The notes beneath the pieces were generated by a model, which had not been told where the DNA came from, did not search any database, and saw nothing but the letters and a program-made list of their open reading frames with translations. A program made the position numbers and the translations under genes. A stretch of 63,442 bases of DNA, filler included, from Globobulimina sp. (taxonomy: Eukaryota): NCBI GenBank assembly GCA_003354225.1. It is 32 parts of 32 records of this genome, joined end to end, with 100 filler letters (N's around TTAATTAATTAA, not from the genome) between each part and the next. Parts side by side here need not be neighbours in the genome. Positions count along the whole stretch, not along the records: positions 33,771 to 35,655 come from PIVH01010906.1; 31 more parts are not named here. One strand, 5' to 3'. Positions 1-63,442 of the stretch are shown here, in pieces (the stretch's first letter is position 1; the number at the start of each line of letters is the position of its first letter).

Positions 1-2
1 GA

Positions 3-656
3 ATGTCTTCGACACTCATTTCACGGATTTGTTCAGCTTTCATGTTTAAGCAATTAAAGTTTATTCAGAATAAGAAACTTGGGTTTGATAAGGAACATGT
101 TGTCGTGCTTACCAACTTCGAGACTGAAAATAGTCAAAATACGCAAGAGACACAAGACACAGTGGCGAGCAATGTGGTAAATGTACAGATGGAGGAGAAT
201 GAGAATGAGAACACAGACACGGATTTGGAGATATTATCCAATGTAAATAACAAAAATAAACAATGTGAGGAGGAAAGTGATGAGGACGATGATATATTGA
301 TTTGCGCCGGGGATAAATGGATAAAATCGCAATCGTTTATGGATAATCGGAAAGTATTCGAAAAGGATATTTTTGAGAAAAAACAGGAGGAGTTAAAGAA
401 ATGTATGGATAGTAATTATAATATTGATTTGGACATAGAGGGGGATAAAGATTTTGTGGTGTTAAATAATAATAAAATATCGAAACAAGATACCTGTCCA
501 TTGACGCAGGTCAAAATTAAAAATCCTTTGAAAAATGTGCTATGTTCACATGTGTATGAAAAGGATGCAATACTAAATTATAAAAAATATCTTAATTCAA
601 ATGGAAAAGAACTGAAATGTCCGCAAGCTGGTTGTACCAAATACTTATTTATATGA
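3..656 (+). CDS. NSE2: SUMO E3 ligase NSE2/MMS21-like, C-terminal SP-RING (5' partial; first ~110 nt look like a bacterial ABC permease fragment)
   Basis: Acidic linker followed by CPLTQVKIKNPLKNVLCSHVYEKDAI...CPQAGC, the zf-Nse SP-RING pattern. Confidence 0.75.
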   Translation: MSSTLISRICSAFMFKQLKFIQNKKLGFDKEHVVVLTNFETENSQNTQETQDTVASNVVNVQMEENENENTDTDLEILSNVNNKNKQCEEESDEDDDILICAGDKWIKSQSFMDNRKVFEKDIFEKKQEELKKCMDSNYNIDLDIEGDKDFVVLNNNKISKQDTCPLTQVKIKNPLKNVLCSHVYEKDAILNYKKYLNSNGKELKCPQAGCTKYLFI

Positions 657-920
657 TCATGATGTATTGTAATTTTTGTTTGTTTTATTTAAATGCTGTG
701 ATTTTCATTAAAAAAAAAAAGATGTTAATTAAATGCATTTTTATCCTTGCACTTGCTCGGTAGTATAAATATGGTGGAAGTGATATTTCATACAAAAAAT
801 ACACGTAAACATAGTTGTAATTGGAATTATTAATAACATATCAAAAATATGTACAAAAAAACATCATAAAACGCACAAAAAATCCGGCAAAAACACGTTT
901 TTAATAACTGTTTGTTGGAT

Positions 921-1517
921 TTATCTCCTCCAAGCAACCACATAAATTTCTTTTTGTGGTAATTTAAATTCACACTGAAACTTATCATTATAACGACAAA
1001 ATACATCGAATTTGTTATGCGAACAACGTATAATATGACAGCCGCCATTAAAATCTTTATCCAATGCTTCGGCGGTAACCTCAATTTTTTTGTCATGAAA
1101 GGCGTCCGAATATTCACGACAGGCTTTCTCAAATTTATCCGGTTTTACAATTTTTGATTTAAAGTGAGACTGTTTTGCATGTTGAGAAGCACGATAAATA
1201 AATAAATATTTCCCATTCATATCTTTCTCCATTCTTTGAAAATTGCCCTTTGCCCACGCACCAACGGCGGGGTGTGCTCTTTTGGTGTCTGTTATGATAC
1301 AAACTGTGTCGGTGTCACTATATAAATCATCATAAAACTCGCAAATGGCTTTGGCGATATCATAATTATTCTTTTTTTTATCAATTAATTGAGAGATTTT
1401 TAATTTTTTAAATTGATCCTCGCTCGGCCCATTTTTCGCGGAAAATGTTAAGTAATCTCCTGCTTCCTCTTTGCTTTCGTCGTCGGGATTAAATTTCTTT
1501 TTTTTTACTGCTGCCAT
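921..1517 (-). CDS. Hypothetical protein with two tandem dynein-light-chain (LC8)/ground-like modules
   Basis: DIAKAICEFYDDLYSDTDTVCII...YLFIYR and AEALDKDFNGGCHIIRC...IYVVAWR each resemble the LC8 helix2-strand pattern. Confidence 0.45.
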   Translation of the reverse strand: MAAVKKKKFNPDDESKEEAGDYLTFSAKNGPSEDQFKKLKISQLIDKKKNNYDIAKAICEFYDDLYSDTDTVCIITDTKRAHPAVGAWAKGNFQRMEKDMNGKYLFIYRASQHAKQSHFKSKIVKPDKFEKACREYSDAFHDKKIEVTAEALDKDFNGGCHIIRCSHNKFDVFCRYNDKFQCEFKLPQKEIYVVAWRR

Positions 1518-1582
1518 GGACTGCACTACAAAATATAAATTAATTTATTTATTTATATATAGGAATTATAGGATCAAAAAGA

Positions 1583-1710
1583 GAGCCTAGGTTTCCTAAA
1601 TAGTTGCCTAAATAGTTGCTAAATAGTAACTAAATAGTTGTCCATTTTCGTTTTTGGTCTGAAATAGCAACTAAATAGTTGCGCGGCAACTATTTAGGAA
1701 ACCTAGGCTC
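1583..1710. mobile_element. MITE-like element, 128 bp
   Basis: Perfect 26-bp terminal inverted repeat GAGCCTAGGTTTCCTAAATAGTTGCC (1583-1608, 1685-1710), with internal CTAAATAGTT repeats. Confidence 0.75.
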
Positions 1711-1887
1711 ATTACTTCTAAGGCGCTCAATTTGGGAATCCTGTAATATTTCTCGTTAGTTTCTAGATATTTCTCAATATTTATCTTCATATTCAGTCAG
1801 CAGCAGCTCTCAAAGAAAAGCGTCAGATATGATTATGAAAATCGTCAGGTATGATAATTAGTGCAAAGTCCACTCTTAACTCTTTAA

Positions 1888-1987
1888 NNNNNNNNNNNNN
1901 NNNNNNNNNNNNNNNNNNNNNNNNNNNNNNNTTAATTAATTAANNNNNNNNNNNNNNNNNNNNNNNNNNNNNNNNNNNNNNNNNNNN
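1888..1987. other. Artificial contig linker N44-TTAATTAATTAA-N44 (first of 31 identical linkers, one every ~1985 bp)
   Basis: Identical 100-bp spacer with a six-frame stop core. The intervening contigs decrease monotonically from 1887 to 1884 bp. Confidence 0.98.
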
Positions 1988-3723
1988 CGATGCTTCATAA
2001 TCGCCCACACCGCACAACTTTGTCGTGACTCTCGTCGAATACTTGGATAATATCTTAAAATCTAAATTTTCTCTCACTTTCTTACTATCCATCGTGGCCT
2101 CTTTCTGCTGCGTTATAACTCGCAACATCTTACTCCCATTGTTCTTATTATACAAAATATGCACTTGAAATGGTAAAAATTTCAAATCCTTAAACTCCGA
2201 AATTTTATCTTTTCGCACTTCATACTCAAAAAAAATGGTGCTGTCTTCAAATACATTGCCAACATCTTGTTGCGACCGATCGATTACATATATTTTCCGC
2301 TCCTTTTTAGCTTTATTATCAATCTCAGCCTCGTCAATAATATCAATTTTACGATCCACGGATTTAATATCTGCAGCGAAGGGATTCAGATCTTTCAAAT
2401 TTTTCGCAGTGTCCACAAATTTCAAGCCAGGATGTATTAACATTTTCGCATTGGTCAATGTGGCAATAATTTCTGCCTCAATAATCCCCGCAAATTTATC
2501 TGTTAATTTCAACGGATTTATCCTCCTTAAATTACCACCGGTAATCTCCGCAATTTTGCCTAAATCCTCTAATTTGCAGCCATTGTCCGTGATACTTATA
2601 ACCGAGACACAAACGCCATTTCCCAATGCCCACTCACCCAAATTTGCATAAAATTCACCACAAACATTGGCATTTTCGTCATCATTGTTTTCATCGATTT
2701 TACCAACCCCAACATTGGCCAAACCATCCGTGCATAGTATGACTTGGGAGCCTCTCTTAATGGACGCCATTGCGATGGCGACGCTTAACGCCGGTCCCAA
2801 TGCGGTCTGTCCACTCTCCTCCAATTTCCATAACTCATTACTTAGCGACTCGTGTGCGTCGCATATAACATGTCTTATCTTACACTTATCAGACACGCCA
2901 ATCTCTTTTAATTTGGCTAAGTCATCCAATTTATCGCCGACAATGACCTCAAATCCGTGCTCTTCGTCTTTCATAGCATCGCCATAGACCATCACCTCGC
3001 TATTAAACGTAACTAAGCCCACTTTCATGCGAGGATTGGCCTGCTTCAATTTCGTGATTTGTTCGTCCACCGCGGCTTGGACGGACTGCAAACGTGAGAT
3101 ATATGTCACATTTTGTGCTTGATGCGGCATCCATTGGTTCCTGTTCATTGGATCTATGAATTGTGACAAATTCTCATTCTCTTTTTGCAATCGGTTGCCT
3201 TTCAAATTGATTTTCTTGCCTTCCACTGCTTGGCTGACGCACATCGAACCACTTATATCTATGCAAAATATCACCTGTTTGTCACACTCATTGTTGGCAT
3301 TGTTATTTTCTTTGTTTTCTTCCGGTGGTTCTAATATATAATCAATGGTCTCATCGTTAGGCATTTCTGCCTCATCAATGTCGATAATATTGATGCTGTT
3401 ACAAAACGTACAAATCCATATACTTTCGTCGTCGTCGTCTAATTTAATATCGTCATATTTCTTCAATAACTTGTCGTATTTTGATAATATGGCGCCGCAT
3501 TTTTCGTTTTTACATCGGATCGGATCTCCGGTGGCGATATTTTGTGCGGATTGTTTTAAGGTTCCTAACTCGATCGAGATTACTTTGGCATTTACTTTTT
3601 GTTTATGGACTACTTTTCGTTTGCCAGCACGCTGTTTTTTCTCTCTTTGTTTCCTCATTTCAGATAATTTATTGATACGTTTACTGATTTTACCCCGATC
3701 TGGAAACGTTTTTGGTTATAAAA
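1988..3723 (-). CDS. Sec23/24-type zinc finger + vWA protein (circularly permuted Ras protein 1-like), partial
   Basis: RCKNEKCGAIL...WICTFC zinc finger. MIDAS motifs VIFCIDISGSM, TALGPAL and LCTDGLANVG. Confidence 0.8.
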
Positions 3724-3989
3724 TATAAAAAAATTAATCAAAATATAGATAAAAAACGATTTTGAACCTTTTCGTTTTGGTAATGAATGACTGGATGAAC
3801 TCGAACTGGATGAACTCGAACTGGATTCGTCATCGTCTTCGTCGTCGTCATATGAGTGTGGGTATGGTATTGATNNNNNNNNNNNNNNNNNNNNNNNNNN
3901 NNNNNNNNNNNNNNNNNNTTAATTAATTAANNNNNNNNNNNNNNNNNNNNNNNNNNNNNNNNNNNNNNNNNNNNTATAAGTAAGACCCC

Positions 3990-4228
3990 GTTTAGACTAG
4001 GGAAAAGTCGTACTTCAACAACGACTTTTTTGAAGTCGAGTTCAGTCGAATTCAGGTCTAAACAGGTACAGTCGTTGTTCGAGTATGACTGAAGTCGAGT
4101 TCAAAAGTTGTTGTTCAACAATGCTCATGAGGTTCATTAAGTCGAATTCAATTCGACTTTGTCGTGGTTGAAGTGCGACTTTTCATGGTCTAAACAGTCA
4201 GTCGAATTGAATTCGACTTTTTCATGAG
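3990..4228. mobile_element. Degenerate MITE-like inverted-repeat element
   Basis: GTTTAGACTAGGGAAAAGTCGTACTTCAAC (3990-4019) versus the reverse complement of 4167-4195, plus many internal AGTCGAATTC/AGTCGAGTTC units. Confidence 0.65.
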
Positions 4229-5536
4229 TGTCGGACCTGGCGAGGTGAATTTCCGGTCCGTAAGATGAGATTTTGATTGTTTTGCCTGTAAACAAAGAAG
4301 TTTTGTCCGTTTTATACTGACAGGATCAGAAGCAGCCAAACCAAATCTTGGTAAATTACTGTCATCCTTGGTCATTGCCAATGGTTTTGAGGACGACATC
4401 GTCATAGCAACCGGGACAGGCAATGGATTCGAATGTGCTGGTTTGTAAAGTGATGGCTTCTCATTATCTGCTGCAATATTTCTGTGTGGTGAGTAATCCG
4501 GATGCATTAATCTGACTTCTTTACATTCCGTTTTTATAGGTTGTGATTTCGCAAATTTTATATCGTCAGCATGCGCGACATCGGTGGTTTTTTTATATGA
4601 TTCAAATTTTTTTCTCCATTTCCCTCGCACTGCCAATATTTTCCGCTTTGTATCTGAATCAATTCTATCTCCCAATGCACTAAAATCTGGTTCATATGCT
4701 GCTGGCTTTCTGCTTAGTGATGAATTCGAATTTGATTTGCTTAAACTCTTTGATAGTTTGCCATTTTGCGGTAAATTGATAGGTTTCGGTAATCGATTGC
4801 TATATTTTAGAGAACCTGATTTTTTAAATGAAACAGAGTCGGCCATAAAAAGAATTGGCGCTGGAAAATCCTCACAATTATTAATAATCACACTATTTAA
4901 GCCTGATTTCGGTGAAGATTCCCTTGTCACAGTCACTGTATTCGTACAAAAAACTGTACCATCATTTTCATCGATTATTTCACCGTTTACATCAAATAAA
5001 ATATCCAGTCCAAACTCCGGGGCATTTGCTTTGCATTCGATTGAGTGATTAATTGCTGTCCAGGTCGTTGTTAATGTATTATTGTATGGCTGCAGCTGAT
5101 TCTTTGATGTATCATTAACTGCATTATTATTATTAATGTGGTTGTTATTGGCTATATGTTGAATATCTTCACCTATATCAATTTTATAATTTTTACTATC
5201 ATTGCCACTGTCGACAGTTGGTGATCTAACACCATTTTTAGAACCGGTATTAATGTGTTTCAAACCTAACTGTTTTTGTTTAAATATAGCTATATAGATT
5301 GGACTGAATGTGTCTACCACAAAATGTCGATTACGTATAAAATTCAACGTAAATGAAATAGATATTATGGACCATATTATTGGTAAATAAAATAATATGT
5401 TGACATTGTAGGTTATTAAAAACAACGATAAATATACAATGCTGCATATACAGGATATAAATGAGGAACGACGCATAAAATATACAGATGCTACCAATGA
5501 AGAATTTGCAGTCGGCGCACAATCAAAGCGTCCCAT
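4190..5536 (-). CDS. Hypothetical protein with a hydrophobic N-terminal region and a long low-complexity tail
   Basis: 449-codon ORF with no recognisable family. Its stop codon lies inside the repeat element. Confidence 0.4.
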   Translation of the reverse strand: MGRFDCAPTANSSLVASVYFMRRSSFISCICSIVYLSLFLITYNVNILFYLPIIWSIISISFTLNFIRNRHFVVDTFSPIYIAIFKQKQLGLKHINTGSKNGVRSPTVDSGNDSKNYKIDIGEDIQHIANNNHINNNNAVNDTSKNQLQPYNNTLTTTWTAINHSIECKANAPEFGLDILFDVNGEIIDENDGTVFCTNTVTVTRESSPKSGLNSVIINNCEDFPAPILFMADSVSFKKSGSLKYSNRLPKPINLPQNGKLSKSLSKSNSNSSLSRKPAAYEPDFSALGDRIDSDTKRKILAVRGKWRKKFESYKKTTDVAHADDIKFAKSQPIKTECKEVRLMHPDYSPHRNIAADNEKPSLYKPAHSNPLPVPVAMTMSSSKPLAMTKDDSNLPRFGLAASDPVSIKRTKLLCLQAKQSKSHLTDRKFTSPGPTLMKKSNSIRLTV

Positions 5537-5961
5537 CACTGTATAATGTGCATAAATATTTTGTGGTCAAAAACACTCTGAATTGATATGGTTAAAAACC
5601 ACATACAAACATTATTACACTCTGAATGGATTGGATACGAATGGACAGATCACAGAGATACAGCACTTAACTTAGGCTCATTCGCTTGCACTGCACAATT
5701 AAAATAGCAGAGGTCTTCCAGGTACAAAACAACACAAAACCTGAGGTCAGTACAATAATTATTGGAAATAGCCAAAAATAAAAGTGTATTTGTGCCACAA
5801 CTAAGCATATAAAAGGGAGAGAATAGCACGCAAACACTCTAAATATAGCAATATTACTAACNNNNNNNNNNNNNNNNNNNNNNNNNNNNNNNNNNNNNNN
5901 NNNNNTTAATTAATTAANNNNNNNNNNNNNNNNNNNNNNNNNNNNNNNNNNNNNNNNNNNN

Positions 5962-7848
5962 TTGACGCGACAATTAAATTATTCTTCTCATCCTTACCTA
6001 AATATATATGCACGACGAAGGCTGACGATGTGTTTTCAACGATATGAACAGGATTTGCCTGATCCTGCCATTCCATAATTCCTTTTTCTGTCCATGCACC
6101 AACTTCTTTTTTCAAAATAGTGTCATCCGCTAATTGTAGATTATAATTCTTGCCCAGACGGCATTTATTCTTATCTTTAATGTGCAACGTAAGCGGTTTC
6201 ACTTTTGTTACACAACCAACGTCAAAATCCGATCTCGCGAAAACGTTTGCCTTTTTTGCTATTTTCAACATATGAGCGGCTGCTTCATCCTTTTTGAACA
6301 TTTTCAAATCATATTCCGTGTCTGCTAATACTGCCGGATATGATATTTTTGTTCCATTTGCCAATTCTCGTGTTGCCAATTCAAATGCTGTAGTATTCAC
6401 AGTTTGATTCAATTTCATTATTTTATTGTTTTCATCAACTTTCTCAATTTGCATAATATTCGAATCGTCAATAACATGAATAAAGCTCTCCAGCGTCGGT
6501 TGATTATTGATAAAATCTCCATTTTTCAAACCTAAAACAAATTTGCTGGGACATCTTTCGACAAATTTCAATTCATTTTCATACTCTGTTAATTCGAATA
6601 AGTCCATACAAGAGATGCTGATGTTTGCTTCATTGATAGCTCGCATTACATCCGATTTCTTCGCGAATCTTGTGTTTAATGTACAAACTTCATTATTTTC
6701 AGCTATTTTATAGATTCCCGGGTCGCCTTTATGACGATATTCAATTGTATCTAAATATCCATCCACGTCTTCATCCTCATGAATGATGTTAAATAGTTGT
6801 TTCCTGGCATGGTAATACAAACATTTCTTAATATCATTCTTTGCGTACGTACCTAAACCTAAATATTTACGCGAATCTCTGCCAATGATTAGTAAGTCTT
6901 TGGGGACGCAGTCTAAGCACCAAACTCGAATGTATGTCTTCTTTGGATGCGATTTTCCTGTGGTTATGCTAAATTCCATTGTTTCTATCGGTACCTTTAA
7001 CTTAATCGACGATGAATAAAATTGCTTTGTATTGCCTGCGTCAAATCCGCCGGCAGTAATAGTCGATTTTACTTTGTTGTCAATGAATTTTCGCAGTAAA
7101 TCCAATATTAATTTGCCACAAATAGTAATTGATGCTCCTTCATCGAGGAATCCACGAATAACTATGTCTTCATCAGATTTTGACAAAACCGTAAATTCAG
7201 GGCCCGATTCGTGTGTTAACAAATACTTATTCTCGCCATCAACTTTGTGGATAGCGTTCAATTCTTGTTTCTTTTCACTGATTTCTAACTCTAAAGTATT
7301 ATTAATGTCATTATTTGCGTCACGTTTGACAATAACATTCGTGACAACATTGCCATTGTTGCGTACACGAATAAGTTTATGCTGCTCCGTAATACGTATA
7401 TTCTTCTTAAACGTTGCTGAATTATTCATTTTAAAATGCACCATAATAAACTTCGGAGATATTTTGTTAATAAAGCCTTGGAACCATCGTTTTGTTGTAT
7501 TTGAGAATACCTCGCAGGCATCGCCAGGTAACCAGTAGTTCCATGCGGTGATTCGTTCCGATTCACCTGAACGTTTCCAAAATCTTTTGATTTTCAATTC
7601 ATTTTCATCAATTCTGCTTAATTCATGCGGCTCAAATGCCTTTTTCTTGAAACTATTGATAAAATCACCTTTGCCGCTATGTTCACGGTAAGCTAATGGT
7701 GTATTATCATGTTCTGTATACAAATTATTATCCGATATATGCGTTTCTTGAATGTTAAATATAGCAGAAATCGGTTGCGGTTGCGGAAGGAGGCAGTTTT
7801 TGGACGTGCTAAGGTCAAGGAGGCAGTTTTTAGACGTGCTAAGGTCAA
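5962..7848 (-). mobile_element. Ty3/Gypsy-like LTR retrotransposon polyprotein fragment (Tudor-like domain, aspartic protease, start of RT)
   Basis: Frame is open across the whole contig. Protease-like GFLDEGAS...LLIIGRD. RT-preceding pattern VFARSDFDVGCV...YNL...LKKEV...KGIME...SSAFVV. Confidence 0.7.
7787..7848. repeat. 30-bp tandem repeat (encodes LDLSTSKNCL on the minus strand)
   Basis: AAGGAGGCAGTTTTT(G/A)GACGTGCTAAGGTC twice, truncated by the contig end. Confidence 0.85.
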
Positions 7849-7948
7849 NNNNNNNNNNNNNNNNNNNNNNNNNNNNNNNNNNNNNNNNNNNNTTAATTAA
7901 TTAANNNNNNNNNNNNNNNNNNNNNNNNNNNNNNNNNNNNNNNNNNNN

Positions 7949-9235
7949 CCAACAGGACTTCACTGTGCAATGTCCAACAACCTCATCCATACTATATGTG
8001 GCCAAGAATTTTCTTTTTGATTTGCGATGCAATCCTTTATCGTGATTGGCACAAAATATTTTTGTCGGAATTAATATTGAACCGCGTTTTGGTGGATATT
8101 GTCCATCAATGTCGCCATCAGACGTCGACGCTGCTGATGTTTCGCTACCACTTACATCTTCTTCGTCGGATTTATGTTGGGTTTCGTCGGAAACTTTGTC
8201 GTAACAAAATGTATTTGTATTTATATTCTGAATCGTTGTGTTCATTATATTGTTATCGGAGTGATTGTTGTGTTCATAATCCGAATCATATAAAAATGCG
8301 GACTTTGTTTCATTTTGCTGTTTCTGGCAATTTGGTGCTTGTGTGGATTTGGGATCGGATGTAACAAAATAACAAAGCACGACAAAGCCAACAAACACAC
8401 TCATCACAACAACGCCAATTAATATTACAATAATGATGTTCGTGTTTGATTTGTTTGCTTCGTTTGTTGAATAAGAATACTTTGGACAGTTTATGTTTGT
8501 ATCATCATTGTAAACTACATCATGTAATGCATCACATTGACACCATTCAGATTTGCAATAACCATTCATAAATAAATCATTTTTTGCCTGATTTGTGTTC
8601 ATATCGATACAATAAATGGAATAGTTATGGATGCATTCACTTACAATGTTACATTCATTACATCCATTTATAGAAAATTTGGTATTTAATAATTTATAAT
8701 TTTCAACGTAAATAGTACCAAAATGATAACATCCAAAAGCAAAACAATTGATATTAATTTGGGTTTCTTTATTAGTATTTTTAGTATTATTTGATGGCAA
8801 ATAATATGAATTTTCAAAGCATGCAAAATTATTCTCATTGGATGAGCAAATAATGGATATAAAATTCATTGTTTCTGTAAAATATAGTTTTGAGAGCGAG
8901 CATGCTTTGTGTCCGGAGCAATATAATGTGGTTGAATTGGTCGCAGATGAAATTAGTTGAATATTGTTACATGAATAATCCTTTGAACATTGGATCTCAA
9001 CATTCATTGAGGCACTTGCATTTATTATGGTATTGTTACATCCATTTATCTCATCACATATAATATGACAATATTTATTCTTACATTCTATATAATTTGA
9101 TACCATAAACGGCTCAGATGTTTTTGATACAATATACCAATCACCACTTGAATTGGTTACAGTTGGGTTAATTATGTTACTTTTGGTGATGATACCAATG
9201 AAAGTCACTAATATCAAGCACAAAATAAATTTCAT
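7949..9235 (-). CDS. Type I membrane protein with a Cys/Asn-rich ectodomain, 3' partial
   Basis: Signal peptide MKFILCLILVTFIGII, repeated IxC...SC motifs, TM segment IIIVILIGVVVMSVFVGFVVLCYFV. Confidence 0.7.
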
Positions 9236-9433
9236 CCTGAGCTGGTATGGAAACTGATTGAGAAAACTTTTTATAAGTGAACTGTAGTATTTTGTTATCT
9301 ATCCTTTATTGTTCAACTTTGGGTTCGTTATTTCTGCAGCATATCTTGTCGAAATATTGCCTATCAGAAATTTCATGCAATTTCTCAGGTAAATTGACTA
9401 TATAATATTGATATCAATCAAGATATAACCAAA

Positions 9434-9835
9434 ATGAGCATATGGAACGACCCAGAAATTTCATTCGAACAATTTGCAGAATATTTATGTGATGATAAAA
9501 ATAAAGCTACATTAAAAAAAATATGGAAGCAGAAAACGAAAAACAAAGAATTTTTATCAGAATTAGAGAGTCATGAATTGGCAGATATTTTAGTATCATT
9601 TGAGAAAGAATGTATTTTATCGTATAATGGTAATTGTGGAGTGTCCTCTGACCAATTACAAGATTCATCGCATTTATTAAGTGATTGGATATTTGAGAAT
9701 AAATTGTCAGGAATACCTTCCTCCGATGATGAAGATTATAATACAATGAAATTGGTTGAAATATTTAATAATAATAATTTATTATTTAATTGGATATCGC
9801 AGTCATGTGTACCTCTTAAAACCTACATTAATTCC
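9434..9835 (+). CDS. Hypothetical protein, 3' partial
   Basis: ATG-initiated ORF open to the contig end. Confidence 0.5.
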
Positions 9836-9935
9836 NNNNNNNNNNNNNNNNNNNNNNNNNNNNNNNNNNNNNNNNNNNNTTAATTAATTAANNNNNNNNN
9901 NNNNNNNNNNNNNNNNNNNNNNNNNNNNNNNNNNN

Positions 9936-10407
9936 ATCAGCATCACATATTAAAATAACAAAAGAATTCAGGGCGATTATCGTTAAATATACAATAATTT
10001 CGTGTGTTGCTTTATTGAGTACATTTTGTGCTGTGCTAATAATTGGTATTACTGATTCACCCGCTTTCTCAATGATTGATGTCTGGATAAATGCAGTGTG
10101 TTTGTTAATATTTGATGACAATTATGAGAAATGTTATAAAATATTATGTTGTGGGCTAATTTATTGCGTTAATTCAAAAGAGAAAATTGATAATGTGGCT
10201 AAATCATTGAAGGCGGTTTCTGTTCAATCAAAGAGTAATCTTAAACATATTGAAAATGGTATAATTAATGGCAACAAGCAAATGTCTGCAAATCCAACAA
10301 TTGGACCAACAAATAACACTTTATCATTAACACATATGGATAAATCGTTGAGTTTGATTGAGGATTACAACCAAAATGGTGCTGCTATCGAACTTGGAAC
10401 ACATTAA
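9936..10407 (+). CDS. C-terminal part of a multi-pass (7TM-like) membrane protein
   Basis: Hydrophobic helices, IDVWINAVCLLIF...YKILCC, then a polar tail. Confidence 0.45.
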
Positions 10408-10528
10408 AAACGTACATTTTGTTTTCTGTTGTTTCAGATTTCAGATTTCATTCGACTAATTAATGTTTTTACGTTCATTCCGCGGCCATCGTATTATAGT
10501 ATTTTAACCATATTCAGTAATATCGAGA

Positions 10529-10620
10529 CTGGGTAACGTGTTTCCAAAAACAAAGTTTTTCACGTCTCGGGAACACTTCCCTTGGCGTGAAAAACTGTGT
10601 TTTCAGAAACGCGTTCCCAG
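10529..10620. repeat. 92-bp imperfect palindrome (hairpin/MITE) upstream of MUS81
   Basis: CTGGGTAACGTGTTTC...AGTTTTTCACG pairs with CGTGAAAAACT...GAAACGCGTTCCCAG, with a GGGAA-cac-TTCCC centre. Confidence 0.7.
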
Positions 10621-10677
10621 AGCCTGATATATATAGAAAATAAGAAGACTAGCCCACTAACAAGTTTTTCACAAATC

Positions 10678-11822
10678 ATGGATTGTTCGCAAGCTAATGA
10701 ATGTTTAATAGGTTATAATCAATGGATTGTTGATTTATTTCAAGGAAAACTGCAAAAACTATCTGTTCGTAGCACACAAAGAAGCGCATATACCATCGTA
10801 GTACGCAATGTTAAAAAATGTCCGTATAAAATAACAAATGAATACAATGCAATGGCAATTCACGGCATTGGTCGTTCCTTTGGGAAATTGATAAGACAGC
10901 GTTTAATGCAAAAAAATGAATATGTTTCAGAAAATGCAATTGATGCTACACAAAACGCCCGCAAACAACTTGCAAATCAAAAGAAAACCGAACAAGAAAC
11001 ATCAATCATATCAACATCCTGCAAAAAAAAGAGAAAAACACCGATCAAAAAAGAGAAAAACCCATATTACCCACCATCAAAAACGGGTGGTTACGCATTG
11101 TTAATTTGTATGTTTAAATTGTTCAAAGAGAATAATAATATGAATGGATTTACAAAGCAAGAATTAATGCGGGATGCACCACAATATTCCCATTCAGCCT
11201 TTGCTATCAATAATTTTATGCCAACATTAATTAAATACGATTATGTTAAATGCATTCGACACGCAACCAATGTAAATATGTATTATTTGGAAAATGCGGG
11301 AAAACAGATTGCAAAAACATTGTATGCGATGGAATTTGGTTTGCCAGCACCATCCAAACCAGATATATCCATATTTAATACATTTGCAGTAAATCATAAT
11401 AACGGTGAGCTAAAAGGGCAAAATAAATATAATTATCAATGTAAATATTGTGATAAACTATATGTTGGACAACTAGCATACAACAAACACATTGAAACAA
11501 AACATCCAAATGGAGAAAATGCTAAAATACGACCAAAATTATTGCTGCCGTATCAAAGTGCTGACGATGATGATATTGTTATTATTAACAATAATTCTAA
11601 AAAGTTTGGTTTCTGACTTTCTGTTGTCTTGTTATTGTATAATGTTTGTATTTTATTAGAAATAGACGGAAATATGACAATGAATTGGAATGGACAGAGA
11701 CAATGCCGCCAGCAAAGAAACAGAAACTTACCAAGAAAGAAGCAATAATTATTGGTGGCGAGTTGTATGAATTAGTTTTGTTATTTGATACAAGCGAAGA
11801 ACGCCAAAAAAGACATAATGAA
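10678..11822 (+). CDS. MUS81: Crossover junction endonuclease MUS81, 3' partial; intron 11604-11659
   Basis: N-terminal HhH (KKCPYKI...AIHGIGRSF), winged helix (YYPPSKTGGYALL...TKQELM), start of the ERCC4 domain (YELVLLFDTSE). A phase-2 GT-AG intron joins the two ORFs in frame. Confidence 0.8.
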
Positions 11823-11971
11823 NNNNNNNNNNNNNNNNNNNNNNNNNNNNNNNNNNNNNNNNNNNNTTAATTAATTAANNNNNNNNNNNNNNNNNNNNNN
11901 NNNNNNNNNNNNNNNNNNNNNNTATGTAGCAATGCGATTTTGCGATTTAACGAAAATATGAATAAAATATA

Positions 11972-12250
11972 TTAACTTTGCATGAGATTTGATATTAATT
12001 GTTGTGAGGCCGCAGTTCTTGCTTTGATCAATTTGGATAATACAGAATCAAAATGCACATTTCTTATTAATTTATCTTGGGTACATTCATGCGAACAAAA
12101 TGGACAAATATGCTTTCGATTTAAACATTCATCAATACATTTTGCACAAAAATTATGTCCGCAGGGTGTCATCATACATTTATCGATCTCATCGAAACAA
12201 ATTGGACATGTATACTCTTCCATTAGTTCGTCAATCTTATTGTTGCGCAT
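11972..12250 (-). CDS. C3HC4 RING finger exon (E3 ligase), internal exon of a spliced gene
   Basis: CPICFDEI...TPCGHNFCAKCIDECL...CPFC. Confidence 0.8.
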   Translation of the reverse strand: MRNNKIDELMEEYTCPICFDEIDKCMMTPCGHNFCAKCIDECLNRKHICPFCSHECTQDKLIRNVHFDSVLSKLIKARTAASQQLISNLMQS

Positions 12251-12589
12251 TCAAAATTGTTTTGTTTTGTTTATTAGGATGCAAATAACTTGTTAAACAT
12301 ACATAGATTTGGGCTGTCGACTGTGATTTTCTACGTATCAATCCATGTGGAACCATTCCTAATTCTGCCATTATAATGTTAGTGAGTCACAAAGCTTCAG
12401 AAGGATGTTTTTATTTTTTTGCATTATAAATTTATAAAGTATTTTATAGTCAGTTCCTTGAAAAGTCAAGAGTCATCACCATGTAAAGAACATGAAAAAT
12501 TCTTATCAATGCTTTTATTTACTCTTGAATTAAATTGTTTTCTTCAAAATCAAAAACAGTAAACTGACAGAAACTTAGCATTATACATC

Positions 12590-13809
12590 ATGGCAGTATG
12601 TAATCCCTGTACTCACCACTGATATTTCTAAAATCCAAGTAACTCATACACCCGCACAGGACGCCGAACTCACAGTTCGCTACAACGACAAAGTCAAACT
12701 AACCGATGGTGGTCAAGGCTCAGTAAAATATATCGGTTCAGTAGTCGGAAAAGACGGTGTATTTTACGGTATAGATTTAGTGAAAGGTAAAGGCAAAAAC
12801 AACGGAACTACCCAAAAAGTAGTTTATTTCAAGACTCGTGGCAATAAAAAATCAGGCAAATTTGTTCGTAAATCCGCCTTTAAAAAAGCCACCAAAACTG
12901 AACACTCCGTCACCTTTACATATGGCGATGCAGTCAGTGTGAAATCCAAAGGAAATGGCATTGTTCGCTTTGTCGGCATACCAGCTTTCAGCAAAGTGCC
13001 CAAACCAATGTACGGCGTGGAATTAGATGATCCCAAAGGAATTTGTGATGGTACAATTAAAGGATTTACGTATTTTACGTGCAAACGCAAATATGGAGTG
13101 TATGTGGAACAAAATAAAGTCTCTGCCGGCAAATCGAGGCAGACTGGCCAAGGTCCCTCGGATGTGGATGATGTAAAAGAGGATAAACCGAAAAAGGCTA
13201 AAAAGGGTAAAAAAGCTAAAAAAATTAAAACACCGGTCCCTAAAAAGGGCAAAAAAGCTAAAAAAATCAAAACACCGGTCCCTGAGCCTGAGCCTGAACC
13301 CGAACCGGAACCGGAGCCCGAACCAGAATATGAACCTGAGCCTGAGCCTGAACCTGAACCTGAACCTGAAATTGAGCCGGAACCTGAGCCTGAGGATGAA
13401 CCTGAAGAGGAAGAACAAGCAGCAGATGAAGAGCCAGAGCAAGAGGTAGAACCGGAGGAGGATGTGGAGGAAAACAAGCAGGATGAACAGGACGATAATA
13501 AGGATGATGAAGATGTAATTTCTATGTTTCCATAATTTATGGATTTGGATATGTGTTATATGTAAAATAATATGCTTTTTTGTTGTAATATATATATAGT
13601 TGGATAAGACAGATGATATTACGGAGGATTTAGTGGTTGATTTTTTGAAGGCAAATTATAAAGTGTCTGGCTCGAATGTAGTGTCACCACATGTTATAGC
13701 AAAGAAAATTATGATATCGCAAGGTGTGCCGGAGACACAATTCCAATTTCATTTAAATCAATTGGGCAAAGTTACGTATTGGATTGTTAACAATGTAACC
13801 TCTACATTT
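12590..13809 (+). CDS. Tandem CAP-Gly domain protein with a PE-repeat acidic linker; introns 12596-12659 and 13515-13599; 3' partial
   Basis: Two CAP-Gly motifs (GSVKYIG...YGIDL..GKGKNNGT and GIVRFVG...YGVELDDPKGICDGT). Both GT-AG introns preserve frame. Confidence 0.85.
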
Positions 13810-14334
13810 NNNNNNNNNNNNNNNNNNNNNNNNNNNNNNNNNNNNNNNNNNNNTTAATTAATTAANNNNNNNNNNNNNNNNNNNNNNNNNNNNNNNNNNN
13901 NNNNNNNNNATATCCCGCTAGTTTGTGCTATTAAAACAGCGGCAATACACAACAAGCTATAACATAAGGGAAATTTTTTCTCCACTTTAGGGGGTCGAAA
14001 ATTCTCCTTTAAACCCCCCTTATATTATACCCTGCCAAAAATTATAATAATTTAAGTGCGTTGAATGCCGTTGATAAAGGTGCGTTTGTTGAGTGCCATT
14101 GGCTCACCAAATTTTGAGTTGTCAAACAAAAACAATTTAACCAAAAACCATACCAAACTTTTGTGAGTTCATGTTAATAACACTGTTGCCAATCATAAAT
14201 AATCATTTGCTAGCTCGCGCTCTCTCGACTAGTTAAGAATATTAATAAAGTAATTGTATAACACTCAATGCACTGCAATGTGTTGCTTCTTTCCATATAT
14301 TAATATAAATATATACAGAGCGTAAATTAAAGCA

Positions 14335-15796
14335 ATGAATAGCATTAAATCACAAAGTAATAAAAATAATAATAGTGGCGTACACGCCAATAATAGCAGT
14401 GGCAGTGCCGCAGAAGACGAAGATCGAAAAATGAGAAAACTATTTGTGGATAAATTAAATTCCTCCATTACAGAGGACGACATTTATGCCGTGTTTTCTA
14501 AACATGGCGACATCGAAGAAGTGGCTAAATATCAAGACCGAAGAGCGCCTACTCGATATTTTGCATTTGTTGTTTATAAACGCGCCAAAGACTGCGTCAA
14601 AGCCACGCATAATCCATGTCCCATCATAAGGGGCAGGAAATGTGCCTGTATGCTGGCGGCGATTGGAAAGCAATTCTCTGGTATTTACCCATACGTCCAT
14701 TTATAAACATGCAAACATGTAAACATACCATATATACATTTATGTATTAATGTATACACCATATGTGACATGGCCATAGGATATAAATTCTTTGTACAGA
14801 AGGGATTATTGTCAGAGGAGGAGAAGAAAAACCAAGTCATTAGCAACACGCAAACGCCACAAGCAAATACTAGTAATTCGCAACAGATGATTACCAAAAG
14901 ACATTCTGGTAAGAAACGAGCCAAACACAAATCAAACAGCAATTGCAACCACAAAGAGCAGCAACAACAGCCACAGCCGCGGTCACTTCCATCCTTCAAA
15001 GAAAATGCCACCAATTCAGGCGTATATATAGTAAGTAATACGCCCTCCACTCATTTACAATATAATATGTATCCATATCCACCCAATGGCTCCTATTCCG
15101 GATCCAGAGTCACAACAAAATCAATGCACTCGAACCCGTCTAACACGCAATTGCAATATCAGCCATTGCCACAAACGCAAGCACAGCAACATTATAATGC
15201 AGCACAGTATGCGCCCAAAACTATATACGTATACAAAGAAGGTACGACATAACAAAACAAAACGAAACATATAACATGTTGCACTCTTCAAAATATCTGA
15301 CATATATATGTACAGAGTTAGATGAGCCACGTTATCGCTCCATGTCTTATCCATACATGCAATATCAGCAACATTCCAATCCGAACTGGCATCGCTACGG
15401 ACAACAAGGACAAGGGCAAGGACAAGAACAAGGACAGTATTATCAGCAACAAAATTATAACCACAATCGGCGATATTATCATCAACCACAACCGCACTCC
15501 ATATCCTATGCGCAAACACGTGCAGACAGAGACAGCCCTCAATTGCGTCGACGTAGCGGTGCCACCCCAAACATACCAAACATAGTGTTGCCACCCATGA
15601 CACAGTCAGTGTCCTATGGACATATTGAACGCCTTGAACGCCTTGAAAATTCACGTTCCAATTCCTATGCGCCTAAATTGCAAAGCATGCCCAGAGCGAA
15701 ACCAGCCGTATATAGGTCGCAAAGTGCACGGTGCAGATTCACTCCGTCATCACAGCCACGGCCACAGCCACAGCCACAGTCGCATACAGCCAAAGT
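14335..15796 (+). CDS. RRM RNA-binding protein with a Q/N/Y-rich low-complexity tail, spliced, partial
   Basis: RNP2 KLFVDKL and RNP1 RYFAFVVY, with downstream exon-like ORFs. Confidence 0.7.
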
Positions 15797-16332
15797 NNNN
15801 NNNNNNNNNNNNNNNNNNNNNNNNNNNNNNNNNNNNNNNNTTAATTAATTAANNNNNNNNNNNNNNNNNNNNNNNNNNNNNNNNNNNNNNNNNNNNATCA
15901 CATAAACTGTGCCATTCACAACTTTTTCTCATCCTTTAGTTTCCCGGTTAGCTGTAATCGTTAAACTCCGATCCTCAAAATGTATATGATATGCAATCAA
16001 TCATTAGTCTGAGTTTTATAACGGTCCCAACAAATAAATGTTTAAGAAATTATCCAACCAAACAAGTGAAAACAATTAAGTCAAGTTACAGCCAAGTTTA
16101 AATAAAATGAGGTCCGGTAACTCCGGTTGAATTCCTTGAACCATTCCTCTTCGTATACGATGAAAAAGATGGTTCAATATCGCTTGACTCCGCAGCAATT
16201 TGTGCCATTGCAATCCTATCAGTTTCATTTGGATCCCATGAATTACGTTGACTCGCCATACGATTATCTGCTATAACAATATATATATAACACAGCAAAA
16301 TATATATTTAAAAATAAAACAATTTTTGAAAC

Positions 16333-17331
16333 TCAACCTGAATCTTTTAATGTTAACGAAGACCTTCTACGCTTTTTATTTGGTCTATAAACTTGATTTG
16401 AATCATTCAACGACCGCCTTCTTTTTCTGTTGCCGGTATTTTGTCGAACTGCATCAAATATTTCTTGTTGTTCCTGTGTCGATGGAAAGTTTAACATCAT
16501 ATTGGTATGAGATTGTATTGATTGCGAATCGGAGACATCTGACTCGTCGATATCTGATTGACTGACTGTTAAATCAATACATGCGTTGCTATTATTTTCC
16601 TTTTGCTTTAAAACAGTGAATCTTTGTTGTTGCGCAGTAACTTTTCTATGCCATTTTTCATATTCTTTATCGATATTATCTGTTTGCAAAATACTTTGTG
16701 TTTTCATATTATTTTCTTTTTTTATTTGTTCAATTCGTAGCATAACGGATGTATTATTATTATTTGTTGTATATATTTTCATTTTAATTGCATCATTCTG
16801 CGATTCCATTTTTTTTCTTTCTTGTTTTAATGTATTTATTTTAGTTTCAATTCCATTGATTGTTTGATTTAAATTTAACAATTTATTTTCATTTTCGTTT
16901 TTAAATTCAATTTGTTTTTGGCCCATTTGTTTGTTCCATATATTTTCTTGTAAATTATTTAATTGATTTTGTTGTTGTTGTATTAAAATATTATATTTAT
17001 TTTCATTTAATTCCAATTTTAATTCTTTTAATTTATCTGTTTCTTGTTGAGTTTTTATTATTTCTTGGTTATAATTTGCAAAATATTCATTTTTTAATTT
17101 TGCTAATTCAAATTTATCATCTTGTAATTCGAGGGATGTTTGTTTTAATTTTAACTCATTCATTTTGCATTTTATTTGCAATCTTTCTTTTTCAATCTCA
17201 ATTGTTTGTTTTTTAATCGTTTGTAATTCGCATTTTTTCTTCATTATCTCCTTTTGTATTGAACTCATCTTCGATTTGTGTTGTTGCAATACATCACAGA
17301 ATTGCATTTCTTTGTCTTTTTCGCCATTCAT
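16333..17331 (-). CDS. Coiled-coil protein with a basic NLS-like C-terminus
   Basis: Heptad K/E/Q/L composition, with RKRRR and KKRRR clusters. Confidence 0.55.
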   Translation of the reverse strand: MNGEKDKEMQFCDVLQQHKSKMSSIQKEIMKKKCELQTIKKQTIEIEKERLQIKCKMNELKLKQTSLELQDDKFELAKLKNEYFANYNQEIIKTQQETDKLKELKLELNENKYNILIQQQQNQLNNLQENIWNKQMGQKQIEFKNENENKLLNLNQTINGIETKINTLKQERKKMESQNDAIKMKIYTTNNNNTSVMLRIEQIKKENNMKTQSILQTDNIDKEYEKWHRKVTAQQQRFTVLKQKENNSNACIDLTVSQSDIDESDVSDSQSIQSHTNMMLNFPSTQEQQEIFDAVRQNTGNRKRRRSLNDSNQVYRPNKKRRRSSLTLKDSG

Positions 17332-17418
17332 CAAACTCAAATTATTAATACTGAAGCACTAAAAAAAAAGGTTTTTAAGACGTCAAAAAACAAAAAACAA
17401 TAAAGGTGTGAGCAAATT

Positions 17419-17782
17419 TTAGCATATCTCCAGTGCTGAGTCATCCAGAAACCAATCGTTGGAAGGAATAATGAGTCTTAATCGTGCAATGTTGGATTTA
17501 TTCTTTAAATATGGCTGAAGATCATTTGTCTGCACTACCAAAACAGCCTTATCCCATTTATGAGGTTTGCAATGAATTGGTGGATCATAATTTAGCAACT
17601 CATTGATCACAAAATCTCTCAATTTCCCAGATCCATGTTTTCCTGATCCAACAACTAAATGCAACGTTGTGCTTAATTTCAGTAATTCATTTAATTTGTA
17701 TCCTATGACATAACGTAAAATAAATTGAGCATCCAACAGATGAGATAAATGTAAATCAATTTCTATTCCTCTTTTTCCTTTT
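17419..17782 (-). CDS. Smr domain C-terminus (probably a PPR-Smr protein), 5' partial
   Basis: In-frame upstream extension gives IEIDLH, followed by LVVGSGKH and LRDFVINELL..DPPI. Confidence 0.7.
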
Positions 17783-17882
17783 NNNNNNNNNNNNNNNNNN
17801 NNNNNNNNNNNNNNNNNNNNNNNNNNTTAATTAATTAANNNNNNNNNNNNNNNNNNNNNNNNNNNNNNNNNNNNNNNNNNNN

Positions 17883-19768
17883 ATTTTTAATTTCAATGAA
17901 TTTAATTCATCGTCAAATTCCTGTTCGTTTTGTTTATTTTTAATATTATCATCATTCAAACCATTCAATTTCAACACAAATTCGTTTTTTTGCAAATTAA
18001 ACTTATTTTTGCTCTCTTCATATCTCGATTGCTGCTCATTTATCTCATCCATTTGTTGCGAATATATTTTCCTGACTTTTACCACTTCGTTATTTAACTC
18101 AGATATATTCTCTTCAATGCTCGCCAACTCCTTTTGTTTATGCAATAACTGTTTGTTTAACTCATCAATCTCTAACAATAAACATGCTTTTTCATTATTT
18201 TTGCCGTCTAAGTTGTCCTGATACGGTTCGACATCCGTTTTGATCAAATCCTCAATTTCCTCCATTTTCTCCTTACATTTCTCTATATTTTCGTCGTCTA
18301 ATTGTATTTCCCTCTGTGTCCGATCCAATTTCTCCTTAAACTTCTTTTCCGCCCTCTCAATGCGTCCAAATTCCTCCTCGATGTTCTTACTCATATTCTC
18401 CTCATGTTTATCATATAATAATTTCAACTTTTCGCGATAACTCACGTTCTTACTCTGATACTTTCCTTCTTCGCTCGTTTTATCCTTATGTATCTTCAAA
18501 ATGTCACCCTCATATTTACGTAATTGGTGGTTGACATCTTGTATGTTTTTGAGGCTCCGCCGAATTATATTCTTGCTCTTCTCCGCCAATTCAAAATCAG
18601 CGTTTTTCAGTGCAGACAATTTATTATGTTCAGCTTGCATTTTTTTCTGGTTTTCCAGGATCAATTTAGCGCGCAATTCGCTTTCACGCTCTTTTATACG
18701 CTGCTCGCGCTCCAAACATTGCTTGATTTGTCTCCAGATGCGTTTGCGTGATCGCTGGTGTTGCTGTTCAGCGCGTTTTAATTGCGACAATACGCTGTTA
18801 TCCACGGGAGCTAAACTAATGGAATTGGACGGGGATGGCGAGCCCGTTAATTGTGTCGAGGTATGGGCGGTGCTGTAATTATTTGCTGTCGATATATTGC
18901 CATCCTCAGCGTTTCTTGTTATGGCAAAGATATCCTCCTCTTCTTCGACTGAAAGTATACAAGTTATACATATTTAGTTTCAGTTTGACACTCATTTGTT
19001 ATACGTTTTCAGTGCCAAACTGAAATGACACACTTCAAGTTTCAAACTAGATATAAATACCAGCATTTTGCTTGTTGTCATCGTTGGCATTGACATTTGC
19101 ATTATTTCCACTCAAATCAAATCCAAATGCACTGGTGGTTTGAGCCTGATTTGTGTCATTGTTATCATTGTCGTTGTCATGATTATGGTCGCCATTATTC
19201 ACTGTGCCACTTAGATCAAATCCAAATGCAGACGACTCTGTATTGTTATTGTTATGGTTGTTATGATCCGATGTATTATCCACAGGTTTTACATGCATGT
19301 TGCAGACGACTTGTTCCTTTGTATTGGGGATGTCTGGCCATTCGATATTTGCTTTGTCGACAGCAGGTTGTAGCTGTGTGGGTGGCGTCGCTTGCTTTTC
19401 CTTTATAGTTTGTGTCAGCGATGCCACATTATTCGCTTTGTTTGGCTGAGCATTTATAGACGGTGTACCCATTGACATTTGCAACGCCATTGTCAATCTC
19501 TCTTCTTCTGATAATCTGTTTAATGCTTCCACACTCTGTGTATATGTATGTGGGTATTGTATGCTTGTTAATTATGCGAATTTGCGATGATATCTACAGA
19601 GATCTACAGAGAGAGAGATGTTTTGCAATATACCATGGTACGTTGGCGTGTTTGGGGTTTTTTAGGTGATTCAGTTGTTGGTTGGTCATCATCTTCGTCG
19701 TCATCGTTCATTTCCATGTCGGCAAACATGTCATCAGATTCATCCTCATCCTCATCATCATCATTGGG
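17883..19768 (-). CDS. Multi-exon coiled-coil protein with a UIM-like motif, partial
   Basis: SEEERLTMALQMSM, two SAFGFDLSG motifs, and a long coiled-coil exon. Confidence 0.5.
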
Positions 19769-19868
19769 NNNNNNNNNNNNNNNNNNNNNNNNNNNNNNNN
19801 NNNNNNNNNNNNTTAATTAATTAANNNNNNNNNNNNNNNNNNNNNNNNNNNNNNNNNNNNNNNNNNNN

Positions 19869-21012
19869 ATTCTTCATTTTGTTGCTGTTTCTCTCCTGCG
19901 ATTGTTATCTATGTATAATCTTAATAAAATCGCATATTTTTGGCATGAACTTATTCAATTCGGGCCATACCAGTCTCGAATTGAAGCAGATACGTTGTAC
20001 CAAAATAGGCACCATATTGACGCAGAATATATCCCAACTTATCATCCAATTGATATTTGCGTCTGTAGTGTTGCATAGATTTAATATAATAATAATAACA
20101 TCCATCTGTTTATCGATTGTGGTGTCCATTCCGTTTGTTTTTGTCTGGTTCTTGGGCTCTGCCAATAATCGCTTATCTTTTTCGAAGCAATATATCATCG
20201 ATGTGACCTTAATCGCGCCCAACAACAATAAGGCCGGAATCAGCAACGATATCCACCATCAATCCTCTATGATAAATCGTTACAGCGGATACAAAAGGAT
20301 ATTACGTCGGACATTGGGTGAGATTTTAGGTGTCAATAGCTCCAAATTAGAGATTGGATTCATTGACAATATCGATGGATATAAGATACATATTATACAT
20401 AAAGTTGCCTCCATGGATCGAGATATCACAAAATTGTACGATGGGAAGTACGAAATCTTAGGACATGCATTGAAACAAATCTATCACATCTCGTTAGAAT
20501 GGAAGATATTTGTTGCATTGACTGTGTTTGAGAAGAATCAAACTATGCAAATGATAACGGACAACGTGGGAGATGCTGAGATGGAGAATAACAAATTTCA
20601 GGAATTGCCACAGCAAACTCCAATCAGTGAGGTGGAGAGGACAGAGAATGAGGAGAAGACATTGAAAACGGAAAGGAATACAGCAACGTTAACGTCTGGC
20701 GGGGAACACGACTTTGAAGAAGACGAAGAGATAAAATTAGAGCAGATTTCTTCGCTACAAAACAATGTTGGAAGTATGGTGTTGCTGTCTCAACAGATAC
20801 CAATGCAACAAATAAATGCAAATATTATTGAGAGTGATAACCGCGAGAGAATTGATACGGAGGTGTCTGATATATTTGGTGTTGGTGGCAATTATGATGA
20901 CAACCCATTCGGAGTACAAATTGTAATCAATAATAAGAATAATAATGATGGCAATTTAATGTTAATCAATCATGCTATGGAATATGAAGAAGATGTTTCA
21001 ATAAGTGATTGA
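19869..21012 (+). CDS. Membrane protein C-terminal region
   Basis: TM helices (QNISQLIIQLIF; IITSICLSIVVSI) followed by a soluble acidic tail. Confidence 0.55.
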
Positions 21013-21182
21013 ATAATTGCTTTTTTCTTTTTCTCTTTTGTATATATTAATTTCTTTTTTTATTTGTGCGTTTTGAAGAAAAATACTGTTCTAACAATTA
21101 AAAATGAAAAAAACAGTTTTCAACGGTTTTTGTTATTGCGCCTACCATACCGTGCATCTCGCAACCACTCGTATTCAACAGC

Positions 21183-21754
21183 ATGCTTTATTTCATTGGA
21201 TATAATAAGTACTGTGAATTTGGTGATGGTGATACCAAAGATATAAAACAATTAAGTGCATCAAATTGGACCCAAAACCTACGAATCTCACAGATTTATA
21301 ATGGATATGGATTCAGTATTTATCAAGATTCAAACAATATATTTTATTCTGCTGGAAATAATGAGTATGGATCGTGTATTCAAGAAAAGAAAGAAGATAA
21401 AATCACGAAAGCATGCAATATCAAATCATTACAAGGAATAGCCATTAAATCCATATTTTGTAATCCAACTGGCTCATATCATGGATTTATATTAACAAAA
21501 GAGAATAAATTATATGGATTTGGTAGGAATGACCGTGGACAATTAGGTGACGGTACATCATCAAATAAATATTCATTAACAGAGATCCCATTCAATCATG
21601 GCATTATTAAAGATATTAAATGTTCTGGTTATTATTCATTATTATTAACAATGTCCGGTGAGGTTTATGCCACTGATTATTCTGTGTTTGGTGGTAATGG
21701 ACAAAAAGTAAGAAATTTGTATAGATCAAAAAGATGCAATTGTATCCAATGGAC
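21183..21754 (+). CDS. RCC1-repeat protein, partial
   Basis: GYNKYCEFG, AGNNEYG and GFGRNDRGQLGDG repeats. Confidence 0.8.
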
Positions 21755-21854
21755 NNNNNNNNNNNNNNNNNNNNNNNNNNNNNNNNNNNNNNNNNNNNTT
21801 AATTAATTAANNNNNNNNNNNNNNNNNNNNNNNNNNNNNNNNNNNNNNNNNNNN

Positions 21855-22132
21855 TATGTTGCTGCACCAATCCAAGCATCACCACAACTAACAATATTTT
21901 TTATTTCTTTTTCAAATGTTTTTATTTTTGTTATTTGTTTAATATCTTCATTTCCACCATTACCTTGCTGTCCATATTCATTATCACCAATAGAATATAA
22001 TAGCAACAAAATATAATAATGGAATGCATGAATGATACTAATAATATCTGTGTGGATGTATGGAGTGCTACAGTTTCTAACGTATCCACTTACTAATAAT
22101 TGGGATCGTCTTTTCCTGACAGCATTGTTCAT
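21855..22132 (-). CDS. RCC1-repeat protein N-terminus
   Basis: LLVSGYVR...DIISII leader, then YSIGDNEYGQQGNG. Confidence 0.6.
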
Positions 22133-22718
22133 TTTCTGTGAACGTTTTCGGTTTGTTTTTTTTAGTTAAAGGATTCAAAATACCCGCTCGATAATAGGCT
22201 CTTAAACAATTGATAACAAAGGATCTATCACAAGACATGACGAGGTGCCCACCACATTTAACTTTAGCACAGAAAGCCCAAAGAAGGCAAATAAACCGCG
22301 CTCAAAAAAGAAGAGGATTGAATACGCGACGAATCCGACGCAAAGGGACTAATCATCGGACGCGTGGACGCCAACTTTATGATAAACGAAGAAAAAGAAA
22401 AAATAGAAGATAAATCACCAATAAATGCCTTTCATGTCACAGCAAGCAATTAATTATAATCAATAAAATGACAATTGATTGAACATAATGAGTGCAATCA
22501 AAATTATCAAATCATTTTGTTCACAATGTCGAATATCTAATCTTGTCTTCATTCATTGTAATTGCGTTAATTTAGATGACACATTTTATTCATTTGTTTG
22601 TGCATTTATTACATTCTTAACTTGAGTGCAAGGATCATATTCACACACAATTACAATGCGACTATGGATTCAATAACTTACAAAGCAGAACTACGGTCAA
22701 CTGCCGCTAAACGAGGAC

Positions 22719-23740
22719 TTACGGTTTTTGCTTATTTCGGAGCAACTCAAATGTTTTGCTTTTCATATAGTTTATCCAGTATTCGTTTGTTAATTTATAG
22801 CGTGTTTCATAACTATTCAGACTAGTTTTATCTTTATATTTTTCATACCAAATGTTTAACATCGTTTGATTAATATGCATTGTGGTAAAATCCTGGACAA
22901 TAACAACTGGCAAATCATGTTCGATATATAGCTCATCCAAAGGCGATGACGGCACAATGATAATGTTACCAAATAGCAATCCTTCCCATGTCCTATGACA
23001 ATCTAAACCATTCCCAATGGGCGAAAATAAAAAGACATATTTGCTGCGCTCAATAAAAGTTTCATTTTGCAGTAACAAATCGTCTGAAAAGAAGAATAAA
23101 TCCCACCATTTTTTTATTTTACTTGTAATGCTCCAATAAATTCCGCTGCGATATAAATAGCGTATTTGTGGAGAGGCCTCGCCGTTCATCAGATTTTCAT
23201 ACAAATACATTATGGAATGGTTTGCAAAATCTCTCTGATACGTTTCATTCAACTGAATTATCACAGTGCAGTACGACAATTTGCTGCAACAATATCGGAA
23301 TTACATTACTTTTAATTTCAGGTTGCACAAAATTGTCATACTGCAGTATATTGTTCAATGTCTAGAAATCGTGGAGCATTCAGCTGAATATCTGCATAAA
23401 TTTTGAGTATCCGTTGGTTGATTGGTTTGATTAAACTTTTATTTGCCAATAGGTTTGCAATTAAAATAGATCTCTGTTTTAAGGACACTTTGTGTTTTAA
23501 CAAAGAAGTATGGAAATCAATGCCGATCGGAATACCTTTCATTTTTACATTGAACGGCGTGAATCCGTCATAATTTTCAGTGAACCAATATAACAAATAT
23601 TTATTTGATAGCAGCTTTGTTACCGAATATATCCATTTCTTTCGGAAATCAGTATGATTTAAATAATATAATGGAAATATCCATGCTATGTTTGTTGCAG
23701 TTACCAATGAAAAATATTGTGTTATATTTGGTAAAATATT
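22719..23740 (-). CDS. Exostosin/GT47-like glycosyltransferase, 5' partial, with a probable intron near 23253-23341
   Basis: WFTENYD...IPIGIDFHT and FLFSPIGNGLDCHRTWEGLLFG.III..S.LD.LY. Confidence 0.7.
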
Positions 23741-23912
23741 NNNNNNNNNNNNNNNNNNNNNNNNNNNNNNNNNNNNNNNNNNNNTTAATTAATTAANNNN
23801 NNNNNNNNNNNNNNNNNNNNNNNNNNNNNNNNNNNNNNNNTATATATATATATAGTTTTGTGGTTGGGATACCAATGATACCGCAGGTTCTTTACAATTC
23901 AAACCACACAAT

Positions 23913-25436
23913 TTGGTCAAAATCGTCAAACCCATCGCATATAAACGAAATAATTCAAAATCAAAACTCCTCCCTTTAACCAAATCTATCCAGGATTCGA
24001 CGCATACGAACACCATCAAAAAGCTGCAAAAAACTAAATCCAAAAAGGAACATAAAACACAGAAATTACAGCCTTTGCAAACCAGATATCGATCCAAAAG
24101 AATTCGAAACACAAAAAAGAAACTAAATGAGTTGGTAGCACAATCAAAAGATTGTAACAAAGTAAACAAACCAAACTACATTGGGACAACTCACGTATTG
24201 TATACAAAATGCAAAACGCAAACAACGAGACGCAACAAAAGAAAACAACACATAAATGACAAACAGTCCAAACCAGAGATGAAAAAAACACACATGCATT
24301 CTAACCACGGTCGATATAAACCTCACAATACAAACCGCAGCAATCATAACATTCCAAATAAGAAAGCTCGACCCTCCAAAAAATCGCGACAGTTGAAATC
24401 TATCCATGACTTTCTGTCACGACAAAAAAATAGCAAAATAAGGCATATTGGAGCCGTTCCATTCAGCAACAAAAATAGTTTGCATGTTGGAAATTGTACA
24501 CCTCGCGAATTAGTGCCCGTAGTCACTGGACTGTACAACAAAGAAAACCGCAAAGCTGACTTAGCATTACCATGCGTCAAATTCGCTGTAAAGCACAAAA
24601 AAAGAAGAGCTCACCGTTCAGATTCAGAACAGGCAAAAAACTCATTAGCATCACCGGCGCAGAGGAATATACATGAAAGCGATGAGATGCAGAAAGAAAT
24701 AAATCAGCTAATGTCGCAACGGGGATTTTGTGTGGATCATTTAAAAGCAAATTTTGATTCATTGGAGAAGTATATACTTAAATTAGATCGTGGTCACATT
24801 GCTGAATCAGACAGACAAACTGAAACAATGTTGTGTAGATTTGATAAGAATATTGTTTATCATTTACGCGATTTGAGGAAAATGACATGGAATTTGGTAT
24901 TTTTATTAAAATCAATCAGAACGCGGTCTAAATCAAATTTGAAGAACTTTGCAAAATCAAATAAAAATGCAACATTGGCGCCGGAGATTGCTAATCTAAC
25001 GGACAAATATCATGAAGTAATTGCTGCATTATTGGAAGATGGAGAGTTTGTGGGGAGATATATTTATGTCATGGCATATTTACATTTGCCAAATACAAAA
25101 TGTAATCCTTTTATGTTGCCGAAGTTTGTATTGGATCCTTTGAATCGTTGTGTCAGTTCGAACAAGTTATTAAATGCTATGAATGAGCTGCAAACTGTTC
25201 ATTTGACTCACGATTTGAACCGAATGTATAAATTGAATGAGATGGACAAACATAGATATTTGTCAGCACACCAATGGTTATTACAATTACATCAAACATC
25301 AATAGTTAATTTTAATAGAAAAGCTGTAAACTTTGATCGGAAATTGAAAAGACAGCGGAAAATGGCGGGAACGATGAAAGATTTCAGGCATAAAACTAAA
25401 TTCCCTCAATTGAGAAAATTAAACTGTTGCAGTTAA
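23913..25436 (+). CDS. Hypothetical basic protein with a helical C-terminal domain
   Basis: 507-codon ORF with no family recognised. Confidence 0.5.
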   Translation: MVKIVKPIAYKRNNSKSKLLPLTKSIQDSTHTNTIKKLQKTKSKKEHKTQKLQPLQTRYRSKRIRNTKKKLNELVAQSKDCNKVNKPNYIGTTHVLYTKCKTQTTRRNKRKQHINDKQSKPEMKKTHMHSNHGRYKPHNTNRSNHNIPNKKARPSKKSRQLKSIHDFLSRQKNSKIRHIGAVPFSNKNSLHVGNCTPRELVPVVTGLYNKENRKADLALPCVKFAVKHKKRRAHRSDSEQAKNSLASPAQRNIHESDEMQKEINQLMSQRGFCVDHLKANFDSLEKYILKLDRGHIAESDRQTETMLCRFDKNIVYHLRDLRKMTWNLVFLLKSIRTRSKSNLKNFAKSNKNATLAPEIANLTDKYHEVIAALLEDGEFVGRYIYVMAYLHLPNTKCNPFMLPKFVLDPLNRCVSSNKLLNAMNELQTVHLTHDLNRMYKLNEMDKHRYLSAHQWLLQLHQTSIVNFNRKAVNFDRKLKRQRKMAGTMKDFRHKTKFPQLRKLNCCS

Positions 25437-25830
25437 TGTGCAGTGCAGTGAAACTGAAACAAAGTTATATATACTTATTTCTTTAACAATGACCCAGTGC
25501 TCTTCTTCTCCAAGCGGTTGGATTAATTATTTGGAAAAACGATCCAAAAAATCGGGTGTTTCTCATCCTGACATATCAATGTTGTTATAATGTTTTTGCT
25601 AAATAACAGTTTGTGTGAATGTATCAGCAAATATTCCTTCTATACACTAGTGGAGCAAAATCCAATCAGGACGTAAGTCCGATTCCAGGCTCACAGATTG
25701 CAGCATAATAAAATATTCTTAAAAACNNNNNNNNNNNNNNNNNNNNNNNNNNNNNNNNNNNNNNNNNNNNTTAATTAATTAANNNNNNNNNNNNNNNNNN
25801 NNNNNNNNNNNNNNNNNNNNNNNNNNCCAA

Positions 25831-26065
25831 ATCTGACTGGTCAGAATAATATGCTGACCGCAGAGCTAAAGGGAAATTACTATAGGAATAGCATATTGGT
25901 ATGCTGACCGGTCAGATTTTCCTTCGGTCACTGCATTTCGCTGACCAGTCAGCCATCACAATTCAGGTCATAATCAACTGACTGATTTCATTCTGATCGG
26001 TCAGATTTATTTTCTGATCTAAAATTCTGACCTGACAGACTGTTGACCATCATTCTTGACCGTAC
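25831..26065. repeat. Cluster of CTGACCGGTCAG-type palindromes (likely transposon subterminal repeats)
   Basis: CTGACTGGTCAG, CTGACCGGTCAG, CTGACCAGTCAG, CTGATCGGTCAG plus half sites. Confidence 0.6.
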
Positions 26066-26226
26066 GTTTTTGCAGAAATTAAACGCAGCAAAATAATATT
26101 TTTTACTGAAACGTTAACGAAAAAATTGGTTGCAACTTCATAATATAATTTGGACAGACACACAAATAATATTACGTTCTATTGCAAAAATACTAAATTT
26201 GTTTTTTTTTACTATTGAGATCAAGA

Positions 26227-27597
26227 TCAATGGAATGTTTTAACGACCATCTGCACTTTTTCTCTGCACAGTGGACATTGTGCGTTATTCCCATTGTATA
26301 AATCTTTACATTCCTTACAAAGCGCAATATGGCCACATGGTATAATGACATGATCGCGTTCACCATCTAAACAAACAATGCATAATCCACTATCATCCTC
26401 TTCTTCTTCTTTTTCATCCAAAAACTGTTCCTTTTTCTCTTCTGTTTCTTCATTTTGTAGCTGTTTCTGTTGTTTTTGTACCGGATTTAATGTATTAAAT
26501 TGTTGCAATTCCCATTCAAAATCATATTCAATATTATTATCCCCACCATATTTTTTAGCTAATTGTTTCTTATCAATTTCTGTTTTGAATGTGTCATACG
26601 ATTCAGATGCATACCATCCTGGATTTATAATTTTAGATTGTGTTTTTTCTGGTAAATATGGCTATGTTTTTTGTACAGTATACAAATTATAAAAGTACGT
26701 TGCAGAAAATATGAAAAGTTATACCTTAATCATCGTAAAAATAGCGCTAAAGATCCACGGTGTAAACAGCAGATAGGACTTATATAACCTTTCCGGATAA
26801 TAATATGTCATTAAATTTGCGACTTGTTTTAATATTTCCATCGGAGGAATGGTAGAATACGCTAAATGCTGCAAATCGACCAGCCACACAATCTGATATA
26901 GATTCTGTTTCTCGGCGAGTTTCACAGATTTCTCGATTGTATACACTGCGGCACGCACAATGGTCCAGGCGTCATCGGGCGGCGTTTCTAATACTTTAAA
27001 ATGGCAGATCGGATGGCCGAATTTATCAAATTGATGTGTATTGTACACAGTTTTGGTTTGCAATGAGTTTTTAAATAATAAAGGGTTTATATTATCGATT
27101 TTACCGCATACTCGCCATTGTACAATATCTAATATGCATTGCTTTGCAATATCGATATCATAGTCGGAGCCAATGCAGCATGCTATTAATATTTGTATAG
27201 TGGCATACTTTTGCAAATATAAATACATGTCTGGTGTCGCAAAGATTGCATCATTATGTTTATAATTATTATCAACAATTTGTAATAATTTTGGCGTTAT
27301 TTTGCATAATTTCCAGGCTATTTTTTTAGATAAAATCGTATCAACAAAACTTCTTAATTCATTGAATAGTATCACGTGCTCTTTTGATAAAGCCTTATGT
27401 TGTTCAATATATCGCAATGTACATGTCACATCTGCATGGTATGACGTTGTAGCTGCACAATATCTCCCTGCTTTCTTTGGTGTTGGATATAATGGTTGTG
27501 TCATGTTGCAAAATACTAACTGAACTAAGTCACAATGTTTCAAAATTATTAACCATGGCACTCCCGGCGATTGAAAGGACTTTTTATGCCTTGTCAT
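26227..27597 (-). CDS. CRAL-TRIO (Sec14) lipid-binding domain fused to a C-terminal RING finger; intron 26662-26724
   Basis: DKFGHPI...YYYPERL...PWIFSAIF. After splicing, KPYLPEKTQSKI...LAKKYGG runs in frame into CIVCLD...HVIIPCGHIALC..C...CPLCR. Confidence 0.8.
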
Positions 27598-27812
27598 GAC
27601 GTTTTGTTTCTTTGTCGACCAAGTTGAAAATAAAAAAAAATTAAAAAACGAGTGGAGAAAAAAAAACGAGTCAGATTGGAGAAAAAAATTAAAAAAACGA
27701 GTGGAGAAAAAANNNNNNNNNNNNNNNNNNNNNNNNNNNNNNNNNNNNNNNNNNNNTTAATTAATTAANNNNNNNNNNNNNNNNNNNNNNNNNNNNNNNN
27801 NNNNNNNNNNNN

Positions 27813-28970
27813 GGCGGTGCCGGTGGTGGTAGAGTACCAAATCGTGATGTTATTTTTGTATCCATTCAAGAAGCGGCTATTGGTGATAGGACAAGTAGTA
27901 TAGTAACTGCGTTATTGCGGAAGCTTGGAGATCAAGAGGTTGAAGGTGGAACTGAGCATCGCTATCTGTGCGCAGGTTCAAAATCGAGTGCAGCCCGCGG
28001 CGGCGCTGACGCTCGGGTTGGACATAGGAAAATTATGGCATTCATATTTTTTCGTCACGGGCTGGCTGGTTTGGCTCCTTTGCGTATGGCCGCTGCAGAT
28101 TGGACTGTCGAGTATATTGCAGATGAAGGCCATACTAAAGGTTTTGTTATATCTCCAGCGGTAACTTTTCACGGAATAAGGGTACAATTTGGAGCAGCAC
28201 ATTTTCCATTTACTGGCGGAGATGGTTACGATGTCAAACGACTACGTAGGGCCAACGCTTTAGTAACATGGTGGGATGATCACGTTACTCAATTTGATGG
28301 GGTTTCCATCCTGGCCGGTGACCTTAATTTTAGGTCCCGACCCAACCCAGCCAGAGCCGATGGTAATCCAACTACTGCTGAATTGGCCGCTTACACTGGC
28401 CCAGCTTTCGTGTTTGGTGGTGTGACTCCAGCGGGTGGACATGCACTTGCTGCCGGTATGGGAGGTGTACCCGTACCATTTGCCGCAGCAACTGACACTT
28501 ATACATATGCTGCAGCAAACGATGAATTTCGTTGGTCGATCGCCAAATTAAGAGCTGCGTATCGTGCTGCACATGGTGTCGCAGCACCGGCTGGTTATTT
28601 AACATTTGATGAAGCGCCAATTACATTTAATCCGACGTGTAAATTAAAAAAATGGTCAGGTACGCATCCATTGAGTGAGGCCGAGAAAAGAGCGTTAACT
28701 GTCGCAAATAGGCGGAAAAATGGGGTACTACGTGGGACCATAGAAGCGGTGCGTGGAGCGGCAAAGAGGGAATATAATAATGAATATGAGGAATATAATG
28801 AGTATGAATGGAACAATATGTATGAAGCATGGAATCGTTATCGTGAGTTAGTGGAGGAATATAAAAGGGATTTATCATTGGAACATAAAAGAGAAAAAAC
28901 AGCTGAACGATTATTAAAATATCAACGACAAAATGTTTTAAGAGCAAGGGAAAAAGTCATTGATTATTAA
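27813..28970 (+). CDS. Inositol polyphosphate 5-phosphatase-like (EEP fold) protein, 5' partial
   Basis: DVIFVSIQE, TKG, AAHF, ILAGDLNFR and FDEAPITFNPT.K motifs. Confidence 0.7.
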   Translation, partial: GGAGGGRVPNRDVIFVSIQEAAIGDRTSSIVTALLRKLGDQEVEGGTEHRYLCAGSKSSAARGGADARVGHRKIMAFIFFRHGLAGLAPLRMAAADWTVEYIADEGHTKGFVISPAVTFHGIRVQFGAAHFPFTGGDGYDVKRLRRANALVTWWDDHVTQFDGVSILAGDLNFRSRPNPARADGNPTTAELAAYTGPAFVFGGVTPAGGHALAAGMGGVPVPFAAATDTYTYAAANDEFRWSIAKLRAAYRAAHGVAAPAGYLTFDEAPITFNPTCKLKKWSGTHPLSEAEKRALTVANRRKNGVLRGTIEAVRGAAKREYNNEYEEYNEYEWNNMYEAWNRYRELVEEYKRDLSLEHKREKTAERLLKYQRQNVLRAREKVIDY

Positions 28971-29798
28971 AAGTTAATATTACTTATTATTTCTTATTTT
29001 TTATATTTGTAATGTTTGTGTTATTTTTTTTTATATACTTTACGGAGGTTTGTGTTTGTTTGAATTATTCGCAAATTTGCTCAGTTTGAATTATTTCCTG
29101 AAATTTCTATTTGATACTTTGTAAATTTGTGTCATTATCACCACCTCCATTTTTTTTAAAAATTTGTCATTTGCATTTAATTTTGATTTATTTTTGAATT
29201 TGAATTTGAATTTGCATTGATTTTGATTTTATATTTTTTTTTCACCGTATGACATTCAGGCTAATTAATTCATTTTTTTGTATTATTTTTTTTTTCTTAA
29301 ACTGATGTTACTTTTATATTTAGTGTTGATTTGTGGTTCTTAATTTATTTTTTTTCATTTGTGATTTATTACCATCAACTTACTTTTTTTCAATTTAGTA
29401 TTAGCGATATTTTTATGCAATTTAACATTACAGCTGTTATGTACTATTCTTGCCAATAATTGTTAGTGAGCATTGAATGCGGGGATCAGAGCTGTGAGTA
29501 ACGATTGAATGTATGTCTATTACCAGCTCGTAATCCATCTTTTATTTTGCTCAACGATATAAAAAAAGCGATTTTCGTACACACAATTTGCATATCAACC
29601 ATAGTTATGGTATAGCCGAGAATGGCACATGAGTCACCCAAATATCTTCTTTATTATTACTTGCGACCACCCAAACACCTTCCATATCACGATCAACANN
29701 NNNNNNNNNNNNNNNNNNNNNNNNNNNNNNNNNNNNNNNNNNTTAATTAATTAANNNNNNNNNNNNNNNNNNNNNNNNNNNNNNNNNNNNNNNNNNNN

Positions 29799-31684
29799 GA
29801 CGCAGCTGAATGTAAACATGTATTTGAATATAATTTTAATAATTTCTTTAAACTGTTCACATTGATTAATTGCGAAGAATTCGAGATTCGCATAATTAAA
29901 TGTTCCAATTGTTGAGCTACAAAATTATTTAAATTTGGATGATGAAGGCTTGATTTATTTTTATTTTTATTTAGTAATTCAATATCATTGCACCATGGAT
30001 CCAAACATTGCTGCAAAGCACGGTTATATTCACCGGAAGTATGGTTAATTTTTGATGCATTTTTGGAAAACACAACAGCTAACATTAAGGCCGCTTTTTT
30101 CCAAAACTCTGAATTTAACGAACGTTGATTTATTTTACTATGATACGAAAACCATTCGGCTAGGTTTTCCTGTGAATATTCCTGTATATATTTTAAAAAA
30201 ATCAACATTATTTCTTGATTTTGCTCATCCTCCACATTGGTTGACAATTTGTGCACATTTTGTAATAATAAAGACCGGAACCATCCGTCGTCTAAGGCTT
30301 GTCGCATGAGCTGAAATGTATTAATTGTCACCAAAAATGAATCCGTTGTACTGGATATGAAGTGTCTTTGCATCATTTCATTCCATATTTGCGTGGCTAA
30401 TTTTTCATATTGAATCCGCATCAAACCAATATAATGCTCAGTATTACATAACATATCATTTGATGCCATATATACCGCAATATTTATGGCTGGCTTTGAG
30501 AAACCAGATTTGCAACAATCCAACAACATTGCTTTTAAAGTGTCTTCTCCAAATACGGATAATGACTGCTTGGATGTGGCTGATTTGTGTTTATTTAAAA
30601 ATGAGGAGCCGGTTAATTGCAAATGTCCATGATCGTCAATCATAGTTTTACCAAATTCATTGTCATCACTACTTGCAATGGATTTATCTTGCAATTGAAG
30701 CCATACTTTGTCTAATTTCGATTCAAAGCTACTTACCATACTATCCAATCTGTGATAAATTTCGTTTGTATCAATATCTTGTTGTGGTTTAACCGGTTCT
30801 TCCGATACAGGCACAGATACAGACGCTGTTTGTGTCTGTGTCTGTGTCTGAGTCACAATTGTTTGACCCATAAAAGTGGTGCGAAGTGTATCTAATATGA
30901 CATTATGATTTAAACCATAATATAACATATCATTTTGTTCGAATGTGGTTAAAAATGTGCCCCAATCCCGCAGGTTTTGGGCATGTTTCAGCTTGGCGTG
31001 GTTTTTCAAATGATTTGTAAATGAATCGTGTGTAACAAAGTGATCCCTATAATTGGTGGATTGCGACCAAATGGATTTGTTCTGCGGATTATTAGTTAGT
31101 AAACGGCGCGAATGGTCGAAATCATATCGAAACAATTTGACTAGAATTGGTATTTGAACAATGGGCGAAATGTTTTCATGATTGATATCAAACAGTATTT
31201 GATCACAATAATTTAATGAATACTTATCTTTTGCCCTCATTTTACTCGTTGAAGTTTCAGAAAATGAATAATTCCATGGCAGGTAATGTATATTTGAATG
31301 TTTGGCTAAATATTTGTGTATAATAATTCGAGCATCCATGATGGCTCCAAACTGTTTCATAAATTCATTATTAAGCTCAGATAAAAACAAATAACCATTA
31401 TTTTTGTGCAAAATCTCACAAAATAGTTTGAAAACATCCACTCCATAAATAATATTATTTTGATTTATCTGTTTTAAATGCCTTTTATTGGATAATTGTT
31501 TAATATAAATATCTCTTGCACCATTACGTGAATTCCACTGCGTCACAAACTCAAAATCATTAAAAAAGTTTGTTAAAAATGTCATCGACTGAATACCGAA
31601 AATTTGATGCAGTTTTTTTGTGGACATATAACCATCGTAATTTTTATCAGGGGATCCATTGCTTTTGATTTTAATCAGCATTTT
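29799..31684 (-). CDS. Large hypothetical protein, partial; possible LOTUS/OST-HTH-like N-terminal segments
   Basis: Open across the contig. ILHKNNGYLFLSELNNEFMKQFG resembles a winged helix. Confidence 0.5.
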
Positions 31685-31784
31685 NNNNNNNNNNNNNNNN
31701 NNNNNNNNNNNNNNNNNNNNNNNNNNNNTTAATTAATTAANNNNNNNNNNNNNNNNNNNNNNNNNNNNNNNNNNNNNNNNNNNN

Positions 31785-33060
31785 TAACACCAATAATGGC
31801 TACAAAACCGCGAGCATTGACTTTGCAAATATTGAATCTTTGGCGAATGTAGCCATGGCATTATCCATTGGCGCATTAAAAATAAAACCGAACGAATTGC
31901 TAAGCATTACAATTGCTGCACAAACCGTTGATTATTTGTATAAACATAAGAACAAACATGATTTGATAATAGCTGATCTGATTAAATTCCATTTAATAAA
32001 TATTAATATGAATGCCGTTGCTCCAAATGCAGAAAGCACTGATATTATAAATGGAAATGTAATACAATTGCAATATGATGAGAATGCGGATGATCATGAA
32101 TATGACGAGGAAGACGAGGATGAAGTGAGTATATGCGATGACGAGGAAGAGTCTGAGATGTCAATATCGCCAAATATCATAACCACAGACATCAAAATAA
32201 TCAAAAATAATGAAGATATTGATAATGACGACAATGACGAAAATATTAGCAATGATGATGCGGAGACTAAGAATAAGAATGATTCAAATTTGATTGAGTT
32301 AAAAAACAGTTTAGAAAGAGAGGAAAGAGAGTTTTTGAAATTATTGCAGCAATTATCCGATTATAACAATGAGAACAAAGAAGAAGGCGAAGAGGACCAA
32401 AGCGGAGAGTTGTTGTTGTTGCGTGAGGATGAAATGAAATTAAATGATTTGCTATTTGAGAAAAAAAAAGAATTAAGTTCGGTGAAAGTAAAATTATGTA
32501 AATTGGAGTATGCATTGAATGGAATCACTCGCGAGATCACCAAACATAAATTGCACGAAAAGCAGCAACAAATAATCAACCAAAACGAATGCGATATTTA
32601 TAATAATGACAAAATGAGCCATGCGGACAAATTGAATGTGTTAAACAAAACCAATGAGAATTTAAAAACGACCATAAACAATTTAAAAAGCAAAAAGATG
32701 GAAATTCAAAAAAAAATCCAAGATTCACAGACATGGAAAGCAGACGCAAATACAAACTGTGCCAAATATGAAAATGATTTGAAATTATTGGAAAATGAAT
32801 TGAATGAAAGTGCACTTAATTTTGAAACAAATATAAAAATCAAAATGGAAAATAAGCAAAATAGCATAAAATCAAATTTAGAAATCGAACAAAGTAAACA
32901 TTCAAAATCGAAATTATTATTAAAACAAACTGTTGATTCAATACAAGAAAATTTGATCAAAATTAATAACAAAAATAAAGAAAAAGATGATTTGATATTT
33001 TCGTTGCAAAAAGAATTGCAAAGCTATCAATCACTCCATCCATGGCTAATGACACTGTAA
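31785..33060 (+). CDS. Acidic/coiled-coil protein, 5' partial
   Basis: Long ORF with heptad composition. Confidence 0.55.
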
Positions 33061-34204
33061 TTAATTAATTATAATAACATAGAAACAGTTGAAGCCTTAC
33101 TCTGAAAACTTGCATTTTAAAACCGGACTTTACACACACACAACTTTGCCGTTATTGGTATTCTAAGATAATGTGAATAAAAAACAGTAAACGATATATT
33201 CCAAAAGATAACCCCCACCCTGGTCGATAAGTTGTATACATTTTATTCAATTATCTGAGAATTCGAAACTTTGCAAATCCAGAAACGGTTTTCTATAGGT
33301 TTGTTCTGTGTTTGTTATAACTTTTTCTTGGGTTTGCAAATCCAGAACAAAGTCAGAACAAATTTATAATTGAATTTTCGGTATACTTTTATATAATTAT
33401 CAACAGCGAAAAGAATTAATATTCAAAATGAATAACGATGCATGCCGAATGTGAACATAATCTGCGCAAAAAGGAAGGAAAATAGGTTAATAATAAAATG
33501 TTAATGGTTCCCGATGAAACACAACCTTCAATTTTGACTTTCAATGTTTTCATTTTGAATAATCTGTAAAAAACTGTAAATTCAAAGAGTTTACAGTAAA
33601 AACAGTAATTTCAAACTGAAAAGCAAAAAGTTAAATGTTACCTTTAACATTTTATTATTAACCTATTTTCNNNNNNNNNNNNNNNNNNNNNNNNNNNNNN
33701 NNNNNNNNNNNNNNTTAATTAATTAANNNNNNNNNNNNNNNNNNNNNNNNNNNNNNNNNNNNNNNNNNNNATTTTACGTAACGGAATAACGAAAGCGAGA
33801 GTGGCTACGATAGAATTCATAAAATCTATAAATGAACATACGATAACAAAGCGTAATTCCCATGTTTTAAAGGCGCAAAATGAGATATGGCAAGAAATTT
33901 CGGAGCCATCCAATAAATCTAAAACAAGGTTGTATGTACAACTGAAACAATATACTGTTGTATGTACAAGTTTATAAATATTTTGTCCATATGACCTTAT
34001 ATCGTTTCTATCTGACAGTATAGCGTTGTCATATGACAGTATATTGTTTCTATTTGTCCCTATTGTGTTTGCAAATTAATGGTATTTACGGCACAATTGG
34101 TACAAAGACAGACGCTCTACTTTAAGGTTTGCCGTACGTATTTCTGGTTTCTTGCCATATGTTTAACTTTTTAGTGCTTCTCAATGTTGAAATACTAATC
34201 ACAA

Positions 34205-35302
34205 ATGCATGATTACTGTGGTTTGAGAAATCCAGTGGACCATCAACATGGTAGCAATCACAGTGATTTTGAGCCTATTTGTTGGGATGAACGCGGAAAT
34301 ACTTTTTTTCAAACATCGACGTATTTATCATCACATTTTGCAATCGATGCACGCTGTGTTGATATAACAAATATAAATGGTAGCAAATCAGGACATTGTT
34401 TTAAACATAAATGCATTGACTACGACCCAATAAATAATATCTATAACGCAGTGCGTATAGAAATTAATGTGACTGTAATTAATTCATCACAGATTATTAC
34501 ATGTTATCGCAATCAATCATTAATGTCGGTAAATGTTTCTGTTTCAGTTGGGAGACATTTTATTATTAATTGTCCAAATATCGATGCAGTTTGTGGTACT
34601 TCATTGAAACCATTTGAATGTTTTTGGGGATATTATAATAATGATTTGAGACAATGTATATGTTCCGTTGGATATATTGGCGAGAAATGTAATATTAAAA
34701 ATATAAATGTAAGTGCTCCAACAGCACAAATAGCAGCAACCCACTCTCCAACAACAGCAACGATTTCCCGATTCTGTATACATTGGTTGCCAATCATTCA
34801 TGCAATGTTTCAGGGTGAATATATTTCGGATGGGCTGTATGAAGCCTATCCCGCTTATATCCATCATGTAAGTGAAAATATTTCGACATTTTTATATTTT
34901 TCAAGAGCAGATTCTCGTTGGCAACTTACGAAAAATAAAGATCGTTTTGAACAAAGTAATTATGATTATACTGGATATTGTGAACAATATGGGGTTGGAG
35001 GTGTTGCGCAGATTGAAACATGTGAGAATTGGTATTTTTTTGATGGAGTTGGGTTTGTAAAAGAGAAAATTGTTTATGATCCAAGTTGTTATTTTTGGGA
35101 AACAATAGATCCGACAACAAATCCAAATCAAACTACAACATCATTGCCGATATCATCAGCAACAACAAGCATTATAATTGGCAGCGACGTTGTAACTGAA
35201 CCCACTGAAACTGCAGTTGGCATAGCAAATATTCAAACTCTTTCAATAGTAAAAATATTCTCAGTATTATCGATATATTTGTCTTTAATTTATAATTTTT
35301 AA
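34205..35302 (+). CDS. Leishmanolysin (M8)-like C-terminal Cys-rich region + EGF domain + S/T stalk + GPI/TM-like tail, last exon
   Basis: DYC...ARC...HCFKHKC...CPNIDAVC, then CICSVGYIGEKC, then a hydrophobic C-terminus. Confidence 0.55.
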   Translation: MHDYCGLRNPVDHQHGSNHSDFEPICWDERGNTFFQTSTYLSSHFAIDARCVDITNINGSKSGHCFKHKCIDYDPINNIYNAVRIEINVTVINSSQIITCYRNQSLMSVNVSVSVGRHFIINCPNIDAVCGTSLKPFECFWGYYNNDLRQCICSVGYIGEKCNIKNINVSAPTAQIAATHSPTTATISRFCIHWLPIIHAMFQGEYISDGLYEAYPAYIHHVSENISTFLYFSRADSRWQLTKNKDRFEQSNYDYTGYCEQYGVGGVAQIETCENWYFFDGVGFVKEKIVYDPSCYFWETIDPTTNPNQTTTSLPISSATTSIIIGSDVVTEPTETAVGIANIQTLSIVKIFSVLSIYLSLIYNF

Positions 35303-35323
35303 ACAGATACAAAATAATGCAAG

Positions 35324-35358
35324 AAAAAAAAAATAATAGTAAAGCCCGACGCGGAAAA
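35324..35358 (-). terminator. Pol III oligo-T terminators (T4 at 35355-35358, T10 at 35324-35333)
   Basis: These are the first T runs downstream of the tRNA on the minus strand, and they occur only after the hairpin. Confidence 0.55.
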
Positions 35359-35362
35359 CATA

Positions 35363-35458
35363 ATATGCCGAGAGGCCGGACACAGACACGTGCTCTACCC
35401 ATCTGACAGGTTATTCAGATTGGTATAGCACGTGCGGGTATCCGGCCTCTCGGCATAT
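35363..35458 (-). ncRNA. 96-nt hairpin (44-bp stem, 8-nt loop) directly 3' of tRNA-Ala; candidate pre-miRNA/shRNA-like RNA
   Basis: Arms ATATGCCGAGAGGCCGGA...ATCTGA and TCAGAT...TCCGGCCTCTCGGCATAT. It has two G-U pairs on the tRNA strand and is followed by T4 and T10 runs. Confidence 0.55.
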
Positions 35459-35530
35459 GGAGAACCCGGGTTTCGATCCCGGTGCCTCAACGTTGCTAAC
35501 GTTACGCTCTTCCGATTGAGCTAGTCCCCC
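35458..35530 (-). tRNA. trnA: tRNA-Ala (AGC), eukaryotic type
   Basis: GGGGGACTAGCTCAATCGGAAGAGCGTAACGTTAGCAACGTTGAGGCACCGGGATCGAAACCCGGGTTCTCCA folds into a cloverleaf with a G3:U70 identity pair, AGC anticodon and ATCG T-loop. Confidence 0.95.
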
Positions 35531-35755
35531 AATAACATAGTCGTTATTTTTCTGAACATATCCTTGCATTCAAACCAATATAAACACATCAACTTAATAC
35601 TATTATGCAATCATGGGATAAACAAAAAACATAAAAATACATAACGTCGCATAATNNNNNNNNNNNNNNNNNNNNNNNNNNNNNNNNNNNNNNNNNNNNT
35701 TAATTAATTAANNNNNNNNNNNNNNNNNNNNNNNNNNNNNNNNNNNNNNNNNNNN

Positions 35756-36774
35756 GAAAGGACCCAGTCCCAATAGCTGCCGCGCCATCGCTGGTCGTGG
35801 TCTTCGCCCTGGTCGGTTTCGATATGTTTTGCCGCATCAAATCTATATTCGTCACAGGTTAGGATACCGCCACAAATATAATCCGCGACTTCAGTCGTCG
35901 TCATATCGATCACTCCGTTTATTAAACCATTGTCAATTAAATATTCCATGCACTTCCCACCAGTTCCAGTCGCATGAAACACCAAAATGTCAATATTATC
36001 CACACCATATTTCAAATATAATTTCTTTTTCACAAATTCTACGCATTGTGTGGTGATGCCAAACATTGTAATTCCAATGCTAAATTTGCTTGATTTGGGT
36101 TTAGAATATAATGATTCCATTCGATTTAAAGCATAATTCATTGACATCCCAACCACGGCACACGCAGCGTTTTCGGCGATGATTTTATAGATCTGACTGA
36201 CACCGCAAATATCCACAATGGATGGCATTAATATTAAATCCGAACAAGAGATGAATTTACTGGCCATTGCTGATGCCGCCACTGTGGATATAATGATTTT
36301 CGGTAAGCCGATTGGTAAATTCTTTGTAAATAATGAGGAGGCAATGGCTGTGCCACAACTCCCACCGACTGCTATCACTCCACATATTAAACCCTTTTTG
36401 TACTGTGACTCAACGAATTGATGGGTTGCTCTGCTCACTGCTTCAATAGATTCACTTCGATCTAATTCACTTATCACATCCCAATTTTTTACAATATCAC
36501 GACAGGTAAAATCGACATAAAACTGGCAATCATTTGCGTTAAATTCATCTGAATATGTTATGCATTTTGAGCAGGAAATGTCAATTAATTTTATTCCTGT
36601 ATTGGATAATGACGGTTCGCTCCATTTACATAATTTATTGGAGATTAATAAAGATAAATATTCAATTTCTTCTGCTTTTGTATCAAAAGTACCAAATATG
36701 TAAATTGATACATTCGTATTTAATATTCCTTCAGCATCCAACGATGCTTTCTTTTCCTCCAACAACTCTTGCAT
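35756..36774 (-). CDS. Tm-1/UPF0261 family ATP-binding protein, 3' truncated (chimeric end below ~35830)
   Basis: GTFDTKAEE, GGSCGT, LPIGLPKIIIST, ITMFGITTQCV, FHATGTGG and DMTTTEVAD. Confidence 0.9.
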
Positions 36775-36870
36775 TTGAGGAGGAGTCCGACTGCAGTACT
36801 CAATTAAAAAAAAACTTAATAAAGTTGTGAAATTAATAAAAAAAGCGATCTCGTTTCGAAATTAAAAGTA

Positions 36871-37640
36871 TTATTCATATACAGGGTCAATAGGCACAGA
36901 ACCATATGATGGTTTCATCATTCTTTTATTCACCTTATTGTTTATCATATACTTGCTATCGACATGCGGGAAACTATGTATTTTCAGTGATAATTTAGAG
37001 CCAAACGATTTCATTCTATAATCTCCAAATCTGCATAAACAAATACATGATTGTTTAAATAGTCCCATATCACATATTCGCCCACCTAAAAATGTGGGAC
37101 AAAATGCATTTTTCCCTTCCATATATCGATAATACTCCTCACCATAATGATATAATAACGATCTCTCAATGCTGACGATATACAATAATTCCACTGCAAC
37201 AAATGAGGCAAATGCTACAAATTCAAACCATGCGCCAGTCGCCACAAAATATCCAACTTCCCAACAAAGCATAATGGGAACAAGTGGATGTCTGACATAT
37301 TTGAATGGTCCTAAACTAATTAATTTTTTATTAATCACCTTTTCATCTTTGATTGCTGCGTCAATTGTTTTTGTTTTTAATTCGACAATACGCACTTTTA
37401 TCCGATGCATATTAATATCATTGTCAATCCACGGCGATTGCAGTCCGAAATGTAAATGGTATTCAAGCCAAATAAATAAACCATTGCCAATGTATAATAA
37501 ACAGATACCAATATAATATATAACATTTTGTGCATCTGCGTCATCAAACGCATAGAGTTCGAAGTCAATGTATGTCCATTTATAACCTATATTACATTTA
37601 TCAAATATTGCAAATGTACGGGAAACAAACGAGTGGCACA
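36871..37640 (-). CDS. ICMT/phospholipid methyltransferase-like membrane protein, 5' partial
   Basis: KLISLGPFKYVRHP...E..L...YGEEY..Y. Confidence 0.7.
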
Positions 37641-37740
37641 NNNNNNNNNNNNNNNNNNNNNNNNNNNNNNNNNNNNNNNNNNNNTTAATTAATTAANNNN
37701 NNNNNNNNNNNNNNNNNNNNNNNNNNNNNNNNNNNNNNNN

Positions 37741-38202
37741 TTTTTCCAACCCTAATTTAGGATTTTTGTTCATAACTTTTTTCTGATACAATCTACTGTC
37801 AACAAACCATTGACTAAACAATTGATGACCTTTATCATCCCAATCTAAAAGTTTTAAAACACCTTCAAATTCTTCTCTAATTGATTTTTGAATTTTTTCG
37901 GACATTTCTGTTTTTTCAGTATTAATATCAACTGATTCATCATTTTCAACAACAACAGCATCATTTTCAATTTCATCTAATGCCTCACCAATTTCATAAT
38001 TCATCGCCATATTTCTATATGTAAGAATTAAATCTTTTGCGCTGGTAAATTCTGTGTTATATAATGAAATATATTCAAGAGAAGTTCCTACATCTACTAT
38101 TCGTGTTTCAGGTTCTTTCTCAGGAATTAATGGCTTTTGTTCCGTGTTTTCTTTTTCTTCATCATCAATCTTTGTTTTCCACGGCATTAACTTATCAAAC
38201 AT
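37741..38202 (-). CDS. gp20: T4-like phage portal protein gp20, N-terminal part
   Basis: LILTYRNMA...EIGEALDEIENDAVV...IREEF..VLKLL...QWFVDSRLY.KKV..KNPK.G matches the T4-type portal pattern. Confidence 0.85.
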
Positions 38203-38763
38203 TTATTTTTTTCCTTTTCTTACACTTTTCATATAAGCGTATACATTTCGTTGATTCATTCTAATTGCTGAAGCTACACCCATTTTTTTGAATGATCTTG
38301 GAACTTTTCTTAATGCATCAACATAATCTGACATTTCAAGAGCATACACATTACCTGAAATTCTATTCAATAAATATGATTTTAAAGCTACCATATAATA
38401 AACTTTTGGTAATTTTGCTGCTTTGATTGCTGCTTTAACATCACTATATTTTATTGCTCTTTTTTTATTTTTTGATTTTCTTTCCAAATCTTTTGCTATT
38501 TGTATGGCTCGGGTGTAAGGGACATGTGATAAATTCAACCCAAGAATGCGACCCTTTCCTTGTCTGGCAACAATTAAAATTATTGGATTAGGATCCCAAT
38601 ATGGAAGTGTCGATTTAGTTTTTGGCTGCGGGTAGTTAAAGATATATCCATTAGATAATAATGCCTTACTTGGTTTTGACAAATCTCTTCCTTTCAAAAC
38701 TTTTATATATTTGTCGCCTGTTATGTCATTAACGATGCCTTTTATCTTGCGGTTTAAAGCCAT
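38203..38763 (-). CDS. gp2: T4-like phage DNA end protector protein gp2
   Basis: YIFNY.QPKTKSTLPYWD..P.I...GLNLSHVP, with an AAGGA Shine-Dalgarno upstream. Confidence 0.75.
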   Translation of the reverse strand: MALNRKIKGIVNDITGDKYIKVLKGRDLSKPSKALLSNGYIFNYPQPKTKSTLPYWDPNPIILIVARQGKGRILGLNLSHVPYTRAIQIAKDLERKSKNKKRAIKYSDVKAAIKAAKLPKVYYMVALKSYLLNRISGNVYALEMSDYVDALRKVPRSFKKMGVASAIRMNQRNVYAYMKSVRKGKK

Positions 38764-38772
38764 TTAATTTCC

Positions 38773-39372
38773 TTATATTAAATCATTTTTTATTAAATAA
38801 CTGTAGGCAGATGAATCAGTAGAACACAACCAATTAACATTATTCCGCTCTTCAATATATCTCGATAATACAGCATTGTTAAAATTTTTATACGATCCAA
38901 TATATTTTGTTTTTTTATTAATTGTGATAGATGAAACCCATTTATTATATATTTTATCTTTATAAACTCCAGTGACACCCGAAGTATTTGTTGATTTTAC
39001 ACATCTATTTTGACAATTACATACACCAGTTACATGTCTTAAATTGTTCCATTTATTATTTGAAGGATCTCTATCTATATGATCTATTTCATATTCGGGA
39101 AAATATCCTTCCATATATAACCATGATAACCTATGAACTTTATATTGTTTACTATTCACAAAAATATTAATATTTTTATTTTTCTTATTAAAACTACCTG
39201 CTTGTTTATCAGCAAATCTATTATTCCACCATTTACATAAATGTTGCGATGTTCTTTTCTTTGTTGCTTTAAAATGATGAACTGGTCTTTCTTTCCAAAA
39301 ACATAAACCAGTTAAAGGATAATAAGTTAAACATTCTAATAAATATTCCTGTGTTAATTTTTCTTTTGACAT
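38773..39372 (-). CDS. Free-standing HNH homing endonuclease with AP2 domain
   Basis: HRLSW...IDHIDRDPSNNKWNNLR, then NTSGVTGV...KW.S.I......YIGSY. AAAGGA Shine-Dalgarno. Confidence 0.9.
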   Translation of the reverse strand: MSKEKLTQEYLLECLTYYPLTGLCFWKERPVHHFKATKKRTSQHLCKWWNNRFADKQAGSFNKKNKNINIFVNSKQYKVHRLSWLYMEGYFPEYEIDHIDRDPSNNKWNNLRHVTGVCNCQNRCVKSTNTSGVTGVYKDKIYNKWVSSITINKKTKYIGSYKNFNNAVLSRYIEERNNVNWLCSTDSSAYSYLIKNDLI

Positions 39373-39500
39373 TCTGATTCCTTTGTTGTAAATTACATTG
39401 AAGAATATGTTTAATAACTTTCCTTTGAGTTATTAGATTTTAAAATATTAGCCGTATTTTAAAATCGCATATTCTTTTTTATTTTTATTTACATTAACTG

Positions 39501-39529
39501 TTGACACGTTTATTTTTGTATGTTAATGT
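39501..39529 (+). promoter_or_regulatory. Sigma70-like promoter for a divergent phage gene starting at 39573
   Basis: TTGACA-17 bp-TAATGT with an extended TG, then an AGGAGA Shine-Dalgarno and ATG at 39573. Confidence 0.5.
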
Positions 39530-39537
39530 TATTTATA
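39530..39537 (-). promoter_or_regulatory. T4-type late promoter TATAAATA
   Basis: Exact gp55 consensus on the strand of the late genes, about 160 bp upstream of the HNH gene. The region is AT-rich, so a chance match is possible. Confidence 0.55.
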
Positions 39538-39725
39538 GATTAACAAAACATTAATTAATAGGAGACATTACTATGAGTTTTGATCAAGAAGTGATTTTAG
39601 TTTTTGTTGTATATTTTGTTTCGGGNNNNNNNNNNNNNNNNNNNNNNNNNNNNNNNNNNNNNNNNNNNNTTAATTAATTAANNNNNNNNNNNNNNNNNNN
39701 NNNNNNNNNNNNNNNNNNNNNNNNN

Positions 39726-40177
39726 GGGATGATATATTGAGACATATTTGTGTAATTGTCCCAAGTGGGAATCACTGAGGTCGAATTGTATGAGTCGAGA
39801 TAAATTGTCCACGTCAATATCCATTGCTGGGTCCATTCAATATATTTATTGGTTGTGACGATTTGATTCCCAGTTTTGGTGGATGTAAATGTGAACCATG
39901 TCCCTGCAGCGAGATGTATTTCGGTGGCATTTGGAGCAAATGAGAGTGTTTGATTTAAGAAATGGTACATGTCATCATAACAGAGTGGATATGATGAGTT
40001 TGAGCCATGTCCAGCTTCGTTAAATGTTTGATTGATTTGTAATGCAAATGTTTCATTGCTTTCGACGTAATCTTTCAATGCTTCGACGATTGGAGCATAT
40101 GTATCGATATCAGACGCACTTATTACTGTTGAAAGCAACACAGTGAACACACACTTCACAAAACAAAGTGACATCAT
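39726..40177 (-). CDS. Secreted protein resembling a phosphatidylserine decarboxylase N-terminal region, 3' partial
   Basis: Signal peptide, then W...W...W..YLDS..S..VI..W. Confidence 0.4.
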
Positions 40178-40325
40178 CCGCAGTGAACTACGTACAACTC
40201 ATTGTCTAAGTAATCTTTGCGGGCGTATTAACTCATATTTATGCGATATATTCGGACCAAAACATTTATAAAAACGCTCAAATCTATAAATCAAAAAAAT
40301 TGTTAAACTTAATGTACACAAACAT

Positions 40326-41610
40326 TTATCTTCCTTTTGGTTTATGTTTTCCTTTGAATAGATGCATCGGCATAAGATTATCGATCCGGCGATCAGATTC
40401 ATGCACTTTTCCCCGTCTATGCAATGCAGTGATTGCTTTACGTTTCAATTTCTGCGCCTTTTCAGATGCACTAATCGACGATATTCCCTTTGATGGTGGT
40501 CTCGATCGAGCATCTCTTGATTTTGACCGCCGTCTGGATACACTCCTTGTGCCCACAGCGGATCTCGACCGCGATTGCCTCCTCGCAATCTCTTGGAAAT
40601 CCAATCCACTCTGTTTGCTCGTTACTGGCTCGAGCTCCTTTGATTTTATTTGTGATTTCTTTCTGTATCGCGACCTTCCTCTCCGATGATACATCGAGTC
40701 GTCTTTTTTCATTTCTTCCTCCTTCAATGTCTTCCGGATTTTATGCGTTTTTATCCCCAAATCTTCCAACTTATCCTTCAATTTCTTGACCGATATTTTT
40801 TGATCAGGTCTCGGAATTTGCGGTCGCGAATCGCGCATTTTCGTGATATGCGCGGACTCCTTTCGCATCAAAGTATGTTTGCGCAAAATGTATAGATTCA
40901 ATAAGTTATCATCTTCGTTCAATTCGCTTCGAGGATCATAGTGATCCACGACATCGATATTCATTTCTTCCTTTTCTAACTCATCTAAGTCCGCAGCGAT
41001 ATTCGGTTGATAGAAATCTGCGATGTTTTTGCCATTATAAAATTGCGGGATTGGGTCAAATTTCCATTCATCGTTTTTCAAATCCCAATGTTGCCGCGTA
41101 TCGAAATTAAAAACACCGGGACCACCCGCTTCGGCTTCGATTTGTTTGATCGTTTTACCAGTAACACCCTTTACATATTACACAAAAAAAATATTTATAT
41201 TTTTCACACTTTTTTGACAAAAAAATATCGCCTGTTTTCAGAAACGAACGTTTTCAAAAACACCCGTTTCCAGAAACGTTATATACAAAAAAAATAATGC
41301 ATACCTTGGACTTTTTTGGTATGGTGATTTCCCGGATTTTATTGTCTCGCTTTACCGGTTTGGCCACAAACAAGCGATGTTCGATCGCCTTTAATTTGGC
41401 TTCGCCGCCTTTGGCCGTCTTGATTTCGATTCTATGCGACAGCAACATGTCACATGCTTCGTTTCTGACATTCATCACATTCTCGCCGGATTCCGCACTC
41501 ATTGTTAATATCTTCTTATTCAACTTGGAAATGAGATTTTTCTCCTGATTTGATAACGAATCAAACGAACGCAAATCAGTTTTATTACATACAATAATAC
41601 ACGGTTTCTG
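40326..41610 (-). CDS. NOG1: Nucleolar GTP-binding protein 1, C-terminal half, spliced
   Basis: VRNEACDMLL..R, HRLFVAKPVKRD, EWKFDPIPQFYNGKNIADF (NOGCT) and ESDRRI...MP.HLF.GK. Confidence 0.9.
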
Positions 41611-41710
41611 NNNNNNNNNNNNNNNNNNNNNNNNNNNNNNNNNNNNNNNNNNNNTTAATTAATTAANNNNNNNNNNNNNNNNNNNNNNNNNNNNNNNNNN
41701 NNNNNNNNNN

Positions 41711-43429
41711 ATTTTAATATCATTCTCCTTCTCCTTCTCCTCCTCCTCCTCATTCTCGTCCTCTTTGTCATCCTCATCCCAAATTGTCTCAATTATGCCC
41801 CAATCAATTTCATCATCACTGAGTTCCGCATGTTTTTTAGTATTACTTTTCGCGAAATGCTTCAATCGATTCGAACTAAACGGTTCGAGCGTTGCCGATG
41901 TTTCTTGTTTCTCTTCTTCAATATTTTGCTCGTGTCCTTCCAAACCACTCTGTTCTAATTCTTCTTCAATATGTTCCAAACCGAACTCAACAGTCAATAG
42001 CTGATATTTCAACGGAGGATTACTTTTATAAACCAATATCTCACAAATCCGACCACCGCCAATCTTGACTTTTATTCTATATTTCATATCGCAGACCTTT
42101 TCAATGCACGTTGTCTCCTTATTCGATGCAGTTTTTTTGATTTCAAGTTGATAGCTTTCAACTGTCTTCGATGTGCATCTGCCACTCAACACAGCATAAC
42201 ATTCGATCTTGTCAACTTTCTGTATTTCTGCTTGTTCAGTCACGTCCACTTTAACTTTATTTGCAATCTCTTGAATCTGAGGTAACTGCGATTGCTCAAA
42301 ATCTGTGGTAACTAAATCAGAATCATGTTCTTCCAATGTCTCCTCAATTATTCTTTTACTCACATTACCACAGTTACCCATATTCAATAAAACATCCGTT
42401 GCATGGTTTATATCGCCCCAACATTGCTCCATCAGCACAATTCGAATAACTTCCACATCAATATCAGGAAACATACAATGCAAATTATTCACTGCATTGT
42501 TAATATTCACATCATTCCCCTTCACCATAGCTTCGATATCTACACTTTCTTCGATTTGCTGTGGGAAAACATGATCCAACGCATATGTATTTAGTAGATG
42601 CACAATTCGATTATAATCTTCATTTGCAGGCATTCGAATGCATCCTGATAATATTTCAGCGCATTTCACACCATTCACATGATAAAATCTCTCGTTATAT
42701 TTTGGCAGTACGGCTATTATCTTACCTTTTAATTCTAACCCACCATATAAGCCCTCAGTGTGTGAATATGAGAAAATTGCAGAGACTCCGCCATCGCCAA
42801 CACCAACAGTGACATCAGCGTCGCGTCCAACTGGTCCCAAAGCAACATGTATTTCTCCACCTAACCGTAACTGCCCAGAACCGGTGAATTGTTTAACTGC
42901 AAAATCATCAGTAAGGACAAATAAATAGTCAACCTTAGCACCACCAGCTAAAAAACCTTTATGTAACATGATTGAAATAGAAAATGTAGAAACATGTAAT
43001 ATATATCAAACCAAATGATAAGCCAGCAACACCAATGGCACTTGGCGGTGACCAGCCAGTGGTATTTGCTGGTTCTCGGACAATAACACAGCCACAACCA
43101 ATATTGGCAGCAAATAAAAATCCAGCTTTAATACAGCTTAAAAAAACAATTCCTTTCGCGTTTTTCAATATTTTTTTTGGAATTAATTTGTCTTTCGCTA
43201 ACACGTTGGGGTTTACATACTGCTCTAATGACCTTATAATTCAATTTAGTTTATTTTGGAGTTACGTAACTTACGTTGTATGAATAATATTATATACATA
43301 CTTTCTGGCTGCTTTTAATGCACCTTGCAATGATAAACGTTTTGTTGACTTTGGATGAGATCCATATTTCTCTTCAAATTCTTCATCTTTTTCTTCTGAC
43401 AACAACTTCAAATCTGGTTGTTGTGCCAT
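41711..43429 (-). CDS. SYLF/Ysc84 domain + CUE + degenerate stefin-like domain protein, spliced, 3' partial
   Basis: IPKKILKNAKG...KAGFLF...G.G.V...WSPPSAI and SYSHTEGLYGG.EL.G (SYLF). CUE motif LHCMFPDIDVEVI..VL....GDI..A.D.LL. Confidence 0.8.
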
Positions 43430-43811
43430 TTATATATTGAATCAGTAGGGGGCGGTGAAAAAAACAAGTTAATAAAATAGATCATTCTTGACTGTATGTG
43501 AAACAGTGAAAGAATTTACCATTGGAATTCCTTTAATTTCGTTGAATGACAGATTATCAAGCGATTCCTGAGAGAATCCTACGGCAAAAAACATCNNNNN
43601 NNNNNNNNNNNNNNNNNNNNNNNNNNNNNNNNNNNNNNNTTAATTAATTAANNNNNNNNNNNNNNNNNNNNNNNNNNNNNNNNNNNNNNNNNNNNGAGTG
43701 GAAGATATTGAAAAAAAAAGTACATAAAAAAAAAAGAAATCAATTCCCAACTAACTATATAACATATTCCAACAACAACAAAAATACTAACATCTAAATA
43801 ATTATTTATTT

Positions 43812-45580
43812 TTACACAGCAATTTTTTTCCTTGTTTTTTTCTTGCGTTTTGATTTTGCATTATTCGTTTTTATACTCGTAATCTTATTCAACTCCGCAT
43901 CGGTTCCCGACAACACAACCTTCGCTTTTGTCACCTTCACCTTCCCCGAGCCAGCCCCGCCAATTACTTTTCCTTCCTTTTCTTCCTTTTCCTCCTTTTT
44001 TTCCTCATAACTTTTATTGGAGCCCATGCTTTGTTCTTTGATTGCTTTCAATGTCGGCATCGTGTTGGCGTTCAACATCAAAGCCAACTGATCCACGCCG
44101 GATAGATTGCCATGGGTCGCTTTGATATAACTGATAACGGGCGTGACTGCCTTATTATTTTTGGTGGCATCGCGGCCATCTTTCTTCTCCTCGTCCGGCC
44201 GGAATGGCGCCTGCGACTCGCGCCGATTCCCGCTTTTATTCAGAGACACTCCACATTCATTCAACATGTCTTCCTGTTCTTGTTTCCTCTCATTCTCATT
44301 GATGATGGTGATGCATTTATTGATGATATCTGCATTTTTCTTGATTTTCTTCTTAAAATACGCGTCATCCAACACAGAATGCAGCGGAATGTCACATAAT
44401 TTGCAATTCGTCGCCGGATTGCAAATGGAACGCATGATTTTCAAGAAGCCCTTAAACGAACATTTATTGTCTTCGATCGAGATGATTCGCAAATTATTGT
44501 TGGTTTTCAAAGAGTTTGCAATGATTTTACAGCCATCGTCTTTGATGCGATTGCCGTCCAAATACAAATATTGCAATTTGCATTCCGCCGCGGATATAAA
44601 CTGTAATAACGGCAATAAATCCTCGTAGGTTAAGTACAAATTATTGGCCCAATCGCCGCAAATGGATAAACTGTTCAATTTATCTAATTTTTCAATGGCC
44701 ACACATAACGATGTTATCATTGAGGCGTAGAAACCCTTTTTGCTTTTATTTAGTCTCAAATTAAAGTCTAAATTTAGGTGTTGTAAGCAATAAAAATTAG
44801 CGATGTAGGATTCGCACACAATGTCAAAGACGGGGCCTAGGTCATTGCGCGACAAATCTATGGATTGGATGCCGTTGCAATCATTCTTCTGTTGCTGCGC
44901 AAAGCGGATTGTATTGGATAAGGCCTTTAAATATTCATTGTTGGATCCAAAACCGACGTCGCAAAGCACCAATTCTATGTAAATATTCTTAAATGCTGCG
45001 CGAAATGGACCAAATAATATCTCTTGCAACATCTATGTGTAACGTCGACATGAGGGAAAAAACAGTTTTTTTGAGTCAGTCACGCTAAAATCATGTCGCA
45101 CTTAACTTGATAATCCATATTTTTAATATTTGAGAGGTCAATCTTGATTGCAGGACACACGGTATTTTGCAAAATCTGCCCAATCGCGACTGCACCGTAA
45201 TGTGTCATGATATTGCCACTTAAATCTAAAAAGGATAACAACTCCTTGTAATTATACTTATCATTTTGTAATAAGTCCTGCAAAAAATTCAACTGTAACT
45301 GGCATCCTTTCAACAACAACGACTCCACAAATTCAATCTTCTTACAAAACTGCGACAATTTATACGTAATAATGCTGTCATTGCCCAAATTATTAAAGCT
45401 CAAATCAATTTTCTCCAAATATTTATAATTGATCACCGCCGAAATAATCTCTGACAGCAAATCCCTGTTCAAATTACACCGCGATAAATATAATTTTTTC
45501 ACCGCCAAAACATTGCCATCCATACTCTCAAAAAAAGGCTCCGTCTCTTTCTCCTCACCTTTGCGATGCTTCTTTTTCTT
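43812..45580 (-). CDS. RI-like leucine-rich repeat protein (possibly CARMIL-related), spliced, 5' partial
   Basis: IDLSFNNLG, LDLSGN, IDLSRNDLG and LYLDGNRIKDDG repeats. Confidence 0.75.
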
Positions 45581-45930
45581 NNNNNNNNNNNNNNNNNNNN
45601 NNNNNNNNNNNNNNNNNNNNNNNNTTAATTAATTAANNNNNNNNNNNNNNNNNNNNNNNNNNNNNNNNNNNNNNNNNNNNGATATTGTTTGTTTTGATAT
45701 TTTATTATTTTTATTATGTATTTTGTTATTGTTTCAACACACAGTACATACCGTGTGTAAACTATGATGCTTTGCAAAAGTAAGAAACTAACGTATTGAA
45801 TTACAAAATAAGAATATAAATCATCTAAACCACAGGAAATATCTAGTAAACCAAAATGCGTAAATAAATAAATTAAGTAATCCCAATATTAAAGTCCAAG
45901 TAACAAGTTTTCAATCAGTCCGAACTAACC

Positions 45931-47004
45931 ATGGCATTGTGGCTATTTTGTTTATTATGCATGCGACTATCAAATGCAGTGATTAGTATTCAAGCTAAAA
46001 CATATATTTTGAATATATCGTTACCAGCAAGTGAATATTACGCACCAGTTTGTAAAGATAAAAAAGAGGATGCAATGAATGCATTTGGTGTAATGTTAGA
46101 TATGATTCCAACAGCATTGCAACCAGCCTTTGAAGCTGTTGCTATGTCATATTGGCGCAATGATATGACTGAACCGTATAAGAGTGAAATTGAATATTTT
46201 TCTCAATGCCTTGGCTTACCACTTAAGGACATCATTACTGTCAATTTAATTTATGATTTAGTCGCAATGTGTACCTCCATCGTTGCTGTCGACCCGAAAG
46301 GCAAAGTATACCATGGCCGCAATTTCGATTTTCCAACGGTTTTACGTAACGATACAGTAAATTTAATTTATGTGGATGCTCAAAATAAGACTTTGTATGA
46401 AATGGCCACTGCTGCGGGTTATGTCGGGGTACCATCGGGATTTAAACCAAATGCATTTGCAATTACTATGAATGAGCGATACGCATTGGAGGTGCCATGG
46501 GAAAACATATTGGATATAGAAAAGGGTTATTTTCCCGACGGTTGGTTGATTCGTGAAGCATTAATTCGAGACACTACATTTGATGAAGCTGTGGATAGAT
46601 TGAGTAACACCAAAATCATAGCTCCTATTTATTACATTATTGCGGGGATTGATAATTCAATGAATGGTGCCATTATTACACGAAACCAAACGGCGGTGAA
46701 TGGTCCATATGTAAATGGGATGGAGTACACAGCGCCGTTATTCTTGAAAGATTCCTCGAGTTATAGCCATGGATGGTATCTAATAGAGACAAATTATGAT
46801 TATTGGAAAGCTGCTGAAGATCCTCGACGCGAAGCTGCCATAAAAATGTTGGATGACATGGGTCAAGAAAATGTAAATTTTGATAATTTATTTACTATTT
46901 TAAGTACACCGCCGGTCTTAGCATCTGGAACTGTGTTTACTTCATTATATGCACCATCACAGCGCGATTATTATAATATAACCATTCGATATGACACGTC
47001 TTGA
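45931..47004 (+). CDS. NAAA: N-acylethanolamine acid amidase / acid ceramidase family Ntn-hydrolase, complete
   Basis: Signal peptide, autocatalytic CTSIVA...HGRNFDF, ITMNER and ETNYD.W. Confidence 0.9.
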   Translation: MALWLFCLLCMRLSNAVISIQAKTYILNISLPASEYYAPVCKDKKEDAMNAFGVMLDMIPTALQPAFEAVAMSYWRNDMTEPYKSEIEYFSQCLGLPLKDIITVNLIYDLVAMCTSIVAVDPKGKVYHGRNFDFPTVLRNDTVNLIYVDAQNKTLYEMATAAGYVGVPSGFKPNAFAITMNERYALEVPWENILDIEKGYFPDGWLIREALIRDTTFDEAVDRLSNTKIIAPIYYIIAGIDNSMNGAIITRNQTAVNGPYVNGMEYTAPLFLKDSSSYSHGWYLIETNYDYWKAAEDPRREAAIKMLDDMGQENVNFDNLFTILSTPPVLASGTVFTSLYAPSQRDYYNITIRYDTS

Positions 47005-47243
47005 CTCAAGTTGTATATAACTATACTAATACTATCCTATTATAAATACTAATTACGTTAATTAGAAAGTCCGGTTTTCGTTCTCAGAAACAATATAAAG
47101 CTTAGACTTAGAGTAGAAAAACTAAGAAAGCCATGGTATATCAACAATACTTTGCTTTTAGCATCATCTGTTTAGTATAGAATCTATATGATTTTAAATA
47201 AAAGCAATACATATAAATTAAAACAAATCAATATTGACGGACA

Positions 47244-47565
47244 GTGATTGCTGTATTATCTCAAACCAACAACAACAACAATAATAATAACAATATTAAT
47301 GTTGATTGTAAATGTCCAACACCTTCACCAACGACAACGACATCGACATCGACATCTATGATAACTTCAACAGATTCCAATAATGAAGCAATGCAAATTT
47401 GTAACTGTGATGAAAATTGTTCGGCATCATTAGTCGGTGGAATATTTATTGGATTTTTTGTATTGATAGTAATCGAAGCAATTATTATATTTTTATTGTA
47501 TTATTTTAAAGAATTTCAATTTTGTGTGAAACCAATAAAAAAAAGTGGTCAATATCAAGCTATGG
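47244..47565 (+). CDS. Small single-pass membrane protein exon
   Basis: T/S stalk, then TM GGIFIGFFVLIVIEAIIIFLLYYF. Confidence 0.45.
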
Positions 47566-48180
47566 NNNNNNNNNNNNNNNNNNNNNNNNNNNNNNNNNNN
47601 NNNNNNNNNTTAATTAATTAANNNNNNNNNNNNNNNNNNNNNNNNNNNNNNNNNNNNNNNNNNNNCATCATGCGGGTCATTGACGAACTTTCTCGAATTT
47701 GCCAAAATAATAAACCAGAATAAATAAAAAATTCTTGCATTCATCATGCCAATTATATTGGAACCGGCACTCAATCGATATCCTGTATAACTCAACAATT
47801 ATAGGCCGCAAATTAGATGTACACACATTAGGTTTCTCAATTATATATATATCGATTTATTGGTTATATTTGACAGATTGTGCTGCATATTCAAACATGA
47901 CACATGCATTCAAAAGCTGCACAATCTGCCAGTTGATTTTCTGTCTGATGGATACTATGATTCATGATTCACATACGAGAATTGGTTGAAGCTTCGGCAA
48001 TATACGGTGAGTGTTGAAGCTTGGTTGAAGATTTTCTACTAAGAATGCTGAGTGTTGATGATGTTGTAAACAAGATAAAGTTTGTGATCTATACAAATAA
48101 CAAATATTAATACATTACTTAACCGATGCAAATTAATATAATTAATATTTCAACATAGCCAACCATCATATCAGCGAGGA

Positions 48181-49550
48181 ATGGAATTATTGCAGAAAGT
48201 GTTTGGAAATATAATAAATGATCCAAATAACACAAAGTATCACAATTTGAATTTAAAACAAATATATAAAAGACTTGGAAATTGCAAATCATTGATCCAA
48301 TTATTGACAGATTGTGGTTTTACTAAGTCTGATAACGGCAAGCGATTATTATTTGATATCACAAAATTAGATTCTCTCAAACTTGTACACCATAAATTAT
48401 TAAAAATGGAATCTGCCGTGAGCCAAATCGTATCGATGGGATGTGATGAAGACATAACACGGTCAGCATTGGAACTGACTGACTGTAATGTTGCGGAAGC
48501 TATTCATTGTTTGATTTATCATTCAGTTCATTTGAATGTTGATACGAAGAGAAGACAGGTATTGCAACGGTTGGTCCTTCAGTTTGGAAAAACAAGTTAT
48601 GTAACTTCTGTGTGTTCTGTGTCTGCTGCATATGTTCAATAATGAACCCACAAAACAAACAGCTTTGGAATATGACAACAAACATTCTGTGCATTTGCTC
48701 CGTGCTGATTCTATTTATAAAGACAAGCAGTGCGAATCAACAGTGGCTGAATGTGACAGTGTGCTGAGAATACGCGAGGTTTTGAGTCGATATCAATCCT
48801 TTATTTCAAACAAAGAGCAAGGAACAGACGGAACTGATGATGGTATTTTCCAATTTATATTTGGTGAATTATTTGGTTATTACGATAATACGGATTTGTT
48901 AAACGATTTCAATCATTCACTACAAGCTCATTCTCATCAATTTGAGGAGATTTATAATGTGTTATTAGGTGCAATGAGTGATAATATACCCTGTGATTTG
49001 GGACAATGTTTATTAATAAGAAGGAACCAAAGAGATCGTATGAAATGCATCCAAAATACAGAGGTATTAAAGGATTTATATTTCAGCGATGATGATGCAA
49101 CGATTGTTTTGCAGGAATTGTTGGATCGCATTCATTGTTATTATTGCCATAGTTTTGATGTTGGACATAGAATGACACGGAATGAGAAAGAAGATATTAC
49201 GAATCAAGAGATGAAAACAGACGAAAATGAAATAGACAGATTACTTTTCGACGGAGTGGTATCAGGAATATATAAATTGAATGGAGCCAAATTACAAAAA
49301 TATCGCAATGTGCCTGGATTGGAGAGGATATATAATGGAAATAATAAATTCACGACAACTGACCATAAGCCATCAATTTTAAATGAAGATGAAAAGGAAA
49401 CAAACACTGACAATGAATATAAGTATGGATTTCGATTTTTTTATTGGCCGTATTATAAAAACAATGAAATGGCAGACGATGATGCTCGCGGTTTAAGTAT
49501 GACGCAGGATACATCCAAACATGCTGCAAACATTGGATACAAAGTGCACC
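48181..49550 (+). CDS. PUB + UBA domain protein followed by a lineage-specific helical His/Cys domain; probably spliced
   Basis: NIINDPNNTKY..LN...CGF (PUB) and QIVSMG...ALE....V.EAI..L (UBA), then LNDFNH...LDRIHCYYCHSFD. Confidence 0.65.
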
Positions 49551-49911
49551 NNNNNNNNNNNNNNNNNNNNNNNNNNNNNNNNNNNNNNNNNNNNTTAATT
49601 AATTAANNNNNNNNNNNNNNNNNNNNNNNNNNNNNNNNNNNNNNNNNNNNTAATTAGAATGAGTTGGATTGATGGAACCTTTTTTAATCCATGGTTCATC
49701 CAAGTCATCTGACCATACAATAAATGCACCATTGCATGTTACATACGACCACAATGCTAAAAAACACCAAATCATAACATGTGATGAAACAAATTGATCC
49801 ATGTCAGCTAGTGGTTCGAAAAACCACTATTTTCCTCAACAAAAAACTTCTTTCTCTCACTTCTTCCTTTTCATTCTACAAACACCACAAAGCAAACCCA
49901 AACCACAAGCA

Positions 49912-50616
49912 ATGATTAAAAATATATTAGCCATAGCATTTGCATGTTATCAATTGAGTGTTACATTTGTGCATTCATCCGCTTCAACGACATATACTGT
50001 CTTTGCTCTGCAATACAAACCGCAAGTTTGTTATAAAAGCACCACACCAAATTGTTACAAGGCAGGAGTTCCAAATATCACACTCCATGGCATTTGGACC
50101 AATGCGTATTCCGGTTCGCACCCAGCGTATTGTGGTGGAGCACAGTTAAAAAAAAGCGATGTAAGCGGTATTGAGAATAAATTGAACCTTAATTGGCCCA
50201 CTTTAAAAGGCTCAAACACAAATTACGAGTTTTGGGCCTATGAATATGATAAACATGGTACGTGTTGGGGCCATATTGTAAAGAAAAAAGAATACTTTAC
50301 CATCGCATTGTGGATGTTGGAAGAAGATGGTTACAAATTCATACAAGAAATATTAGAGTTAAATGGCATATATCCATCAAGTTCGAAGTTATATAAATTA
50401 AAAGATGTCACAAATACATTAAGCGATGCATTGAACCAGAAAATTATTGTTCAATGCAACAACAATAAATATATAAATGAATTTTTTATTTGCCGTGATT
50501 GGTATGGAAAGAAAATGGATTGCCCCACTTCATTGACATCCAATTGTAACAGTAAAGTTATTTTATCATTCCAAGTGCCACATTATTCGTATGAAAAAAC
50601 CTTAGTTTTATCATGA
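49912..50616 (+). CDS. Ribonuclease T2 family protein, complete
   Basis: Signal peptide, CAS I TLHGIW and CAS II FWAYEYDKHGTC. Confidence 0.92.
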   Translation: MIKNILAIAFACYQLSVTFVHSSASTTYTVFALQYKPQVCYKSTTPNCYKAGVPNITLHGIWTNAYSGSHPAYCGGAQLKKSDVSGIENKLNLNWPTLKGSNTNYEFWAYEYDKHGTCWGHIVKKKEYFTIALWMLEEDGYKFIQEILELNGIYPSSSKLYKLKDVTNTLSDALNQKIIVQCNNNKYINEFFICRDWYGKKMDCPTSLTSNCNSKVILSFQVPHYSYEKTLVLS

Positions 50617-51023
50617 TCAGTTTTATGACTTAAGCTTTCTACAATTCTTTTTTCCATTTCTTCTTTTATTTTTTTCTATTTTTTTATTTGTTATTTTTAT
50701 CTTCGTCGCAGTGTGCTTATCCATATAAAATCTATGTGTGTGTGTTTTATTTTTAATAATCTAATTTGCACTGGATTTGAATTATACATTAATTGGTTTG
50801 AAATATCACAAATTGTTTGTATATGTATATGTATAGTATACGCAAACGTTATACAAATCTATTTTTGTGACTTTTTAGGGCATGCATACATTCCCTAAAA
50901 TGACATTTTCAGATTTTGAACATCTTATCGATAAATATTTCAACATGCCATAAAATTAAATTTTCGGATTTATACCTACGAGTTAGTAAGTTTTTTTTAA
51001 GATTTAGTTGTTCGGTTAAGATT

Positions 51024-51535
51024 ATGCTGCTAAATACAGAGTTTGTGATAACGTTAATAGCTGTGATATCATTTGCCCCGTTGGGTACATTCATTAGGAC
51101 GGGTTTATCTGAATCAATAGCTCCATTTCAGCTTTTCTCATTAATACCAAATATCATTGGATCATTCATATTGGGCGCAACCAAGGGAGCTACATTAAAG
51201 AATAAATCTATAAACAAAGGAATCGGAACAGGCCTTTGCGGCTCAATTACCACTTTTTCATCATTTAATTATGAATTTAATATATTGATTATTAATAAAG
51301 ATCCAAATACAGCATTAGCAATGGCATTTATTGCAGTTACATTCAGTGCATCATTGGTCGCCTTTTATATTGGCGAGAAAATATCTGAATATATATCATC
51401 AAAAGTGTCAGTTTCATCCCATACTCGTAAAAGAGCACAAAATGATCAAATAATAACAGAAATTAACATGGCTGAGATAAAAAAAGATGGGAATGACAAT
51501 CTGGAAAACGATGTGAATGAGAAAAAAGAAACAAT
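51024..51535 (+). CDS. FEX: Fluoride exporter FEX (CrcB/Fluc domain), 3' partial
   Basis: GTFIR, NIIGSFILG and GIGTGLCGSITTFSSF. Confidence 0.85.
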
Positions 51536-51635
51536 NNNNNNNNNNNNNNNNNNNNNNNNNNNNNNNNNNNNNNNNNNNNTTAATTAATTAANNNNNNNNN
51601 NNNNNNNNNNNNNNNNNNNNNNNNNNNNNNNNNNN

Positions 51636-53520
51636 ATTTCGAACGCATTATACAATATCTCGACTGGTAAAGTCATGTGCTTCTCTTTGATCACTTCAAT
51701 GGAGGCGTCGTGCAACATTTTGCGTATTTGGAACAATTGATTGGTAGTTATATGCGCTTTGATCACCATAATGCTGCGTTGTTCCTTTGTGAACTGAGAA
51801 ATGAAGGGCTTGACTTCGGTGTCTCTGCGCTTGTGATGGTGCGGTGGTGACTGTGATGGATTGTTGTTGGTCTCTTCGATGGATTTCAATTTGAGATTTA
51901 TATTTGGTGTTTTTGGTGGCGTCTCGCCACTGAATCCAAAGAAAAAGTCATGTGCTATGGCTTTGAAGTTATGGCTAGTCGTCGAGTAATGCATTACGTC
52001 GCGGATCTCATCAATGCCGTATTTATCACGCAAGGGAGGCACAATGCTGCTCAATACATTGAATATATTGCGCTGCGACACATTTTCAGTCTGTTTGCAT
52101 GAGACCAACCATACTAAGATCTCATCGGAGGACAAGTGATTGGCCATTAATTGGACGATTTCGGTGTTGTGGTACTCGATTTGTAGCATGGCACGGATAC
52201 TTTCGATGGGCATATTGAGGGATTTCTGTTTATTTATTTGGATGTCTGTGTCGGCGAATAGGTCTTGAATATGCTCGATTTGGTAGGACGACACATGCGG
52301 TTTGATCACCACAATGGCATAGCCATCGTCGCCATGAGGCTCTGGCGAATCAAACATCTCTTCTGCGTCGATATCAATGTGCTCATCCTTCATATCAATG
52401 GCTTGATTCATGATATTCACATCAAAAAAGAAGGTGGGGATATTTTTTTTGTATACTTGATAATTTGCGGCAAATTCAATGGCGTTTTTGATGATATTTT
52501 CGCCATAATTTGCACGGATGCTTTCTGGTTGTTGCTGTGCGGCAATATCCGGGTCGCGATCACCGACCACACGCTTCAATTCATCGTAGACGTTCTCCTG
52601 AGTCACAGTGCGAGGATAATATCATACTGTTTCTATATACGGTGTACATATAAAAAGCACTAAACTTTCTGTACAATGAGCGCGATCACGGCATTTGACG
52701 CCATGTAATCAATGATTTGCTGTGTATATTGTGCCGGTGCATCATAACTCATATTAGAATATACGCAAGCATTCAAATTGAATACTTTTTGTTGGATAAT
52801 TTCAAAGTTTTGTCCAATTAAATGCGCCCGAATCACGTCGCCAAATTGTTGCGCCGCATTCGGTTTGATCACAACTAGAGATTGTTGTAGTTGTTTCGGT
52901 GAAGGCGGTGGTTGTTGTTTGAAGAAATCGTGATTGAAATGTTGTACTTCTTGTTGGTTTTTTGCGGGATACACTGCGTTTTGGATCACATTTTTACCAA
53001 ACATGGCCCGTAAAGTATTTTCATTCTCCAAATTAGCTTTGTTTGGCTCGTCGTGGCCGCATAAATCAATCAGTTCATTGATAGCGTTCACACGAAACAC
53101 TTTCAACACTAAGAAAGTGTCCATAGCCATTTCGCGGCATAATTCTTTGAAATAGGGCAAATAGCCATATTTTTTGGCCCATAACTTCTCAAAATACGCA
53201 GAGTTTGCAGTGCCTTCTTCGAAATCGGTTACATAAAAATTTTCGTCTAATAAGGTGGTGTAAATGTCCTTGCAATGTGTTGTTGCTGCTCTTGGCTTAA
53301 TGATTAATATGCTTTTCTCGATTCTGTGTACAACAAAATGTGAATATGGATATGGTTATATTTATGATATAAATGGGCGTAACGGGTCGAGTTTGAACGT
53401 GGTGGGGATTTCCATTGTGGACAATGTGCGCGTATGGCCCGCTGATATGTTGCTGCCCGTTTTAGCAAATTTTTTGTATTTTCGTTTGTTTCTGCTTTTT
53501 TGTGTGTTTTTGTTTTGTGT
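51636..53520 (-). CDS. Protein with at least four tandem nucleoside-diphosphate-kinase-like domains, spliced, partial
   Basis: SILIIKP, SLVVIKP, AIVVIKP and SIMVIKA domain starts. TLRAMFG...NAV and SIRANYG...NAI. Confidence 0.8.
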
Positions 53521-53620
53521 NNNNNNNNNNNNNNNNNNNNNNNNNNNNNNNNNNNNNNNNNNNNTTAATTAATTAANNNNNNNNNNNNNNNNNNNNNNNN
53601 NNNNNNNNNNNNNNNNNNNN

Positions 53621-54000
53621 ATTATGATGTGTGATAATTGTGATGTTCTAAATTGTATTCTTTGTTTTGTCAGCCATTGTAAAATTTGTAATGTATGTTG
53701 TGTTGGGTCAACTTTCCGAAAATTCCAACTCGAACCAAATGCTTTTTTAACTGACATCCATTCATTGTAGCAATTTATCAATCCCTTTGATCTTAATGTG
53801 TCAAACGATAATTCTGTATGCCACGTTCTTTTTATTTTGTCTTTACTTTGCAAGCGGCGGATTATTTCTGTTAGCACGTCGACGTCAACATGGTAACTAA
53901 AACCATAATTCTTTTCATACACTCGAAATGCTCGTTTGATATAAGTTGGTGCAAATCCCGAGGCGACGAGCATCCGATGAATTTCAGTTCTGGTTGACAT
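53621..54000 (-). CDS. Hypothetical protein with a UBA-like N-terminus, partial
   Basis: LVASGF...YIKRAFRVY. Confidence 0.4.
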
Positions 54001-54234
54001 TGAAATTTGAAAACTCACTCAATAAAAAACTGTTTTTAATTTGCAATGTGTGAAGATCTGAAAGGTTCATTACAGCACTAACCTGGTGGATATTTATTTG
54101 GTCAATTGGCATTTATATAAATAGAGAGTATCAGTAGTTACTGAGTAGTAGCAAGTGGCTCATAAACGACAAAACCTAGTACCTAGTACCTAAGCCGGGT
54201 TCTATTAAATAGTTAAAAAAAATAAAAAAATAAT

Positions 54235-55248
54235 TTATTTATCCTCTTTCTGATCAATATCCTGCTCATCAATAACATCTCCACCATAAACGGTATTATT
54301 TTCCACATAATGTTTCCAATGTGCTACTAAAACACCATCTAAATTCTTCCAATGATGTGGATTATCCAAATACCAATCAACAGTTTGTTTCAATCCAGTC
54401 ATAAATGACACTTTTGTTTCCCAGCCCAACTCTTTCATTTTATCCCCATTCATATAATATCGCGTATCATTAAACAAGCGGTCCACCACAAAGGTGGTAT
54501 ACTTTTTATATTCACTCTCATTCAAACCACCAAAACAACGGAATATTTTTTCCGAAACTTGCACTGTTTCTAACTCATCATCGGACGTAATATTATAAAT
54601 CTCACCAATTTTCCCTTTATGTAGTATCATATCGAAGGCGTTGGCAACATCATCCACATGAACATACACTCTCTTTTTCCTGCCATCGCCATGAATGCAG
54701 ACTGCCTTTCCGTTTTTAATTAAGTTTATAAATTTCGGTATTAACTTTTCTGGAAACTGCCGTGGTCCGTAAATATTGCTTGAACGCGTCACAATGATCG
54801 GGATTTTGAACGAGCGCGCATATGAATGCACAATTTGTTCCGCCGCAGCCTTCGAAGCAGAATAAGGATTGGTTGGCAATAAACGATCGGTCTCTTTCTT
54901 TGCATCTTTATACGTAGCATCCATCTCAGATTCACCATAAACTTCGTCAGTAGAAACATGAATAAAACGGGATCCTGAAATGCGGCTTGCTCTTGCAATG
55001 TTTCCAGGGCCGGATGCATTAACCTGAAAAGCAGCCTCCCTGTCCGATTCGGCTTTGTCAACTGCCGTGTAGGCTGCCGCATTAATAACCACATCCGGAC
55101 GAATATCAGAGATTTTTTTATTCACTTGTTCTCTATCTGTAATGTCCAGAGAATCTATATCCTCTGCATAAAGAGATATTTTTACCGGTTTTGTATAAGC
55201 AAGTTCCCGGCCAAGTTGACCATATGATCCGATAATCAGTACTTTCAA
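54235..55248 (-). CDS. Hybrid ORF: bacterial RmlD N-terminus joined at FIHVSTD to a eukaryote-type NDP-glucose 4,6-dehydratase C-terminus
   Basis: GSYGQLG...NAAAYTAVDKAE (RmlD), then STDEVYG...PTNPYSASKAAAE...NIYGPRQFPEKLIPKF (RmlB/RHM). Confidence 0.8.
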   Translation of the reverse strand: MKVLIIGSYGQLGRELAYTKPVKISLYAEDIDSLDITDREQVNKKISDIRPDVVINAAAYTAVDKAESDREAAFQVNASGPGNIARASRISGSRFIHVSTDEVYGESEMDATYKDAKKETDRLLPTNPYSASKAAAEQIVHSYARSFKIPIIVTRSSNIYGPRQFPEKLIPKFINLIKNGKAVCIHGDGRKKRVYVHVDDVANAFDMILHKGKIGEIYNITSDDELETVQVSEKIFRCFGGLNESEYKKYTTFVVDRLFNDTRYYMNGDKMKELGWETKVSFMTGLKQTVDWYLDNPHHWKNLDGVLVAHWKHYVENNTVYGGDVIDEQDIDQKEDK

Positions 55249-55505
55249 TTTTTTAGCTCCACAAATTGATTACTGAAAAAACATCCTGCCTCGGTAAAAT
55301 TGCATCCATCCATATCTTTTGCAGAAAGCTTCGGCTCAGAACCATCAACAAGAGGCCACTCGATATTAAGCTCCGGGTCATTCCACATGATGGAGCATTC
55401 ATGCTCCGGCGAATAATAATCGGTGCATTTGTAAACAAATTCAGCCTGTTCAGACATTACGTAAAAGCCATGGGCAAACCCTTCAGGTACCCAGAACATT
55501 TTTTT
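55245..55505 (-). CDS. rmlC: dTDP-4-dehydrorhamnose 3,5-epimerase C-terminus (bacterial)
   Basis: WVPEGFAHGF...YKCTDYY.PEHE..I.WNDP.LNI.WP...LSAKD. It overlaps the start of the next gene by 4 nt. Confidence 0.9.
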   Translation of the reverse strand, partial: KKMFWVPEGFAHGFYVMSEQAEFVYKCTDYYSPEHECSIMWNDPELNIEWPLVDGSEPKLSAKDMDGCNFTEAGCFFSNQFVELKN

Positions 55506-55605
55506 NNNNNNNNNNNNNNNNNNNNNNNNNNNNNNNNNNNNNNNNNNNNTTAATTAATTAANNNNNNNNNNNNNNNNNNNNNNNNNNNNNNNNNNNNNNN
55601 NNNNN

Positions 55606-56264
55606 TGTAAATATTTGCAATTATTTCCAAAATCAAGGATGCTGAATTTATGCATTTAACTCAAATAATTGAAGAAAATAAAAAAATGATTTTGGATCAA
55701 ACAAAAAGGATCAACGAAGAAATGAAAATTGATCAAATCAAAAAAGAAAAGGAAGAAACAGATTATTTTGGAGTGATTGCATCAAACATCACCAAAACAA
55801 ATAAAAATGTAACTCTTCGGGTCACATCAACTGACAATTCTTGGTCTCATTCATTTGGAAATGTTCAAATAGCATCGACGAGCAATAAGATTTATAAATG
55901 GGACATAAAGATTGATAATTGTGCCCATTGGGGAGTTACGATAAGTGTGGTCGAGACAAATTATAATCAAACAAAAGGATATTATTGGGGCAGCAAAGAA
56001 TTTGTTTATTACAGTTATTATCAAGGAGATGGTACTAAATGCTCACAAAATAATTCAGAACAATAGGGAGCTTCATTTGCAACAAATGATACAATTTCTA
56101 TGTGTTTAGATTTAAGAAATGGTTCATTAGAATATTCCAAAAATGGTCAATCCCAAGGAATTGCGTTTAAAGTGGAAAGAAGAAATGATTTGCATTTCAA
56201 ATTGGCCATCAGTTTGTATCATCAAAATACTCAAATAACAATGACCAAATTTACAATCCAATAA
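55606..56264 (+). pseudogene. SPRY/B30.2-like protein interrupted by an in-frame TAG at 56064-56066
   Basis: The domain continues in frame after the TAG: GASFATNDTISMCLDLRNGSLEYSKNG...FKLAISL. Confidence 0.65.
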
Positions 56265-56389
56265 CGTATATTTTTGTAATGATTTTCATTTTAATTGGAT
56301 CGTGTTTCTCTGTGTTCGTTTAATGAGTCATGTAAAAAACGTCATAAAAGACTCTGAATTCGAACAATAATTAATTACACTCAGCAACA

Positions 56390-56891
56390 CTATTTAAAAT
56401 TTTCTATAGATACAACTCCAAAAGACAATAATGTGAGTGATGTGCAATTCCCATACAGATAAACAGCCATTTTGTTTGTAAAATGATAGTGACGATTGGG
56501 AGTATATCATTGATATAACATCATTTGTTTTAAATTTTGCATCAGAACTCCTTCTGTTTCCTGATATGTATATTCCTCCATTGTCATAAAGAGCAAAACT
56601 GTGAATATATTTACTTCGACAAAATGAAGTTTTGTATTTGTTGTTTGTTTTATTGGATTGGCATATTCCGATTGCAATAAAATATCCAATATGACGAATC
56701 TTAAAAGACCAAATCACTTTTTTTTGTGATGTGTTTCCGTCCAAAATGTATGATCCAAATGCACTTCCTTGGGATTCATCATTCCTTGTTTTATGGGTAC
56801 AATAATGTTTAGAAAATACGATTTCCATTGTTTTGTTGTCGTCTGACATTGTCATCCACCATGTTTTTTGGTTAAACTGTTCAGTTGCCAT
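56390..56891 (-). pseudogene. SPRY-like gene with an apparent deletion/frameshift near the C-terminus
   Basis: WSFKI...IGI...KFKTNDVISM..SLSFYK. The expected ending KMAVYLYG..SLTLLSF lies in another frame. Confidence 0.5.
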
Positions 56892-57836
56892 CTATTAATA
56901 ATACTAAATACTAAATATGATATCGATACCAGTTGTAGCACCTTTGTTGATGCAAACAAGTTCCTTATCAGGTCTATCCAGTTTTGGTTCCACAATTGTT
57001 ATTTATGATCCTCCAAAAGAGATTCATTCAACTAGCAGATATTTACTAGTTGCAAGCATTTTGTTATCAACCATTGTCTCGAATGTTTGGTTATGTCAGA
57101 GTCTTAAAAATTGGTCATAAATAATTGCCATTTTCAAAATCAACAGTTGTTAATTTATTAGTGTTGGTATTTACAGCCAATATTACATGGTGTTTGCATT
57201 GGAGTGATAATATTATGCGATCACCTGAGTACTACGCACCATATATTGGATTCATTGTGGCCTATTTTATATTCATGACATTACCGCTGTTACATACAAT
57301 GTGCTGTTATTTTTAACCATGATTTCAACAAATTATATCCTACAAAACAAAGCAACGCACAAATTGAAATGCTATGTTATGCTCCATATATATTGCCTAA
57401 ATTTATGGTTTGGTTTGGCGCATTTTACAGTTGAACCAATTTATAGTTTTAGCCTAGTTTGCATTGTAAGTATATATTATGGATGAAGCGNNNNNNNNNN
57501 NNNNNNNNNNNNNNNNNNNNNNNNNNNNNNNNNNTTAATTAATTAANNNNNNNNNNNNNNNNNNNNNNNNNNNNNNNNNNNNNNNNNNNNGTAAGGTAAA
57601 TTAAATTAGACAATGAAAAACTCTTCAAGTAAAACACTGGTAGTTATTACAATGTCACATATCATTCATTACCAGTCATTACTATCCATTCGTTTCTATT
57701 CAAATCCATTCAATATATAATTGTAAAATAAATCAAAAAAATGCCAGTATTATTTGGGATCTGGTCTTATTCATTGATAATAATTAACAAATAAAAAAAA
57801 ATGATAACAAATCAATTGAATTGCTGTCACAAAGAA

Positions 57837-59474
57837 TCAAAGTAAATTCGCCAACGACACATATTTTATTCCATTCCATAAAGCTTTATCACCATTCTTG
57901 GATTTCCCACCAATTACAATATTATCAATCAACCGCGTGGATGGCCCAACCGATGCAGCAATACTTATCACCATCTCATTATTTTTAATAAATTTAATTA
58001 AATCAAATGTATTATTTTCCGTCTCTTTCAATTTCGCTCCATTCCGTGCATCATGAAACGAAATATATTCTAACTGAATCTGATATTTCTCCGCGAATTT
58101 CTCACCAATCTCTTGCATATATTTGATACCAATAACATCCTTATCGTTTATTTCTAAATTATCAAATAAAAAACTTGCAATCATACACAAACATTGATAG
58201 ATCAATGGCGCTCTTTCCCTTTCTGCCATACTTAATTTACTATTCATTGAAGACATCGCCAAGCCATCCAATTCACGGACGGTGTCATGAATAATCACTT
58301 GTGTGTCGGGGAAGAATTGCAAGCCTAAATTCCTTATAATTATACATTGCATAAAATCTTTCTGCCCAAATATGGATTTATGAGGCCGTACCCACGAAAA
58401 TAATTTCGTAACCACAGTGCCGACCCCTTTAAAATGCCCAGGCCGCGAATGTCCTTCATCGCAGTCTGACGATTCTATATTTTCAAAGTCTACAAAGGCA
58501 CCAAATAATTTATCCTCGTTCTTATTCGTTTCCTTATTATAATTTGGATACATATCGGTCACACTGGGCGTAAATATAACATCTACGCCCAATTGCGTCA
58601 ATTTATAAATATCGTCGTCCATATTATACGGATAATTGACATAATCCTTCAACTCATTGAACTGCAACGGATTTAAAAACAAACTGCACCAAATTTGATG
58701 AGTAGATTCATATTTTTTTGCTGCTTTGATCAGTTCCAAATGGCCACAATGCAAACCACCTAAAAACGGCACAAAAACTATCTGTTTCCGATGCTCATAT
58801 TCATCGCATAAATCATTTCGTAAACTCCGTATTTCAAAGGCGGATTTTATAATTTTCGTATACTTTTTATCTCTTTGCGAGGGCAATAACTGTCGAAACC
58901 TTTCAATTCTATGCGGATCTCCTTCGGTTTCCGTGTCACAATGATAATATTCATGCCCTTCCTTGATTTTATTAAAGAATTGGCCACTTTCAATATTTAG
59001 CGACTGCCATATTTCATGGTCACTGCACAATTTCTCCCTGGTTTTATCATTTAAATAATACGAATGCTGCGGTGATGGGAATATGCCACCTTTAACATCG
59101 CCAATGTAATGACTGATGGCAGACACGATGGACGGTGCTAAATTTGTGTACTGCTTCACAAATTTATATGTTTCATTCGCGGGATGACCCAAACCTAACA
59201 TGTCATGCCATACTAAGACCTGTCCATTGCAATGAGGGCCACTACCAATTCCTGTGCGGTGCAGTGGTGCAGTGCACACAGAAACGCTTTATAACATTTG
59301 TATGCATAATGCATGGAAACACATACCGATGGTTGGTATTTCTAATAACTCTGTGATGTATGCAGCTGTTTCAGCGCATACCTTCTCTAACACTAAAAAG
59401 GAGGCACCGCAGTCTTGCAATTTCAACGACTGTTCTGCCAATTCCTTTATGTCGCGATAGGTTCGACCACGAGT
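57837..59474 (-). CDS. panB-panC: Fused ketopantoate hydroxymethyltransferase (PanB) - pantothenate synthetase (PanC); intron 59252-59326; 5' partial
   Basis: GASFLVLEKV...IPTIG/IGSG..CNGQVLVWHDMLG (PanB), in frame with GGLHCGH, NPLQF, RPGHFKGV, FGQKD and DGLAMSS (PanC). Confidence 0.9.
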
Positions 59475-59698
59475 NNNNNNNNNNNNNNNNNNNNNNNNNN
59501 NNNNNNNNNNNNNNNNNNTTAATTAATTAANNNNNNNNNNNNNNNNNNNNNNNNNNNNNNNNNNNNNNNNNNNNAAGGCAAGTATTACGGTATTTTAAAC
59601 AAATTTCCCTCATTCAGGCTTAGTACAACACCTTCTAGTCTTGAAACGCAAGACTGCATTATGTGCTTTTGAATAATCTATTACTTGAGGAATTCTAG

Positions 59699-59827
59699 GA
59701 TTTGGAGGAACAACTTGAGGAAGAGGAAGGAGCGAGACAGAAATTACAACTGGAAAAAGTTTCTGTTGATCAAAAACTGAAAAAATTAGAAGAGTCCTTT
59801 GCTGCTATGGAAGACTCCTATCAAAAG
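59699..59827 (+). CDS. Exon of an animal-type non-muscle myosin II heavy chain rod
   Basis: AG/GT-bounded 129-nt exon encoding [43 protein letters not shown]. Confidence 0.8.
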
Positions 59828-59969
59828 GTACTCTTTCAAAGATTATGGTAACATTTCGATAAGTGCCATTACCATGTAATGATAACATTTCAAGGCATCA
59901 AGTGTTACCATGTTACGCATTAAGATTTTGAAGTGTTACCATGTATGGTAACAGTTCCTTATGGCAATT

Positions 59970-60137
59970 AGGGGTGAATTAGTGGGAATGGGGAAAAGTG
60001 GGAATTGGTGAAGTGTAAATAGGGGAAAGTGGGAATTGGGGAATAGTGGGAATTGGGGGAAAGTGGGAATAGGGGGAATTGGGGAAAGTGGGAATAGTGT
60101 AAATAGGGGAAAGAAAGTGGGAATTGGGGAAAAGTGT
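59970..60137 (+). repeat. G-rich simple repeat (GGGAA/GTGGGAATTGGGG), potentially G-quadruplex forming
   Basis: Many G3-G5 runs with short A/T loops. Confidence 0.75.
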
Positions 60138-60143
60138 AAATAG

Positions 60144-60877
60144 CAGGGTTCGTACCGTCAGGGGGTCAGGGGATTTGATTATGGTCAGGGGAAAGTCAGG
60201 GGATTTTGTGTCTCGAAACACATATTTTCGCGGAAAATTTGGCCTTCGGCCAGATGCCACTCCACTGTTCAGGGGTCTTAGCGAGTCATGAAAAGTCATG
60301 AATTTTTTTGAAAGTCATGAATAGTCATGAAATTTAGAACATTTTGCGAAAAATCATGAAAATTTAGCACTGTAGCCTTCGGCCAAAGTTCACTCCCAAC
60401 ACAGGAAATTATGCTTTCAGAACATAGATTTTCTCAAAATTTCTGGCCGGCCAGATTCCACACCTAACAGGAAATTATGCTTTCAGAACATAGATTTTCT
60501 CAAAACTTCTGGCCTTCGGCCAGATTCCACTCCTAACACCGGAAATTGTGGTTTGAAAACGTCGAAAATCGTATTTCAAAAATTTGTAAAAAAAAAGCCA
60601 TGAAAAATTGAAGTTTTAGTCATGAAAAAGTCATGAATTTTGAATGGCTGAAATCGCTAAGACCTCTGACTGTTGCAAAACTTGCTTCCAGAACTCTAAT
60701 TTTCCCAAAAATGCTGGCCTTCGGCCAGGTTTTACTCTATCATAGAAAATATTGTGTCTGAACATCGATTTTGTCGAAAATTTTGGCCTTCGGCCAGATT
60801 TATGAAAGTCATGGGATTTTGACCTGAATCAGGGGAAAGTCAGGGGATTTTGGGTGCCCGATCCACTACGAACCATG
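60144..60877. mobile_element. Outer non-autonomous DNA transposon (hAT-like TIR)
   Basis: CAGGGTTCGTA...TACGAACCATG termini and AAAGTCAGGGGA subterminal repeats. Confidence 0.65.
60270..60668. mobile_element. Inner nested MITE, 399 bp, with 6-bp TSD ACTGTT
   Basis: TIR CAGGGGTCTTAGCGA / TCGCTAAGACCTCTG. ACTGTT at 60264-60269 and 60669-60674. AAAGTCATGAA subterminal repeats. Confidence 0.85.
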
Positions 60878-61352
60878 AAATTTATTTATTTATTATAAAC
60901 TAATTTGTATTATTATAGAAACCAAAGAAAAAGAAAGACGAAGATCAAGAAAATGAAATAGAAGAAAGATGAATAAATTATTGAAACTTTTTTATGATTT
61001 GTTTGTTATTTATATCACTGATTTATTTATATTTTTGTTATCTTTTTAGATTCGTTATATTTACTTGATTTTAAAGTGTGATTAAAATTAAATAGAAATC
61101 GAATTTTTCTGCATTAGAAATTTTGACTGTAGTTTGTCAAATGGGTTTTGTTTTGTTTTTTCTGTATGTTGGGGTTTAGAGCGAGAAAATCCATAATAAT
61201 ATGGTGGCGGCTATTATACTTACAGTAGTGTAAATTTCAAGTGGAGAGCGCACAATAGAAATTTATGGTAGGATCGATTGTTTTCAGTGCCATTTAGAAG
61301 GACAATTGTACAGTATACGTGCATTGTAAATACAGTACTACATATTACAGAC

Positions 61353-61458
61353 TAGAGGTGTGCACGGGCCGGCCCGGCCCGGCCCGTAAAAAGCCCGGGC
61401 CGGGCCTTTAACATTTTCCAACGGGCCGGGCCGGGCCTGGATTTTGGGGGTCGCGGGA
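61353..61458. mobile_element. Left end of a hAT-like element with GGCCC subterminal repeats, truncated
   Basis: TAGAGGTGTGCACGGGCCGGCCCGGCCC... abruptly GC-rich. Confidence 0.55.
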
Positions 61459-61558
61459 NNNNNNNNNNNNNNNNNNNNNNNNNNNNNNNNNNNNNNNNNN
61501 NNTTAATTAATTAANNNNNNNNNNNNNNNNNNNNNNNNNNNNNNNNNNNNNNNNNNNN

Positions 61559-63442
61559 AATTCGCAGTCTGCAGTTTGTTGACTTTGTTTTTCATCGTCT
61601 TTTGCGCTGTTTTGTTTTTGAAGTTTGCCATGAAAACGAATGGTTTGATAAACCTCAGCAAACATATCTGCCTCACCAAAGTTTACATTTTCGAGTTGAA
61701 TCAAATCTTTTATGTCTTTGACAGCAGCATTGGAAAATATCTCTTCTCTGATTTTATATTTTCGAAATATGGCTGCAATCCGTAAATAATAATTATCCAC
61801 AAATCTGGAGATTACCTGTTCATAAACTCGCGGATGCGGTAATTGCTGGATATATTGATAGATATTGCAGCTATTCTTTTCTTCTAAATCTTGTATAATA
61901 CGAATCCTATCCACTACGTAACCTCTATCCAACATATGCACATTCAATTTATTTGTATCCATCTCGGATAATCCTTCATTTCTCAATTCATCATACAACT
62001 GTTTCAAAGTAGGAGCATTTTGCAAGATAATTCTCTCGAAATCACCTCTATTTGTTTTGTTTTGTTGTGGTTTGGGTAAGAAATATAAAATGAATACTTA
62101 ACAAAGTCTCCGTATGAAGAGTCCCAGTTTTACTCCGATCGACAAACATTTGCTGAAAATGTGTGTGAGGATCTCTATGGAACACATCACAATGTAAATG
62201 ATCCAAAATCCTTCGAATTTGCTTAAATGCCAATGGCTCTCGGTCATTATCATAGTTTTTTGCTTCAAGCTCAACTCTATAAATACTCCGCGTGCGTCTT
62301 CGCAACGGCCAGCACGCCAATTTCACCGTACATTGCGATACGTGTTCAACATTAACCATGTGATTGAATATGTGATTAAATATCTCCTCGAACTTTGCAT
62401 AATGTTTCTTCATTAAATGTTCAATATCGTCATGAATATCATTCAAATCGTAACTGTTACATTTCTGTAACACACAGCACAATTCTGATAGTTGTCCATT
62501 TCCATGTTTTTTTAGCATAAATACCAACCGACGGATTCGATTACATTTATGTACCTGGCGCTGTTCATCAATATCACAGTCATTGTTGTCATTATTTAGC
62601 AACTTTTTAAATGCTTCACACTGTGAATACAATTGTTTTTCATCAAACTCCAAATCAAAATCCAATGCTCTTAACGACAGCTTTGGTTTGCAATGATATT
62701 CTCGGTAATAATGAGTTGATAAAAAGCGTTTCTTTGTCAATGCGTAATATAAAGTACAGAAGGATTTGTCATATAATCCAATACCAAATTGATGCCTATA
62801 CTTGTGATGAAATATTAATCTTTTTATATTTTGCTGTTTCATCAAAAAATATCTCGGCCACACCGTCTCCATATGTTCAGGGAAAAAACGCAACGTTTTG
62901 CCATCAATTTTCCAGTAGCATTTGACGCAATTTTTGCGCAAATATTGGAATTCTAAAATGAATAAACTCCAGTGAGAATTATCTATATTTGGCAGAATGG
63001 ATTGGCCATTTTGACCGTATATATACATGGTACATGAATCAGTTTGATGCGTTTTGTTTTTATGCACATTGAATTTAAACAATAACACAATTCCATTGCA
63101 TGTCGCGTACTTTTGTTTGTATTCACCCAATGTGCGGAATATGATTTTAATTGTTTCATTCAATAAAAATCCATTCAATCTGTGCCAAGAATATGGTATT
63201 TTCGCTTCGCGCAGCATCTCCGGGATATCTCTGGTAAATCCATGTTGATACATTGCATACCTTTTGTTTATAATAAACACAACAGATAGTTTATACAAAT
63301 CAAATATTTCGTAAACTTTAATGATATGCGATACTGCAATGGTATAATGATGATATCCTAAAATGCTGTCTCTAATCTTGTGCTGTCCACCTAATTCAAT
63401 CAAATCATTCATCAGCACTCTTTCACCAAAAACTACAGTGTC
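61559..63442 (-). CDS. Hypothetical protein(s), probably one spliced gene, containing the same His/Cys helical domain as 48632-49550
   Basis: CNRIRRL...IHDDIEHL..KH...C....C..LRRR.R...LDHLHC..FH. Confidence 0.55.

Follow-up and report, generated by a model that had tools for sequence, protein, structure and literature searches.

A tRNA-Ala(AGC) gene of Globobulimina sp. that runs directly into a long hairpin: palindromic insertion or tRNA-driven small-RNA gene?

In a contig of Globobulimina sp., the last base of a tRNA-Ala gene is at the same time the first paired base of a long hairpin. The question raised by this locus is whether the two form a dedicated unit in which the tRNA drives the production of a small-RNA precursor, as proposed in an earlier note on this DNA, or whether the hairpin came to lie there for reasons of its own. 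The window, i.e. the whole stretch of DNA that was analysed (63,442 bases), is an artificial join of 32 contigs of 1884-1887 bp each, arranged in size order and separated by identical linkers of 100 nt composed of 44 N, TTAATTAATTAA, and another 44 N (for example at 33671-33770 and 35656-35755). Because of this artificial joining, genes lying on the other contigs are not neighbours of the tRNA-hairpin locus; open frames or apparent palindromes that span linkers are artefacts, and gene order across linkers has no meaning. The contigs have a GC content of about 33% and code for usual eukaryotic proteins (Sec23/24-like, NOGCT, Ysc84, CAP-Gly, CRAL-TRIO, and RNase T2). Among these, the CAP-Gly domain protein (12579-13535, plus strand) carries a long Glu-Pro repeat tail encoded by 12-nt tandem units at 13269-13430. 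Besides, a single frame at 57837-59288 on the minus strand contains, in this order, the C-terminus of ketopantoate hydroxymethyltransferase (PanB) and the whole of a pantoate-beta-alanine ligase (PanC), which suggests a PanB-PanC fusion protein. The contig and the tRNA gene at issue are the following.

33771-35655, no strand assigned: real contig with the tRNA-hairpin locus (1885 bp; outside it lie linker and unrelated contigs)
35458-35530, minus strand: tRNA-Ala(AGC) gene, 73 nt, with G3:U70 and the discriminator A73 at 35458 (ARAGORN, Rfam RF00005, minimum-free-energy cloverleaf)

The tRNA-Ala gene is normal and canonical. ARAGORN places a tRNA-Ala(agc) at 35457-35531 on the minus strand, the sole tRNA in the whole window, and the Rfam tRNA model RF00005 matches 35458-35530 of the same strand along its entire length (positions 1-71 of 71) and scores 52.5 bits (E 9.9e-10), the gathering score being 29; this upholds the intact tRNA-Ala(AGC) described earlier at 35530-35458. 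The anticodon is AGC, and the Rfam alignment sets G3 opposite U70 in the acceptor stem, the G3:U70 pair being the identity element of tRNA-Ala. The T-loop reads AUCGAAA, unlike the commoner type UUCGAAU.

The hairpin that follows can be divided into these parts.

35415-35458, minus strand: 5' arm of the hairpin, 44 nt, whose first base is the tRNA discriminator (inverted-repeat detection, folding)
35407-35414, minus strand: loop, 8 nt (inverted-repeat detection, folding)
35363-35406, minus strand: 3' arm of the hairpin, 44 nt (inverted-repeat detection, folding)
35441-35458, no strand assigned: outer 18 bp of the stem, perfect complement of 35363-35380, candidate terminal inverted repeat (pair count; exact 17-mer on both strands)
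35456-35457, minus strand: TA directly 3' of the discriminator, possible target-site copy (sequence; matching TA at 35364-35365)

The whole hairpin measures 96 nt (35363-35458), the discriminator A at 35458 being its first paired base, and the anatomy reported for it at the outset, namely a 44-bp stem with 4 mismatches and an 8-nt loop that starts at the discriminator, was found again with arms at 35363-35406 and 35415-35458. On the tRNA strand, the 44 stem positions consist of 38 Watson-Crick pairs, 2 G-U pairs, and 4 mismatches; on the plus strand, where both G-U pairs become C-A, they consist of 38 Watson-Crick pairs and 6 mismatches, so that the pair count agrees with what had been stated about these two positions. 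Across all 32 contigs, this is the top-scoring hairpin, with a score of 26 versus 18 for the runner-up. The latter, located at 10535-10615 just upstream of an open frame starting near 10591, has a stem of about 30 bp with 4 mismatches, a 21-nt loop and 42% GC, and its sequence is unrelated to that of the tRNA-linked hairpin.

Folding of both strands, which the earlier note had called for as a check, gives a strong stem each way. Taken alone, the hairpin reaches -71.4 kcal/mol on the tRNA strand (z -11.7) and -65.4 kcal/mol on the plus strand (z -11.6), and in both cases 0 of 200 shuffles did as well. The difference of 6 kcal/mol between the strands, out of about 70, is due to the same two G-U pairs. 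These had been taken as a weak pointer to folding as RNA in the tRNA orientation, a view that does not stand: under neutral substitution, with half of the changes being transitions and either arm being hit at random, the chance of finding at least 2 of 6 wobbles on the named strand is about 0.47. A bias of this size therefore has no statistical weight and is no evidence for either direction.

Beyond the hairpin, two T-runs are encountered on the tRNA strand.

35355-35358, minus strand: T4, first candidate Pol III terminator, 4 nt after the hairpin (it starts at the 5th base)
35324-35333, minus strand: T10, second candidate Pol III terminator, 29 nt after the hairpin (it starts at the 30th base)

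No TTTT is present within 35363-35458 on either strand, and the sequence confirms the initial description in which no T run separates the tRNA from the hairpin, with a T4 lying 4 nt and a T10 about 30 nt beyond it. A transcript of 176 nt, running from tRNA position 1 to the T4, has as its minimum-free-energy structure a clean cloverleaf followed by the hairpin. Since the hairpin is free of TTTT and the transcript folds in this way, read-through by Pol III is plausible, and the hairpin is probably transcribed together with the tRNA. A scan of the contig for bacterial promoters and terminators returned counts at shuffle level, the models being bacterial and irrelevant to a eukaryote. With both parts on the same strand, no T4 between them, and a T-run afterwards, the anatomy fits the class of tRNA-driven Pol III hairpin units.

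Small RNAs made from tRNA-driven hairpins do exist elsewhere, as had been pointed out for a virus, and are documented in a virus (PMC4337559) and also in cells (PMC3547838). The cellular case is milR-4 of Neurospora crassa, which is co-transcribed by Pol III with tRNA-Ala genes and requires RNase Z, whose cut at the tRNA 3' end makes the 5' end of the precursor (PMC3547838). The likeness with the present locus is close, both being cellular and combining a real tRNA-Ala with a downstream hairpin-forming precursor and a T cluster after it. However, the mature strand of milR-4 lies between two tRNA-Ala genes and the star strand after the second, whereas the present locus has one tRNA and a compact hairpin of 96 nt; moreover, transcription, RNase Z dependence, and QDE-2 association of milR-4 were established by experiment (PMC3547838), whereas the present locus is known from its sequence.

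The viral case is that of the TMERs (tRNA-miRNA-encoded RNAs) of murine gammaherpesvirus 68 (MHV68), which are Pol III transcripts made of a tRNA-like module and miRNA hairpins, processed by RNase Z, and ended by T-run terminators (PMC4337559). They share with the Globobulimina locus the order of a tRNA-shaped promoter module, then a stem-loop part (pre-miRNA stem-loops in the TMERs) and T-runs. Yet the TMERs are viral and their tRNA-like part is not aminoacylated, whereas the tRNA here is a canonical tRNA-Ala of which other organisms have identical copies; in addition, there are eight TMER units, each bearing one or two hairpins of shorter length, in contrast to a single cellular locus with a 44-bp stem.

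A third parallel is provided by engineered tRNA-shRNA cassettes, in which constructs without a linker after the discriminator are reported to work, with tRNase ZL deduced to cleave after the discriminator (PMC1885648). As here, the hairpin comes directly after the discriminator and a Pol III T-run follows, and the reported working of linker-free constructs supports the view that such a junction can be processed. These cassettes are nevertheless artificial and bear 21-bp stems against a chosen target, whereas the present stem has 44 bp, 4 mismatches, and no known target. Finally, tRNA-led dicistronic Pol III genes are represented by plant tRNA-snoRNA and Yarrowia tRNA-5S rRNA genes (PMC2566860). 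Their tRNA promoter likewise serves an adjacent downstream RNA that is freed by tRNA 3' processing, but the partner there is a functional snoRNA or 5S rRNA found at many loci, and not, as here, an anonymous hairpin at one locus.

From these parallels, a dedicated tRNA-driven small-RNA gene can be envisaged at this locus, in which the tRNA-Ala would act as Pol III promoter and RNase Z signal, and the hairpin would be diced to siRNA- or miRNA-like regulators. The exact start of the hairpin at the discriminator, the absence of a T4 between the two together with the T4 and T10 afterwards, the folding of the 176-nt transcript as cloverleaf and hairpin, and the mechanism known from milR-4, the TMERs, and the linker-free constructs all speak in its favour, and such a gene may also be a domesticated MITE. 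On the other hand, folding is much the same on the two strands, the G-U bias lacks significance, no complementary target of the hairpin longer than 11 nt occurs in the 60 kb of the window, the 4 stem mismatches bear no sign of compensatory upkeep in the single copy at hand, and what is known of such a gene here is its anatomy. A small-RNA function for the hairpin is possible; a dedicated gene of this kind is considered rather doubtful. The fuller scenario, in which a free-living eukaryote would have turned a palindromic insertion into a natural tRNA-shRNA gene, with RNase Z freeing a 43-bp hairpin and Dicer making regulatory or defensive small RNAs from it, is regarded as unlikely.

The surroundings of the same tRNA in other DNA and RNA samples bear directly on this question. 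In an index of sequencing runs, the best share was 0.22 of 23 words (about 5 of 23), and 4 of the 24 runs listed (X1, X9, X7, and X16) were examined; these comprise seawater and marine RNA libraries, with two named organisms among them. The tRNA-Ala(AGC) is 100% identical in all four, one of the contigs concerned being 120 nt long with a depth of 626, but the shared stretch is limited to 35455-35534, the run contigs parting from the sequence of the window on either side of the gene (at 35455-35457 and at 35530-35534). The hairpin was met in no run of the index, the share being explained by the tRNA alone in the 4 runs examined of 24; in particular, the match in the two RNA runs examined (X7 and X16) covers the tRNA and not the hairpin. 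An extra piece of 33 nt in X7 (35311-35343, 3 differences) falls on an A/T run and was discarded as low-complexity sequence.

In all three contexts with a visible 3' flank, the identical tRNA is devoid of a hairpin, the fourth contig ending inside the tRNA. What follows the gene in these three is unrelated sequence that begins with TA; some bases further on, and no more than about 20 nt away, comes a T12, T4 or T5. These contexts show the usual design of the gene, a TA after the discriminator and a close T-run, with the reservation that the copies may come from other loci or other species. As the window has one tRNA and 0 of the 3 other contexts has the hairpin, the joint arrangement of tRNA and hairpin did not recur, which counts against the dedicated small-RNA gene. 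The hairpin being absent beside the identical tRNA elsewhere, it is not a conserved partner of this tRNA, and this was counted in favour of an insertion. The comparative data point to a lineage-specific insertion, although, owing to the possible origin of the copies from other loci or species, insertion here rather than loss elsewhere is something that we infer.

The reading that is preferred, with a probability of roughly one half, takes the hairpin for a palindromic insertion of the MITE-like or foldback sort, its RNA being a by-product of read-through. An element of 92-96 bp, inverted-repeat over its full length, would have entered an ordinary tRNA-Ala(AGC) gene at the TA next to the discriminator, and would thereby have parted the gene from its original T-run terminator. 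The internal promoter of the tRNA would still drive Pol III, which, as the insert contains no T4, would read through to the T4 (35355-35358) or the T10 (35324-35333) and yield a predicted transcript of about 176 nt or more. A cut by RNase Z after A73 would then release a normal tRNA-Ala and, as a by-product, a 43-bp hairpin RNA with its 5' end at 35457 and a U-rich 3' tail. That it lies beside the tRNA would be a matter of chance, governed by the few places at which a crowded contig can accommodate an insertion.

Several observations argue for such an insertion. The hairpin has a GC content of 54%, compared with 32.5% for the remainder of the contig, and is thus foreign in composition. When 35366-35455 and one TA are removed in silico, the sequence becomes tRNA-TA-TTATG-TTTT, with a T4 lying 7 nt after the discriminator; this restoration of the normal gene design, as seen in the contexts from the other runs, was counted for insertion. 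All six non-Watson-Crick positions fall at stem positions 19-38, the probability that six random positions would spare the outer 18 being 0.033, and a perfect outer stem with all defects internal fits constrained terminal inverted repeats. The near-equal folding of the two strands, together with the non-significant G-U bias, was also counted on this side, as were the plausibility of read-through and the lack of an Rfam family for the hairpin.

The structural features of MITEs are present, namely terminal inverted repeats, small size (96 nt), and no coding capacity. MITEs and foldback elements, for example those of the Stowaway or Tc1-mariner type with TA duplication, are likewise small, non-coding, and built as an inverted repeat over their full length; the likeness extends to termini that are the best-kept part, TA on both sides, and a foreign base composition. 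The TA (or ATAT) that borders the hairpin on both sides is itself palindromic, however, and could equally well be the AT-rich end of the stem. MITEs differ from the present case in that multiple copies are their defining property, whereas one copy was found here in the sequence searched and its TA is inseparable from the end of the palindrome. A literature search on MITEs read through from tRNA genes, judged in part by titles, yielded nothing pertinent, and the printed record may hold more.

Two points weigh against the palindromic insertion. The position exactly at the first base after the discriminator is one of about ten TA sites in the spacer, so that the exact abutment, which a functional unit predicts, would arise by chance about once in 10. 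Besides, the searches met the hairpin as a single copy, so that its mobility is putative. No second copy of the hairpin exists within the 60 kb of assembly in the window. A metagenome scan with the terminal 17-mer gave 83 stretches, with a single match in each of the 80 listed and not a hairpin-like pair, and BLAST of the whole hairpin against all 83 found matches of at most 24 nt, i.e. chance matches; a viral scan with the terminal pattern gave 6 loci, again with a single match each. To our knowledge, the hairpin termini resemble no nameable transposon end. As for the Rfam result, which was counted in favour of the insertion, no family reached its gathering score over the hairpin, and the 16 matches at E<=10 are to generic long-stem or miRNA models on both strands, the best being mir-3149 with 33.6 bits against a gathering score of 100.

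The Rfam tRNA model is not among these 16 matches at E<=10. At a finer scale, the loop-proximal 20 nt of each arm (35387-35406 on the minus strand and 35415-35434 on the plus strand) match a phage tRNA-Thr(TGT) at 19 of 20 positions, over tRNA positions 11-31, a stretch that comprises the D-arm and the first part of the anticodon stem; this tRNA-Thr occurs in two phage contigs (L090 and L091). A shuffle test of this likeness is circular, the tRNAs having been retrieved with that very pattern. The likeness is a lead at most, according to which the palindrome may have its origin in a sequence that resembled a tRNA or bore an A box.

Small GC-rich palindromes are present elsewhere in this AT-rich assembly, as is apparent from a repeat-rich contig (59970-60840 and 61371-61440) that carries tandem G-rich units of 8-9 nt (of the GGGGAA / GTGGGAAT type), a unit of about 48 nt that is present four times and closes with a small GGCC-TTCG-GGCC hairpin, AGTCATGAA and GTCAGGGGA words at scattered places, and, at 61371-61406, a (GGGCC)n palindrome. 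This contig looks like a transposable-element or satellite region.

That the hairpin is the only copy in everything searched would also be expected of a local, non-mobile palindrome, i.e. an inverted duplication formed beside the tRNA by template switching or hairpin-primed repair, and since decayed to 86% complementarity, with neither function nor other copies. Arms that differ at 6 of 44 positions are what an old neutral duplication would give. Conversely, a hairpin with 54% GC in a background of 32.5% is unlike a duplicated local spacer, and the sparing of the outer 18 bp by the defects (P = 0.033) was likewise counted against it. Derivation of the hairpin from the adjoining tRNA was considered and rejected, 292 of 500 and 463 of 500 shuffles scoring as well. 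A local origin of this kind appears, on balance, rather doubtful.

The divergence of the arms bears as well on an artefact of assembly or amplification, such as a chimera with inverted halves arising during whole-genome amplification. Multiple displacement amplification is known to create palindromic junctions, and the assembly consists of many small fragments. In artefactual chimeras of this kind, one half repeats the other exactly, yet here 6 of 44 positions differ between the arms, a loop of 8 nt with a sequence of its own separates them, and unique sequence runs on at both sides. An artefact is accordingly given very little credence.

On its other side, the hairpin faces a gene on the opposite strand.

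34199-35302, plus strand: convergent open frame (P0001), 367 codons, Cys-rich, with a hydrophobic C-terminal tail; its stop is 60 nt from the hairpin, and it is not part of the unit

The hairpin could then belong to this convergent gene, either as a structure of its 3'-UTR or as a two-way block between Pol II and tRNA transcription. It lies 60 nt past the stop codon of the 367-codon frame, folds on the plus strand at -65.4 kcal/mol, and occupies most of the space between the two converging genes. This explanation nevertheless leaves the exact abutment to the discriminator unaccounted for, and the open frame offers no homologues for comparison: it belongs to no Pfam family and has no homologue at E<=0.001 among the near-length candidates drawn from 5.8 billion proteins, weak EGF-like look-alikes from oomycetes (0.76) being all that appeared. 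The taxa suggested by protein look-ups were weak or mixed, namely Oomycota for P0001, and Ciliophora, Chordata, and Rotifera for a Sec24-like protein of the window. We know of no precedent for a 44-bp GC-rich stem as a eukaryotic mRNA 3'-end signal, and a role of the hairpin in the convergent gene is deemed improbable.

As regards the meaning of the locus, fungal and viral precedents exist, and even the best case would therefore bring no new principle. If a tRNA-shRNA gene is truly at hand, it would represent in a cell what the TMERs are in a herpesvirus, and would capture a Pol III small-RNA gene at its birth from a mobile palindrome beside a tRNA gene. If small RNAs are made from it, a biogenesis that depends on RNase Z and is independent of Drosha would reach another eukaryotic lineage, and the locus would offer a natural template for tRNA-shRNA design. 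If the hairpin is a palindromic insert and nothing else, it would be a small curiosity, showing that a tRNA gene can tolerate an insertion ahead of its terminator; such events would automatically create tRNA-hairpin transcripts, the raw material from which units like milR-4 could arise.
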